In this document: positions 1 to 64,000 of the stretch, in pieces | Layout of the letters: each line of letters begins with the position of its first letter | Position numbering within the stretch: position 1 is the stretch's first letter | NCBI RefSeq assembly: GCF_000009045.1 | Contig: NC_000964.3 | Location: forward strand, 3,224,001 to 3,288,000 | Direction of reading: 5' to 3' | Length of the DNA: 64,000 nucleotides | Origin: Bacillus subtilis subsp. subtilis str. 168 | Lineage (GTDB): Bacteria; Bacillota; Bacilli; Bacillales; Bacillaceae | Translations under genes and position numbers: made by a program | The notes under the pieces: model-generated | The model's database searches: none | Seen by the model: the letters and a program-made list of their open reading frames with translations, nothing else | What the model was told of the DNA's origin: nothing

Positions 1-8609: not shown

Positions 8610-9818
8610 ATTTCTATCCGTAAGAAAAACTTTGTCATTGTGTGGCTGGCGAACTTTTTTGTCTCCGCTAGCACAACGATGATCGTTCCTTTTCTCTCCT
8701 TATACATTGAGACGCTCAGCTCTTTTTCAAACGGCTTTGTGCAAAGGTGGAGCGGCTATGTGTTCGGCATTACATTTCTCATGGCGTTTTTGGTATCCCC
8801 GTTTTGGGGACGGTTCGGAGACAAACGCGGATACAAGAAAATCCTTATGGCAACCGGAACAGGCATTGCCCTCAGCATTTTCTTCATGGGCTTTGTTACA
8901 TCGGTGTACCAATTGTTTTTTCTGCGTATGGCAATGGGTCTTGTAACCGGATTCATCCCGACATCTCTTGCGATGATTTCGGCACAGACTCCGAAGAGCT
9001 CAGCTGGCAAAACACTCGGCACGCTGCAAATGGGGCAAGTGTCCGGAAGCTTGTTCGGCCCGCTTTTGGGAGGCATGCTTGCTGATCGTTTCGGCTTTAC
9101 GTATACCTTTTTTATCACATCCTTTGTGATTTTCTCGTCTGTTCTTCTCGTGTTATTTGGTGTCAAAGAAAAGCATCTTGCAGAGAAAACAGCCAAACGT
9201 ACGTCTTACTCGAGAAAAGAAGTGCTCTCCTATATTTTTCACCATCCGGCGCTGTGGGTCATGATGCTGTTAACCATGCTGATTCAAACAGGCAATTTCA
9301 GTATCCAGCCCCTGCTCGCTTTATATGTAAATGAGCTGCACGGACCTGTCAATCTTGCCTTTTTCTCCGGCATGGCATTTTCAGCAACGGGGCTCGGAAG
9401 TTTGCTGCTGGCTAGAAAATGGGGTGATCTGGGCGACCGCTACGGCCACCGCCGCATTTTAATCGGACTTTTGCTCGCCGCCTCTTTCTTTTTTATTCCG
9501 CAGGCGCTCGCGTCCTCACTCAGCGTGCTCCTTGTTTTCAGATTTTTATTCGGAATGGCGATGGGCGGTTTGCTGCCATGCATTACGGCAGCGATCCGCG
9601 TTCAGGCTCCCGGCAGCATTCAAGGTGAAGTTCTCGGCTACAATGTCAGCTTTCGCTTTTTAGGAAACGTGCTCGGGCCTCTGCTCGGCGGAATCATATC
9701 GAGCCATTTTACCATTTCGGCCACCTTTTACGTCACGGCGTTTCTCTTTTTCGCCGGCGCCTGCATGCTTTGGATCATGCAGAAACTTCGGAAAGATTCT
9801 TATGCCAAAGCAAGCTGA
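8610..9818 (+). CDS. yuxJ: MFS efflux transporter (DHA1, MdtG-like). Start uncertain: ATT 8610 proposed, GTG 8640 in the ORF track
   Basis: 12-TM pattern with motif A GRFGDKRGYK and its C-terminal repeat GDLGDRYGHR. See the finding on its start codon. Confidence 0.88.
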   Translation: MSIRKKNFVIVWLANFFVSASTTMIVPFLSLYIETLSSFSNGFVQRWSGYVFGITFLMAFLVSPFWGRFGDKRGYKKILMATGTGIALSIFFMGFVTSVYQLFFLRMAMGLVTGFIPTSLAMISAQTPKSSAGKTLGTLQMGQVSGSLFGPLLGGMLADRFGFTYTFFITSFVIFSSVLLVLFGVKEKHLAEKTAKRTSYSRKEVLSYIFHHPALWVMMLLTMLIQTGNFSIQPLLALYVNELHGPVNLAFFSGMAFSATGLGSLLLARKWGDLGDRYGHRRILIGLLLAASFFFIPQALASSLSVLLVFRFLFGMAMGGLLPCITAAIRVQAPGSIQGEVLGYNVSFRFLGNVLGPLLGGIISSHFTISATFYVTAFLFFAGACMLWIMQKLRKDSYAKAS

Positions 9819-9910
9819 TTCCGAGAAAAAACTAAGGAATCTTCTAAATTTAACCTTCTCGTAATCTCAAAAGAATGGTACGATATGGCTAGAATTTAGG
9901 AGAAAAGAGA

Positions 9911-11785
9911 GTGACCATGTTACGAAAAATAATCGGATGGATTTTGCTCCTTTGCATAATCCCATTGTTTGCATTTACAGTTATCGCTTCCGGAAAAGAA
10001 GTAAAACAAATGAAGTCCCTGGATCAGGTGCTTGATAAAAATATTGATCTGAAAGATATCAGCCTTGTTCAGAACAGCTACATGTATGACAGGGACGGCT
10101 CCCTTGTCTCGGAAATCGTCAGCGACCACGAAAACCGTGTGCTCGTTCCATTTAACAAGATTCCCGAGGAAGTCAAACAGATTTTCTTAACATCTGAGGA
10201 CCGCCATTTTTACGAGCATAAAGGCTTTGACTTTATGGGAATGGTGCGGGCTACTGCTTCTAACGTAAAAGACAAGAAAATTGACCAGGGTGCCAGCACC
10301 ATCACACAGCAGCTTTCAAGAAACTTGTATTTGAGCCACGAACGCTCCTTCAGCCGCAAGCTGACAGAGCTCGCGTATTCCTATCAGCTGGAGAAAAAAT
10401 ATACGAAAAATGAAATTCTTGAAGCTTACTTAAATACCATTTATTTCAACAACGGTGTTTACGGCGTCGGTTCAGCAGCTCAATTCTATTTCAGCAAACC
10501 GCTGAAATCTCTCACAGTGGGAGAAATGGCTTTTATCTGTGCTATACCTAATAACCCTACATTATATGATCCTCTCAAGCATTTTGACTACACGAAAAGC
10601 CGTCAAGAACGTTTACTTAAAGGGCTAAAAGATGCCGGGGTCATTACGGACAAAGAGCTGAAAAAAGCCGTAAAACAAAAAATCAAACTGGATGTTGAAA
10701 AAAGAGAAGACAAATATCCTGACTACGTTTCCTACGTCAATGATGAATTCACTCAGCTGGTGTCTGAATCAGAAGGCTTTGATAAACGCCTTCAAAAAGC
10801 ATCAGGAAAACAAAAAGAAAAGATCGAGAACGAGCTGTCCGCAAGAGTCAGCACGCTGATGAAAGACGGAGTGAAAATTTATACTGCACTTGATCCGTAC
10901 ATGCAAAATCAAGTTGTGGCACAAATGAATTCCAAGCTCCCGTATGCGGACGTACAGGGCGGAGCGGCTGTGATTAATCACCAGACGCATCAAATCATTG
11001 CTCTATCCGGCGGGAAAAACTATCAAAAATATGACTTTAACCGCGCCTACCAGGCGTACAGGCAGCCGGGTTCATCCATTAAGCCGCTTCTTGATTACGG
11101 CCCTTATATTGAACAGACCGGCGCGACAACAAGCAGCACCATTGATGCCAGCAAGTTTTGCAGCAAAGACTACTGTCCGCAAAACTACAATAACCGCACT
11201 TACGGCACAGTGACGCTTGATACGGCGTTTAAAAATTCATATAATACCCCGGCTATTAGAATGCTCGACCGCGTCGGCATCCAAAAGGCATTCAGTTATA
11301 TTGAGCCGTATCATTTTGCCAAACTTGTCGACAGTGACTATCTTCTTCCGGCGGCGCTTGGCGGATTTACAAACGGCATGACGCCTCTTGAGATGACAAA
11401 GGCTTATACGACATTCGGAAACAGCGGAAGCTATACGCCGAGCCATGCGATTACAAAGGTGACAGACCTTAAAGGAAAAACACTTTATAAATGGAATGAT
11501 AAAGCGACTCAAATATTCAGCGTCCGCACGAACATGCAGCTGAAAAAACTGATGTCTTCCGTTGTGAAAAGCGGAACAGGGAAAAAAGCATATTTCAATG
11601 CGCCTTACATCGGCGGTAAAACCGGAACATCAAATGATTATCACGATATGTGGTTTGTCGGCCTGACTGATACGTATACAATGGGTGTCTGGGTCGGAAA
11701 GGATACACCGACCAGCGTTGAATATCTTCACAGCATCAGCCCTCAGCTTTCCATCTGGAAAGGAACGCTGCAAGCGGCTTATTAA
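9911..11785 (+). CDS. pbpD: Class A penicillin-binding protein 4 (transglycosylase/transpeptidase)
   Basis: TG motifs EDRHFYEHKG, GASTITQQL, RKLTE. TP motifs SSIK, SYN, KTG. Confidence 0.96.
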   Translation: MTMLRKIIGWILLLCIIPLFAFTVIASGKEVKQMKSLDQVLDKNIDLKDISLVQNSYMYDRDGSLVSEIVSDHENRVLVPFNKIPEEVKQIFLTSEDRHFYEHKGFDFMGMVRATASNVKDKKIDQGASTITQQLSRNLYLSHERSFSRKLTELAYSYQLEKKYTKNEILEAYLNTIYFNNGVYGVGSAAQFYFSKPLKSLTVGEMAFICAIPNNPTLYDPLKHFDYTKSRQERLLKGLKDAGVITDKELKKAVKQKIKLDVEKREDKYPDYVSYVNDEFTQLVSESEGFDKRLQKASGKQKEKIENELSARVSTLMKDGVKIYTALDPYMQNQVVAQMNSKLPYADVQGGAAVINHQTHQIIALSGGKNYQKYDFNRAYQAYRQPGSSIKPLLDYGPYIEQTGATTSSTIDASKFCSKDYCPQNYNNRTYGTVTLDTAFKNSYNTPAIRMLDRVGIQKAFSYIEPYHFAKLVDSDYLLPAALGGFTNGMTPLEMTKAYTTFGNSGSYTPSHAITKVTDLKGKTLYKWNDKATQIFSVRTNMQLKKLMSSVVKSGTGKKAYFNAPYIGGKTGTSNDYHDMWFVGLTDTYTMGVWVGKDTPTSVEYLHSISPQLSIWKGTLQAAY

Positions 11786-11805
11786 AGGATCGGAGGGGAT
11801 ATGGA

Positions 11806-12219
11806 GTGACTTCAGAACAAATTCCAAATCGCGTTTTGCTGTTTGACGGTGTCTGCAATTTATGCAATGGCGCCGTGCAGTTTATCATTAAACGTGATCC
11901 GGACGGATTGATTTCTTTCACATCGCTGCAGTCGGAAACAGGACAGAGCCTGCTGAAAAAAAGCGGGCTTCCGACTGATCGGTTTGACAGCTTTGTCTTT
12001 ATTGAAGACGGCCAAGTGTACACAAAGTCAACTGCAGCCATTAAGGTTTTCAGGCATCTGCGAGGCCCATGGCGGCTCTTCGTCCTTTTTTTCGCAGTGC
12101 CGAAGCCTGTCAGAGATATGGTCTATTCTTTCATTGCCAAAAACCGCTATAAGTGGTTTGGCAAAAAAAATGAATGTATGCTCCCCTCCCCTTCCATTAA
12201 AAAAAGATTTTTACCGTAA
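11806..12219 (+). CDS. yuxK: DCC1-like thiol-disulfide oxidoreductase
   Basis: N-terminal FDGVCNLC motif. GTG start with SD GGAGGGG. In an operon with pbpD. Confidence 0.88.
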   Translation: MTSEQIPNRVLLFDGVCNLCNGAVQFIIKRDPDGLISFTSLQSETGQSLLKKSGLPTDRFDSFVFIEDGQVYTKSTAAIKVFRHLRGPWRLFVLFFAVPKPVRDMVYSFIAKNRYKWFGKKNECMLPSPSIKKRFLP

Positions 12220-12245
12220 ATAAAAAATGGCTAGGAAGCTAGCCA

Positions 12246-12412
12246 TCACAGATTGTTGACAAAATCCTAAAACGGCTTCGTTTTAGGATTTTGTCATCTA
12301 TTCAGCGTGATTGAAAACTTTTGAAGTTGTGAAACGGCGGAAACCTGAGAATCTAGCCGCCGTTTCATTGCGTACAGAGCACGAAGCGCAAATCTGACCA
12401 CCAAACGCTGAA
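12246..12412. mobile_element. Degenerate copy of a short non-autonomous Bacillus repeat (MITE-like), non-coding and highly structured
   Basis: Perfect 18-bp inverted repeat 12257-12274 / 12279-12296. Perfect 11-bp stem 12330-12340 / 12357-12367. TTCAGCGT 12301-12308 pairs with ACGCTGAA 12405-12412. AAATGGCTAG occurs on both sides (12225-12234, 12411-12420). From memory it resembles the ~190-bp multicopy B. subtilis repeat. Confidence 0.7.
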
Positions 12413-12421
12413 ATGGCTAGC

Positions 12422-12979
12422 TTACACAGGTAAGCTAGCCATTATGCTATTATAAAGCTTGATAAATATGAACAGAATACCGATAACAAAGGTAAACCAA
12501 AACAGCAGTTCCAATAGAATGAATCCAACTAATGACATGAGAGAAAGCGTCGAATAAATCCGGTATACGGTAAACACAAAGTAAGCGAGCGTGACGACCG
12601 CAAACCAGATCACAATCCAAATGACATTTTGCAAGAGCACAAAGGATAAAATCCCGCCGCCCAAATAAATCATGGAACCCATTCTGAGTTTTTTCAGGTT
12701 GTTCCCTTCCGGATCATTAGCAAAAAACAGCAATGACAGCTCGGTCACGGTATTTGCAATTAATTTCAGAGCGGACAGAACCATAAAATATAAAAGTGCA
12801 AAGGCAGCAAATAACGCAAGCCTGATTCCTTTCTCTGAAAAATAATCGAGCATTCCATCATACATTCCAAATGAAGACAGCATCTTCAACGCATAAAGTG
12901 AAGTTGAGATGGATAAGGACGAACTAAAAAGCAGGATCGCAATCAGCGGAAAATATCCTGTCAAATAAGTATTTTTCAT
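12422..12979 (-). CDS. yufK: Integral membrane protein of unknown function, 185 aa
   Basis: Five or six hydrophobic segments. SD AGAAAGGA before ATG 12979. Confidence 0.87.
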   Translation of the reverse strand: MKNTYLTGYFPLIAILLFSSSLSISTSLYALKMLSSFGMYDGMLDYFSEKGIRLALFAAFALLYFMVLSALKLIANTVTELSLLFFANDPEGNNLKKLRMGSMIYLGGGILSFVLLQNVIWIVIWFAVVTLAYFVFTVYRIYSTLSLMSLVGFILLELLFWFTFVIGILFIFIKLYNSIMASLPV

Positions 12980-13156
12980 ATAAAAAAGTCCCTTTCTATA
13001 ATCTACCTCATTTATTATGGAGGACTTAAAACACATTGACAAGATAAATTATTCCATTTTTTCTCCTTTTTACGAATTACGGGCCCAAATCTTCACAAAG
13101 CAGCATTTTGAGAGTAAAGTAGTACGCAGGAATCATAAAACGTAAGGAAGTTTTAT

Positions 13157-14758
13157 ATGAAAAAAACATTAAAACTGCAAACCAGACTCACCATATTTGT
13201 TTGTATCGTTGTATTAATCGCATTGCTCATTACGTTTTTTACAGTCGGTGCCCAAACCACCAAACGAATTAGAGATCAGGAAAAGGCCACTGCGCTGCAG
13301 ACTGCTGAAATGGTAGCTGAAGCGCCGATGACAGCCGCTGCTTTAGAAAGCGGAAAAAAACAAAAGGAACTGCAGAGCTACACAAAGCGGGTTCAGAAAA
13401 TTACCGGCACGGAATTTGTTGTCGTCATGGATATGAACGGTATCCGCAAAACTCATCCTGACCCGAGCAAAATCGGAAAAAAATTCAGAGGCGGTGATGA
13501 GTCCGAGGTATTAAAAGGGCATGTCCATATCAGCACAGCCTCTGGCACGCTCGGGAAATCGCAGAGAGCGTTCGTCCCTGTCTACGCGGAGAATGGAAAA
13601 CAGGTCGGTGCAGTCGCGGTCGGCATCACCGTAAATGAAATTGATGAAGTGATCAGCCATAGCTTACGGCCGCTTTACTTTATTATTTGCGTCAGCATCT
13701 TCGTCGGTGTGATCGGAGCCGTTATCGTCGCCCGTACAGTGAAAAATATCATGTACGGACTTGAACCTTATGAAATTGCGACTCTGCTTGAAGAACGGAG
13801 CGCGATGCTGGAATCGACGAAGGAAGGAATACTCGCTGTCGATGAACATGGCAAAATTAAACTTGCCAACGCGGAAGCAAAACGCCTATTCGTCAAAATG
13901 GGCATCAACACAAATCCCATTGATCAGGATGTAGATGACATCTTGCCGAAAAGCCGCTTGAAAAAGGTCATTGAGACAAAAAAACCTCTTCAAGACAGAG
14001 ACGTCCGCATTAACGGGCTGGAGCTTGTGTTTAATGAAGTTCCTATCCAGCTGAAAGGACAAACTGTCGGAGCGATTGCAACATTCCGCGACAAGACCGA
14101 GGTAAAACATTTAGCTGAACAGCTTTCCGGTGTTAAAATGTATGCAAACGCACTGAGAGCGCAGTCTCATGAATTTATGAACAAACTGCATGTGATATTA
14201 GGTCTCGTCCAGCTGAAAGAGTATGATGATCTTGGAGATTATATTAAAGATATAGCCATACAGCAAAAATCAGAAACAAGTGAAATTATAAATGATGTCA
14301 AAAGCTCCGTACTGGCCGGTTTTCTGCTTGGAAAGCAAAGCTTTATACGTGAGCAGGGCGCAAATCTTGATATTGAATGCAACGGTGTCATCCCGAACGC
14401 GGCAGACCCTTCTGTCATCCATGAACTTATTACAATCATCGGAAATCTCATCAACAATGGCTTAGATGCCGTTGCCGATATGCCGAAAAAACAAATCACC
14501 ATGTCCATGCGCTTCCATAACAGCATACTTGATATTGAAATTACCGATACTGGAGCAGGCATGTCTGAAGAAGACCAAGCCAAAGTATTTGAACAAGGCT
14601 ATTCAACAAAGGGCAAAAACCGGGGATTCGGCCTTTATTTCACACAGCAAAGCATCGAAAATTTAAAAGGCCAAATGATCCTCACAAGCGAAAAGAATGA
14701 AGGAACGACATTCAGTATTCGCATCCCGTACGAACCGAAGGAGGAAAATCATGATTAA
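13157..14758 (+). CDS. malK: CitA/DcuS-family malate sensor histidine kinase
   Basis: Two TMs flanking a sCache domain ([12 protein letters not shown]), a PAS domain, H-box [11 protein letters not shown]-box GNLINNG. Confidence 0.94.
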
Positions 14759-15458
14759 TGTACTAATAGTTGAAGATGACCCCATGGTGGGTGAATTAAA
14801 TAAACGATACTTAAGCCAAATAGATGGCTTTCAGCTGAAAGGCATCGCTTCTTCCTTTCAAAGCGCTCTGCATATTTTAGGGGAGCACCATATTGACCTC
14901 ATTTTGCTTGATATTTATATGCCGGGAAAAAACGGGCTGGAACTGCTGACGGAATTGAGAGCCCAAAATGAAGCGGTTGACGTGATTGTCATCTCAGCGG
15001 CCAGCGAGCTTGACGTGATCAAGAAAACACTTCGGTACGGAGCTGTTGATTATTTAATCAAACCGTTTGAATTTGAACGATTCCAAACGGCTCTGTCTGA
15101 TTACAGACGAAAACAAAAGGTGTATTCAACCCATCGCAACATGAGCCAAAAAGAACTGGACGCCGAGCTTTTTCAAAAGAAAGAAGCAACAGAAAAAGTG
15201 CAGCTTCCTAAAGGCCTGACAAAAAGCACGCTGAAGCTGATCTGGTCCAGTATCCAGTCATTTGAAAATGAATCTTTTACGACAGAAGACTTGGCAAAGC
15301 ACACAGAAATCTCTCAAGTATCCATACGAAAATACTTAAAGTTTCTTGAAGATATACAGGTTCTGAATGTAGAAATGGCGTACGGAACGATCGGAAGACC
15401 TGTGTTTCAGTACAACGTCAACAACAGTAACATTAACGGAATAAAGCAATATCTATAA
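14751..15458 (+). CDS. malR: CitB-family response regulator (malate), 235 aa
   Basis: Receiver domain (VEDD, LLDIYMP, KP) plus a C-terminal HTH. Overlaps the malK stop. SD AAGGAGG. Confidence 0.94.
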
Positions 15459-15494
15459 GAAAACGCACTGCTTGCTTTGAGCAGTGCGTTTTTC
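15459..15494 (+). terminator. malKR terminator
   Basis: Stem AAAACGCACTGC / GCAGTGCGTTTT followed by T. Confidence 0.8.
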
Positions 15495-15595
15495 TGTCAT
15501 ATCTCTTGCCAAGATGCTTGATTCTATTGTTGATAAGTTATACAAGAATAACAAAGGGCTTTCACATTTTTAAGCAAATAATTCTAAAAATAGAT

Positions 15596-15610
15596 AATTT
15601 TTAAAAAATT
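15596..15610. promoter_or_regulatory. CodY box, upstream site of nupN
   Basis: AATTTTTAAAAAATT has 2 mismatches to AATTTTCWGAAAATT. CodY repression of nupNOPQ is established. Confidence 0.75.
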
Positions 15611-15827
15611 ATGCGAAATTCTATTTATTTCTTATTAGTTAAATGATAAATTATGATTGGTTAGTTGATCCCGAAAAACTAAGTCATAAGTCTTACTTCA
15701 GAAAACGATGTCACGGTTTTCCGCCCGGAACGCCTTCCGCATCCTTCTCTTCCCCGCCTTTCGAAGGAAATACTCACACCACGCTTATTCAGGGAAGAAT
15801 AGAACTGTCTCAGCGCATTCCATTTGT

Positions 15828-15842
15828 TATTATCAGAAAATT
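15828..15842. promoter_or_regulatory. CodY box within the nupN leader
   Basis: TATTATCAGAAAATT has 2 mismatches to the consensus. Confidence 0.75.
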
Positions 15843-15929
15843 TTATCGATTCTAAGAAATTGTTCAGGACAGCCCATCACATGACTGGCCGGATCAGCTT
15901 TGAACCAAATTTTTCTGGGGGGTTATATC

Positions 15930-17009
15930 TTGAATAAACGAAAAATCGGATTGGCGATGTCACTTGTGATCGCAGCAGGCACCATATTAGGAGCATGCGG
16001 AAACAGCGAAAAAAGCAGCGGCTCAGGCGAAGGCAAAAACAAATTCAGTGTGGCGATGGTTACTGACGTAGGCGGAGTGGATGACAAATCCTTCAACCAA
16101 TCAGCCTGGGAAGGCATCCAAGCCTTTGGGAAAGAGAATGGGCTGAAAAAAGGCAAAAACGGTTACGACTATCTTCAATCCAAATCTGATGCAGACTATA
16201 CAACGAACTTAAATAAATTGGCGCGTGAGAATTTTGACTTAATTTACGGCGTCGGCTACTTAATGGAGGATTCAATCAGCGAAATTGCTGACCAGCGTAA
16301 AAATACAAACTTTGCGATTATAGATGCTGTTGTCGATAAAGACAACGTCGCAAGTATTACGTTTAAAGAGCAGGAAGGCTCATTTCTCGTCGGAGTGGCC
16401 GCAGCCCTATCAAGCAAATCAGGAAAAATCGGCTTTGTAGGCGGCATGGAATCAGAGTTGATCAAAAAATTCGAGGTCGGCTTCCGTGCCGGCGTGCAAG
16501 CAGTTAACCCTAAAGCCGTTGTAGAAGTGAAATACGCAGGGGGTTTCGATAAAGCCGATGTCGGTAAAGCAACCGCCGAAAGCATGTATAAATCAGGCGT
16601 AGATGTTATTTATCACTCTGCGGGCGCCACTGGCACAGGCGTCTTTACTGAAGCGAAAAACCTGAAAAAAGAAGATCCAAAACGCGATGTCTGGGTCATC
16701 GGTGTCGATAAAGACCAATACGCAGAAGGCCAGGTAGAAGGAACAGATGATAACGTCACCCTCACTTCCATGGTGAAAAAAGTAGATACAGTCGTTGAAG
16801 ATGTAACGAAAAAAGCGAGTGACGGAAAGTTCCCGGGCGGCGAAACACTTACCTACGGGCTTGATCAAGACGGAGTCGGCATTTCTCCATCTAAACAAAA
16901 TCTATCGGATGATGTGATCAAAGCGGTCGATAAATGGAAGAAAAAAATCATCGACGGATTGGAAATCCCGGCAACTGAGAAAGAGCTGAAAACCTTCAAA
17001 GCTGAATAA
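15930..17009 (+). CDS. nupN: BMP-family nucleoside (guanosine) ABC transporter lipoprotein
   Basis: TTG start after GGGGGG, lipobox ILGA-C, and motif [17 protein letters not shown]. Confidence 0.93.
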
Positions 17010-17016
17010 GAATCGC

Positions 17017-17058
17017 AGGGATAAGGAGGTCGAGCCCTTATCCCTTGTTTTTCTTTTA
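17017..17058 (+). terminator. Intra-operon hairpin after nupN (partial terminator or mRNA stabiliser)
   Basis: Perfect 10-bp stem AGGGATAAGG / CCTTATCCCT followed by a T-rich tail. Confidence 0.65.
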
Positions 17059-17084
17059 TTTTGAAATAAAGGAGCGGTCAATCA

Positions 17085-18617
17085 ATGGAATATGTCATTG
17101 AAATGCTCAATATCCGCAAGGCGTTTCCAGGTATCGTCGCCAATGACAATATCAATCTTCAAGTCAAAAAAGGCGAAATACACGCGTTGCTCGGTGAAAA
17201 CGGAGCGGGGAAATCAACATTGATGAATGTCCTTTTCGGGCTGTATCAGCCGGAGCGGGGTGAAATTCGGGTGCGCGGCGAGAAGGTGCACATCAACAGC
17301 CCGAACAAAGCGAATGACCTTGGAATTGGAATGGTGCACCAGCACTTTATGCTTGTTGACACCTTTACAGTTGCTGAAAATATTATTCTCGGGAAGGAGC
17401 CAAAGAAGTTTGGCAGAATTGACCGGAAGCGTGCTGGCCAAGAGGTGCAGGACATTTCCGATCGATACGGCCTGCAGATCCATCCTGAAGCAAAAGCAGC
17501 TGACATATCAGTCGGTATGCAGCAGCGCGCAGAAATATTAAAAACCCTCTACCGCGGTGCCGACATTCTGATTTTTGATGAACCGACGGCTGTTTTGACG
17601 CCTCATGAAATTAAGGAACTGATGCAAATTATGAAGAACCTGGTCAAAGAAGGGAAGTCCATCATCTTAATCACCCATAAGCTGAAAGAGATTATGGAGA
17701 TTTGTGACCGCGTTACGGTTATCCGTAAAGGAAAAGGCATCAAAACCCTTGATGTCCGTGATACAAACCAAGACGAACTCGCCAGTCTAATGGTCGGCCG
17801 TGAGGTATCGTTCAAAACTGAAAAGAGAGCTGCTCAGCCGGGAGCGGAAGTGCTTGCGATTGACGGCATAACTGTAAAGGATACCCGCGGAATAGAGACA
17901 GTCAGAGATTTGTCTCTTTCTGTCAAAGCGGGAGAAATAGTCGGCATAGCAGGCGTCGACGGAAACGGGCAATCTGAGCTGATCGAAGCGGTGACAGGAC
18001 TCCGCAAAACAGATTCAGGAACAATCACCTTAAACGGAAAACAGATCCAAAACCTGACGCCAAGAAAAATCACTGAATCCGGGATCGGGCATATTCCTCA
18101 GGATCGCCATAAACACGGTCTCGTCCTTGATTTTCCAATCGGAGAGAATATCCTGCTGCAAAGCTATTACAAAAAGCCGTATTCAGCATTGGGCGTTTTA
18201 CATAAAGGCGAAATGTACAAAAAAGCACGCAGCCTGATCACTGAGTACGATGTCAGAACGCCGGATGAATATACACACGCTCGGGCATTGTCAGGCGGAA
18301 ACCAGCAAAAAGCGATTATCGGGCGGGAAATAGACCGAAATCCTGATTTATTAATTGCCGCCCAGCCGACTCGCGGCCTTGATGTCGGAGCGATTGAATT
18401 TGTCCATAAAAAGCTCATTGAGCAGCGTGATGCCGGGAAAGCCGTTCTTCTCCTCTCGTTTGAGCTTGAAGAAATTATGAATCTCAGTGACAGAATCGCC
18501 GTTATTTTTGAAGGACGCATTATCGCCAGCGTTAATCCGCAGGAAACCACTGAACAGGAGCTTGGTCTCTTGATGGCAGGAAGCACGCAAAAGGAAGCGG
18601 GGAAAGCAAATGGTTAA
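17085..18617 (+). CDS. nupO: Nucleoside ABC transporter ATPase (CUT2 type, two NBDs)
   Basis: Walker A GENGAGKS, signature LSGGNQQK, second degenerate NBD. Confidence 0.94.
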   Translation: MEYVIEMLNIRKAFPGIVANDNINLQVKKGEIHALLGENGAGKSTLMNVLFGLYQPERGEIRVRGEKVHINSPNKANDLGIGMVHQHFMLVDTFTVAENIILGKEPKKFGRIDRKRAGQEVQDISDRYGLQIHPEAKAADISVGMQQRAEILKTLYRGADILIFDEPTAVLTPHEIKELMQIMKNLVKEGKSIILITHKLKEIMEICDRVTVIRKGKGIKTLDVRDTNQDELASLMVGREVSFKTEKRAAQPGAEVLAIDGITVKDTRGIETVRDLSLSVKAGEIVGIAGVDGNGQSELIEAVTGLRKTDSGTITLNGKQIQNLTPRKITESGIGHIPQDRHKHGLVLDFPIGENILLQSYYKKPYSALGVLHKGEMYKKARSLITEYDVRTPDEYTHARALSGGNQQKAIIGREIDRNPDLLIAAQPTRGLDVGAIEFVHKKLIEQRDAGKAVLLLSFELEEIMNLSDRIAVIFEGRIIASVNPQETTEQELGLLMAGSTQKEAGKANG

Positions 18618-19656
18618 ACGACTCTCTCATTTACTCGTGCCGCTCATCGCAATCATACTTGGTCTTGCGGCCGGCGCGTTGATTATGCTTGTGAGCGGCT
18701 ACAGTGTGGCTAGCGGATATTCGGCTTTGTGGAATGGGATATTCGGAGAAATCTATTATGTCGGAGAAACAATCCGGCAAATTACGCCTTATATTTTATC
18801 CGGATTGGCTGTCGCCTTTGCATTCCGAACCGGACTCTTTAATATCGGCGTCGAGGGACAGCTGCTCGTCGGCTGGACAGCAGCGGTTTGGGTCGGTACG
18901 GCGTTTGACGGACCGGCATATATTCACTTGCCGCTCGCATTGATTACAGCGGCAGCTGCAGGAGGATTATGGGGGTTTATTCCCGGCATTTTGAAAGCGC
19001 GATTTTACGTTCATGAAGTCATTGTCACCATTATGATGAATTATATCGCGCTGCACATGACCAATTACATCATTTCAAACGTCTTGACAGATCATCAGGA
19101 CAAGACGGGGAAAATTCACGAATCCGCCTCCCTCCGCTCTCCTTTTCTTGAACAGATCACCGATTACTCACGGCTGCATTTGGGAATCATCGTTGCCCTT
19201 CTCGCAGCAGTTATCATGTGGTTTATCATCAACAAATCTACAAAAGGATTTGAGCTCCGGGCGGTCGGGTTTAACCAGCACGCTTCCCAGTATGCCGGCA
19301 TGAGCGTGCGGAAGAATATCATGACCTCCATGCTTATCTCCGGCGCTTTTGCAGGTCTTGCCGGAGCCATGGAGGGCCTAGGGACATTCGAATACGCAGC
19401 AGTGAAAGGCGCATTTACCGGCGTAGGCTTTGACGGTATCGCTGTCGCTCTTCTCGGGGGAAACACAGCCGTAGGCGTTGTACTGGCAGCATGCCTGCTT
19501 GGCGGGCTGAAAATCGGCGCATTAAATATGCCGATTGAATCAGGCGTTCCATCAGAGGTCGTTGATATTGTGATTGCCATTATTATTCTATTTGTGGCTT
19601 CAAGCTATGCGATTCGTTTCGTCATGGGCAAATTGAAGAAAAAGGGGGCGAACTAA
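18610..19656 (+). CDS. nupP: Nucleoside ABC transporter permease
   Basis: Hydrophobic, with GLFNIGVEGQ motif. Overlaps the nupO stop. Confidence 0.93.
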   Translation: MVKRLSHLLVPLIAIILGLAAGALIMLVSGYSVASGYSALWNGIFGEIYYVGETIRQITPYILSGLAVAFAFRTGLFNIGVEGQLLVGWTAAVWVGTAFDGPAYIHLPLALITAAAAGGLWGFIPGILKARFYVHEVIVTIMMNYIALHMTNYIISNVLTDHQDKTGKIHESASLRSPFLEQITDYSRLHLGIIVALLAAVIMWFIINKSTKGFELRAVGFNQHASQYAGMSVRKNIMTSMLISGAFAGLAGAMEGLGTFEYAAVKGAFTGVGFDGIAVALLGGNTAVGVVLAACLLGGLKIGALNMPIESGVPSEVVDIVIAIIILFVASSYAIRFVMGKLKKKGAN

Positions 19657-20616
19657 GTGGACATTGTGCAGATTTTATCTATCATTGTCCCTGCCACACT
19701 CGTCTATGCGGCCCCGCTTATTTTAACTGCTCTCGGCGGCGTGTTTTCCGAGAGATCAGGTGTGGTGAATATCGGCCTAGAAGGCCTCATGATTATCGGG
19801 GCGTTCACCAGCGTGTTATTTAATTTATTTTTTGGTCAGGAATTAGGTGCCGCCGCACCTTGGCTTTCGCTCCTTGCCGCCATGGCAGCAGGCGCCCTGT
19901 TTTCACTGATTCACGCGGCAGCGGCGATTTCGTTTCGCGCCGACCAGACAGTCAGCGGTGTCGCCATTAACATGCTGGCGCTTGGGGCAACTTTATTTAT
20001 CGTCAAACTGATCTACGGCAAAGCGCAGACAGACAAAATTCCAGAGCCTTTTTATAAGACGAAAATCCCCGGTTTGGGCGATATTCCCGTCTTGGGAAAG
20101 ATCTTCTTTTCGGATGTCTATTATACGTCTATTCTTGCAATAGCACTTGCCTTTATTTCCTGGTTTATCTTGTTCAAAACGCCGTTCGGCCTTCGTATCC
20201 GTTCTGTCGGCGAGCATCCGATGGCGGCCGATACGATGGGAATCAACGTATATAAAATGCGCTACATCGGCGTGATGATCAGCGGATTGTTCGGCGGTCT
20301 CGGCGGCGGCGTATATGCCTCCACAATTGCGCTTGATTTCACGCACTCTACCATCTCCGGGCAAGGTTTTATCGCCCTGGCAGCGCTTGTATTCGGAAAA
20401 TGGCATCCGATCGGAGCACTGGGGGCCGCCCTGTTTTTCGGATTCGCCCAAAGCTTAAGCATCATTGGATCGCTGCTCCCTCTTTTTAAAGACATACCAA
20501 ATGTGTATATGCTGATGGCTCCTTATATCTTAACGATTCTCGCTTTAACCGGCTTTATCGGGCGGGCAGATGCGCCAAAAGCCAATGGCGTGCCTTATAT
20601 TAAAGGAAAAAGATAA
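19657..20616 (+). CDS. nupQ: Nucleoside ABC transporter permease
   Basis: SERSGVVNIGLEG motif. GTG start abutting nupP. Confidence 0.93.
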   Translation: MDIVQILSIIVPATLVYAAPLILTALGGVFSERSGVVNIGLEGLMIIGAFTSVLFNLFFGQELGAAAPWLSLLAAMAAGALFSLIHAAAAISFRADQTVSGVAINMLALGATLFIVKLIYGKAQTDKIPEPFYKTKIPGLGDIPVLGKIFFSDVYYTSILAIALAFISWFILFKTPFGLRIRSVGEHPMAADTMGINVYKMRYIGVMISGLFGGLGGGVYASTIALDFTHSTISGQGFIALAALVFGKWHPIGALGAALFFGFAQSLSIIGSLLPLFKDIPNVYMLMAPYILTILALTGFIGRADAPKANGVPYIKGKR

Positions 20617-20769
20617 ACATTCTCCCCTGGGAAGACGATTCTCAGGGATTTTTTTCTAATCCAAAAGACCCCCTTAATTTAATTGTTTATTAGTTTTTTA
20701 ACTTAAAAAAATATGAAGTGTTAACGCTTTCTTGTAGACTGTAACAAACAATACATGGGGGTGTATGAC

Positions 20770-22116
20770 ATGGGAGCAATTCCAAAAACGGGGACAATTT
20801 CACCTGAGCAAAAAGACTCACAGGAGAAAAACCTGTTTCAAAAAATTTGGTCTTGGGAAATCGGTGTGATTCCTTTGCCATTATACACAGTATTAGCTGT
20901 TATTATTATTCTTGCAGCATATTACAATGAGCTGCCGGCAAATATGCTTGGCGGGTTTGCCATCATTATGATTCTTGGTGTGTTTCTCGGAGACATAGGC
21001 CAACGCATACCGATATTGAAGGATATTGGCGGCCCTGCTATTTTATCTTTGTTTGTTCCTTCATTTTTAGTCTTTTACAATGTACTGAATTCAACATCTT
21101 TAGACGCTGTAACCAACTTGATGAAAACGTCTAACTTCCTTTATTTCTATATCGCTTGCCTTGTTGTGGGAAGTATCCTCGGTATGAACAGAATTGTTTT
21201 AATACAGGGGTTTATCAGAATGTTCGTTCCACTGGTTGCAGGAACGATCGCGGCCGTTGCAGCCGGCATCCTTGTCGGATTTATTTTTGGCTATAGTGCC
21301 TATGATTCCTTTTTCTTTGTTGTTGTCCCGATTATTGCCGGGGGAATAGGTGAAGGGATTTTGCCGCTTTCAATCGCCTATTCACAAATACTGGGCTCAT
21401 CCGCCGATGTATTTGTGTCTCAGCTGGTGCCAGCCGCAATTATAGGAAACGTTTTTGCTATCATATGTGCAGCCTTAATGAAAAAGCTTGGCGACAAGCG
21501 TCCAGATCTAAATGGGAACGGACGTCTCGTAAAATCTAAAAAAGCAAATGAGATTTTCAATCAAAAAGAAGCCGAAGCAAAAATTGATTTTAAACTAATG
21601 GGAGCAGGAGTTCTGCTCGCGTGTACATTCTTTATTTTTGGCGGGTTATTGGAGAAATTCATCTTCATCCCGGGCGCGATCTTAATGATTATTTCAGCTG
21701 CGGCTGTCAAGTATGCAAATATTCTTCCGAAAAAAATGGAAGAAGGCGCTTACCAGCTTTATAAGTTTATTTCTTCAAGCTTTACATGGCCGCTGATGGT
21801 CGGTCTCGGCATCCTCTTTATTCCGTTGGATGACGTAGCGTCTGTGATTTCTATACCGTTTGTCATCATCTGTATTTCAGTTGTTATCGCGATGATTGGT
21901 TCTGGATATTTCGTAGGCAAGCTGATGAACATGTATCCGGTTGAATCCGCAATCGTTACCTGCTGCCACAGCGGTCTCGGCGGAACGGGTGATGTTGCCA
22001 TTTTATCGGCATCAGGAAGAATGGGCCTTATGCCGTTTGCCCAAATTTCAACCCGTCTCGGCGGTGCAGGCACAGTTATTTGCGCGACAGTGCTGCTTCG
22101 TTTTTTCACTTCATAA
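20770..22116 (+). CDS. maeN: 2-hydroxycarboxylate transporter, Na+/malate symporter, 448 aa
   Basis: 2HCT motifs GGGIGEGILPL, GLGGTGDVAIL and QISTRLGG. Known MalR target. Confidence 0.93.
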   Translation: MGAIPKTGTISPEQKDSQEKNLFQKIWSWEIGVIPLPLYTVLAVIIILAAYYNELPANMLGGFAIIMILGVFLGDIGQRIPILKDIGGPAILSLFVPSFLVFYNVLNSTSLDAVTNLMKTSNFLYFYIACLVVGSILGMNRIVLIQGFIRMFVPLVAGTIAAVAAGILVGFIFGYSAYDSFFFVVVPIIAGGIGEGILPLSIAYSQILGSSADVFVSQLVPAAIIGNVFAIICAALMKKLGDKRPDLNGNGRLVKSKKANEIFNQKEAEAKIDFKLMGAGVLLACTFFIFGGLLEKFIFIPGAILMIISAAAVKYANILPKKMEEGAYQLYKFISSSFTWPLMVGLGILFIPLDDVASVISIPFVIICISVVIAMIGSGYFVGKLMNMYPVESAIVTCCHSGLGGTGDVAILSASGRMGLMPFAQISTRLGGAGTVICATVLLRFFTS

Positions 22117-22120
22117 ACAG

Positions 22121-22153
22121 AAAGAGTTCCGTTTTATGCGGAACTCTTTTTTT
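22121..22153. terminator. Bidirectional terminator between maeN and yufS
   Basis: Stem AAAGAGTTCCG / CGGAACTCTTT followed by a T run. Confidence 0.8.
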
Positions 22154-22367
22154 ATTTATTCACAATCCGAATATACTCTCGGGGACCAAACGGCAGATCC
22201 TTTGATTCCGTCTCACTCATTCTGGCTGACAGGTGGTGCTCCAGTAAATACAGCTCCCACTCATCACAAGCCGCCACACCGCTGCGCCCGTCATATTGAT
22301 TCAACATGAATGCCCCTGCAAATACTGAGCAGAATAAACCTGAGCACATCACGACTTTTGTTTTCAC
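22152..22367 (-). CDS. yufS: Small protein with an N-terminal hydrophobic segment, 71 aa
   Basis: GTG start with SD AAAGGAG. Sequence MKTKVVMCSGLFCSVFAGAFML. Confidence 0.75.
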   Translation of the reverse strand: MKTKVVMCSGLFCSVFAGAFMLNQYDGRSGVAACDEWELYLLEHHLSARMSETESKDLPFGPREYIRIVNK

Positions 22368-22597
22368 ATGACCAGCTCCTTTCCTTCAGCTTGATCAGGA
22401 TTGATTTTAAATATACAAATAACCTCTTTTTTGTTAGACTTATTTTGAGGTCAAAAGAACTCATAAAAATCCATTACAGCAGTTCGAAGCGTGGCAGCTT
22501 GCAGAAAAGTGCGATATAATTTGGACTAGGTCGTTTGACCGTATATTTTATACATAGCGCATTTTTCAATTGAGAACGAGAAAAGGAGGTCTTATCT

Positions 22598-25003
22598 TTG
22601 CAGCTCTTACATCTTGCTATTTTATCGCCTTTTTTATTTGCTTTTATCATTCCCTTCTTGGCAAAATACGCAAAAAGAGTGCATACGGGCTGGTTTGTGT
22701 TGATCCTGCCCGTCTTGCTGTTTATATACTTTCTCCCAATGATCAGGATGACGCAATCTGGAGAAACACTTCGATCGGTATTAGAGTGGATTCCGTCACT
22801 CGGCATTAACTTTACCGTTTATATAGACGGCCTCGGGTTATTATTCGCTTTACTGATCACAGGCATTGGCTCTTTGGTCACTCTTTACAGCATTTTTTAT
22901 TTATCGAAAGAAAAAGAACAGCTTGGGCCCTTTTATGTCTACTTATTGATGTTCATGGGCGCCATGCTCGGCGTCGTTCTAGTAGACAATGTCATGGTTC
23001 TCTACATGTTCTGGGAGCTTACAAGCCTTTCATCCTTTTTGCTGATCGGCTATTGGTATAAGCGGGAAAAGTCGCGCTATGGCGCAGCCAAATCACTTTT
23101 GATTACGGTCAGCGGCGGGCTGTGCATGCTCGGCGGATTTATTCTCCTTTATTTGATAACGGATTCCTTCAGTATTCGAGAGATGGTTCACCAGGTTCAA
23201 TTAATTGCCGGCCACGAATTGTTTATCCCGGCTATGATTCTCATTTTATTAGGGGCTTTTACGAAATCGGCGCAATTTCCTTTTTACATCTGGCTCCCTG
23301 ACGCGATGGAAGCTCCGACGCCTGTCAGCGCTTATCTCCATTCAGCTACTATGGTAAAAGCCGGCATTTATGTGATTGCGAGATTCAGTCCTATTTTCGC
23401 CTTTTCAGCTCAGTGGTTTTGGATCGTGTCCCTCGTCGGCCTCTTTACGATGGTTTGGGGTTCATTCCATGCCGTGAAACAAACTGATTTAAAATCGATT
23501 TTGGCGTTTTCAACCGTCAGCCAGCTCGGCATGATCATCTCCATGCTCGGAGTCAGTGCTGCGGCCCTTCATTACGGACATACAGAATATTATACAGTTG
23601 CCGCTATGGCTGCCATTTTCCATTTGATCAACCACGCAACCTTTAAAGGAAGCTTGTTTATGGCAGTCGGGATTATCGATCACGAAACAGGCACACGGGA
23701 TATCCGGAAGCTAGGCGGCCTGATGGCGATTATGCCGATTACTTTTACCATTTCCTTAATCGGGACATTTTCAATGGCCGGCCTACCGCCGTTTAACGGA
23801 TTTTTGAGTAAAGAAATGTTTTTCACAAGCATGCTTCGCGTGACACATTTTGACCTGTTCAACGTGCAGACATGGGGCGTTCTGTTCCCTCTTTTCGCCT
23901 GGATCGGAAGTGTATTTACGTTTATCTACAGCATGAAATTGCTGTTTAAAACATTCAGAGGAAATTACCAGCCTGAACAGCTTGAAAAACAGGCTCACGA
24001 AGCGCCTGTCGGTATGCTCGTTCCACCGGTCATTCTTGTCGCTTTGGCTGTCAGTCTCTTCTTTTTCCCGAATATATTGTCGTACAGCCTGATAGAGCCT
24101 GCGATGAACTCAATCTATCCGACACTGCTTGACGGCCATGAGAAATTCCACGTTCACATTTCACAGTGGCATGGGGTTACAACGGAATTGCTCATGACTG
24201 CGGGTATTGTTGTGATCGGAACAATTGGTTATTTGTCGCTGAATAAGTGGAAAGGAATCTATAAACTGTTTCCTTCGAAACTCACACTCAACCGGTTATA
24301 CGATAAGCTTTTGACTATGATGGAGAAAGGCTCTTACCGGGTCACAAAACAATATATGACCGGGTTTTTAAGAGATTATTTGCTGTATATCTTCGCTGGT
24401 TTCATCATTCTGATAGGCGGAGCTTTTGCCATTAAAGGCGGATTTTCATTTAAAACGGAAGGCATGGCTAAAATCGGTGTATACGAAATCATTTTGACGC
24501 TTGTCATGATCAGCGCCACAGTGGCGACTGTTTTTGCTAGGTCAAGACTGACGGCGATCATTGCACTCGGTGTTGTCGGTTATACGCTTGCATTGTTTTT
24601 TGTCATTTTCAGAGCGCCGGACTTGGCATTGACTCAGCTCGTCATTGAAACGATTTCTGTGGCACTGTTTCTGCTTTGCTTCTACCATTTGCCGAAACTG
24701 AGGCTGAAAACAAAAACGAGAACGTTCCGGATGACGAATTTTATCATTTCTTTAGGCGTCGGTGTTATCGTTACACTGCTCGGCATCGCATCCTCAAGCC
24801 AGCGGACAAAAGACAGCATTGCGTCCTTCTTTGTCAAACACAGCCACGATCTCGGCGGAGGGGATAATGTCGTCAATGTCATTCTCGTTGATTTCAGGGG
24901 ATTTGATACAATGTTTGAAATTACGGTATTAACGATAGCCGCTCTCGGCATTTACAGCATGATTAAAACAAAAGTAAAAGAGGAGGGGAAAAGCGGTGAA
25001 TGA
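22598..25003 (+). CDS. mrpA: Mrp Na+/H+ antiporter subunit A
   Basis: NuoL-like motifs FWELT, KSAQFPF.WLPDAMEAPTPVSAYLHSATMVKAG. TTG start with SD AAGGAGG. Confidence 0.96.
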   Translation: MQLLHLAILSPFLFAFIIPFLAKYAKRVHTGWFVLILPVLLFIYFLPMIRMTQSGETLRSVLEWIPSLGINFTVYIDGLGLLFALLITGIGSLVTLYSIFYLSKEKEQLGPFYVYLLMFMGAMLGVVLVDNVMVLYMFWELTSLSSFLLIGYWYKREKSRYGAAKSLLITVSGGLCMLGGFILLYLITDSFSIREMVHQVQLIAGHELFIPAMILILLGAFTKSAQFPFYIWLPDAMEAPTPVSAYLHSATMVKAGIYVIARFSPIFAFSAQWFWIVSLVGLFTMVWGSFHAVKQTDLKSILAFSTVSQLGMIISMLGVSAAALHYGHTEYYTVAAMAAIFHLINHATFKGSLFMAVGIIDHETGTRDIRKLGGLMAIMPITFTISLIGTFSMAGLPPFNGFLSKEMFFTSMLRVTHFDLFNVQTWGVLFPLFAWIGSVFTFIYSMKLLFKTFRGNYQPEQLEKQAHEAPVGMLVPPVILVALAVSLFFFPNILSYSLIEPAMNSIYPTLLDGHEKFHVHISQWHGVTTELLMTAGIVVIGTIGYLSLNKWKGIYKLFPSKLTLNRLYDKLLTMMEKGSYRVTKQYMTGFLRDYLLYIFAGFIILIGGAFAIKGGFSFKTEGMAKIGVYEIILTLVMISATVATVFARSRLTAIIALGVVGYTLALFFVIFRAPDLALTQLVIETISVALFLLCFYHLPKLRLKTKTRTFRMTNFIISLGVGVIVTLLGIASSSQRTKDSIASFFVKHSHDLGGGDNVVNVILVDFRGFDTMFEITVLTIAALGIYSMIKTKVKEEGKSGE

Positions 25004-25427
25004 ACAAAAAACAAATGACTTGATTCTTCAAACCGCGACAAAGCTTGTATCCTTTATCATTTTGCTTTTCTCTTTCTATTTATTTTTATCAGGGCATAAC
25101 GCGCCCGGAGGAGGCTTTGTCGGCGGACTGATCACGTCCTCTTCCATCGTTCTCTTGCTCTTGGCATATGATTTAAAAACCGTGCGTTCCCTTTTGCCTG
25201 TCAATTTCATTTATGTCGCGGGAGCCGGCCTTCTGCTCGCTGTATTAACAGGCGTTGGCTCCTTTGTCTTCGGGGCTCCTTTTTTAACCCACACATTCGG
25301 ATACTTTCAGCTGCCGATCCTTGGGAAAACGGAGCTCGCCACAGCGACGATATTTGATTTAGGCGTTTATCTTGTTGTCGTAGGCATAACGATGACCATT
25401 ATTCAAACGATTGGAGAGGAAGAATAA
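24996..25427 (+). CDS. mrpB: Mrp antiporter subunit B
   Basis: GHNAPGGGFVGG motif. Overlaps mrpA. Confidence 0.95.
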   Translation: MNEQKTNDLILQTATKLVSFIILLFSFYLFLSGHNAPGGGFVGGLITSSSIVLLLLAYDLKTVRSLLPVNFIYVAGAGLLLAVLTGVGSFVFGAPFLTHTFGYFQLPILGKTELATATIFDLGVYLVVVGITMTIIQTIGEEE

Positions 25428-25768
25428 TGGAAATCTTAATGGCTGTATTAGCCGGTATTATTTTTATGGCTGCTACGTATTTGCTGCTGTCTAAAAGCCT
25501 GCTTCGCGTCATTATCGGAACAGCACTGTTAAGCCATGGCGTTCATTTAATGCTTTTGACTATGGGAGGATTAAAGAAAGGCGCCGCTCCGATTTTGAGC
25601 GAGCATGCCAAATCATTTGTCGATCCGCTTCCGCAAGCCCTGATTTTGACCGCAATTGTCATTTCTTTTGGCGTTACGTCATTCATCCTCGTCATGGCCT
25701 TTCGCGCTTATCAGGAATTGAAATCGGACGATATGGATCAAATGAGGGGAAATGATCAACATGAATAA
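25427..25768 (+). CDS. mrpC: Mrp antiporter subunit C
   Basis: DPLPQALILTAIVI motif. Confidence 0.95.
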   Translation: MEILMAVLAGIIFMAATYLLLSKSLLRVIIGTALLSHGVHLMLLTMGGLKKGAAPILSEHAKSFVDPLPQALILTAIVISFGVTSFILVMAFRAYQELKSDDMDQMRGNDQHE

Positions 25769-27242
25769 TTTTGTTATTTTGCCAATCCTGATCCCGCTTT
25801 TGTCGGCTATTCTTCTGATTTTCATGACGAAGAATCTTATGCTCATGAGAATCTTCAGCACGGCGGCATCGGCCATCGGGATTGTGATTAGCGGCATACT
25901 TGTACAGACTGTCTTCACAAAAGGCATCCAGACACTCAGCCTAGGCGGATGGAAAGCGCCGTACGGCATTGTGCTTGCCGCAGACCAATTCGCCAGCCTT
26001 CTCGTTCTCACAACAGCGATCATCGGTTTATTGGTTGGGCTTTATTCCTTCCGTTCTGTCGGTGAAAAACGGGAGCGCTCCTTTTACTACTCCGGCGTTC
26101 AGTTCTTGCTTGCCGGCGTCAGCGGAGCGTTTTTAACAGGCGATTTATTTAATATGTACGTATTTTTTGAGCTTCTGCTTATTGCTTCCTATATGCTGAT
26201 TGTATTAGGCGGCACAAAAATTCAGCTGCGGGAATCCCTTAAATATATTGTGTTTAATATTGTATCGTCTGCCCTGTTTGTCATAGGGGTCGGCTTTTTA
26301 TACGCTGTAACCGGTACGTTAAACATGGCGGATCTTAGCGTGAAAATCAGCGAATCAGGACAAACCGGGCTGATCACTGTGATTGGTGTCCTGCTGCTTT
26401 TGGTATTTGGCATGAAGGGCGGAATCTTCCCCCTCTACTTTTGGCTTCCAGGCTCTTATTACGCGCCACCGGCGGCAATCTCCGCGTTGTTCGGCGCTTT
26501 GCTGACAAAAGTCGGGTTATATGCGATTACGAGGGTTTTCACATTGATTTTTATTCACGATACAGCCTTTACCCATCAGTTGATGATTTGGCTGGCGGCG
26601 CTGACTGTGATTTTTGGTGTGATCGGTTCACTCGCTTATTCGAATGTCATGAAAATTGTGATCTATAACATTATTACCGCTGTCGGCGTGATTTTGTTCG
26701 GTGTGGCAGTACACACCCCCGCATCCATTCAGGGCGCGATCTACTATCTGATTCACGATATGCTGATTAAGGGCGCTTTGTTCATGCTGGCAGGTACGCT
26801 GATCGCATTGACTGGAACCGCGAGCCTGCATAAAATGGGCGGGCTGATCAAACGCTATCCTGTTCTTGGATGGATGTTTTTCATTTCCGCTATTTCTCTT
26901 GCAGGCATTCCGCCACTGAGCGGATTTGTCGGCAAATTTAAAATTGCAGAGGGCGGCTTCGCAGAAGGTGAATTTACGATATCCATGCTGATTCTGCTTT
27001 CGAGTCTGCTTGTACTGTACTCTGTGCTGAGGATCTTTATACATGCGTTTTGGGGCGAAGAAAAAGAAACGCCAAAACCAAATCATCGAACAGCTAAAGG
27101 ACTTCTTTATCCGGCAGCTATTTTTCTCTTGCTGTCCCTTCTCTTCGGATTGGGTACAGAATGGGTGTCGCCTTACGTTGATCAAGCGGCCGAGACGCTG
27201 CTGAATCCGGAAAAATATATCGAAGCTGTTCTGAAGGAGTAG
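25761..27242 (+). CDS. mrpD: Mrp antiporter subunit D, 493 aa
   Basis: Motifs GDLFNMYVFFE, KGGIFPLYFWLP, GIPPLSGFVGK. Confidence 0.95.
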   Translation: MNNFVILPILIPLLSAILLIFMTKNLMLMRIFSTAASAIGIVISGILVQTVFTKGIQTLSLGGWKAPYGIVLAADQFASLLVLTTAIIGLLVGLYSFRSVGEKRERSFYYSGVQFLLAGVSGAFLTGDLFNMYVFFELLLIASYMLIVLGGTKIQLRESLKYIVFNIVSSALFVIGVGFLYAVTGTLNMADLSVKISESGQTGLITVIGVLLLLVFGMKGGIFPLYFWLPGSYYAPPAAISALFGALLTKVGLYAITRVFTLIFIHDTAFTHQLMIWLAALTVIFGVIGSLAYSNVMKIVIYNIITAVGVILFGVAVHTPASIQGAIYYLIHDMLIKGALFMLAGTLIALTGTASLHKMGGLIKRYPVLGWMFFISAISLAGIPPLSGFVGKFKIAEGGFAEGEFTISMLILLSSLLVLYSVLRIFIHAFWGEEKETPKPNHRTAKGLLYPAAIFLLLSLLFGLGTEWVSPYVDQAAETLLNPEKYIEAVLKE

Positions 27243-27247
27243 ATCGC

Positions 27248-27724
27248 ATGGCATTTCAAATTTTATTAAATGTGTTTCTCGCTTTTTGCTGGATGTTCTT
27301 AAGCAACAGTCCAAGCGCCGCAGGATTCATTACAGGCTATATTCTGGGAATGCTCTCTCTCTTTTTCTTCCGGCGCTTTTTCACTCGCCAGTTTTATCTA
27401 TGGAAATTGATTTCTATTATCAAGCTCTGTTTCATTTTTATAAAGGAACTGTACCTTGCCAATGTCAGTGTGATGAAATCAGTCTTATCTCCAAAACTGA
27501 ATATCAGACCGGGTATTTTTGCTTTTAAAACTGAACTGACGAAGGACTGGGAAATCACCATGCTTTCTCTGCTCATTACATTAACGCCGGGAACCTTGGT
27601 GATGGATATTTCAGATGACAGAACAATACTTTATATTCATGCAATGGATATCGAGGATGCGGAAAAAGCGATTTTTGACATTCGGGAGTCATTTGAAAAA
27701 GCCATACAGGAGGTGAGCCGGTGA
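27248..27724 (+). CDS. mrpE: Mrp antiporter subunit E
   Basis: ITLTPGT motif. Confidence 0.94.
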   Translation: MAFQILLNVFLAFCWMFLSNSPSAAGFITGYILGMLSLFFFRRFFTRQFYLWKLISIIKLCFIFIKELYLANVSVMKSVLSPKLNIRPGIFAFKTELTKDWEITMLSLLITLTPGTLVMDISDDRTILYIHAMDIEDAEKAIFDIRESFEKAIQEVSR

Positions 27725-28008
27725 TGTTTACGCTGATCCTGCAAATCGCGCTCGGCATTATGGCAGTGTCTACCTTTTTGTATGTCATTCGTGTCATTAA
27801 AGGTCCGACTGTGCCTGACCGGGTCGTGGCTCTGGATGCAATCGGCATCAATCTGATCGCAATCACGGCGCTTGTCTCCATTTTGCTGAAAACAAGTGCG
27901 TTTTTGGATATTATTTTGTTGCTGGGGATTTTATCGTTTATCGGAACGATCGCATTTTCCAAGTTCCTGGAGAAAGGAGAGATTATCGAAAATGATCGAA
28001 ACCGCTAA
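27724..28008 (+). CDS. mrpF: Mrp antiporter subunit F (start ATG 27724 or GTG 27721)
   Basis: [12 protein letters not shown] motif. Confidence 0.94.
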
Positions 28009-28366
28009 GGTCGTTGTGGCTGTATTCATTTTGCTGGGTGCTCTTATATGCCTCATTGCTTCATTTGGCGTACTTCGCCTTCCCGATGTGTTTACACGCG
28101 CTCATGCTGCTTCTAAAGGCTCAACATTAGGTGTCAATATGATTCTGCTCGGTGTCTTCTTCTATTTGTGGTTTGTGACGGGGGAGCTCTCCGCTAAAAT
28201 CCTGCTTGGGATTCTCTTTATCTTTATTACGTCGCCTATCGGCGGGCACTTGATCTGCCGTGCTGCGTATAACTCCGGCGTCAAGCTTGATGAGAGAAGT
28301 GTGCAAGATGACTATAACGGAATCAGAAACTTTGTGATTAAACGAAAAGAGGATTCTTATTTATAA
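27992..28366 (+). CDS. mrpG: Mrp antiporter subunit G, 124 aa
   Basis: [14 protein letters not shown] motif. SD AAAGGAG. Confidence 0.94.
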
Positions 28367-28407
28367 AAATAAGCAGCCGGACAGGCAGAGTTCCGGCTGT
28401 TTTTTTA
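28367..28407. terminator. Bidirectional terminator between mrpG and yuxO
   Basis: Stem GCAGCCGGA / TCCGGCTGT with flanking A and T runs. Confidence 0.75.
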
Positions 28408-28785
28408 TTTCTTGATGACAGCCAGCGTGCATCTGGATATACAGATCAGCCTCTCTTGCTCGTCATATATGTGAATATGATAGACAATCGTCGTTCTGCC
28501 TATATGAACGGGCTCGGCTATCGCCTTTACCGTTCCTTCCTTTACAGATTTTAAATGGTTGGCGTTAATCTCCAAACCAACACAAGCTTGCGTTGTATGA
28601 TCAATCAGGTTCTGTGCACCTGCGCTCGCCGCGGTTTCCGCCAGGGCCACTGAAGCGCCTCCATGCAAATATCCGAACGGCTGTACCGTCCGATGATCCA
28701 CCGGCATGACCGCAACGCATCGTTCCGCTGTGTTTTCAACAATCTCAATACCAAGCGCTTCAAGCAATGTGTGCTTCATATCCAT
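28405..28785 (-). CDS. yuxO: Hotdog-fold (PaaI/EntH/MenI-like) thioesterase, 126 aa
   Basis: QPFGYLHGGASVALAET motif. SD GGGGGG. Confidence 0.9.
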   Translation of the reverse strand: MDMKHTLLEALGIEIVENTAERCVAVMPVDHRTVQPFGYLHGGASVALAETAASAGAQNLIDHTTQACVGLEINANHLKSVKEGTVKAIAEPVHIGRTTIVYHIHIYDEQERLICISRCTLAVIKK

Positions 28786-28803
28786 CTCTACACCCCCCAA
28801 CAT

Positions 28804-29448
28804 TTAAAGTACACCGTCTGATTTCGCAATCAAAACCGCTTCCGTCCGTGAACCGACATTCAGCTTATTGAAAATCGATGTCAAGCTGTATTCAATGGAC
28901 CGCTTGCTTAAATGAAGGGCATCTGCGATTTCTTGGTTTGTAAATCCCTTTTCAACTTCTTGAAGAATCAGGCATTCTCTAGGTGTGAGCACATCTTGTT
29001 CTTTTTGAGAGGAAGGAGCCGGCTTTGTTTTTTGCTGAGTCATCAGCTGTTTAAAGTAAGCAAAATCGACTAAAATTTCTCCGTTGAGTACGTGGTATAT
29101 GTATTGGGTGATCTTTTCTTTAGATTCCGTTTTGCTGATGGCACCGTGCAGACCCGCACGAATCGCTTCCTCGAAATAATCCTCGACCTCATAACCGGTA
29201 TACACGATAATTTTACAATGAGGATTCTCTTGTAAAATCTGTTTAGAAAGCTCCATCCCATTGACCTCGCCGCCTAGATTCAGATCCATTAAAATGAGAT
29301 CATATGACGAGAAATCATGCTGCTTGATAAACTGTTCGCTCGGTTCAGGACTGAGACAATCAACAGACAAATTCGAATCCGTTTCCAAAATTGTCTTGGT
29401 GCCTTCCATGACAGCCGGATGGTCATCAATCACTAGTATCTTTTTCAT
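28804..29448 (-). CDS. comA: NarL-family response regulator of competence quorum sensing, 214 aa
   Basis: Receiver domain IDDHP, LMDLN and LuxR HTH LTPRECLIL...NQEIA. SD GGGAGG. Confidence 0.97.
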   Translation of the reverse strand: MKKILVIDDHPAVMEGTKTILETDSNLSVDCLSPEPSEQFIKQHDFSSYDLILMDLNLGGEVNGMELSKQILQENPHCKIIVYTGYEVEDYFEEAIRAGLHGAISKTESKEKITQYIYHVLNGEILVDFAYFKQLMTQQKTKPAPSSQKEQDVLTPRECLILQEVEKGFTNQEIADALHLSKRSIEYSLTSIFNKLNVGSRTEAVLIAKSDGVL

Positions 29449-29484
29449 GTTTTCCTCCCTTTTACTCACTCTTTTCCATTTTAT

Positions 29485-29514
29485 AAAAAAGACTTGGCCT
29501 GTGCCAAGTCGTTT
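29485..29514 (-). terminator. Hairpin between comP and comA (terminator-like)
   Basis: Minus strand GACTTGG-CACAGG-CCAAGTC followed by TTTTTT. Confidence 0.65.
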
Positions 29515-29528
29515 CCGTTATAAATCCA

Positions 29529-31838
29529 TTACAATTCGATTTCAATATCAGCCTTAAAGCCCTTTCCTTCACTTGTTTCAATCCGAAGGCGCCCATCTAA
29601 AGCCCTGACTCTCTCCTTAATGCCAGAAAGCCCCATGCTCATGGAATGCTCAGTATTTTTTTCTTGATCAAACCCAACGCCATCGTCCTCATAATGAAGA
29701 ACGATTTTGTTTTGAATACTGATGAGCATAATCAGCACATCCGTCGCCTGAGAGTGCTTGACCGCATTAGACAGAAACTCTTGAATGATCCGGTACAAAT
29801 TCAGCTGCGAATCCAGATCAAGGGAAGCCGTAAATCTCCCGGTATTTAAACGGATATGAAACGGAACCCGCTCCTGCTGCTGCGCCACCAGCTTCGACAG
29901 CGCCTTCACCAATCCAAGATCATACAGAAGCTGCGGCCGCAGCTCATGACACGTCTCCCTCGTCATCGAAATCACATCAGACATCTGCTCATTCATCTGT
30001 ACAAGCTTGTCCTGCACCTCTTCACGGCACGGATTATCATCCTTCTTGAAATCACCCAAAAACAGCTCACACTGGCGTTTTAAGGAAATCAAATCCTGAA
30101 GAACCGAATCGTGGAGATCGCGGGCGAGTCCTGAACGCTGTTTTTCTTCGATTGCAAACATTAGCTTTTTCAGCCAGATGGGGTTGGTTCCCTCTTGTTT
30201 TAAGTCCTTCAAATGTTCCATGAGCTCCTCAATATGCAGGACATTTTCCATGGACACACTTGTATAAAAAGACAGTGTTTTCAGCCACGATATTTCATCA
30301 CGTGTTAGCCGGGGAGTGTTAATATTAGATAAACAAAGCAGAACATAAGAACTACCGCCTCGTTCACCAACTTTCATAAGAAAGCCTTGATTGACTTCTA
30401 TAATTTTCCCAATTTCTGAAGTTACGTTTTCAAATTCCTCTTGATAAAAATTCCAGTCCGGTCCAACTTCATGCTTATCTAAAAATATCACTTTGTGATC
30501 AGGAGTAACCTCAAAGGTATAAGCTTTGCTTACAAGCAAAACATCCAGTATAGTATTTTTCAGTTCTTTAAAAACTTGTTGAAGAGAAGTTACACCCCTC
30601 ATTAGCTGAGTATATTTAAAAATACTGTCCTGATAGTTGAATTTTTCGGAGAAACGTTTTAACCGAAATTTAAAATCCATGACCTCTTTAAAATAAAAGA
30701 CAGCGAACATGACAACGAAAAAAAATACAGTTTGACGCACAGGGTTCATCTGGATGTCCATTACATCAAACAGAACTAATGCACCAACTATTAGAAGAGT
30801 TGGTATCATGGCAAGTAGAGCATAGTATCTCATTCTTCCTAAGATAAACTCTATATCAAACATCTTATTGGCTACAAATTGGTATACTAACCCGAACGGA
30901 ATTAGTACTAGTAATGACGCCGAAGCTAATGCCGGGAAAATATAATTACCTGTAAATATTATTGGAAGAACAAAAAATATCAAAAAAGGCGCAAATGAAA
31001 GAGTGTTTGTTAAAATTAGTAATTTAAGAATAAACGAATGCTCAGCATATTTATATTTATTAAGATGTAAGTATATCGCTGAAAAAGAAAATAGAGTCAA
31101 AGTTGCAAAAGAAACCAAATTAAGAGTTGCTAAAAAATCAATATCTACTTGTAAATAGTCTTGAAAAAACTCAATACCAAGATTAAATATTGGTATGATA
31201 TAAAGAAAAGAAATTCTATTCAAAAAAGTTTTACCTATTTCTCCAAGGTATCTTTGTATAAATTGAAGATAAAGAATAGGAGAAGATATAAAAGTAAACA
31301 AGTTAATATACCGATTGATTATATGTCCTCTAAATGGTCCGCCTGCACTTATATATGCTATCGAAATGTCTAATAACAATAGAATAAGAATATAGGCAGC
31401 AAATGATCTCCTTTTTTTATTTACTTTAAGTATATAAAAAATACATATTATGCTTAAAAAATAAAAAAACAAAGGAAGTACGAACAGAAAAAAACTATAA
31501 GGTCTATTTAGAGTAACTAAATCAAAATCTTTGAGATGAATCTTTTTTCCACTTCTCAAAATATCCAGACTGTTAATATGACTCAAATATCCCCATTTCA
31601 AATGTTTGTCTGAAGGTTTTTCTTTATTAATTTTTAATATGATGTCTCCCTGTCTCAGACCAACAAATTGTCCATATGAAGATTCCGATATTTCTTCTAT
31701 CATAAATTGACTTTTATCATTTTTATGAATCTTAGTCCCAATAATAATTCCATTCATACTGATATAAGTTGTATAGCTTATATAAAGGATACTCAAAACA
31801 ATTACAGCTATTGTGAATTTTTTTATTAAGTTCTTCAA
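29529..31838 (-). CDS. comP: ComX-sensing histidine kinase, 769 aa
   Basis: N-terminal PDZ-like region and multiple TMs, HisKA_3 box ARDLHDSVLQ, DDGVGF, GLSGIKER. TTG start. Confidence 0.96.
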   Translation of the reverse strand: MKNLIKKFTIAVIVLSILYISYTTYISMNGIIIGTKIHKNDKSQFMIEEISESSYGQFVGLRQGDIILKINKEKPSDKHLKWGYLSHINSLDILRSGKKIHLKDFDLVTLNRPYSFFLFVLPLFFYFLSIICIFYILKVNKKRRSFAAYILILLLLDISIAYISAGGPFRGHIINRYINLFTFISSPILYLQFIQRYLGEIGKTFLNRISFLYIIPIFNLGIEFFQDYLQVDIDFLATLNLVSFATLTLFSFSAIYLHLNKYKYAEHSFILKLLILTNTLSFAPFLIFFVLPIIFTGNYIFPALASASLLVLIPFGLVYQFVANKMFDIEFILGRMRYYALLAMIPTLLIVGALVLFDVMDIQMNPVRQTVFFFVVMFAVFYFKEVMDFKFRLKRFSEKFNYQDSIFKYTQLMRGVTSLQQVFKELKNTILDVLLVSKAYTFEVTPDHKVIFLDKHEVGPDWNFYQEEFENVTSEIGKIIEVNQGFLMKVGERGGSSYVLLCLSNINTPRLTRDEISWLKTLSFYTSVSMENVLHIEELMEHLKDLKQEGTNPIWLKKLMFAIEEKQRSGLARDLHDSVLQDLISLKRQCELFLGDFKKDDNPCREEVQDKLVQMNEQMSDVISMTRETCHELRPQLLYDLGLVKALSKLVAQQQERVPFHIRLNTGRFTASLDLDSQLNLYRIIQEFLSNAVKHSQATDVLIMLISIQNKIVLHYEDDGVGFDQEKNTEHSMSMGLSGIKERVRALDGRLRIETSEGKGFKADIEIEL

Positions 31839-31852
31839 TATTAATCCACCTA

Positions 31853-32020
31853 TTAATCACCCCATTGACGGGTTATTGGATCAGCCAGATAATAATCATT
31901 ATAAGCTTTAATTATTGTTTCAGTTTCTTGCACATCAAAACCTATAAGGCAGGCTTCTTTATTTTTCAATTTTTTTAAAGCCTCAGGATAATTTAAAAAG
32001 TAGTTAATTAGGTCTTGCAT
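31853..32020 (-). CDS. comX: Competence pheromone precursor, 55 aa (168 pherotype, mature [10 protein letters not shown] with prenylated Trp)
   Basis: Translation from ATG 32020. SD AAAGGGGG. Trp third from the C-terminus. Confidence 0.96.
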
Positions 32021-32907
32021 CTTGTATCCCCCTTTGTATAACTTAATAAGCATTCCTTTATTAGCTCTTTTTTTTCTTTATCTAAATTTAATTGTTCTAT
32101 AGCAGAAATACATTTCTGTTTATATATTTCCAATAATACCGAAATGTATTGAGTAACTCCCGCTTTAATTAATTTTTCTTGGAATTTCTCTTTATCAAGT
32201 AACGATTTATAATATAAGTCTTTATGTGAAATTAAGTATAATAAATCTTCCGAAGCATCATTAAAAAGGCGCTTAAGATATAAGTAAATCAGTGTATGTT
32301 TGTTTTTTTCAATATCACTGCGATTTCCGGATAAAAGAACATAATAATCTCCAGAAATTTGAGCTATAATCCCTTTATAGTAGGAATATCTTTCAACTGT
32401 TTCATTATATTCTCCTGTAGCCAATAAAACACCTGCTACATTTGCTAGTGCAATCAGACTTCCACATTTTAATCTAATTACTTCTAAACTTTCATCTTCT
32501 GTTTTAGATTTATTAGTGATATCGTCATGTTGACCTTGCATGGCCTCGTTTACGTATTTTAAAACATATTTAAAAATTAGAGGATTGTTATTTAATGAAT
32601 AAATACTCGTTAATCCTACTGTATACAAGGAAAGTGCTGCATTTAACGACTCCGAGCGATTAATTTTCATCCATAATGCATGGTGATTATCTTCATCTTC
32701 AAGATCATCCATAATATCTGATGAAAGAATAAGAATTTCTATTCCCGCGCCAAGCCTTGTTGCAACATCTAAATTCTCCCCTCCAAAAACAACATAATGT
32801 AAGATTGTGGATTCAGCAAAGGAGAATGTTTCTTTAGAATCAATAAATGAGTAAAGAAGTTGTGACAAATCCTCGTTAAATATGTTTTGCTCCACAATCT
32901 CCTTCAT
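32008..32907 (-). CDS. comQ: ComX tryptophan prenyltransferase (conventional start 32907; ATT 32949 possible)
   Basis: First Asp-rich motif SDIMDDLED and degenerate second motif GDYYVL. Overlaps the comX start. Confidence 0.94.
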
Positions 32908-33063
32908 TTTCTCCTTGATCCGGACAGAATCTAAACATATCTGCTCAATAACGACTTCCCCCCTCCCATTCCATTTTACTAAATGGGACATTTAAAGGAC
33001 AGCAGGTTTTTCGTTTTTTAACAATCATATAATACTTTATCCATTTATTGTATCGGTAGAACG

Positions 33064-33092
33064 AAAAAAAAGACTTGTTTCCAAGTCTTTTT
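33064..33092 (-). terminator. degQ terminator
   Basis: AAAAAGACTTG / CAAGTCTTTTT stem with T8 on the minus strand. Confidence 0.75.
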
Positions 33093-33232
33093 CACGAAAT
33101 TTTCATTGCATAATTGTATTTATCGAGTTGATCAATGCTTTTGTTAATGTTTCGTAATGAATCTGTCGTTTCTTTAATATCAAGTTCGAGTCGGAATAAC
33201 AATTGTTTTACTTCTTCAAGTTTCTTTTCCAT
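33092..33232 (-). CDS. degQ: DegQ, 46-aa enhancer of DegS-DegU phosphotransfer
   Basis: Manual translation MEKKLEEVKQLLFRLELDIKETTDSLRNINKSIDQLDKYNYAMKIS. SD AAAGGAGTG. Below the ORF-track size cutoff. Confidence 0.96.
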   Translation of the reverse strand: MEKKLEEVKQLLFRLELDIKETTDSLRNINKSIDQLDKYNYAMKIS

Positions 33233-33311
33233 CGTTTCCACACTCCTTTTTTTGAAAGATCAATGAATTGTGTATGGTGAACGAGTCCTAGGTATTTGAT
33301 CTGTTACTAAT

Positions 33312-33340
33312 AGTGTGTCTGCTTTCGGCTCATTTTTCAC
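33312..33340 (-). promoter_or_regulatory. degQ SigA promoter carrying the weak -10 allele
   Basis: Minus strand GTGAAA-N17-CACACT. Confidence 0.8.
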
Positions 33341-33348
33341 CGAAAAGT

Positions 33349-33377
33349 ATGCAAAAAAGTCCTGCGTGACACCGCAA
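33349..33377 (-). promoter_or_regulatory. ComA box (RE1-RE2-RE3) upstream of degQ
   Basis: TTGCGG-TGTC-ACGCAG, plus TTGCAT 17 nt after RE1. Matches TTGCGG-N4-CCGCAA. Confidence 0.8.
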
Positions 33378-33692
33378 ATCTCAATAGGTCCTTATACTCA
33401 AAGGAATCACAACAAGAACGGGACTATCTTTCTATGCGAAAGAGCGTTTATATGTGCTGAAATTGAGAAAGATTCTTAATCTCCTTGATTTTAACGGGTT
33501 TCGCATTTTCACTAAGCAAGACTATAGTCCTTCATACCGTATTTTCAAAATTGAATATGCGATTCTTGGCGTTTCCTGACCGACAAACACCGAAAAAGAC
33601 CGCAACGCTAAAGTTGTGGCCTTTTCGCTTTGTCATATTCGGCAATTAGGGATCTATACATATAGAAACATCCTTTTTTGCGAGGTGCTCCC

Positions 33693-34061
33693 ATGAGATA
33701 TCGTTATCCCTGGTTTTACGTGTATCCGTATGAGGTACGCCGTCCGCCCGCTCCTGCCAACAATATTGATACCTTTATCCGTTCAGCGAAGCAGGCCGCA
33801 GGGATATTTGCGGATGCCCAGCTCGTTCTCAGCCGCATTGCGGGCTCGCGGGAGCTTTCGCGCCGCATTCTGACCGCAGCCGAACAGTCTGATAAACAAA
33901 CTATAAGGCGCCTGATCAAACAAATGGGCGTCCGGCATGAAGTGGATACGGTCTTTAATCCCGACGGCATCTATATCAGCCTTATCGGAACGCAAAGCCG
34001 AATGATTCTTGCTTTGCGGTGGTCAGAGGACCGCAATCATTTTGCGTCCATAAGATTATGA
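33693..34061 (+). CDS. yuzC: Spore coat-associated protein, 122 aa
   Basis: Tyr/Pro-rich N-terminus (MRYRYPWFYVYPY). SD GAGGTG. SigE-like TCATATT...TATACATA at 33633-33662. Confidence 0.85.
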   Translation: MRYRYPWFYVYPYEVRRPPAPANNIDTFIRSAKQAAGIFADAQLVLSRIAGSRELSRRILTAAEQSDKQTIRRLIKQMGVRHEVDTVFNPDGIYISLIGTQSRMILALRWSEDRNHFASIRL

Positions 34062-35266
34062 CACCATTCCAGAGCCTCTAAATAACATTCATACGCTTCT
34101 TCTTTGTCCAGTTGATTGCCTAATTCTGAGCAAGTGTCCCAGTTGTTGCTTTCAATTAATTTCACAAGCTCAAGCATTTGGTAGTAGTCGTTTTGATGGC
34201 CTAATAATGCTTGCCCGACTTCATCTTTTAAAGGCAATTCTTGAACAATTTCCTCTATTTCTCTATGCAGGAGGGTGTCTATGAGAGAAAACATTCCGAT
34301 CAGCATATAAGAAGCAGGCTGCGGCCGGGATGTCTTTCTCGCCAGCAGTTCGCAAAGCTTTGCTCTTATCAGAGAAATCTTAATGATTTCGTGCTTGCTG
34401 GAATGCCCTTTCCTGCTTAAATCCTTAAAGGAAAGAATATATATCCACCGTTTGATTTCATTAAATCCCAGCAGCATAATGGCCTGTTGAATGCTTTCAA
34501 TTTTCTGGCTCAAACGGCTGTGGGATGAGTTTAAAAATTTTAAAATTTGATAGGACAGTGATAAATCCCGCTCTATGTACTCTGTCACACGCTTTATGTT
34601 AGGCTGCTCTTTACTCAGTTCGTTAAGCAGTTCATAGTAAGAATAGAAATGAGTCGATAGGTCATGCCCGCTGATGATGCGCGGCTCGCTGAAAAAGTAG
34701 CCTTGGAATAATTGAAAGCCGTCTTGGACCGCCTGTTTATATTCTTTTCGGGTCTCTACTTTTTCCGCTAAAAAAATCAGGCCGCGGCAGCCGTAGGTTT
34801 GCAAAATTGTTCTGCGTTCCATTCGTGTTGTTTTGAGAAAATCAATTTTCAATATATCAATATAGCTCATGAGTTTTTCCAGTAAGTCCTCATCTTGCGG
34901 ATTTATTGCATAAAAATCATCAAGCGCCAGCATATACCCCATTTTTTTCAATTCTTTGCATCTAGAAATGAGGGCCGGCGTGATCGGTATATCTTCAAGG
35001 ATTTCAATGACAAGCTGTTTCGGATTGAAGGAGGTGGGAAGATTCGAAAACATCAGGCTTTCCGTAAAATTAACAAAACAGCGTTTCCCTTCCGTCAGCT
35101 TCTCAATTCCGATGTTTAAAAAGCTGTTGATCACCAAATCTGTTGTTGCCTGATCGCCGTCTTTAGCGCTATACACGTTCTCTTCGCTTTCTCTATACAG
35201 CAGTTCATAAGCAACAACCTGTTCTTTTCTATTAAAAATAGGCTGTCTTGCAACAAACACCCTCAT
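34037..35266 (-). CDS. pdeH: EAL-HDOD c-di-GMP phosphodiesterase
   Basis: FVARQPI...YELLYR (ELL-type EAL), ALDDF, EKVE, QGYFF, then an HDOD domain. Formerly yuxH. Confidence 0.94.
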   Translation of the reverse strand: MRVFVARQPIFNRKEQVVAYELLYRESEENVYSAKDGDQATTDLVINSFLNIGIEKLTEGKRCFVNFTESLMFSNLPTSFNPKQLVIEILEDIPITPALISRCKELKKMGYMLALDDFYAINPQDEDLLEKLMSYIDILKIDFLKTTRMERRTILQTYGCRGLIFLAEKVETRKEYKQAVQDGFQLFQGYFFSEPRIISGHDLSTHFYSYYELLNELSKEQPNIKRVTEYIERDLSLSYQILKFLNSSHSRLSQKIESIQQAIMLLGFNEIKRWIYILSFKDLSRKGHSSKHEIIKISLIRAKLCELLARKTSRPQPASYMLIGMFSLIDTLLHREIEEIVQELPLKDEVGQALLGHQNDYYQMLELVKLIESNNWDTCSELGNQLDKEEAYECYLEALEWCHNLMDAK

Positions 35267-35322
35267 TGATTTATCCCCCTTACAATACGCGCGGCTTTCA
35301 CCCCTAAGTATATCAAATAATT

Positions 35323-35329
35323 TGACGAA
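35323..35329 (+). promoter_or_regulatory. Spo0A box upstream of pdeH
   Basis: TGACGAA matches TGNCGAA. Spo0A repression of pdeH is known. The motif is short, so chance matches occur. Confidence 0.5.
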
Positions 35330-35365
35330 AATTGTCTAAACATGAAAAATAATATATACATAAAG

Positions 35366-35402
35366 AAAACTGGCCCTTCGCGAATGAAAGGCCAGTTTTT
35401 CT
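35366..35402 (-). terminator. pncA-pncB terminator
   Basis: Stem AAAACTGGCC / GGCCAGTTTT. Confidence 0.7.
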
Positions 35403-36875
35403 TTATTCTTCCTCAAGCTCTTCTTCAATTCTGCTTTTCACTTCGTGGATCCGCTGCATTTTATTGCTCCAGCAGTCCTCGCTTAAATCAACCGGGTATT
35501 CCTCCGGCTTGCTGATTCTCTTATATTCCTCCCAAAGCAGGCTGAGGTTATCCTGCACATACTGCTGTATGTCTGAAATCTCAGGGTTTTGGTAGCAAAG
35601 AATACCCTTCTCAAAAATCAGTTCATGAAGATCCTTCGCATAAAAATTCGTGACAAATTTGCTGATGAATGTATGAACCGGGTGGAACATTCTGAGCCGC
35701 TTCTGATCATTCACCTGCTCATCATAAAGCGCAATATAGTCGCCTTCAGAATGATGGTTGGACTGATTAATAATGCGGTAGACTTTCTTTCTGCCCGGTG
35801 TCGTCACTTTTTCAGGATTGGACGAAATTTTGATCGTGTCGACCATTTTCCCGTCTTCTTCAATGGCAACGAGTTTATAAACTGCGCCGAGAGCCGGCTG
35901 GTCATAGGCAGTGATCAGCTTCGTACCGACACCCCAGACATCAATGCGCGCTCCCTGAGCCTTTAAATTCATAATGGTGTGCTCATCCAAATCGCTTGAA
36001 GCAATCACCTTCGCATCTGTAAATCCTGCTTCATCAAGCATTTTCCGGGCTTTTTTTGACAGGTACGCCAAATCGCCGCTGTCCAGACGGATGCCAATGA
36101 AATTAATGCGGTCGCCGAATTCCTTGGCAACCCTAATCGCGTTCGGCATGCCTGAACGAAGCGTGTCATACGTGTCAACTAAGAAGACGCAATCCTTATG
36201 TGTTTCCGCGTATTTTTTGAAAGCTGTATATTCATCGCGGTAAGCCTGCACAAGCGCATGCGCATGTGTGCCGGAAACCGGGATATTAAAGCGCTTTCCG
36301 GCTCTTACATTGCTTGTCGCGCTAAAGCCGCCGATTAAGGCTGCTCTCGCTCCCCACATGGCCGCATCCATTTCGTGCGCCCGTCTTGTTCCGAATTCAA
36401 GCGCAACTTCATCACCGATGACGCCTTTAATCCGGGCAGCCTTTGTTGCGATTAATGTTTGATAGTTCACAATGTTGAGCAAAGCTGTTTCAATCAGCTG
36501 CGCTTCTACCAGGGGTGCCTCCACCCTCATAATCGGCTCATTGTTAAAAACGAGTTCTCCTTCTTTCATGGAGTAAAGTGAACCTGTAAAAGATAAGCCG
36601 CGCAAATATTCAATAAAATCTTCATGATACCCGAGTTCATCCTGTAAATAACTCAAATCGCTATCCGTAAACTTGAAATTTTCCAAGTATTCAATGGCTT
36701 TTTCCAAGCCCGCAAATACGGCATAGCCATTTTCAAACGGAAGCCTTCTGAAAAACAGCTCAAAAATCGCTTTCTTTTCATGAATGCCGTCTCTCCAGTA
36801 CGTTTCCGCCATATTGATCTGATAAAGGTCTGTATGTAATGACAGGCTGTCATCTTTAAATCCGTACTCTAACAC
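35403..36875 (-). CDS. pncB: Nicotinate phosphoribosyltransferase
   Basis: Motifs TDLYQ, EFGTRRAH, GTHAH, VDTYD, IRLDSGD. Formerly yueK. Confidence 0.95.
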   Translation of the reverse strand: MLEYGFKDDSLSLHTDLYQINMAETYWRDGIHEKKAIFELFFRRLPFENGYAVFAGLEKAIEYLENFKFTDSDLSYLQDELGYHEDFIEYLRGLSFTGSLYSMKEGELVFNNEPIMRVEAPLVEAQLIETALLNIVNYQTLIATKAARIKGVIGDEVALEFGTRRAHEMDAAMWGARAALIGGFSATSNVRAGKRFNIPVSGTHAHALVQAYRDEYTAFKKYAETHKDCVFLVDTYDTLRSGMPNAIRVAKEFGDRINFIGIRLDSGDLAYLSKKARKMLDEAGFTDAKVIASSDLDEHTIMNLKAQGARIDVWGVGTKLITAYDQPALGAVYKLVAIEEDGKMVDTIKISSNPEKVTTPGRKKVYRIINQSNHHSEGDYIALYDEQVNDQKRLRMFHPVHTFISKFVTNFYAKDLHELIFEKGILCYQNPEISDIQQYVQDNLSLLWEEYKRISKPEEYPVDLSEDCWSNKMQRIHEVKSRIEEELEEE

Positions 36876-36890
36876 TGTTTTTCCCCTTCC

Positions 36891-37442
36891 TTACTCTGCC
36901 ACTTGCGCTCCGATGCTGTTTGCAAAATGGGAAAGAGCCCATGCGTGCCCCTCCTGATTAAAGCTGGCAACAGCTTGTTTATGCACAACAATCCGAAAAC
37001 CTTTGTTGTATGCGTCAACAGCTGTATGCAACACACAAATATCTGTGCAGACACCGGCAAGATGCAGTTCGCCAATCTGCCGCTCTCTGAGTTTGAGCTC
37101 TAAATCAGTTCCCGCAAAAGCAGAATATCTCGTTTTTTCCATGTAGTAAACATTAGGTTCATGTTCATGTTTCTGATATAGAGGCAAAAGCTTTCCGTAC
37201 AGATCTTTTCCTTCCGTGCCTTTTATATTATGCGGAGGAAAAAGACGGGTTTCAGGGTGATATTGATCCCCTTCATCATGAGAATCTACTGCTAATACGA
37301 CGTAATCACCGTTTGTGATGAATTCTTTAGTTAAATTGACGATCGCCTCTTCAATCATTCTGCCGGGCTCCCCGCAGGTCAATTTTCCGTCACTCGCCAC
37401 AAAATCATTCGTATAATCAATACAAATAAGTGCTTTTTTCAT
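36891..37442 (-). CDS. pncA: Nicotinamidase (isochorismatase-like), 183 aa
   Basis: IDYTNDF, DSH, FPPHN, KTRYSAF, GVCTDICV. SD GGGGAGG. Formerly yueJ. Confidence 0.93.
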   Translation of the reverse strand: MKKALICIDYTNDFVASDGKLTCGEPGRMIEEAIVNLTKEFITNGDYVVLAVDSHDEGDQYHPETRLFPPHNIKGTEGKDLYGKLLPLYQKHEHEPNVYYMEKTRYSAFAGTDLELKLRERQIGELHLAGVCTDICVLHTAVDAYNKGFRIVVHKQAVASFNQEGHAWALSHFANSIGAQVAE

Positions 37443-37472
37443 AGCCGGCCTCCCCGCCATCAGTATGAGAAC

Positions 37473-37501
37473 ATTATATCTTATCTCCAGTTGTAAGTGA
37501 A
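37473..37501 (-). promoter_or_regulatory. SigA promoter of pncA-pncB
   Basis: Minus strand TTCACT-N17-TATAAT, directly after the yueI terminator (37513-37538). Confidence 0.7.
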
Positions 37502-37538
37502 TTGCCATGAACAAAAAGACAAACGGTCCGTTTGTCTC

Positions 37539-37937
37539 TTACGATTTCAGTACTGACCGATTATAAATGTCGTCCTGAATATATATCAATTCACGATTCA
37601 CAGCGATATCAGCCGCAATGACGATGCCTAAGGGCGTATGAAACTGGAGATCAGATACAATCTTGAAAGGCACTCCGTACCGGCTCGCCATTTGGATATA
37701 AGAAGAGTAAGACTGATACTGAAGCTCTCCATTAATCAAAAGGGTGACGTTATGGCTGTTTTTCAGCTCGTGCTCTGCCTCTTTATACGGTTTGCTTCTA
37801 AGCACCTGTCCTTTCGTCAGTGCCAAAACGACTCTTTCTCTTAAAGAGCCTAAAAACAAATGGCGCTCGTCAGGCTTTGTCTCCAAAGGCCCATACATTC
37901 CTTGCTGCAAATAGAGATCCATTTTATCTTCACTCAA
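37539..37937 (-). CDS. yueI: Conserved protein of unknown function (DUF1694-like), 132 aa
   Basis: TTG start, motif KPDERHLFLGSLRERV. Confidence 0.85.
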   Translation of the reverse strand: MSEDKMDLYLQQGMYGPLETKPDERHLFLGSLRERVVLALTKGQVLRSKPYKEAEHELKNSHNVTLLINGELQYQSYSSYIQMASRYGVPFKIVSDLQFHTPLGIVIAADIAVNRELIYIQDDIYNRSVLKS

Positions 37938-38008
37938 AAGCCTGTCCTCCCGTCTTGTTTGTCTTCATTATCACCTGATCAGGCAGGAGCTAAACTTTCA
38001 AGCGCCGT

Positions 38009-38257
38009 TTACATTTCTGTTACCCAATGAATGATTTTTTTGGCCAGCTCACCAGCAGGGGTTTCCTCTGTATGCCGGCGCAACGACGCTTCCAGCCGTT
38101 CAGGCAGAGTTGCTTTATCTTCTTCATAGGAAATGATCGTGCTCCACTCCAGCTGCGGTACCGCTACAAGCGTGCGCAGTTCTTTTCTGTTTTCATGCAG
38201 ATACACGTCCGTGATCATTCCGGTTTGCGTATTGATATTTGCTTTTCTGATTTTCAT
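38009..38257 (-). CDS. yueH: Small conserved protein of unknown function, 82 aa
   Basis: ORF with SD AGAGAGG in the expected position. Confidence 0.82.
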   Translation of the reverse strand: MKIRKANINTQTGMITDVYLHENRKELRTLVAVPQLEWSTIISYEEDKATLPERLEASLRRHTEETPAGELAKKIIHWVTEM

Positions 38258-38329
38258 AACATGACCTCTCTATTCAAAGACTACCCATATTATACAATAA
38301 AAAAGCAACAGCCTCTTGTGAAAAGGCTG

Positions 38330-38551
38330 TTACCCGTTAAACGAAACTGTTTCATCAGTGATATCGGCATCTTTGAAGAGAGTTTTACTCGTTTGGTTGT
38401 TAATCTTCACAAAATCACCAAGCTGAAATGTGCCTGACCCCGCCCCTGAATGAGCGACGCTTTTGGGCGAAATCGCAAATACGTCTCCAAAGCTTGCCGC
38501 GGCATTATCCGTAACTGACATGATATAAATCGGCCCCACAATTGCAGGCAT
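38330..38551 (-). CDS. yueG: GerPA/GerPF-family spore germination protein, 73 aa
   Basis: [10 protein letters not shown]...[13 protein letters not shown]...GSGTFQLGD is the GerP signature. SD GGAGGTG. Confidence 0.88.
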
Positions 38552-38578
38552 TTCCCCACCTCCGCATTGATTTACAGC

Positions 38579-38606
38579 ATCATATGCAAGGAGCCGATAA
38601 TGGTGC
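38579..38606 (-). promoter_or_regulatory. SigK-type promoter of yueG
   Basis: Minus strand GCAC-N16-CATATGAT matches AC-N16-CATA---T. Confidence 0.6.
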
Positions 38607-38610
38607 CCGC

Positions 38611-39720
38611 CTATTCAGCTGGCTTTGCGTTTTCCTCGAGTCGTGACCGCTGGCGCAGCTTGATCAAGCGGACAATATTCAGGAAGAACGCCTTCACTAC
38701 CGCATAAACCGGCACCGCTAAAATCATGCCGAGAATTCCGCCGAAGCTTCCCGCTCCGATTAATAGCAAAATAATCGTAAGCGGATGGGTATTCAGCCGC
38801 TTTCCGATCACAAGAGGAGACAGCAGGTTTCCGTCCAGCTGCTGAACGATGACGACCACAATAATCGCAAACAGCGCTTTGGCCGGCGAGTCCATAAAAC
38901 CGACAATGACAGCCGGCGCGGCACCGAGAAAAGGCCCGACATAGGGAATGATATTGGTAATCGCCATGACAATCCCAAGAATCAGGGCATACGGCAGTCC
39001 GGCAATTAAATAGCCGATAAAACACGCTGTTCCGACAAAAAGACAGATTAACAGCTGCCCCTGGAAATATGCCGCAAGCGTATCGGATAAATCTTTAAAA
39101 ATCTTTAAGCCTTCTGTCCGATAAGAAGCCGGTAGAATTTTTACTGCCAAATGCGGAAAGCGGTGTCCGTCTTTCAGCATGTAAAAAAGGATAAATGGAA
39201 CAGTAATAATAACAAGCGTGATGTTTGTCACGACACCAAACACCGCAGATAAACTGGACGTGATATTTTGCGGCAGGTTTTGGAGAAAACTTGTCAATGA
39301 CTGTTCAATTTTTGATATCGATACATAATCCTGGTTCATCATCCAGGTAAACCATTGAGAATGGGACAAATCCTTTGTCAGCGCCTGAATCTGTTTTATA
39401 TAATCAGGAAGGTTGTTAAACAGCCCTGTCACCTGTGCGGTGATGATAGGTCCGACTGACGCTGAAATAAAGGCAAGCAAACCGATAAACAGTAAATAGA
39501 TCAATAGAATGGATAATGTCCGCGGAATTTTTTTCTCAAGCAGGCGGACGACCGGATTAAATATGAAATACAAAATTCCCGCAATTAGCATCGGGAAAAA
39601 CAATGTCGAGATAAAAACAATAAACGGCTGAAATACAAATGAAACTTTTGTTGCTACAAAAATAATCAGCAAAACAAATAAAATCTGCAATGTCCAAAAA
39701 TGGACTTTTGATTTCAACAA
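38611..39720 (-). CDS. yueF: AI-2E (PerM/TqsA) family transporter
   Basis: Multiple TMs, [20 protein letters not shown] motifs. TTG start. Confidence 0.9.
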
Positions 39721-39834
39721 GCTTTGTTCCTCCTAGTTTTTCTTTGTCTGTCAGATAAAAGAACTTATACCCCATCATTGTAACAAAAATGAACTCATAT
39801 CAGAACTCTTAATATAATGAAAGGAGTGTTGGTG

Positions 39835-40224
39835 ATGAAGGCCGTGACATACGATACAGATTCAGAACTGGCTTATATCTATGTTCTTCCTCCGAAAAAG
39901 AACAGGAATGTACGGACTGAGGAGCTCAGAGTCAATGATTGTCTCCTGCTGGATATCAGCCAAGATGGCAAAATCGCCGGATTCGAATGTTTTGGTGAGG
40001 CAGCACACCTCTGTGCCCCATTTGCCGGGAAATCCCGGCTGTATGTAAAAGATTCAGACGGTTATCATTTTCGGGTCTGCCAGCATGCTTCAGTCCGTTC
40101 CTGCTATACGGTGTACCGTGTCACTTTCTGTTTTTCAGATGGTGACTATCAGGAATTTGCCGGCTTTGACCTTGATGGAACAATGTATCATAGTGCGTTT
40201 TTACAGCGCTTAACTGAAAAATAG
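39835..40224 (+). CDS. yuzE: Protein of unknown function with a DUF2283-like N-terminal domain, 129 aa
   Basis: Pattern YDTDSELAYIYV...LLDISQDGKIAGFE. SD AAAGGAG. Confidence 0.82.
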   Translation: MKAVTYDTDSELAYIYVLPPKKNRNVRTEELRVNDCLLLDISQDGKIAGFECFGEAAHLCAPFAGKSRLYVKDSDGYHFRVCQHASVRSCYTVYRVTFCFSDGDYQEFAGFDLDGTMYHSAFLQRLTEK

Positions 40225-40264
40225 GACGTCCTGTTGTACGCCTATTTTTCATGCGCAAGCACTG

Positions 40265-40501
40265 TTAGACCCGCTCACTGTAATCTGGGGTGACGGAAAT
40301 CATGTGCTGGATTCTGATCAAACAAACAGAATTTCGGGCTCCTTCAATTGTGATATGGTCAGGTTTTACATCGATCAGTCTGCCTCTGACCGTATCTCGT
40401 ACTGTCTGTATAACGAACCTTGAGCCGATGAGCTTTTTAATGGTCTGATAGACATAAGGATCGACTAAAGAGACCAGTTGCGGACTACCTTGGTTGACCA
40501 T
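40265..40501 (-). CDS. yuzF: Small protein (DUF2642/YuzF-like), 78 aa
   Basis: DPYVYQTI...GRLIDVKPDHI. SD AAAGGGG. Confidence 0.82.
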   Translation of the reverse strand: MVNQGSPQLVSLVDPYVYQTIKKLIGSRFVIQTVRDTVRGRLIDVKPDHITIEGARNSVCLIRIQHMISVTPDYSERV

Positions 40502-40677
40502 ACTTTTATCCCCTTTGTGTGTTTTATCTCAGCTTATGCCGCGCTTATGGATAATGACACAGGCTTACCTGATAAAACAAAGGGGTGCGGAGATTTTAGG
40601 AGAATACGTTTGGAGGCGGGTGTAAAGGAAGTATCGATGAAGCGGAGACAGCGAAGAAAGCTGGCGCTGTTCCGTAC

Positions 40678-41208
40678 TTATACAGGCTTTATCACGGATG
40701 CCTGGGCTTGGTCGATTAATTGGTCCAGCTTTTCTATTTTTTTTCGTGCGGTTGAAGGATCAATTTGGCGGTAATGATGGTGGCCGCCCGGCTCTTCATC
40801 CAGTTCGTCCGCTTTTTTGACAATCTGCTGCAGTGTGTTTTTATCTAATTCGCCTTCAGGCAAATAGGAATCTGTATGAAGCAAAATGGCTAGTGCAATC
40901 TCTTTTGCTGCTTTCGGTTCCTCGCCAAGCCGAATCAGAAGTTTATGCGCCCGTTCCGCCCCTTTAATGGCATGAATGTCATTTCTTTTGTATTTCTCAT
41001 AATCCCACTTTCCGTCTGTATACCATTCATAATGGCCAATGTCATGAAGCAGTGCCGCTTTTGCTGCTAAATCAGGATTAATGTCAGCCTTCACAGACAG
41101 CCTGTATGCATGATAAGCGCAGGCAATCGCATGTGCCACGCCGGAACGCTGAAGATATTTTTGTGCAATTGGATGGGTGAAAACATCCATTAATGTAACC
41201 TTTCTCAT
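40678..41208 (-). CDS. yueE: HD-domain metal-dependent phosphohydrolase, 176 aa
   Basis: H...LLHDIG...H...HTD...AD pattern. SD AAAGGAGG. Confidence 0.88.
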   Translation of the reverse strand: MRKVTLMDVFTHPIAQKYLQRSGVAHAIACAYHAYRLSVKADINPDLAAKAALLHDIGHYEWYTDGKWDYEKYKRNDIHAIKGAERAHKLLIRLGEEPKAAKEIALAILLHTDSYLPEGELDKNTLQQIVKKADELDEEPGGHHHYRQIDPSTARKKIEKLDQLIDQAQASVIKPV

Positions 41209-41379
41209 GGAAACCCCTCCTTTAGATATTTTTAGAATCCTAACATAATTTGCAGAGAAACTCAATTCTTATGTCACATCATTTTGATCTTCTTATCATC
41301 ATTGTTATACCCTAAAAGCAACGTTTCAGTCAGTATATGCGGCTGTTCAATAAAATGCGCTGGCTGCAGCCTTTTGTAT

Positions 41380-41407
41380 AAAAAAAAGAGCAGAAAATAT
41401 CTGCTCT
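41380..41407 (-). terminator. Terminator at the end of the yukE-yueD operon
   Basis: Stem AGAGCAG / CTGCTCT with T8 on the minus strand. Confidence 0.7.
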
Positions 41408-42137
41408 ACAAAAACTCTTTAATATCATAAATGCGGCCGTTTTCCGTCCCTTTTTCTAGTAAAGAAAGCAGCGTGCCGGCAATAAAGTCCGGACTGCGAA
41501 GGCTTCCTGTTTCATTTAATTTCCGGAATCGTTCAATGTGGTGGAAATCCTTTTTCGATGAAGAACGGATGACGGCCTGCATCTCAGTGTCCATCACTCC
41601 AGGTGAGAACGAAATCATGTTCACCGGCAGCTCTTCATCCTCCTGTTCAAATCCGAATGTCCTCGTAAACATGTCGAGCCCGGCTTTTGAACTGCAATAC
41701 GCGCTCCATCCCTTATATGGATTTTTGGCGGCTCCTGAAGTAATGTTGACAACCGTCTTTTTGCCGCTGTATGAAGCAAACCGTTTTGTAAACAGCTGAC
41801 TCAAAAGCACGGGCGCAGTCAGGTTCAGCTGATAATGGCGCTGAAGCTCGTCAAGAGACGCTTCGCCGGCACGTTTGATCGGCGTTACCATTCCGGCGTT
41901 ATTAATAAGGGTAATACCAGAATAACGATCTGAATCGATGGATGAGAGCAATGTTTCAAATTGCTGTTCAGCTTCTTCGAGATTGATGAGGTCTATTTGA
42001 TGCTGCGTTAGTTTTTTGTGAGAGACATCTGTTTTCGTTCTGGATAAGGCATGGACTTCATGCCCCTTTTCTAAAGCCTGTAATGCAATGGCTTGACCCA
42101 GCCCTTTTGACGCTCCGGTGATGATATAAAGTTCCAT
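41406..42137 (-). CDS. yueD: Short-chain dehydrogenase (benzil reductase / sepiapterin reductase-like)
   Basis: TGASKGLG, NNAG, YCSSK motifs. Confidence 0.92.
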   Translation of the reverse strand: MELYIITGASKGLGQAIALQALEKGHEVHALSRTKTDVSHKKLTQHQIDLINLEEAEQQFETLLSSIDSDRYSGITLINNAGMVTPIKRAGEASLDELQRHYQLNLTAPVLLSQLFTKRFASYSGKKTVVNITSGAAKNPYKGWSAYCSSKAGLDMFTRTFGFEQEDEELPVNMISFSPGVMDTEMQAVIRSSSKKDFHHIERFRKLNETGSLRSPDFIAGTLLSLLEKGTENGRIYDIKEFL

Positions 42138-42199
42138 TGGAAACCTCCTTTTCCGTTATTATTGTACGGCACCTCTTTTACACAACACAAGCACGCGGC

Positions 42200-42706
42200 C
42201 TACGCCTTCTTGTTTTCCTGCGCTGTGACTTTTGGGATGAGGAACACGATGCCTGCAATTCCGAGCAGGATCAGTACGACATAGATCATCGGCAGCAGCA
42301 ATGATGATGTTTCTTGTTCATCTTCTGTTTCCGTTGATGATGTCTTTGTCATTGGTTTTTCAGCAAAAGTAATTCCAAGCTGTTTCGACTGGGCCGCAAT
42401 CGTGTTGGAATCCTCGGCATTTGTTGATGTAAACAAATCTTTTATCAGCTCGGCGTCCTTGTCCTTCGGTTTATCAAAAGTGATATCCTTTTGTTCCTCA
42501 GGCAGTTCTGTTTTTTCTTCATAGTAGGTATCTTCATGCAAATAATTCGTATCGATTTCGATGTCTTTTTTCTCATACTGGTTTGGCGCGACATCTGTAT
42601 TTTCTTCAGTTTGGGCAGCCGCTGCAGAGGGTATGAAAAGGGAAAAGGAGAGCATACAAATCATGATCCCCTTTTCCATGCTGCGATCACGCTTCATACG
42701 TTTCAT
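42200..42706 (-). CDS. yueC: T7SSb EssA-like component (start uncertain: 42706, 42697 or 42655)
   Basis: Signal-like N-terminus and a C-terminal TM. Overlaps the yueB stop. Confidence 0.85.
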
Positions 42707-45700
42707 CGCTTTCTGCTGTGTGTTCAGCCATCAACCGGATAATCAGCGGCAGAGCCACGGCAATCACCGTAATGATCAGCAGAACTGTTATTCCCATTGT
42801 AAACAAGTGCCCAGTACCGTACTGGATGTCGATATATACTTTCGAAACCGGATCTTCAAATGTAAAGTTCGGCATGATCAAATCAATAAGCGGTGCGACA
42901 TAGAATAGGATCATTGCTGCTGAAGCAACCCAGCCAGGGATTGATCCGAATCTGAATGCCGTCCGGATGAAGGCAGAGCTTGCGACCAGCAATAGAATCG
43001 TAAACACCGACCACTTAATCGTCTGATCGTCCGGCAGTGAATAAATATTCAAGCCGAACAAGCTGATCATAAGTCCGACAAGGATATTCAGAATTCCGAA
43101 TAACGCTCCTTTGACGAGAAGCGGTGCGTTTTGGTAATACGAGCTGAAATAGCCGATTAACAGACTGCTGATCAACACAATGACAAGGATGACAACCGGA
43201 GGTACCGTCTGAATTTTTTCTTCCGGAACCTCTCCGCTGATTTTAAGCGGATTCGCTAAGTAATCATATACATAGCCATTGTTTTGCCCGTCTACTAATG
43301 TATTTCCGAGTATGCCGTATACGTCATTTCGCACGAGTTTCGTGGAGGCGACATTTTTCCCCCAGTTGTTGTTTAAGGTGTCGGCTTTCGCTTGAACATC
43401 ATTAACGCTTTGCTGCATGTTGGTTGTGTAATCAATGATGCCGGACTGGCGATCAGACAATGAACCCATCATGTCTGACATTTGCAGCACTTCCTGGCCG
43501 ACCGTATCTTGGACACTCAGTGCCATGGTACCAGACAGCCCATCGTTGCTGAACGTCGCAGATTCCTGTGTTGCGCCCGTTACAAGCTGTTCTGACGCTT
43601 TTGCGGCACTTTCAGAGATTTTCGTCAGTTCGTCGAGAACACCTGCTTGAGAGTCACGGATATAGCCGCTGTAGTCGTCCGCAAATTTGGTCATGCCGTC
43701 GATGAAGCTGTTAATATCCTCATCTGTTTGCATCGTGTTGTTTTTGAGAGCTTCCCAGCTGGCTGATTCTTCAGGTGTGAGAGCCAGGACTGATTGGACG
43801 TTGCCATCTTGCTCTTGGATGACTTCACCTTTAATAATAGTCAAAGAGCCTAGATCCAGATTATCATTTAGCGTAGACTTATATAAATTTAAAGAGTTGT
43901 AATACTTCATCAAGTTAGAAATATTATCAGTTTCAATTCTACTTGAAAAAATTGAACTTAGTTTTTCTTTCTGATCTATATAGCCTCTACTCTGCAAAGT
44001 TTGTATTATTTCGTCTTCCAAATTGTATATTAACCTATAAGCATCATTGACATTATTATCAAAATCAACCAACTTTTTTGTTAAGTCACCAATTTGATCA
44101 TTTAATTTTGAAACTGTTTTATTTAACTCTTTAATTTCTTGATTTAACTCATCAATATGTTTCTCTAGTTTGTTGTTATGTTCCTCTTGTTTTTCTTGAA
44201 GTGCATTTTCTATTTCCTCTAATTTTATCGCTGCTTCGTTCAGACGTTTTTTTGCACCTGAAATATCAGTTTCACCGTCAGCTCCGTCACCCTGTAGCCC
44301 ATCACTTTGATTTGAGCCATCGTTTTCATCTGCGAGTTCAATCAAAGAGAAATCTGTTTTAGAGGTTCCTGTATTCTCCGTGTTTGTATCTTGTTCAGGA
44401 ACGTTTTTTGAAGATTCTTGATGTTTTTGTCCCGTTTCAATGTTAGTTTGAACATCATTTTGTGATCCATTATCTTGAGTACCCTCTTCTGATGAGCCAG
44501 TATCTTCATTTGTTGGCTGATCATCGGATGTTGGAATATCATTCGACGGTTCTTCAGTATTAGGAGAATCATCGGTTGATGGTTCTTCAGCATCGGGTGT
44601 TGTTGGTTTTTCTTGTTCAGGTTCTTTTAACCCTTCAGAGATATCTTTAATTTCAGTTGCAACATTTTTGAGCTCATCCCGCTGCTTCTCTAAATCCAAT
44701 TTTATATCTTCAATATCTTCCTTATCTGTGTCATCTTTATTATCAGATGTGTCTTCTCCATCTTCCTTTTCGTCGCTTTCCTTAGGTTTAAGTAAACTAA
44801 GGCGGTTCTTCCCGATATTCTCTTGCAATTGATTTAAATTTTGATATTTAATAGCTTCATATTGACTTTTATATCGAGATAGAAATGCATTAAACATGTC
44901 ATTCTCAATTTTTTTCATACCCATTTCTTGCAATGGCACTTGATTTTGCCTTAACTTTTCAGCATTGTTCAACGCAAGGTTTGTCAGTCCTATTTGTGTC
45001 TTCGCTTGGCCGATCCCGGTTGCCAATCCGCTCATGCGTTCGCTGAACTGATTCGCCTTTTGCTGTGCCTGGATGGCATCCAGACCTGTCCGGATTTGCT
45101 GCTGTGTTGAATCCTGGGCTGCCAAAAGCAGCTTTTTCTGATTCTCTTGATATTCTTTGTACCTTTCAACTGTATCAATGAATTCTTTCAGCGTGTTTTT
45201 GGCTTCCTCCGCCGTAGAAGCTTTTTCTTTTGTCGTGCCTTGCGCTTCATTCATTGATTTCTTCAGCTCATCGATTAAGTCTTTTTGCTGTTTGATTTCA
45301 CCTGCTAAATCATTAGAGCTTGGTTTGTAAAAGTTGTACATGACATTCTGGAATTCAGATTCTTTATTGACGATCTTGTCAAATTCTCCTCTGATGTTGT
45401 CCACTTTTTGCGAAACAAAATTCCAGTATAAGGCCGACATTTTTTTGTTCATTGTCTTTTGGGCATCCTCAAGCTCACGCTGAACTTTTTCTTTGTTAAC
45501 CGCATTCAGGTTATCTTGAATGCTGAATTCGAGCGTTGCCTTTTGAGGATGGTCTTTGTCATAGCTCAAAATGTTTTTTGAGAAGTCTGAGGGAATGTAG
45601 ACAATCGCATCGTATTTCTTTGAAGCGAGACCGGTCTCGGCCGCGCTTCGGTTTACGACCGTCCACGAATAATCAGGACGTTCACCCAGAACGGCCGCTA

Positions 45701-45917
45701 CTTCCTTGCCGAACTGGGCGGATTTGTCCTCTTCATCAGACTTTACCTCATCACTCAATACGCCTGTGTCTTCATTCACCACCGCGATTTGCCGGGTAGA
45801 ATTGACTGCTTTTTTCGTTGGGTCGTCTCCGATAAATCGGAAAAACAACACCGGCAGCAGCAAAATGATGATGACGGCGGATATTAACTTGATCAAGCTT
45901 TTTCGTTGTTCTGTCAT
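42687..45917 (-). CDS. yueB: T7SSb EsaA homologue and phage SPP1 receptor, 1076 aa
   Basis: One N-terminal TM, YhgE/Pip motif IAVVNEDTG, a long coiled-coil ectodomain, and about 5 C-terminal TMs. Confidence 0.95.
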
Positions 45918-48900
45918 CTAGCACTCTCCCTTTCAGCAGAACATAAAGGAATTTGAACTTTTTGCTCCTTCCCGTTTTCCACAACATATCCGAAGCCCGG
46001 CTGAATCTCAGGCTCCTGTCTTTGGTACGGGAGAGGAATGACATTTTGCTCAGACTTTTTCATCAGCAGAATCGCGTGGCGGATTTGCTTCATCTCAGTC
46101 GTCAAGGAGTCATAGCCTTTTGAGAATTCGCTGTGGTTTCCGCCCGGGATAAAGCTGAACCCAAGATGAGCGTATGATTTCATGAAGTTAGCGAGACGAT
46201 CTTGTATTCTCGTATCAATCGTCTGCTGGAATCTCGTTATCCCGTCAATCATCAGCACGACTTGTGAGAATCGCAGATTTTGTGCGTCTCCTTGGCGGAC
46301 GGCTTCTACATACATGGCTTCTCTTGTTTTGAAAATGTCTTCTGCTGTTTCAATCCACTGCTCAATATCTTCTTTCGTTTCCAAATATGAAACATCTGAT
46401 TCCTTCGCATAATGAGATAAGCCGCGGTCAATCGAGTCAAACAGGCCGATCATTTCGGTTTCATCATCAATCAGATGTTCAAGCATGACTTTTAGGACGT
46501 TTGTTTTCCCGCGCTGAGTTTGGCCTAAAATCAGGCAGTGCTTATGCTTGCCCAAATCAAAATAGACTGGGCTGACTGTTTCTTCATGAAGCCCGATCGG
46601 TACAGATAAAGGCTTGCGTTCCAGCTTGAAGCGGATAGACAATTCTCTCGTCGACAAGCTCTCAGGCAGCATCGGAATCGGTGCCGGCTGCTCCATTGAA
46701 GCAAATCGCCCTTGAAGTTTCTGTACGTCTGATTTCAGCTCGTTGAACATGCCGATATCATCATCGGCGTCAACAGGCAGGAACATTTGCGCGAAATAAA
46801 GCTCTTCCTTTTGAATGATGACGCGTCCCGGAATCGGCTCAAGATTGAATTTCGGACGGCCGTAAATGGAATATCCTTCTGATTGATCCATGAGATAATG
46901 GACAATCTTTGTTTTCAAGTTATTTAACAATGACTGGCGGACAGCATTCACCCGCGTTGCTGTCAGCATAAAGTAGATACCCAAGCTTTGTCCGTCTCTG
47001 GAAAGCTGGACAAATTCCGATTCAAGCTCATGCATCTCATCCTTGACAATGTCAAAGTTGTCAATGGTGATAAAAATGAATGGAAGCTCTTCTTCGCTCA
47101 GCGCATTGTACATTTTGATGTGGCTGATTTCTTTTTCCCGGAACAAACGTTTACGGCGGTCAATTTCTTCTTTGATGCGAATCATGAACTTTTCAATTTT
47201 CCTTGACTGGTCCATCAGGAAGTAATCCGCGGTATGCGGGAGCTTCGCTAATGGCAGCAGCGTTCCGTTTCCGAAATCAAAGATATAGACATGAAGCTCT
47301 TCAGGTGTGTATACGTCCGCAAAACTCATCAGGAACGTTGCGGCTGCAATCGATTTTCCGTAGCCCGAAGAGCCGAAGATGCCGATATTTCCATCTTCCA
47401 TCATCTTATAAGCAATTGGCGCCTGTCTTTGCAGATCAGGTTCATCGACATACGCAAAGTGGAAATGGTCTTTTTCGTTTGAAGGGAAAAGAGTGCGCGG
47501 AATACGTTCCGCAAGCGGCGGCAGCCAAGGGCTTGGCAGCTTCTCGATTCCCATTTCATCTTGGATGCGTTCAATTTCGTCAACTACAGCTTCGATTTCG
47601 GTTTGAACGTCTTTTTTCGCGTTATCTTCGGTATCAACCTCAGAAAGCGGGATCAGACCCGTATCTGTGACGATCGCGATTTCATCCTCGGTACCGTAGA
47701 CTTCCTCTAAGTAAGGCGCCCCGCTCCATGCAGATTGGAACAGCTCATACACTTCATTGTTTCCGACCTGCAAATAGCCGCGGCCTGTTACGGTAATGTT
47801 TGCGGCATCGCTGTTTTTCAAAATTTCTTTACTGTCGGTGGCATCCTGGACCTTGAGCGCTACTTTAAAGCGCGAGTTACTCCAGATCTGGTCGTCGATG
47901 ATGCCGCCTGGCTTCTGTGTCGCCAAAATCAAATGAACGCCGAGGCTTCGTCCGATACGCGCGGCACTGACAAGCTCCCTGATAAAATCAGGCTCCTCGC
48001 TTTTCAGCTCGGCAAACTCATCAGAAATTAAGAACAAGTGAGGCATCGCCACTTCTGCTTTCCCTTGCTTGTATAGCTTTGTATAGTCATTGATGTGATT
48101 GACTTGATACTGGTCAAACAGGCGCTGCCTTTTTTTTAGCTCGCTTTTAATGGAAGCAAGCGCACGCATACTGAAGTTTTTGCTTCCTTCAATATTTGTG
48201 ATCGTGCCGAGGAGGTGGGGAATGTTACGGAACGGCTGCGCCATTCCTCCGCCTTTATAGTCAATTAGTAAGAAAGCCGCTTCATGCGGATGAAAATGCA
48301 CTGCAAGTGACAAGATGTAGGTCTGGAGAAATTCACTTTTCCCTGATCCCGTTGTCCCCGCAAGCAAGCCGTGCGGACCGTGTGCTTTTTCGTGAAGGTT
48401 CAGATACACAATGTCATCTTTCCCTTTATAGCCGATCGGCACTGACAGCGACTTCGACGATTCACTTGTCAGCCATCTTTGCTGAATGCCGATTTCTTTT
48501 ACTTCCTTCGCATGAAAAAGCTCCAGGAACGATACCGTTTCCGGAATGGAATTCGTAATGCCGACCTGGTGGTTCAGCGTCCGCAGTGTGCGTGAAAACC
48601 GTTCGTTATCCTCACGCTGATGATGATCGAGACGGAACGGAATTCTTACCGCTTTTTTCTTTTGTATTAAAATGTCGCCTTCATGCTCATTAATGTAGCG
48701 GACAAGAGTTGTAATGTTTTCCGACAAGCTTTCCTTTGTTTCTGCAGCGACAATTGTCGAGATGCCCAGATGCTCATGCTGCCCTTCTAAATATTCGAGA
48801 ATGACATGCTCAGAGATCAGCTGCTGATTCGTGATGACAAATACAAAATGCGGTTTGAACTGCAGTTTTTCTTTGTCATCTTCGAGATCACGCTCTCTGA

Positions 48901-50401
48901 TCAATTCGTAAAGTGAAGACAGGAGCTGATCTCGGGTTTGCTCATTATAAATAAATCCTTTTGCATAAATATGGGGCATTTGAAATTGCGGAAGCCACTT
49001 CATCCACTCCCAGTCTTTATACTCTTCTTCATGAAAAATAAATACGAAACGCAAATCGTGATAGCTGTTAAAGAACGACAGCTGTCCGATTAGCTGGTGA
49101 ATCTCATTTTTCACAATTTGTGATTTACCGACAAGCCCCATCGGACCTTCTGCCAAATCGACCGTCACCGGCGCATTACGGATATCTTTATAGACGCGTT
49201 GCATGTGCTGCGATTTCTCCATGAGGTCATCGATATCACGATTCGCCAAGTCTCCGCCACTCATATTGATTTCATAGCTTGACGGAACTGTTCCCGTCCC
49301 AAGCCGCAGCTGGAGATAATCCTTGCTTTCAAGTGATTTTTCCCAGATCCGGTCACTGATTTCACTTGTTAAGTATTTCATTTGTTCAAATGAAGGAAAG
49401 TGAAATTCAAGAACCTGCTTTTGCTTTTCAGCAAGTGCCTGAAGCTCTTTCCGCTTATTGTCTAAGTAAAGCTTATATACACGCTCCCGTTTTTCCTCGC
49501 GTTTTTTCCGCTGGTTTTTATCACGGAAATATTGCACTGTCGAGGTAATGAGAGTCATCATAAACATCGCCAAAGAAACGAGTATAAATATGCCGCGCGG
49601 CTGGATGATGGCAACTACGCCCATCACGATCAGCATCACAAGCGGAGGCAGGATGACGAGCCACAGCCCTCTGTTGGTTTGATCGCTCTCCTGAGAGGGA
49701 AAACTGAAAGAAACGCGGTCATCCGGCAGATCGTATACCATCCGCGGCGTTCTTCTGTACTGCGGATATTTTTTCTGCATCTCTGTACTCGGTTTGACCG
49801 TTTCTGTTAACGCTGTTTCAAACTGGGCATAATGAACAATTTCTAAAAGGTCTTGTTCCGTCACCCTCATTTGCGTGAAGTTCCAGAATATTTCATCCCC
49901 CGGCTTGAGCGGCGTATTGGCGTTGATTTTCTCTCCGTTCAAGAAGATCGTTCCGCTTTCAGGGCGGACCGACCAGCTGCCGCCTGCACGGAGCAAAGAA
50001 AACGTGCTTTGTTCTGCAAATGCAAAATCTTGCGGATTCAGATAAATATCTGCATTCGTTTTTTCTGAGGAACATACAATTTCATCCCGATTTCCCGTAA
50101 AATAAACGGATTTCTCAGGTTCACTGCCCGTCAATATCAAGCGTATATCCTGCTGATCCGTTTGGAGAGTAAATGATATATCCGTCTCAATCGTGCCGAG
50201 ACAATCATTTCCCAGGAAAACTTCGTATTGGCCGCCGGATTCCTTTCTTTTAAGAGAAATCACTCCGCTATTAAATGGAATGGTGCTGATCGTAACAGAA
50301 TCCTTCACATCAGGCCCTATGGTCACCGGATGAGACGACGGGAGGTTAGACAGATTTAATTTTTGAACGTTATTTTGGTAAAAAACCCATAATAGACTCA
50401 A
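45914..50401 (-). CDS. yukB: T7SSb EssC FtsK/SpoIIIE ATPase, 1495 aa, intact
   Basis: N-terminal FHA-like region, two TMs, three P-loops (GTTGSGKS, GSSGYGKS, GQTQRGKT). TTG 50401 with SD AAGGGGG. Confidence 0.95.
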   Translation of the reverse strand: MSLLWVFYQNNVQKLNLSNLPSSHPVTIGPDVKDSVTISTIPFNSGVISLKRKESGGQYEVFLGNDCLGTIETDISFTLQTDQQDIRLILTGSEPEKSVYFTGNRDEIVCSSEKTNADIYLNPQDFAFAEQSTFSLLRAGGSWSVRPESGTIFLNGEKINANTPLKPGDEIFWNFTQMRVTEQDLLEIVHYAQFETALTETVKPSTEMQKKYPQYRRTPRMVYDLPDDRVSFSFPSQESDQTNRGLWLVILPPLVMLIVMGVVAIIQPRGIFILVSLAMFMMTLITSTVQYFRDKNQRKKREEKRERVYKLYLDNKRKELQALAEKQKQVLEFHFPSFEQMKYLTSEISDRIWEKSLESKDYLQLRLGTGTVPSSYEINMSGGDLANRDIDDLMEKSQHMQRVYKDIRNAPVTVDLAEGPMGLVGKSQIVKNEIHQLIGQLSFFNSYHDLRFVFIFHEEEYKDWEWMKWLPQFQMPHIYAKGFIYNEQTRDQLLSSLYELIRERDLEDDKEKLQFKPHFVFVITNQQLISEHVILEYLEGQHEHLGISTIVAAETKESLSENITTLVRYINEHEGDILIQKKKAVRIPFRLDHHQREDNERFSRTLRTLNHQVGITNSIPETVSFLELFHAKEVKEIGIQQRWLTSESSKSLSVPIGYKGKDDIVYLNLHEKAHGPHGLLAGTTGSGKSEFLQTYILSLAVHFHPHEAAFLLIDYKGGGMAQPFRNIPHLLGTITNIEGSKNFSMRALASIKSELKKRQRLFDQYQVNHINDYTKLYKQGKAEVAMPHLFLISDEFAELKSEEPDFIRELVSAARIGRSLGVHLILATQKPGGIIDDQIWSNSRFKVALKVQDATDSKEILKNSDAANITVTGRGYLQVGNNEVYELFQSAWSGAPYLEEVYGTEDEIAIVTDTGLIPLSEVDTEDNAKKDVQTEIEAVVDEIERIQDEMGIEKLPSPWLPPLAERIPRTLFPSNEKDHFHFAYVDEPDLQRQAPIAYKMMEDGNIGIFGSSGYGKSIAAATFLMSFADVYTPEELHVYIFDFGNGTLLPLAKLPHTADYFLMDQSRKIEKFMIRIKEEIDRRKRLFREKEISHIKMYNALSEEELPFIFITIDNFDIVKDEMHELESEFVQLSRDGQSLGIYFMLTATRVNAVRQSLLNNLKTKIVHYLMDQSEGYSIYGRPKFNLEPIPGRVIIQKEELYFAQMFLPVDADDDIGMFNELKSDVQKLQGRFASMEQPAPIPMLPESLSTRELSIRFKLERKPLSVPIGLHEETVSPVYFDLGKHKHCLILGQTQRGKTNVLKVMLEHLIDDETEMIGLFDSIDRGLSHYAKESDVSYLETKEDIEQWIETAEDIFKTREAMYVEAVRQGDAQNLRFSQVVLMIDGITRFQQTIDTRIQDRLANFMKSYAHLGFSFIPGGNHSEFSKGYDSLTTEMKQIRHAILLMKKSEQNVIPLPYQRQEPEIQPGFGYVVENGKEQKVQIPLCSAERESAR

Positions 50402-50461
50402 ATGGCGAACCCCCTTACGGCCGAATGGCAGCATGCGATGACCTGCGCTTCATGTCTCACG

Positions 50462-50610
50462 TTATTTGTCATCTTTTTTCTCATCTTTCTTTTCTGTTTC
50501 TTTTTTCTCGTCTTCTTTTTCCTTCTGTTCTTCTTTTTTCGCTTTTTCCTCGGCTGCGGCTTTTTCTTCTGCCGCTTTCTCTTCTGCTTGTTTTTCTTCG
50601 TCTGTTTGTG
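50462..50610 (-). repeat. Low-complexity E/K/A coding repeat at the YukC C-terminus
   Basis: EEKQAEEKAAEEKAAAEEKAKKEEQKEKEDEKKETEKKDEKKDDK. Confidence 0.8.
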
Positions 50611-51817
50611 TCTGTTCTTCGCTTGTATCGACTAACGATGTTTCAGAATTAGACTGTTTATTTTCTTGACGTTCTTTTTGGGCTTTTTCAAGCTCACTAT
50701 TTACTGAATCAAGTTCTTTTTGTATGTCTTCATCATTTGTATCCTCAGATAAAAGCTGCTGTTTATATTTAGCTAGGGCAAAGTAAATATAATCATTGTA
50801 TTCCAGCTTACGGCCGATACTGATCGCTTCTTTGTATTCTCCTCGACCATAATCAATCCAATATAAGAAATGCTGAGGGTCTGATTGAAGGGTGACTAAA
50901 TTATTTTCTATATTTTTGGTTTTTGCACTCCCCAGGTTTTCGACCTCAACATAGGACGTCGCCAGCTGATACTGCACCGATTCAGGCAGGCTTTCCGCAT
51001 CGTACTTGGACAGTGTGCTGATGACTTCACTGTACTGCTTGTTTAAGAACGCACGGTTGCTGTCCACTATCGCCTGGTGCTTTGGCTGCGCGAAAAATAA
51101 GGCGTACATCGAATAAATAAGTGCCGGTACAAGCAAAACAATGAGCCCCAGGCCGATATATCGCTGGATGTTCCACTTCTTTCTCGGGATATGTATGTAT
51201 GTTTTTGCTTTGGCTTCGAGCTCATCAATATGGGTTTGAATCAGCTCGAGCAAATCATCATAGGATTCAGCATCTAATATCGCCTTTGCCTCTGCGGAGA
51301 ACGTCAGCGTTTCATTGAATTTCAGGTAGTCTTCAAACGCAAAAGCGCCGTCAACTGCCAAAGCCGCTGCCGCTTTCAGCTCCTGCCATACTCTTTCCTC
51401 ATCACGCTCGTAAGGAGGAATGCTTTCTTTTACTCCATAATGGAGAAAATAAGGCGTAAGCCCTTTATCGAATACAATGTTTTCAGGAGCGACAATCAAA
51501 TTCAGCCTCGACAGATTGTGCTGCTGTACGGCTTGAACAAGCTGATAGGCAAACTGCCATTTACTTTTTTTATCCTTAGCTTTCATGAAGCGGAATGCTT
51601 TATAGGAGGAGGGAGGTTGGATTGTGATGATTACTTCATCATCCGTCACATCGATTTCTTTATGAAAAAATGGATTTATATCTTTGATCACGTTAGCTTC
51701 AAGACCGTCGAGAAGCTTTATTTTTTCCCGTTGAAAGGTAAATGTATAGCCGGCATCTGTTTTCTCGGCAACAGCTTCTAATTGGTTTTCTAAATATGAT
51801 TTTTGTTCACCTGACAT
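50462..51817 (-). CDS. yukC: T7SSb EssB homologue (pseudokinase fold plus TM)
   Basis: Central TM (YIGLGLIVLLVPALIYSMYALFF) and a charged E/K C-terminal tail. Position in the operon fits. Confidence 0.93.
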   Translation of the reverse strand: MSGEQKSYLENQLEAVAEKTDAGYTFTFQREKIKLLDGLEANVIKDINPFFHKEIDVTDDEVIITIQPPSSYKAFRFMKAKDKKSKWQFAYQLVQAVQQHNLSRLNLIVAPENIVFDKGLTPYFLHYGVKESIPPYERDEERVWQELKAAAALAVDGAFAFEDYLKFNETLTFSAEAKAILDAESYDDLLELIQTHIDELEAKAKTYIHIPRKKWNIQRYIGLGLIVLLVPALIYSMYALFFAQPKHQAIVDSNRAFLNKQYSEVISTLSKYDAESLPESVQYQLATSYVEVENLGSAKTKNIENNLVTLQSDPQHFLYWIDYGRGEYKEAISIGRKLEYNDYIYFALAKYKQQLLSEDTNDEDIQKELDSVNSELEKAQKERQENKQSNSETSLVDTSEEQTQTDEEKQAEEKAAEEKAAAEEKAKKEEQKEKEDEKKETEKKDEKKDDK

Positions 51818-51831
51818 TCAACCAGATCCTT

Positions 51832-52071
51832 TCATAATATTTCAAGCCGGTCTCCGTTTGTAATGCCGCAATCAGACAGCTTGCATTCTCCGGAAAACAC
51901 CTTATCCTTGTTCACCACTCTGATCCAGTGCCCTTCGCGCGGAGGCATAGATACGCTTTGGGCCTGCCAAGCAATATCAATTACTTTTTTCACCGGGTGG
52001 TAATCTGACAATCTGAGATCAAAGACACTGCCGTTATAATGTTTCAAATCTATTGTAATATCAATATACAT
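51832..52071 (-). CDS. yukD: T7SSb EsaB ubiquitin-like protein
   Basis: DLRLSDYHPVKKVID...GITNGDRLEIL. Confidence 0.93.
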   Translation of the reverse strand: MYIDITIDLKHYNGSVFDLRLSDYHPVKKVIDIAWQAQSVSMPPREGHWIRVVNKDKVFSGECKLSDCGITNGDRLEIL

Positions 52072-52094
52072 TTAGGATCACCCTTACATAGAAA

Positions 52095-52124
52095 GAGCGC
52101 CGTCTTCTTTTGAATCAGGCGCTC
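52095..52124 (-). terminator. Hairpin between yukE and yukD (partial terminator or stabiliser)
   Basis: Stem GAGCGCC / GGCGCTC followed by TTTC on the minus strand. Confidence 0.5.
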
Positions 52125-52140
52125 CTTCCCTTTCATACTG

Positions 52141-52434
52141 TTATCCGCGGATTTGATTTGCGATGTCTTGGTCAGTAGACTCAAGTGTATTTGCTGTTTG
52201 ATCAAGCTGCTGATTCACATCTTGAAGCAAATCTGACATTTTGATAAATGAAGGTTTGAGCTGCTCGTATTGATCTGCGAACGCTTCGCTTGAAGCACCT
52301 TCCCACATGCTTTTCAAATCAGAGATCATTCGGTTTAAACGATCAACCTGATTTAATACTTCTTGGCTTTCAACGCCGTATTGCTTCGCCATCGCTCTTA
52401 GCTCTTCGGGTGTGACACGAATTAATCCTGCCAT
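52141..52434 (-). CDS. yukE: WXG100 secreted substrate (EsxA homologue), 97 aa
   Basis: IRVTPEELR...WEG motif...ANTLESTDQDIA. SD AGGAGG. Confidence 0.96.
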   Translation of the reverse strand: MAGLIRVTPEELRAMAKQYGVESQEVLNQVDRLNRMISDLKSMWEGASSEAFADQYEQLKPSFIKMSDLLQDVNQQLDQTANTLESTDQDIANQIRG

Positions 52435-52501
52435 ATTCCTCATTACCTCCTGTGCCATCAGCCTAAATATGGGCTAATTCACTTATTTTTAGAACGTCAT
52501 T

Positions 52502-52531
52502 ATTATAAAAACAGTTTTTCGGCATAGTCAA
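52502..52531 (-). promoter_or_regulatory. Proximal SigA promoter of the yuk/yue T7SS operon
   Basis: Minus strand TTGACT-N18-TATAAT. Confidence 0.7.
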
Positions 52532-52682
52532 ACAAATATGTTTTAATTTTACAAAATGAGTCCAATGGTTTACCCCGAATCACTCAAAAATGACATATAC
52601 TGTAAAGTAAATAGGTTTATTTTCTTAATCTTCTCTTCATTCTCCGAATAATCCAAAAGACCCAAATAACTCTCCAACTCCC

Positions 52683-52799
52683 AAAAAAAACCTTTCAGAA
52701 AATTTGATGCTACAGCACCATTTCTGAAAGGTTCAGTTTTTTCTTTCCTTAATTAGTCTTGCCTCCGATGACTTTCTTAGAAGATTAATAGGATAAGCT
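52683..52799 (-). ncRNA. Candidate ~115-nt small RNA or attenuated leader upstream of yukE
   Basis: SigA-like TTTGCA-N17-TATAAT (52833-52805), then a perfect 13-bp stem (52689-52701 / 52721-52733) ending in a T run on the minus strand. No start codon follows its GGAGG. Confidence 0.45.
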
Positions 52800-52954
52800 G
52801 TCGTATTATATGAGACATACACTGTCCTGCAAAAAGGCGATTACACCGCCAAATGTATATAGAACGTTTCTCTCATGAAATTGTTTTTTTGCTTCTGTTC
52901 TTTGTTGTTGATTTTCACAAACAACAACAATCATAATAAAAGGAAGGGGATGAG

Positions 52955-54223
52955 ATGTCAAAGAGAAATCAAGCACGAAAAGTAGGGAGATTTATGACCA
53001 TGCCGAATGATCCGTTTAAATATAGTTTTGACAGACTTGAAGATGTGGCTGATCATATCAGCGACGTTCTGCGGTGCCCGATCACCATAGAGGATGTTAA
53101 CCACAAGCTGCTTGCCTACAGTACACACAGCGACTGCACAGACCCTGCCCGGACGTCTACCATTATTGGCAGAAGGGTACCGGAGAAGGTGATTAACAAG
53201 CTGTGGAAAGACGGGACAATTCCTGCTCTCTTAAAAACGGACCAGCCGATCAGAGTCAAGCAAATCGATGAAGTCGGGCTGAGCAATCGCGTCGCTATTT
53301 CGATTTGGAAAAACAAGCAAGTACTTGGCTTCATATGGGCGCTTGAGATCCAAAAAACATTGTCCGATGAAGATCTGCTGACATTGCAAATGGCAGCAAA
53401 AGCAGTGAAAAACAAGCTTCTCAAACTTCAAATCAGAAAAACGAAAAATGAAGAACGCAGCCAAGAATTTTTCTGGAAAATGCTGACCGGACACATCCAT
53501 CAGGAGGATGATATGGCGGATGGGTTCCATAAGCTTGGAATGGCCGCTCCTTCAGAGTTTTCCGTTATGATCATCCGCATAAATGGCGAGCTGACTGAAA
53601 AAATCGAACAGCAGCTGCAATATTTACAGGAAACGACCCAGCAGGTTTACGTGCTGCTGGCGACCGTAGATTCCAATGAACTTATTATATTAACCTCACC
53701 CAAAACAGATCATCCTTTTCAAGATTTAAAACAGTTTGCTTTAAGTACGCAAAAACAGCTGAAGGAGCGGTATAAAATAGAAGACGTTTCTATCGCTTTT
53801 GGCGGAATATACAACTCTATTTCTTTTGTCTCCCGCTCCTATCAGGAAGCATTGTCCGTCTTAAAAACGAAGGAACGGTTCGCTGAAGAGACCAAACATC
53901 TTTTCAGCTTTTCTGAGTTAGGCATTTATCAATACTTAGATGTCTTAAATGAAAAACGGAAACAGGCGGGCCATTATAATTACTCGCTTTCCAAACTGGA
54001 ACAATATGACCGGGATCACCAGTCAAATATGGTAGAGACGCTAGAGCGCTTTATTGAAGCGGACAGCAACGTGAATACCGCTTCCAAGCTGTTAAATATA
54101 CACGTTAATACGTTGAATTACCGACTCAAGCGGATCAGCCAGATCGCTGAAATTGATTTGAAAAATGTGAATCAAAAATTCACCATCTATTTAGATATCA
54201 AACTTCGGCACATGGATTTGTGA
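52955..54223 (+). CDS. adeR: PucR/CdaR-family activator of ald
   Basis: N-terminal GAF-like region and C-terminal HTH ([15 protein letters not shown]). Upstream of ald. Formerly yukF. Confidence 0.92.
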
Positions 54224-54248
54224 AATTTCACAAATCCATGTTTTTTTA
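54211..54248. promoter_or_regulatory. Perfect 30-bp palindrome over the adeR stop codon (terminator and/or AdeR operator for ald)
   Basis: CATGGATTTGTGAAA / TTTCACAAATCCATG (54211-54240) followed by a T run. Confidence 0.7.
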
Positions 54249-54324
54249 TTTTCTTAATCAAACAAAGAATTTTCCAAAATATCAAGCTACACTAAAAATA
54301 TCACATATACAGGAGGAGACAGAT

Positions 54325-55461
54325 ATGATCATAGGGGTTCCTAAAGAGATAAAAAACAATGAAAACCGTGTCGCATTAACACCCGGGGGCGTTTCTCAGC
54401 TCATTTCAAACGGCCACCGGGTGCTGGTTGAAACAGGCGCGGGCCTTGGAAGCGGATTTGAAAATGAAGCCTATGAGTCAGCAGGAGCGGAAATCATTGC
54501 TGATCCGAAGCAGGTCTGGGACGCCGAAATGGTCATGAAAGTAAAAGAACCGCTGCCGGAAGAATATGTTTATTTTCGCAAAGGACTTGTGCTGTTTACG
54601 TACCTTCATTTAGCAGCTGAGCCTGAGCTTGCACAGGCCTTGAAGGATAAAGGAGTAACTGCCATCGCATATGAAACGGTCAGTGAAGGCCGGACATTGC
54701 CTCTTCTGACGCCAATGTCAGAGGTTGCGGGCAGAATGGCAGCGCAAATCGGCGCTCAATTCTTAGAAAAGCCTAAAGGCGGAAAAGGCATTCTGCTTGC
54801 CGGGGTGCCTGGCGTTTCCCGCGGAAAAGTAACAATTATCGGAGGAGGCGTTGTCGGGACAAACGCGGCGAAAATGGCTGTCGGCCTCGGTGCAGATGTG
54901 ACGATCATTGACTTAAACGCAGACCGCTTGCGCCAGCTTGATGACATCTTCGGCCATCAGATTAAAACGTTAATTTCTAATCCGGTCAATATTGCTGATG
55001 CTGTGGCGGAAGCGGATCTCCTCATTTGCGCGGTATTAATTCCGGGTGCTAAAGCTCCGACTCTTGTCACTGAGGAAATGGTAAAACAAATGAAACCCGG
55101 TTCAGTTATTGTTGATGTAGCGATCGACCAAGGCGGCATCGTCGAAACTGTCGACCATATCACAACACATGATCAGCCAACATATGAAAAACACGGGGTT
55201 GTGCATTATGCTGTAGCGAACATGCCAGGCGCAGTCCCTCGTACATCAACAATCGCCCTGACTAACGTTACTGTTCCATACGCGCTGCAAATCGCGAACA
55301 AAGGGGCAGTAAAAGCGCTCGCAGACAATACGGCACTGAGAGCGGGTTTAAACACCGCAAACGGACACGTGACCTATGAAGCTGTAGCAAGAGATCTAGG
55401 CTATGAGTATGTTCCTGCCGAGAAAGCTTTACAGGATGAATCATCTGTGGCGGGTGCTTAA
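54325..55461 (+). CDS. ald: L-alanine dehydrogenase, 378 aa
   Basis: [43 protein letters not shown]. Confidence 0.97.
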
Positions 55462-55469
55462 TTCACAAT

Positions 55470-55500
55470 AAGCTTGCAGAAAGATTTCTGCAGGCTTTTT
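55470..55500 (+). terminator. ald terminator
   Basis: Stem AAGCTTGCAGAAA / TTTCTGCAGGCTT followed by a T run. Confidence 0.75.
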
Positions 55501-55572
55501 TATTTTTTAAAAGGAAAAAAGAGACCATTTCACGAATTATGACTATGAAGTTGATCATAAAGGAGGATTCAT

Positions 55573-56250
55573 ATGGCTGTTCAGCAATATGGCGTGTTAA
55601 AAGGCATAGTATTAGACATGAAGCGGGAAACAGATGATGACAGTCCTCATTTCCAAGTCAAAATGCTCGGTGAAGAGAATACGTATTACAGGTGCGCCAT
55701 CAATGTGATGTCCAGTTCTGAGGAATCTGAAGTATTGTATTTGGCTGACGATCAGTTTGATTCGGGCTCAATTACCATCCTTCCGAACATGCCGTATGGA
55801 TATACAAGGATCAATGAAGCAAACCGTGAAGTGGCACTGGATTATGTGCGGGGCAATTTGTTTGACCCGCGGGAAATGAAGCCTTTGCCTCATGAAATCA
55901 CGGGACCTGATAATGATTTAAATGATTTTATTGAAACCTATATGAAGAAAGCACAAGATGAGAAAACGCCGGTTTATATATTCGGTTCAAAATTCGGCCC
56001 TGAACAGGCTGCAGATAAAATATTCGGCTTTACCCCGACTAACGGAATGCACAATATCCATATGAATCAAGGGAATGCAATGGATACCCGCTGGAAAAAA
56101 GACAACGGCTCTTGGCATGACGGGGGTATTCTGATTCAGTTTGCAGATCAGTGGGCCGCTGTGTTTTTAGCGTTTTTATCCCAATCTTGGTGTACCGATG
56201 AAAACGGAAACCCTGTCAGAGATTGTGATCATACCCAAACGTCTGCGTAA
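55573..56250 (+). CDS. yukJ: Protein of unknown function (DUF2278-like), 225 aa
   Basis: SD AAGGAGG. Motifs PHFQV, CAINV, GMHNIHMNQGN, WHDGG. Confidence 0.87.
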   Translation: MAVQQYGVLKGIVLDMKRETDDDSPHFQVKMLGEENTYYRCAINVMSSSEESEVLYLADDQFDSGSITILPNMPYGYTRINEANREVALDYVRGNLFDPREMKPLPHEITGPDNDLNDFIETYMKKAQDEKTPVYIFGSKFGPEQAADKIFGFTPTNGMHNIHMNQGNAMDTRWKKDNGSWHDGGILIQFADQWAAVFLAFLSQSWCTDENGNPVRDCDHTQTSA

Positions 56251-56255
56251 GATAG

Positions 56256-56286
56256 AAAAAGAGACTGCGGCAAGCAGTCTCTTTTT
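56256..56286. terminator. Bidirectional terminator between yukJ and the dhb operon
   Basis: Perfect stem AAAAAGAGACTGC / GCAGTCTCTTTTT. Confidence 0.85.
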
Positions 56287-56293
56287 GATAAGA

Positions 56294-56503
56294 TTACACA
56301 TTTTCAACAGTCTTTAGGCTGTTTGGCCTCATATCGCTCCAATGCGATTGGATATAGTCCAAACAAGCTTCACGCCCTTTTTGCTCATGAACGACTGTCC
56401 AGCCGCTCGGCACATCTATAAAACCCGGCCATAGGGAATATTGGCCTTCTTCATTGACCAGCACCAAATATGTGCCATCCGCATTTTCAAAAGGATTTGC
56501 CAT
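56294..56503 (-). CDS. ybdZ: MbtH-like NRPS accessory protein
   Basis: NPFE...[13 protein letters not shown]...PSGW...WSDMRP, the MbtH signature. Confidence 0.95.
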
Positions 56504-56518
56504 TCTATTTCTCCTCCC

Positions 56519-59500
56519 TTATTTATTCAACTCTTCCAATTTGACAGCGAGAACCTTGCCGATTTGAGCCAGAGGTTCAGGCTGACATAAATCTTTATGA
56601 CGGCAGTCGATGTCGATTTGTTCAATCTGTCCGTTAATATAAGGCTTCCACGAGTCAGGTTCAATCGGGTCAAACCATTCAGGAATGATTGTTGATCTGA
56701 AAAACAAAACATTTCCGCGGAAGGTTTTCGGCTTATAGGAACCTAAAATGCCGACAGAATTTACATACGTATTCTTCAAATTTAAAATGACCGTTTCATC
56801 CAGGCTCGCAAGCGCACTGCCGTCACGGCGAAGAATCTCAATCGCCGCTTCAAAATCTAGCGGTTTTTCCCCTAAGCTGTCTGGATCATACCCGCCTAAC
56901 GCCAGAAGGGCAATAAGCGCTTCCTCATCATCCGGTGCCTCTTTTATAGGAAGGAAGTGGTTCGGATAGGCGTCCAGCATCACCAACAGGGATACTTCTT
57001 CTCCTTGATTTTGCAGCTGGGTAGCCATCGCTTGAACGACATTCCCGCCCAGGGACCAGCCCAGCAGATGGTACGGGCCTTTTGGCTGGACCGTTCGGAT
57101 TTGTTTAATGTAATCGGCAGCCATGTCATCAAGTGTTTTCGGAAGCTCCTCGCGCTGCCCGATTCCCCGTGCCTGCAAGCCGTAGATCGGATAATCTGTT
57201 CCTATATTGGTCATCAAACCGGCATAACACCAGCTGAGCCCCCCTGCCGGATGAACACAGAATAAAGGAGGCTTGTCTCCGCTTGTTCGGAGCGGCAGCA
57301 GAACGTCAAGAGCGCTTTGGCTTGATCCCATTTCAAGTCTTTCAGCGAGCCCGGCTACAGTAGGTGCTTCGAACAAGTTGCCGATGCTGAGTTCAACGCC
57401 GAGCGCTTCACGAATGCGGCTCATGAGCTGTACAGCAAGCAAGGAATGTCCGCCTAAATCAAAGAAACGGTCATCAATGCCGACACGCGGCAAGTGAAGC
57501 ACCTCCATAAAGAGGTCACAGAGAATTTCTTCCTGCGGCGTTCTCGGTCCTCGTCCTGTCACTGCCGCTGCGAAATCCGGAGCGGGCAGCGCTTTACGAT
57601 CAAGCTTTCCATTCGGTGTCAGCGGCAATTCTTTCATCGTCACAAAGGCAGCAGGCACCATGTAATCCGGCAGTCTCTCAGCAGCATATCTGCGCAGTTC
57701 CGCCGTATCAAATGTTTCTTCCGAAGGGATGACATAAGCTGCTAACCGTTTATCTCCCGGCTGATCCTCACGAACGATCACTGCCGCATCTTCAAGCTGC
57801 GGATGCTGAACAAGCGCGGCTTCAATTTCTCCCAATTCAATCCGGAATCCCCGAATTTTCACTTGATGGTCTGCACGGCCGACATAGTCGAGAGAACCGT
57901 CAGCGCGGAGGCGGGCCACATCCCCAGTGCGGTACATCCGGGTGCCTGGAGGACCGAACGGATCAGCTATGAAGCGTTCAGATGTTAAACCAGGCCGGCC
58001 TAGATAACCTCGTGCTAACCCCGCTCCTGATACATACAGCTCTCCGGCAACACCCGGCGGGACCGGCTGCAGGCGTTCATCCAGCACGTATACACCAAGA
58101 TCGGGAATGCCGCAGCCGATCAAGCTGTTTGCCCGTAAAGCTGCCATGCTTCGGTCTAATTCGATATAGCTCACATGCACCGTCGTTTCTGTAATACCAT
58201 ACATATTGATAAGCTGCGGTCTATTTTCAGGGTGGCGGTTGTACCAATCCTCTAAACGGCTGAGTTCAAGCGCTTCTCCGCCAAAAATGACATAGCGCAG
58301 ACTGAGTGCCTGTCCGAGATCCGGCTGTTCCCGTTCCGCCTGCATAAACTGATAGAAAGCAGACGGTGTCTGGTTCAGAACAGTCACCCCCTCTTTGACA
58401 AGCAGGCGCAGAAACGCTTCTGGCGATCTGCTGACGTGGTGAGGCACGATTACAAGACGTCCGCCATGCAGCAGAGGACCCCAGATCTCCCACACCGAAA
58501 AATCAAACGCATAGGAATGGAACATGGTCCAGATATCACCTGAGCTGAAACGGAACCAGTGCTCGGTCGCTGCAAATAAACGTGTTACATTTTGGTGAGG
58601 AATCATCACACCTTTTGGAACACCTGTTGAGCCGGATGTATAAATGACATATGCCGTATTCAAAGGGGAAAGCGGCTGAGTCCTATCCTTATTTTTTGGA
58701 TTACCTGCAGGGTACGTGTTTAGTTTCTCTGCCAGCTCGGGATCATCCAGCACGATTTTCGGCACGTTTTCAACTGGCGGAATGTGATTTGCAGCTTTAG
58801 TGTTCGTCATGATAAACGCAGGCTGTGCATCTTTTAGCATAAAAGCAATTCGATCAGCCGGATAATCCGGATCAAGAGGGAGATAAGCTGCCCCGGCCTT
58901 TAGCACCGCCAATAGGCCGACAGCCATTTCCAACGATCGGGGCAGTGCCAATGCCACAAATTGCTCCGGCCCGACACCTTCACTAATCATCATTCGGGCA
59001 AGCCGGTTTGCTCTTTCATTCAGCTCTGCATAGCTCAGTTCCTGATTTTCATATACAACGGCAATGGCATCAGGACGTAAAGCAGCCTGCTTCTCAAATT
59101 GCTCTGGCAAACATGCGTGCGGAATCTTTTCAGATACACTTTGCCAATCAGTCACCATGCTGCTGTGTTCCTCTGGCGCAAGAATATCCAGATTTCCGAT
59201 TTGCTCGTCAGGATCAGACTCGGCAGCCTCCAACAGGCGCATCAATCGGTCAGCAAGAGCCTGAGCAGTTTCCCGTTTGAAAAGATCAGTGCTGTATTCA
59301 AGCAGTCCTTCCATTCCGTTTGGTGTCCCGTCAGCAAGGCGATCTTCACTAATTTCCAGCGTCAAATCAAACTTGGCAGAACCGACACTGTTGATTCGCA
59401 GGCTGCTCTCCATATCAGGAAGATGCAGTTCAGCGTCCGGTGTGTTTTGGAACGCAAGCATGATTTGGAATAAAGGATGCGTCGCACGCGAACGAGCCGG

Positions 59501-62500
59501 ATTGAGCACCTCTACAAGTCTCTCAAACGGCAGATCCTGATTGTCATAGGCGGCCAGATTCACTTCCCGTACTCTGTCTAGAAGCTCACGAAAGCTTGGG
59601 TCACCGGACGTATCAGTTCTGAGCACCAATGTATTAATGAACAGCCCTACAAGATCGCCCAGCGCATCATCATTCCGTCCCGCGATCGGACTGCCGATCG
59701 GAATGTCGGTGCCCGCCCCGAGCCTTGTCAATAAAGCGGCGAGACCGGATTGAAGCACCATAAACAGGCTCACCCTATTTGCGCGAGCCAGCTCCTGCAA
59801 TCGCTTGTGAAACTCGGGCTCAATACGAAAATGAATCGTATCTCCATCATGACTCGGCTCAGCCGGACGTGAATAATCGGTTGGCAGTTCAAGCTGATCA
59901 GGCAGGTTTTTCAAGGTTTCTTTCCAGAAAGCAAGCTGTCCGGCAATCAAGCTATTTGGATCATCCTCGTTTCCAAGCAGTTCTTGCTGCCAAAGCGCAT
60001 AGTCTGCATACTGCACAGCAAGAGGCGCCCATTCGGGAGATCGTCCGTGGCAGCGAGCCGCATAAGCTGTCCCAAGGTCTCTGGTCAGCGGTGTTAAGGA
60101 CCAGCCGTCCCCGACAATATGATGGACGAGAAGAAGCAGCACGTACTCGTCAGGACCGATCACAAAAAGCTCGGCACGAAAAGCAGGTTCAGCTGCAAGA
60201 TCAAAGCTGTAGCGTACAGCTTCGGCAAGCCGATCAGAAAGCTCCTTCTCAGCAATTTCAGTAACATGTAACTCGGGACAGGCTCGATCGGCATCTAAAA
60301 TATGCTGATAGGATGTCCCCTGTGATTCAGGGAAGATCGTCCGAAGACTTTCATGACGGCAGACGAGGTCATAAAGTGCCGCTTTCAGCAATCCTTGATC
60401 CAACTCACCTGACAAACGGACAGCAACCGGAATATTATAAGTAGGACTCGGTCCTTCCAGACAATGCAGGAACCATAGCCGGCGCTGGGCAAATGAGAGC
60501 GGGATCTTTTCAGGCCGCTCAGCTCTCTGCAAAGCGGGACATGCACTCTGCGCCAAATCAAGATGGGCAGCGAGTCCGGCTACTGTCGGTTCGTCAAAGA
60601 GCTTGGCGATACCAAGTTCGGCTCCCATTACCTCGCGAATGCGGCTCATCAGACGGGCTGCAAGAAGAGAATGGCCCCCAAGCTCGAAGAAACTGTCATC
60701 GATACCGACGCGTGCCAAACCGAGAACCTCTGCAAACAAGTCACACAATATCTCTTCCTGAGGAGTCCGCGGGGCCCGATCACTGACAGATGTGCTGAAG
60801 TCTGGTGCCGGCAGTGCTTTCCGGTCAAGCTTGCCATTAGGTGTTAACGGCAGCTCGTCCATCTCCACAAACGCCGACGGTACCATATAATCAGGAAGAC
60901 TAGCCCCCATATAACGACGAAGCTCTGCAGTATCAATAGCAGCATCAGCGACTACATAAGCCGCCAATCGTTTGTCTCCCGGCTGATCTTCCCGTACGAC
61001 AACCGCGGCCTGTTCAATGTGCGGGTGATTGGCAAGCACGGCATCAATTTCTCCAAGTTCAATTCGGAATCCGCGAATTTTGATTTGATGATCCGCCCGC
61101 CCGATATAATCCAAAGACCCATCGGCGCGCCAGCGGGCCTGGTCTCCGGTCCGATACATCCGAGTTCCCGGCGGTCCGTATGGATCTGCAACGAAGCGCT
61201 CCGCCGTTAAATCAGGACGATGGAAATAACCTCTGGCCAAGCCGGTTCCTGCAATATAAAGCTCTCCGACAACGCCCGGCGGCACCGGCTGCAATCCATT
61301 ATCAAGCACATACACCTGCGTGTTCCAAATCGGTTTCCCAATCGGAGGAACGCCCTTCAGCCCTTCTTCAAGAAAAGCTGCGGCAGACCAAATCGTTGTT
61401 TCAGTGGGACCGTATAAGTTCGTGACTGAACAATGAAGGTCTTGAAGTTCCTGCAAAAGACCGCTCGGCAGCGCCTCGCCTCCTACAAGCACTCTAAGCC
61501 CCCGAAGTTTCTCAGGTTCACTCGTTACCAAAGCGTGCCACAGTGTCGGTGTCGCCTGCATAATGTTAATATCGAAATTTTCAATCATTTGAGCTAATGC
61601 CTGCGGCTCACGGATCGTTTCTTTCTTTGCGATCACGATTTGCGCTCCGCTAATCAGCGGAAGATATAACTCCAATGCTGAAATATCAAAAGCGACAGTC
61701 GTCACAGCCAACAGCCTGTCTTCTTCTCCTAGAGAAAATGCCTCCTGCATAGACAGCAGAAAATTGCTTAAGCTTTTCTGTGTCACAACGACTCCCTTCG
61801 GTCTTCCTGTTGATCCTGAGGTATAGATGATATACGCAGGATGGTCAAGCGAAACCGATACATCCTGATTTTCCGGCGAATAGCGTTTTATAATCTCCTG
61901 TGTAACAGCCTGATCAAGCACAAGCTCAGGTACAGCCAGGTCATCAGGCAGACTGGCTGCTATTTCCTCAGTCGTTATGATGCATGAAGGTTTCGCATCC
62001 TCCAGCATGTAAGAAATGCGGTCGGCTGGAAACTCCGGATCAAGGGGGAGATACGCCGCACCAGTCTTGAGCACACCAAGCATTGAAGCCACCATCTCAG
62101 GGGAACGCGGCAGCGCCAAAGCGACAAATTGCTCCGGACCAATCCCTTTTTCGATCAACAGACGCGCGAGGCGGTTTGCCTCTTCATTGAGCTTTCGATA
62201 GTTGACTTGAATGTCATCACACATGAGAGCGATACGTTCTGGCGTAAGAACTGCCTGCTTTTCGAACATGTCCTGAAGGCTGACCAGCTTCTCGGATTTT
62301 GCCGTCTCATTCCATTTAGAAATGACTTTTTCTTTCTCCTCTGGCAACAGAAGCTCCATTTGCCCAATCAGCATGTCCTCTCCGGCAGAAGCCGTTTGCA
62401 GCAGCTGCAAAATACGCTGCTGATGAAGCTTAATATCAGACTCACTGTATACCTCGGGATTCGCATCAACATCAATTCGCAGCCCGCTGCCGTCTGTTCT

Positions 62501-63655
62501 GTCATATACATTGATTGATAGATCATCAACAGGACCGGCTGAAAGATTATGCGTTGTGCCCCGGACGCCGGCAAAGTCGAGACCGTAATCAAACGGCATA
62601 AGATTGATTTGAGGGCCAAATAATCTATGATTTTCTCCTATCAATTTCAGATCGCGCCTAAGCTCTTCATGGCGATACTTATGATGTCGCCGAATACTGC
62701 GGATTTCCCGGGAAATTTGCTGAATCAGTTCAGAAAAGCTCATCGAAGAGCTTACCGTCAGCCGGAGCGGGAGAAGGTTCATCACCATAGCCGGTACATT
62801 CAGTGACGCGGACCCTATCCGACCCATCATGGGCAGGCCGAGCACAACATCCTCAGAGCCGGTCATACGGTGCACATAAACAGCTGACACCGCAATCATG
62901 ACTTCATGCCAGCTTCCTGAGAAATAGCGCGCCGCTTCTTTTAACGCGTTTACATCAGACGGAGGCAGATATGCCGTATGACGAAGAAAACTGTTAGATG
63001 TTCTTGGCGCCCGATCAGCCAAGCTCACAACTTCAGGTGCATCTGCAAAACGGTCCAGCCAGAATTGACGATCCTTCTCATACTGCTCTGATCCGCGATA
63101 ATCTGTATCCTCCTCCAAAATGGCCTGGAGAGACCCAAAGGAACGGCTTTTAGCTGTTTGTCCTTTTATAAGGGCAGTATATGTACTTGCCACACGCTGG
63201 GCTATCAGGGAAAAACCGAAGCCGTCGATCGCTATATGGTGAATGCGCTGATACCAAAAGAAACGATCAGGCCCGGCAATAAACAGAGCTTCATTGAACA
63301 AAGGGGCATACCCTAAATCAACCGGCTTTGCTAAATCAGCTTTCATCCAGTTTAATGCTGTTTTTTCCGGATCAGGCTCAGAGCTGACGTCAATGACGTG
63401 CAGCTGTACATCCGGAGACGGGTTTATCATCTGCCAAGGCCCGTCCATATTTTCACCGAAGCGGACATGCAGCGATTCCGCTTCCTTGATCACGTGCCGC
63501 AAAGCTTCTTCAAAAAGAGCAATATTGACTGGTCCATTGATTTCTATATATTCCGCTGTATTGTAGATTGGATTGTCCGGATCAAGCTGCTGAGCAAACC
63601 ATATGCCAGTTTGCGCCCCGGTCAAAGAATATTGAAGATCTTTTGTATCAGGCAT
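56519..63655 (-). CDS. dhbF: Bacillibactin NRPS, C-A(Gly)-T-C-A(Thr)-T-TE, 2378 aa
   Basis: C motifs HHIAIDG and HHIVGDG, two A domains (YTSGSTG, NGKLDR), two T domains (GGHSLL), TE GWSLGG. The A2 pocket reads DFWNIGMV, the Thr code. Confidence 0.97.
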
Positions 63656-63674
63656 CCGTTTGTTTACCCTCCTT

Positions 63675-64000
63675 TTATAAATAATCCGCGTTTGGCAGCA
63701 CTTGCTGGCTGCGAGTTGTGAGCAATTTCTGCCATTCTTCGATCGTTGGGCGTTCAGCCAATTCCACGAAAGTCACCTCTGCCCCTTCACGGCGCCATTG
63801 TTCCACCAATGTCATGATCCTTACCGAATCAAGACCACGATCGAGCAAATCCTCTTGATCTGTGATGTCTTCCGGTGTTTCTTGTAGAAGCTCAGCAATT
63901 TGTTTACGGATATTCTCACATGTAAACACGTTCTTTTTGCCAGTGTTTGCTGACGTTTTTTGAACGTCTGCCGGCGCATTCTGCAGCTGATCAAGAAGAC
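63675..64000 (-). CDS. dhbB: Isochorismatase / aryl carrier protein, C-terminal ArCP part (runs off the window end)
   Basis: The frame stays open to the window end ([14 protein letters not shown]...). Phosphopantetheine site GLDSVR. Confidence 0.94.

Follow-up and report, generated by a model that had tools for sequence, protein, structure and literature searches.

Why should a strong terminator-like hairpin lie between two genes that point away from each other? The question arises at the T7SS locus of Bacillus subtilis, where yukC, yukD and yukE are carried by the minus strand and adeR and ald by the plus strand. An earlier note on this DNA, made from its letters only, had pointed to such a hairpin in the gap between yukE and adeR, and had proposed that it ends a hidden minus-strand transcription unit. 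The unit was taken to be either an independent small RNA (sRNA) or the product of a distal promoter that is attenuated before yukE. The element is an uncharacterised example of familiar kinds, a short non-coding unit closed by an intrinsic terminator. In the literature searched, we came across no paper whose main text describes a terminator or transcript upstream of yukE, and the two T7SS papers that use the yukE–adeR region handle the entire gap as an uncharacterised 'Pyuk'.

Layout of the yukE–adeR gap

The window is the whole 64-kb stretch of DNA that was analysed. Its positions are converted to genome positions (NC_000964.3) by adding 3,224,000, an offset that follows from yukE (97 aa), which is placed at 3276141–3276434 of NC_000964.3 (Baptista 2013) and lies at 52141–52434 of the window. 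The gap measures 520 nt or 559 nt, depending on whether adeR starts at 52955 or at the conserved Met at 52994. Which of the two starts is used is ambiguous: a 422-aa open reading frame (ORF) from 52955 competes with a shorter start, MTMPNDP, at Met 52994; the majority of AdeR homologues are annotated at 407–412 aa, and the 13 additional N-terminal codons of the 422-aa ORF are unconserved in B. atrophaeus and B. velezensis. The features of the gap are as follows.

52531..52502, minus strand: proximal yukE promoter, TTGACT-N18-TATAAT, 11/12 matches
52683..52735, minus strand: intrinsic terminator, from its fold, the Term-seq point of termination and minus-strand-specific conservation
52683..52799, minus strand: predicted 117-nt non-coding RNA, assuming a start at P2 (3′ end from Term-seq, 5′ end from promoter geometry)
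52833..52805, minus strand: P2, candidate SigA-type promoter, TTTGCA-N17-TATAAT, 10/12 matches
52836..52850, minus strand: small hairpin, GGCGGUGUAAUCGCC followed by U5, abutting the −35 element of P2, judged non-functional
52900..52930, no strand: conserved palindrome, TTTGTTGTTGATTTTCACAAACAACAACAA, between or over P1 and the adeR promoter
52961..52933, minus strand: P1, candidate SigA-type promoter, TTGACA-N17-TATTAT, 11/12 matches, back to back with the adeR promoter

An intrinsic terminator on the minus strand

The hairpin is built from two arms, AACCTTTCAGAAA (52689–52701) and TTTCTGAAAGGTT (52721–52733), found with a repeat finder and in the sequence itself to be 100% complementary across a spacer of 19 nt. 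On the minus-strand RNA, 52733..52721 pairs with 52701..52689 to form an outer stem of 13 bp, which is completed by a 6-bp inner stem (UGGUGC/GCAUCA), a UGUA loop and an AAU bulge. All the parts described in the earlier note, the perfect 13-bp stem, the inner pair and the T runs, are thus present. The calculated stability is −23.7 kcal/mol (z = −5.5), a value equalled by 0 of 200 shuffles, and not one perfect inverted repeat of at least 13 bp arose when the 520-nt gap was dinucleotide-shuffled 500 times. The minus-strand stem is directly followed by U8 (52690..52683), whereas on the plus strand a CAG spacer separates the stem from T6.

The 3′ end of this unit is on record. Supplementary file 2 of Mandell 2021 (eLife, PMC8060035) lists 1400 intrinsic terminators obtained by Term-seq from wild-type B. 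subtilis in LB at mid-exponential phase. One of its points of termination, 3276683(−), is window position 52683, the terminal U of U8 (PMC8060035), and matches exactly the minus-strand 3′ end that had been predicted near 52683. The entry gives the hairpin as CCUUUCAGAAAUGGUGCUGUAGCAUCAAAUUUUCUGAAAGG, the tail as UUUUUUUUG and a dG of −19.7 (PMC8060035); in the window, this hairpin reads CCUUUCAG...CUGAAAGG, then UUUUUUUUG. Its label places it 249 nt ahead of the next coding sequence and prints the gene name ybdZ (PMC8060035); the name is evidently a slip because 3276434 + 249 = 3276683, the distance from yukE. Elsewhere between 3276400 and 3276999, the file has no point of termination on either strand (Mandell 2021, PMC8060035). 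The hairpin is a real minus-strand terminator, and RNA ends there in vivo at 52683. The unit proposed in the earlier note, on the minus strand and closed by the hairpin, therefore has its 3′ end in published Term-seq data. Of the paired outcome that the note had named as fatal to its proposal, no start near 52800 and no 3′ end at the hairpin, the second half is contradicted by the end at 52683.

The efficiency of termination (%T) at 3276683(−) is given as 17.14% in the wild type, 50% upon NusA depletion and 31.58% in a second sheet (PMC8060035). These percentages derive from median coverage in 10-nt windows (Mandell 2021, PMC8060035). They match small ratios (6/35 and 6/19), so that some tens of reads lie behind them and the efficiencies are approximate. 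The plus strand was considered as the terminator strand and rejected, as there is no plus-strand Term-seq site, a 3-nt spacer precedes T6, and A·C mismatches occur in relatives.

In its build, the element resembles canonical B. subtilis intrinsic terminators: the hairpin runs directly into the U-tract, the 3′ end falls at the end of U8 and an A-rich tract lies upstream. It differs from them in its place, which is not downstream of any gene but in a divergent gap upstream of a promoter, and in having a long (19 bp plus bulge), AU-rich stem and an efficiency of ~17% at low coverage. A Term-seq catalogue of B. subtilis intrinsic terminators is also said to have been compiled by Mondal in 2016.

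Candidate promoters feeding the terminator

The P2 hexamers reported in the earlier note exist in the sequence, and they are kept, 17–18 nt apart, in most of the eight species that carry the RNA body, the segment between the P2 start and the terminator. Six of seven such relatives score at least 9/12 at the site (TTTRCA or TTTAAA, 17–18 nt, TATGAT or AATGAT); B. mexicanus falls below 9/12, and the site has been deleted or replaced in four genomes (L005, L006, L007 and L008). The match to P2 alone is weak evidence, because this AT-rich region has promoter-like sites at only about twice the shuffle expectation.

P1, which is absent from the earlier note, scores above P2 (11/12 versus 10/12) and could feed the terminator equally well. 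It is present in all 11 species with an intact hairpin and is degraded in B. atrophaeus (TTGGCA, 19-nt spacer). The proximal yukE promoter starts 152 nt downstream of the 3′ end of the terminator.

Conservation across bacilli

Using AdeR as an anchor, we retrieved the gap from 11 species of the B. subtilis clade; outgroup gaps were obtained via AdeR homologues from B. velezensis, B. nakamurai, B. pumilus, three more bacilli and one Metabacillus. The block comprising the yukE promoter and 5′ UTR (52435–52565) is 99% identical across eight clade species and is recognisable in each Bacillus examined (B. velezensis, B. nakamurai, B. pumilus, L014, L016 and L017). The proximal yukE promoter proposed in the earlier note is real and nearly invariant among relatives. 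Homology to the window ends at 52653 in B. velezensis, at 52633 in B. nakamurai and at ~52572 in B. pumilus, L014 and L016. Thus, the block 52654–52899, which holds the terminator, the RNA body, P2 and the small hairpin, is specific to the B. subtilis clade.

Within that clade, the hairpin with U7–U8 is found in 11 of 12 species; in B. atrophaeus it has decayed (dG −8.1, z +0.65). Across the 11 species, canonical pairs fill 206 of 209 stem cells on the minus strand versus 189 of 209 on the plus strand, and dG stays between −20 and −25 kcal/mol on the minus strand, whereas it falls to −12.8 on the plus strand. Nearly all stem substitutions are transitions that leave a G·U pair in the minus-strand RNA and an A·C mismatch in its plus-strand counterpart. 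This pattern is suggestive of constraint on the minus-strand RNA helix, with only ~6 independent transitions to draw on. On covariation, which the earlier note had named as a check, stem substitutions keep the minus-strand helix, mostly through G·U pairs, and the RNA body shows no covariation.

Mean pairwise identities were calculated from the eight species that have the full element.

Terminator: 0.93
RNA body: 0.85
P2 (52833–52805): 0.815
52836–52895: 0.71
adeR four-fold degenerate sites (neutral reference): 0.73

The excess of the body and of P2 over the neutral reference may stem from a role of the RNA or from DNA sites used by regulators of yukE. Both segments are dispensable in some lineages. 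B. spizizenii DV1-B-1 (L005) has lost body and P2 by deletion, and in B. mojavensis and B. halotolerans (L006 and L007) unrelated sequence stands in their place; all three keep the hairpin and P1. The L005 deletion spans ~87 nt (equivalent to window ~52757–52845) relative to B. spizizenii TU-B-10 and takes the small hairpin, P2 and the 5′ half of the predicted RNA, leaving the terminator intact.

B. velezensis, B. nakamurai and B. pumilus have neither P1 nor such a hairpin. As all three have the yukE promoter, the element is no general T7SS regulatory layer, and the earlier suggestion that it adds one to type VII secretion cannot apply in general.

Two observations in the outgroups touch on hairpins of other kinds. 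Just upstream of the adeR start on the minus strand, B. velezensis (L012) has a palindrome, CTTTTCAGACTGAAAGG (dG −8.9, no U-tract), with a CUUUCAG/CUGAAAG core in common with the arms of the B. subtilis hairpin. In L016, whose AdeR is 74% identical to that of the window and which is without a symporter gene of the kind described below, a weakened P1 (TTAGCA-N17-TATTAT, ~3400–3445, minus strand) is followed ~40–75 nt further on by a different terminator-like hairpin (dG −12.9, z −4.6). L016 may be an independent instance of the arrangement of P1 and terminator.

A symporter gene apparently lost from the gap

In Bacillus sp. CLL-7-23 (L014), a gene for a 467-aa Na+/alanine symporter (PF01235) lies between yukE and adeR on the strand of yukE. 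It is read from a TTGACA-N17-TATTAT promoter beside adeR (2433–2461, minus strand) and ends in a strong terminator of its own, which immediately precedes the conserved yukE promoter. In Metabacillus herbersteinensis (L018), this symporter gene and promoter (~3420–3450) recur divergent from adeR, with no T7SS nearby. By blastn, window 52900–52962, containing P1 and the palindrome, is homologous to the promoter block of L014, and the middle block 52654–52899 sits at the position of the L014 symporter gene. P1 therefore seems to be an orphan, a promoter left behind when the B. subtilis clade lost its Na+/alanine symporter gene; if so, B. subtilis retains a promoter whose gene is gone.

The B. subtilis hairpin holds, as far as the layout of the two loci indicates, the same functional place as the L014 symporter terminator: the two share their position relative to the yukE promoter block, their strand and an upstream TTGACA-N17-TATTAT by adeR. 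They differ in that the hairpins have no sequence similarity and that B. subtilis has no coding remnant of the symporter, a tblastn search of the intergenic regions with the L014 protein giving only E > 1. With no remnant and unlike terminators, descent of the hairpin from the old symporter terminator cannot be demonstrated. The argument that divergent genes need no terminator is answered by history, since other bacilli have a co-directional gene at this site.

The palindrome at 52900..52930 is also conserved (identity 0.95), including in L014, L016 and L018. It is likely to be an operator and may possibly serve AdeR. A 9-mer, TTTGTGAAA, has only three copies within the 64-kb window, one in this palindrome at the adeR promoter (52900–52930) and one in each arm of the palindrome that forms the adeR terminator upstream of ald (54210–54241). 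As a putative AdeR box, TTTGTGAAA may provide for autoregulation of adeR and for control of the orphan promoter P1.

Proposed insulation of the yukE promoter

The reading that we favour, tentatively and as one that falls a little short of probable, is that the hairpin insulates the yukE promoter from transcription on the adeR side, the RNA being a by-product or a minor sRNA. RNA polymerase would enter the minus strand from a SigA-type promoter on the adeR side, P2, P1 or both, with a start at ~52799 giving an RNA of ~117 nt from P2 and a start at ~52926 giving one of ~244 nt from P1. The Rho-independent hairpin would then stop the transcript, incompletely, upstream of the yukE promoter. Its main role would be to halt most adeR-side transcription before it reaches this separately regulated, highly conserved promoter, and the released small RNA would be a by-product, at most a clade-restricted sRNA. 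We infer the firing promoter, insulation as the selected function and a small effect of read-through on yukE.

Insulation is favoured because the hairpin outlives the body, occurs only where P1 does, and has a gene with a terminator as its counterpart in relatives. Three genomes (L005, L006 and L007) keep the hairpin and P1 without P2 and the body, and P1 and the hairpin are absent together in B. velezensis, B. nakamurai and B. pumilus and decayed together in B. atrophaeus. This co-occurrence rests on essentially one clade and thus amounts to one or two evolutionary events. A terminator shortly upstream of a regulated promoter would block read-in and promoter occlusion. Like the insulating terminators between tandem units, the B. 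subtilis hairpin lies shortly upstream of a regulated promoter, that of yukE; unlike them, it follows a unit that encodes nothing, and insulation here is a proposal. The main point against insulation, and for attenuation, is the low %T (~17% in the wild type), a value from low coverage and one growth condition. The conservation of the body (0.85) and of P2 (0.815), somewhat above the neutral 0.73, could also speak against it, as do the missing symporter coding remnant and the lack of homology between the hairpin and the L014 terminator.

Alternative explanations

An independent trans-acting sRNA of ~117 nt, transcribed from P2 and base-pairing with mRNAs, possibly that of yukE, is on sequence grounds unlikely, although the unit has the right geometry (promoter, ~65-nt body and terminator) and a real 3′ end in Term-seq. 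The P2 hexamers are kept in most body-carrying species, and the body is more conserved than neutral sites (0.85 versus 0.73), with one highly conserved stretch (CUUAUCCUAUUAWUCUUCUAAGAAAGUCAUCGG). In being short, with a candidate SigA-type promoter and an intrinsic terminator, in a gap of more than 500 bp and confined to close relatives, the unit resembles the B. subtilis intergenic ncRNAs (tiling-array segments, Bsr/ncr); it differs from them in having neither an Rfam family nor a convincing target, and its body is dispensable in several lineages.

This dispensability tells against the sRNA: B. spizizenii DV1-B-1 has a deletion of body and P2, B. mojavensis and B. halotolerans have other sequence there, and the hairpin is kept in each. 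In B. mexicanus, the body has a 10-nt deletion. No structure is supported for the body (52736–52799): RNAalifold on the relatives returns the terminator and a weak 5′ stem without covariation, and nothing else. A scan of Rfam at a permissive threshold (E up to 10) gave only noise and no family. Among the 65 translation-initiation regions screened within the 64-kb window, that of yukE comes 8th by its best duplex with the body, which is equalled by 4.7% of shuffles; the predicted pairing with the yukE ribosome-binding site is thus no better than the background of other window genes. Expression is low in exponential LB. Of the sRNA claim in the earlier note, then, the unit with its 3′ end at the hairpin stands, and the loss of body and P2 in three hairpin-bearing lineages argues against a conserved sRNA function.

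Two further readings were rejected. Among the relatives, we found no body ORF with a conserved start, frame and Shine–Dalgarno sequence; the mini-ORFs ending in ...LILLFF or ...LILLIF, whose starts, frames and Shine–Dalgarno sequences are unconserved and whose starts lie upstream of the predicted transcription start, recur only because the underlying DNA is conserved, and a small protein was dismissed. Phage and plasmid collections showed no similarity to the element, and a mobile-element or phage origin was dropped on this ground.

Regulated attenuation, in which a distal promoter would feed the yukE operon and conditional read-through of the hairpin would control type VII secretion, is not supported, and we consider it quite unlikely. 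The apparent wild-type read-through of ~83% and the shifts in %T on removal of NusA or NusG are what it would lead one to expect; so is the Mandell 2021 pipeline label of the site as 249 nt upstream of the next coding sequence (PMC8060035), but the %T values come from very low coverage. Two results of Huppert 2014 point the same way, less intracellular YukE in an adeR::erm strain and a 3-fold drop in activity when the isolated intergenic region was placed at amyE instead of its native locus, both being weak evidence for which other explanations exist. Against these stands the position of the strong and invariant proximal yukE promoter (52531..52502): it is downstream of the terminator, so that the main yukE mRNA never includes the hairpin, which would be part of a yukE leader only in a hypothetical distal transcript. 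Folding and RNAalifold of the relatives revealed no conserved antiterminator pairing that competes with the hairpin, no leader ORF with a Shine–Dalgarno sequence and a conserved frame was found, and the Rfam scan contained no riboswitch or T-box match. The element is also missing from other bacilli with the same T7SS promoter. The attenuated distal promoter of the earlier note is therefore left with no antiterminator, leader peptide or Rfam family to act through.

The hairpin might instead be a decaying relic, a functionless leftover terminator (and promoter) of the lost gene. The position of block 52654–52899 at the L014 symporter gene, the homology of P1 to the symporter promoter, the neutral rate of 52836–52895 and the decayed hairpin of B. 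atrophaeus are all in keeping with this. We nonetheless regard it as rather improbable, given a hairpin identity of 93% versus 73% at neutral sites, changes that are almost only G·U-compatible transitions and a U7–U8 tract in 11 of 11 hairpin species; the missing coding remnant and the lack of likeness to the L014 terminator likewise count against it.

A further scheme would have the symporter promoter, probably under control of AdeR and alanine, rewired after the loss of its gene to read via a leaky terminator into the yukE operon, with the terminated product a clade-specific sRNA; we think this very unlikely. If true, the T7SS of the B. subtilis clade would gain an alanine- or sporulation-linked input beside DegU.

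Finally, a DNA-level role, in which the palindrome would bind a dimeric regulator such as CodY as an operator or roadblock, would surprise us greatly: both 13-bp arms are perfect and 52690–52704 in one arm fits the CodY consensus AATTTTCWGAAAATT at 13/15, but such matches occur at chance level in the 64-kb window (10 versus 8.8 expected), the substitutions spoil DNA symmetry yet leave the RNA of one strand paired, RNA rather than DNA binding accounts for the U-tract and the Term-seq 3′ end, and the literature searched contained neither binding data for CodY here nor a regulatory link between CodY and yukE.

Implications for T7SS work and annotation

The 3′ end of the unit is already public in the table of Mandell 2021 (PMC8060035), though unremarked. 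The finding is modest and unsurprising, as the 3′ end was tabulated, the unit is short and lineage-restricted, its start is a candidate and its function is proposed. It indicates no new mechanism and does not extend to T7SS control in general, close relatives with the same promoter lacking the hairpin. The hairpin merits a line in the annotation. Its practical bearing is on T7SS work in B. subtilis that uses the intergenic fragment as a promoter: published 'Pyuk' constructs use the whole intergenic region, and so carry the terminator and one or two extra candidate promoters upstream of the yukE promoter. If the hairpin does insulate yukE, the locus would be an example of gene loss that left an orphan promoter and a conserved terminator shielding a neighbouring regulated operon.

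Minor elements

Three other candidates in the gap were set aside. The small hairpin at 52850–52836, considered as a second terminator, has a dG of only −7.3 (z −1.6), lies in a neutrally evolving region (0.71) and coincides with no Term-seq point. A long-range pairing of 52779–52796 with 52617–52634 shows no covariation in relatives, and a 31-aa plus-strand ORF (52556–52651) is without a Shine–Dalgarno sequence. On the far side of yukE, a Term-seq terminator at window 52088 (−), genome position 3276088, lies 53 nt past the gene and has an efficiency of ~67%, in keeping with the abundant, separate transcript of yukE that has been reported ahead of yukD–yueD.
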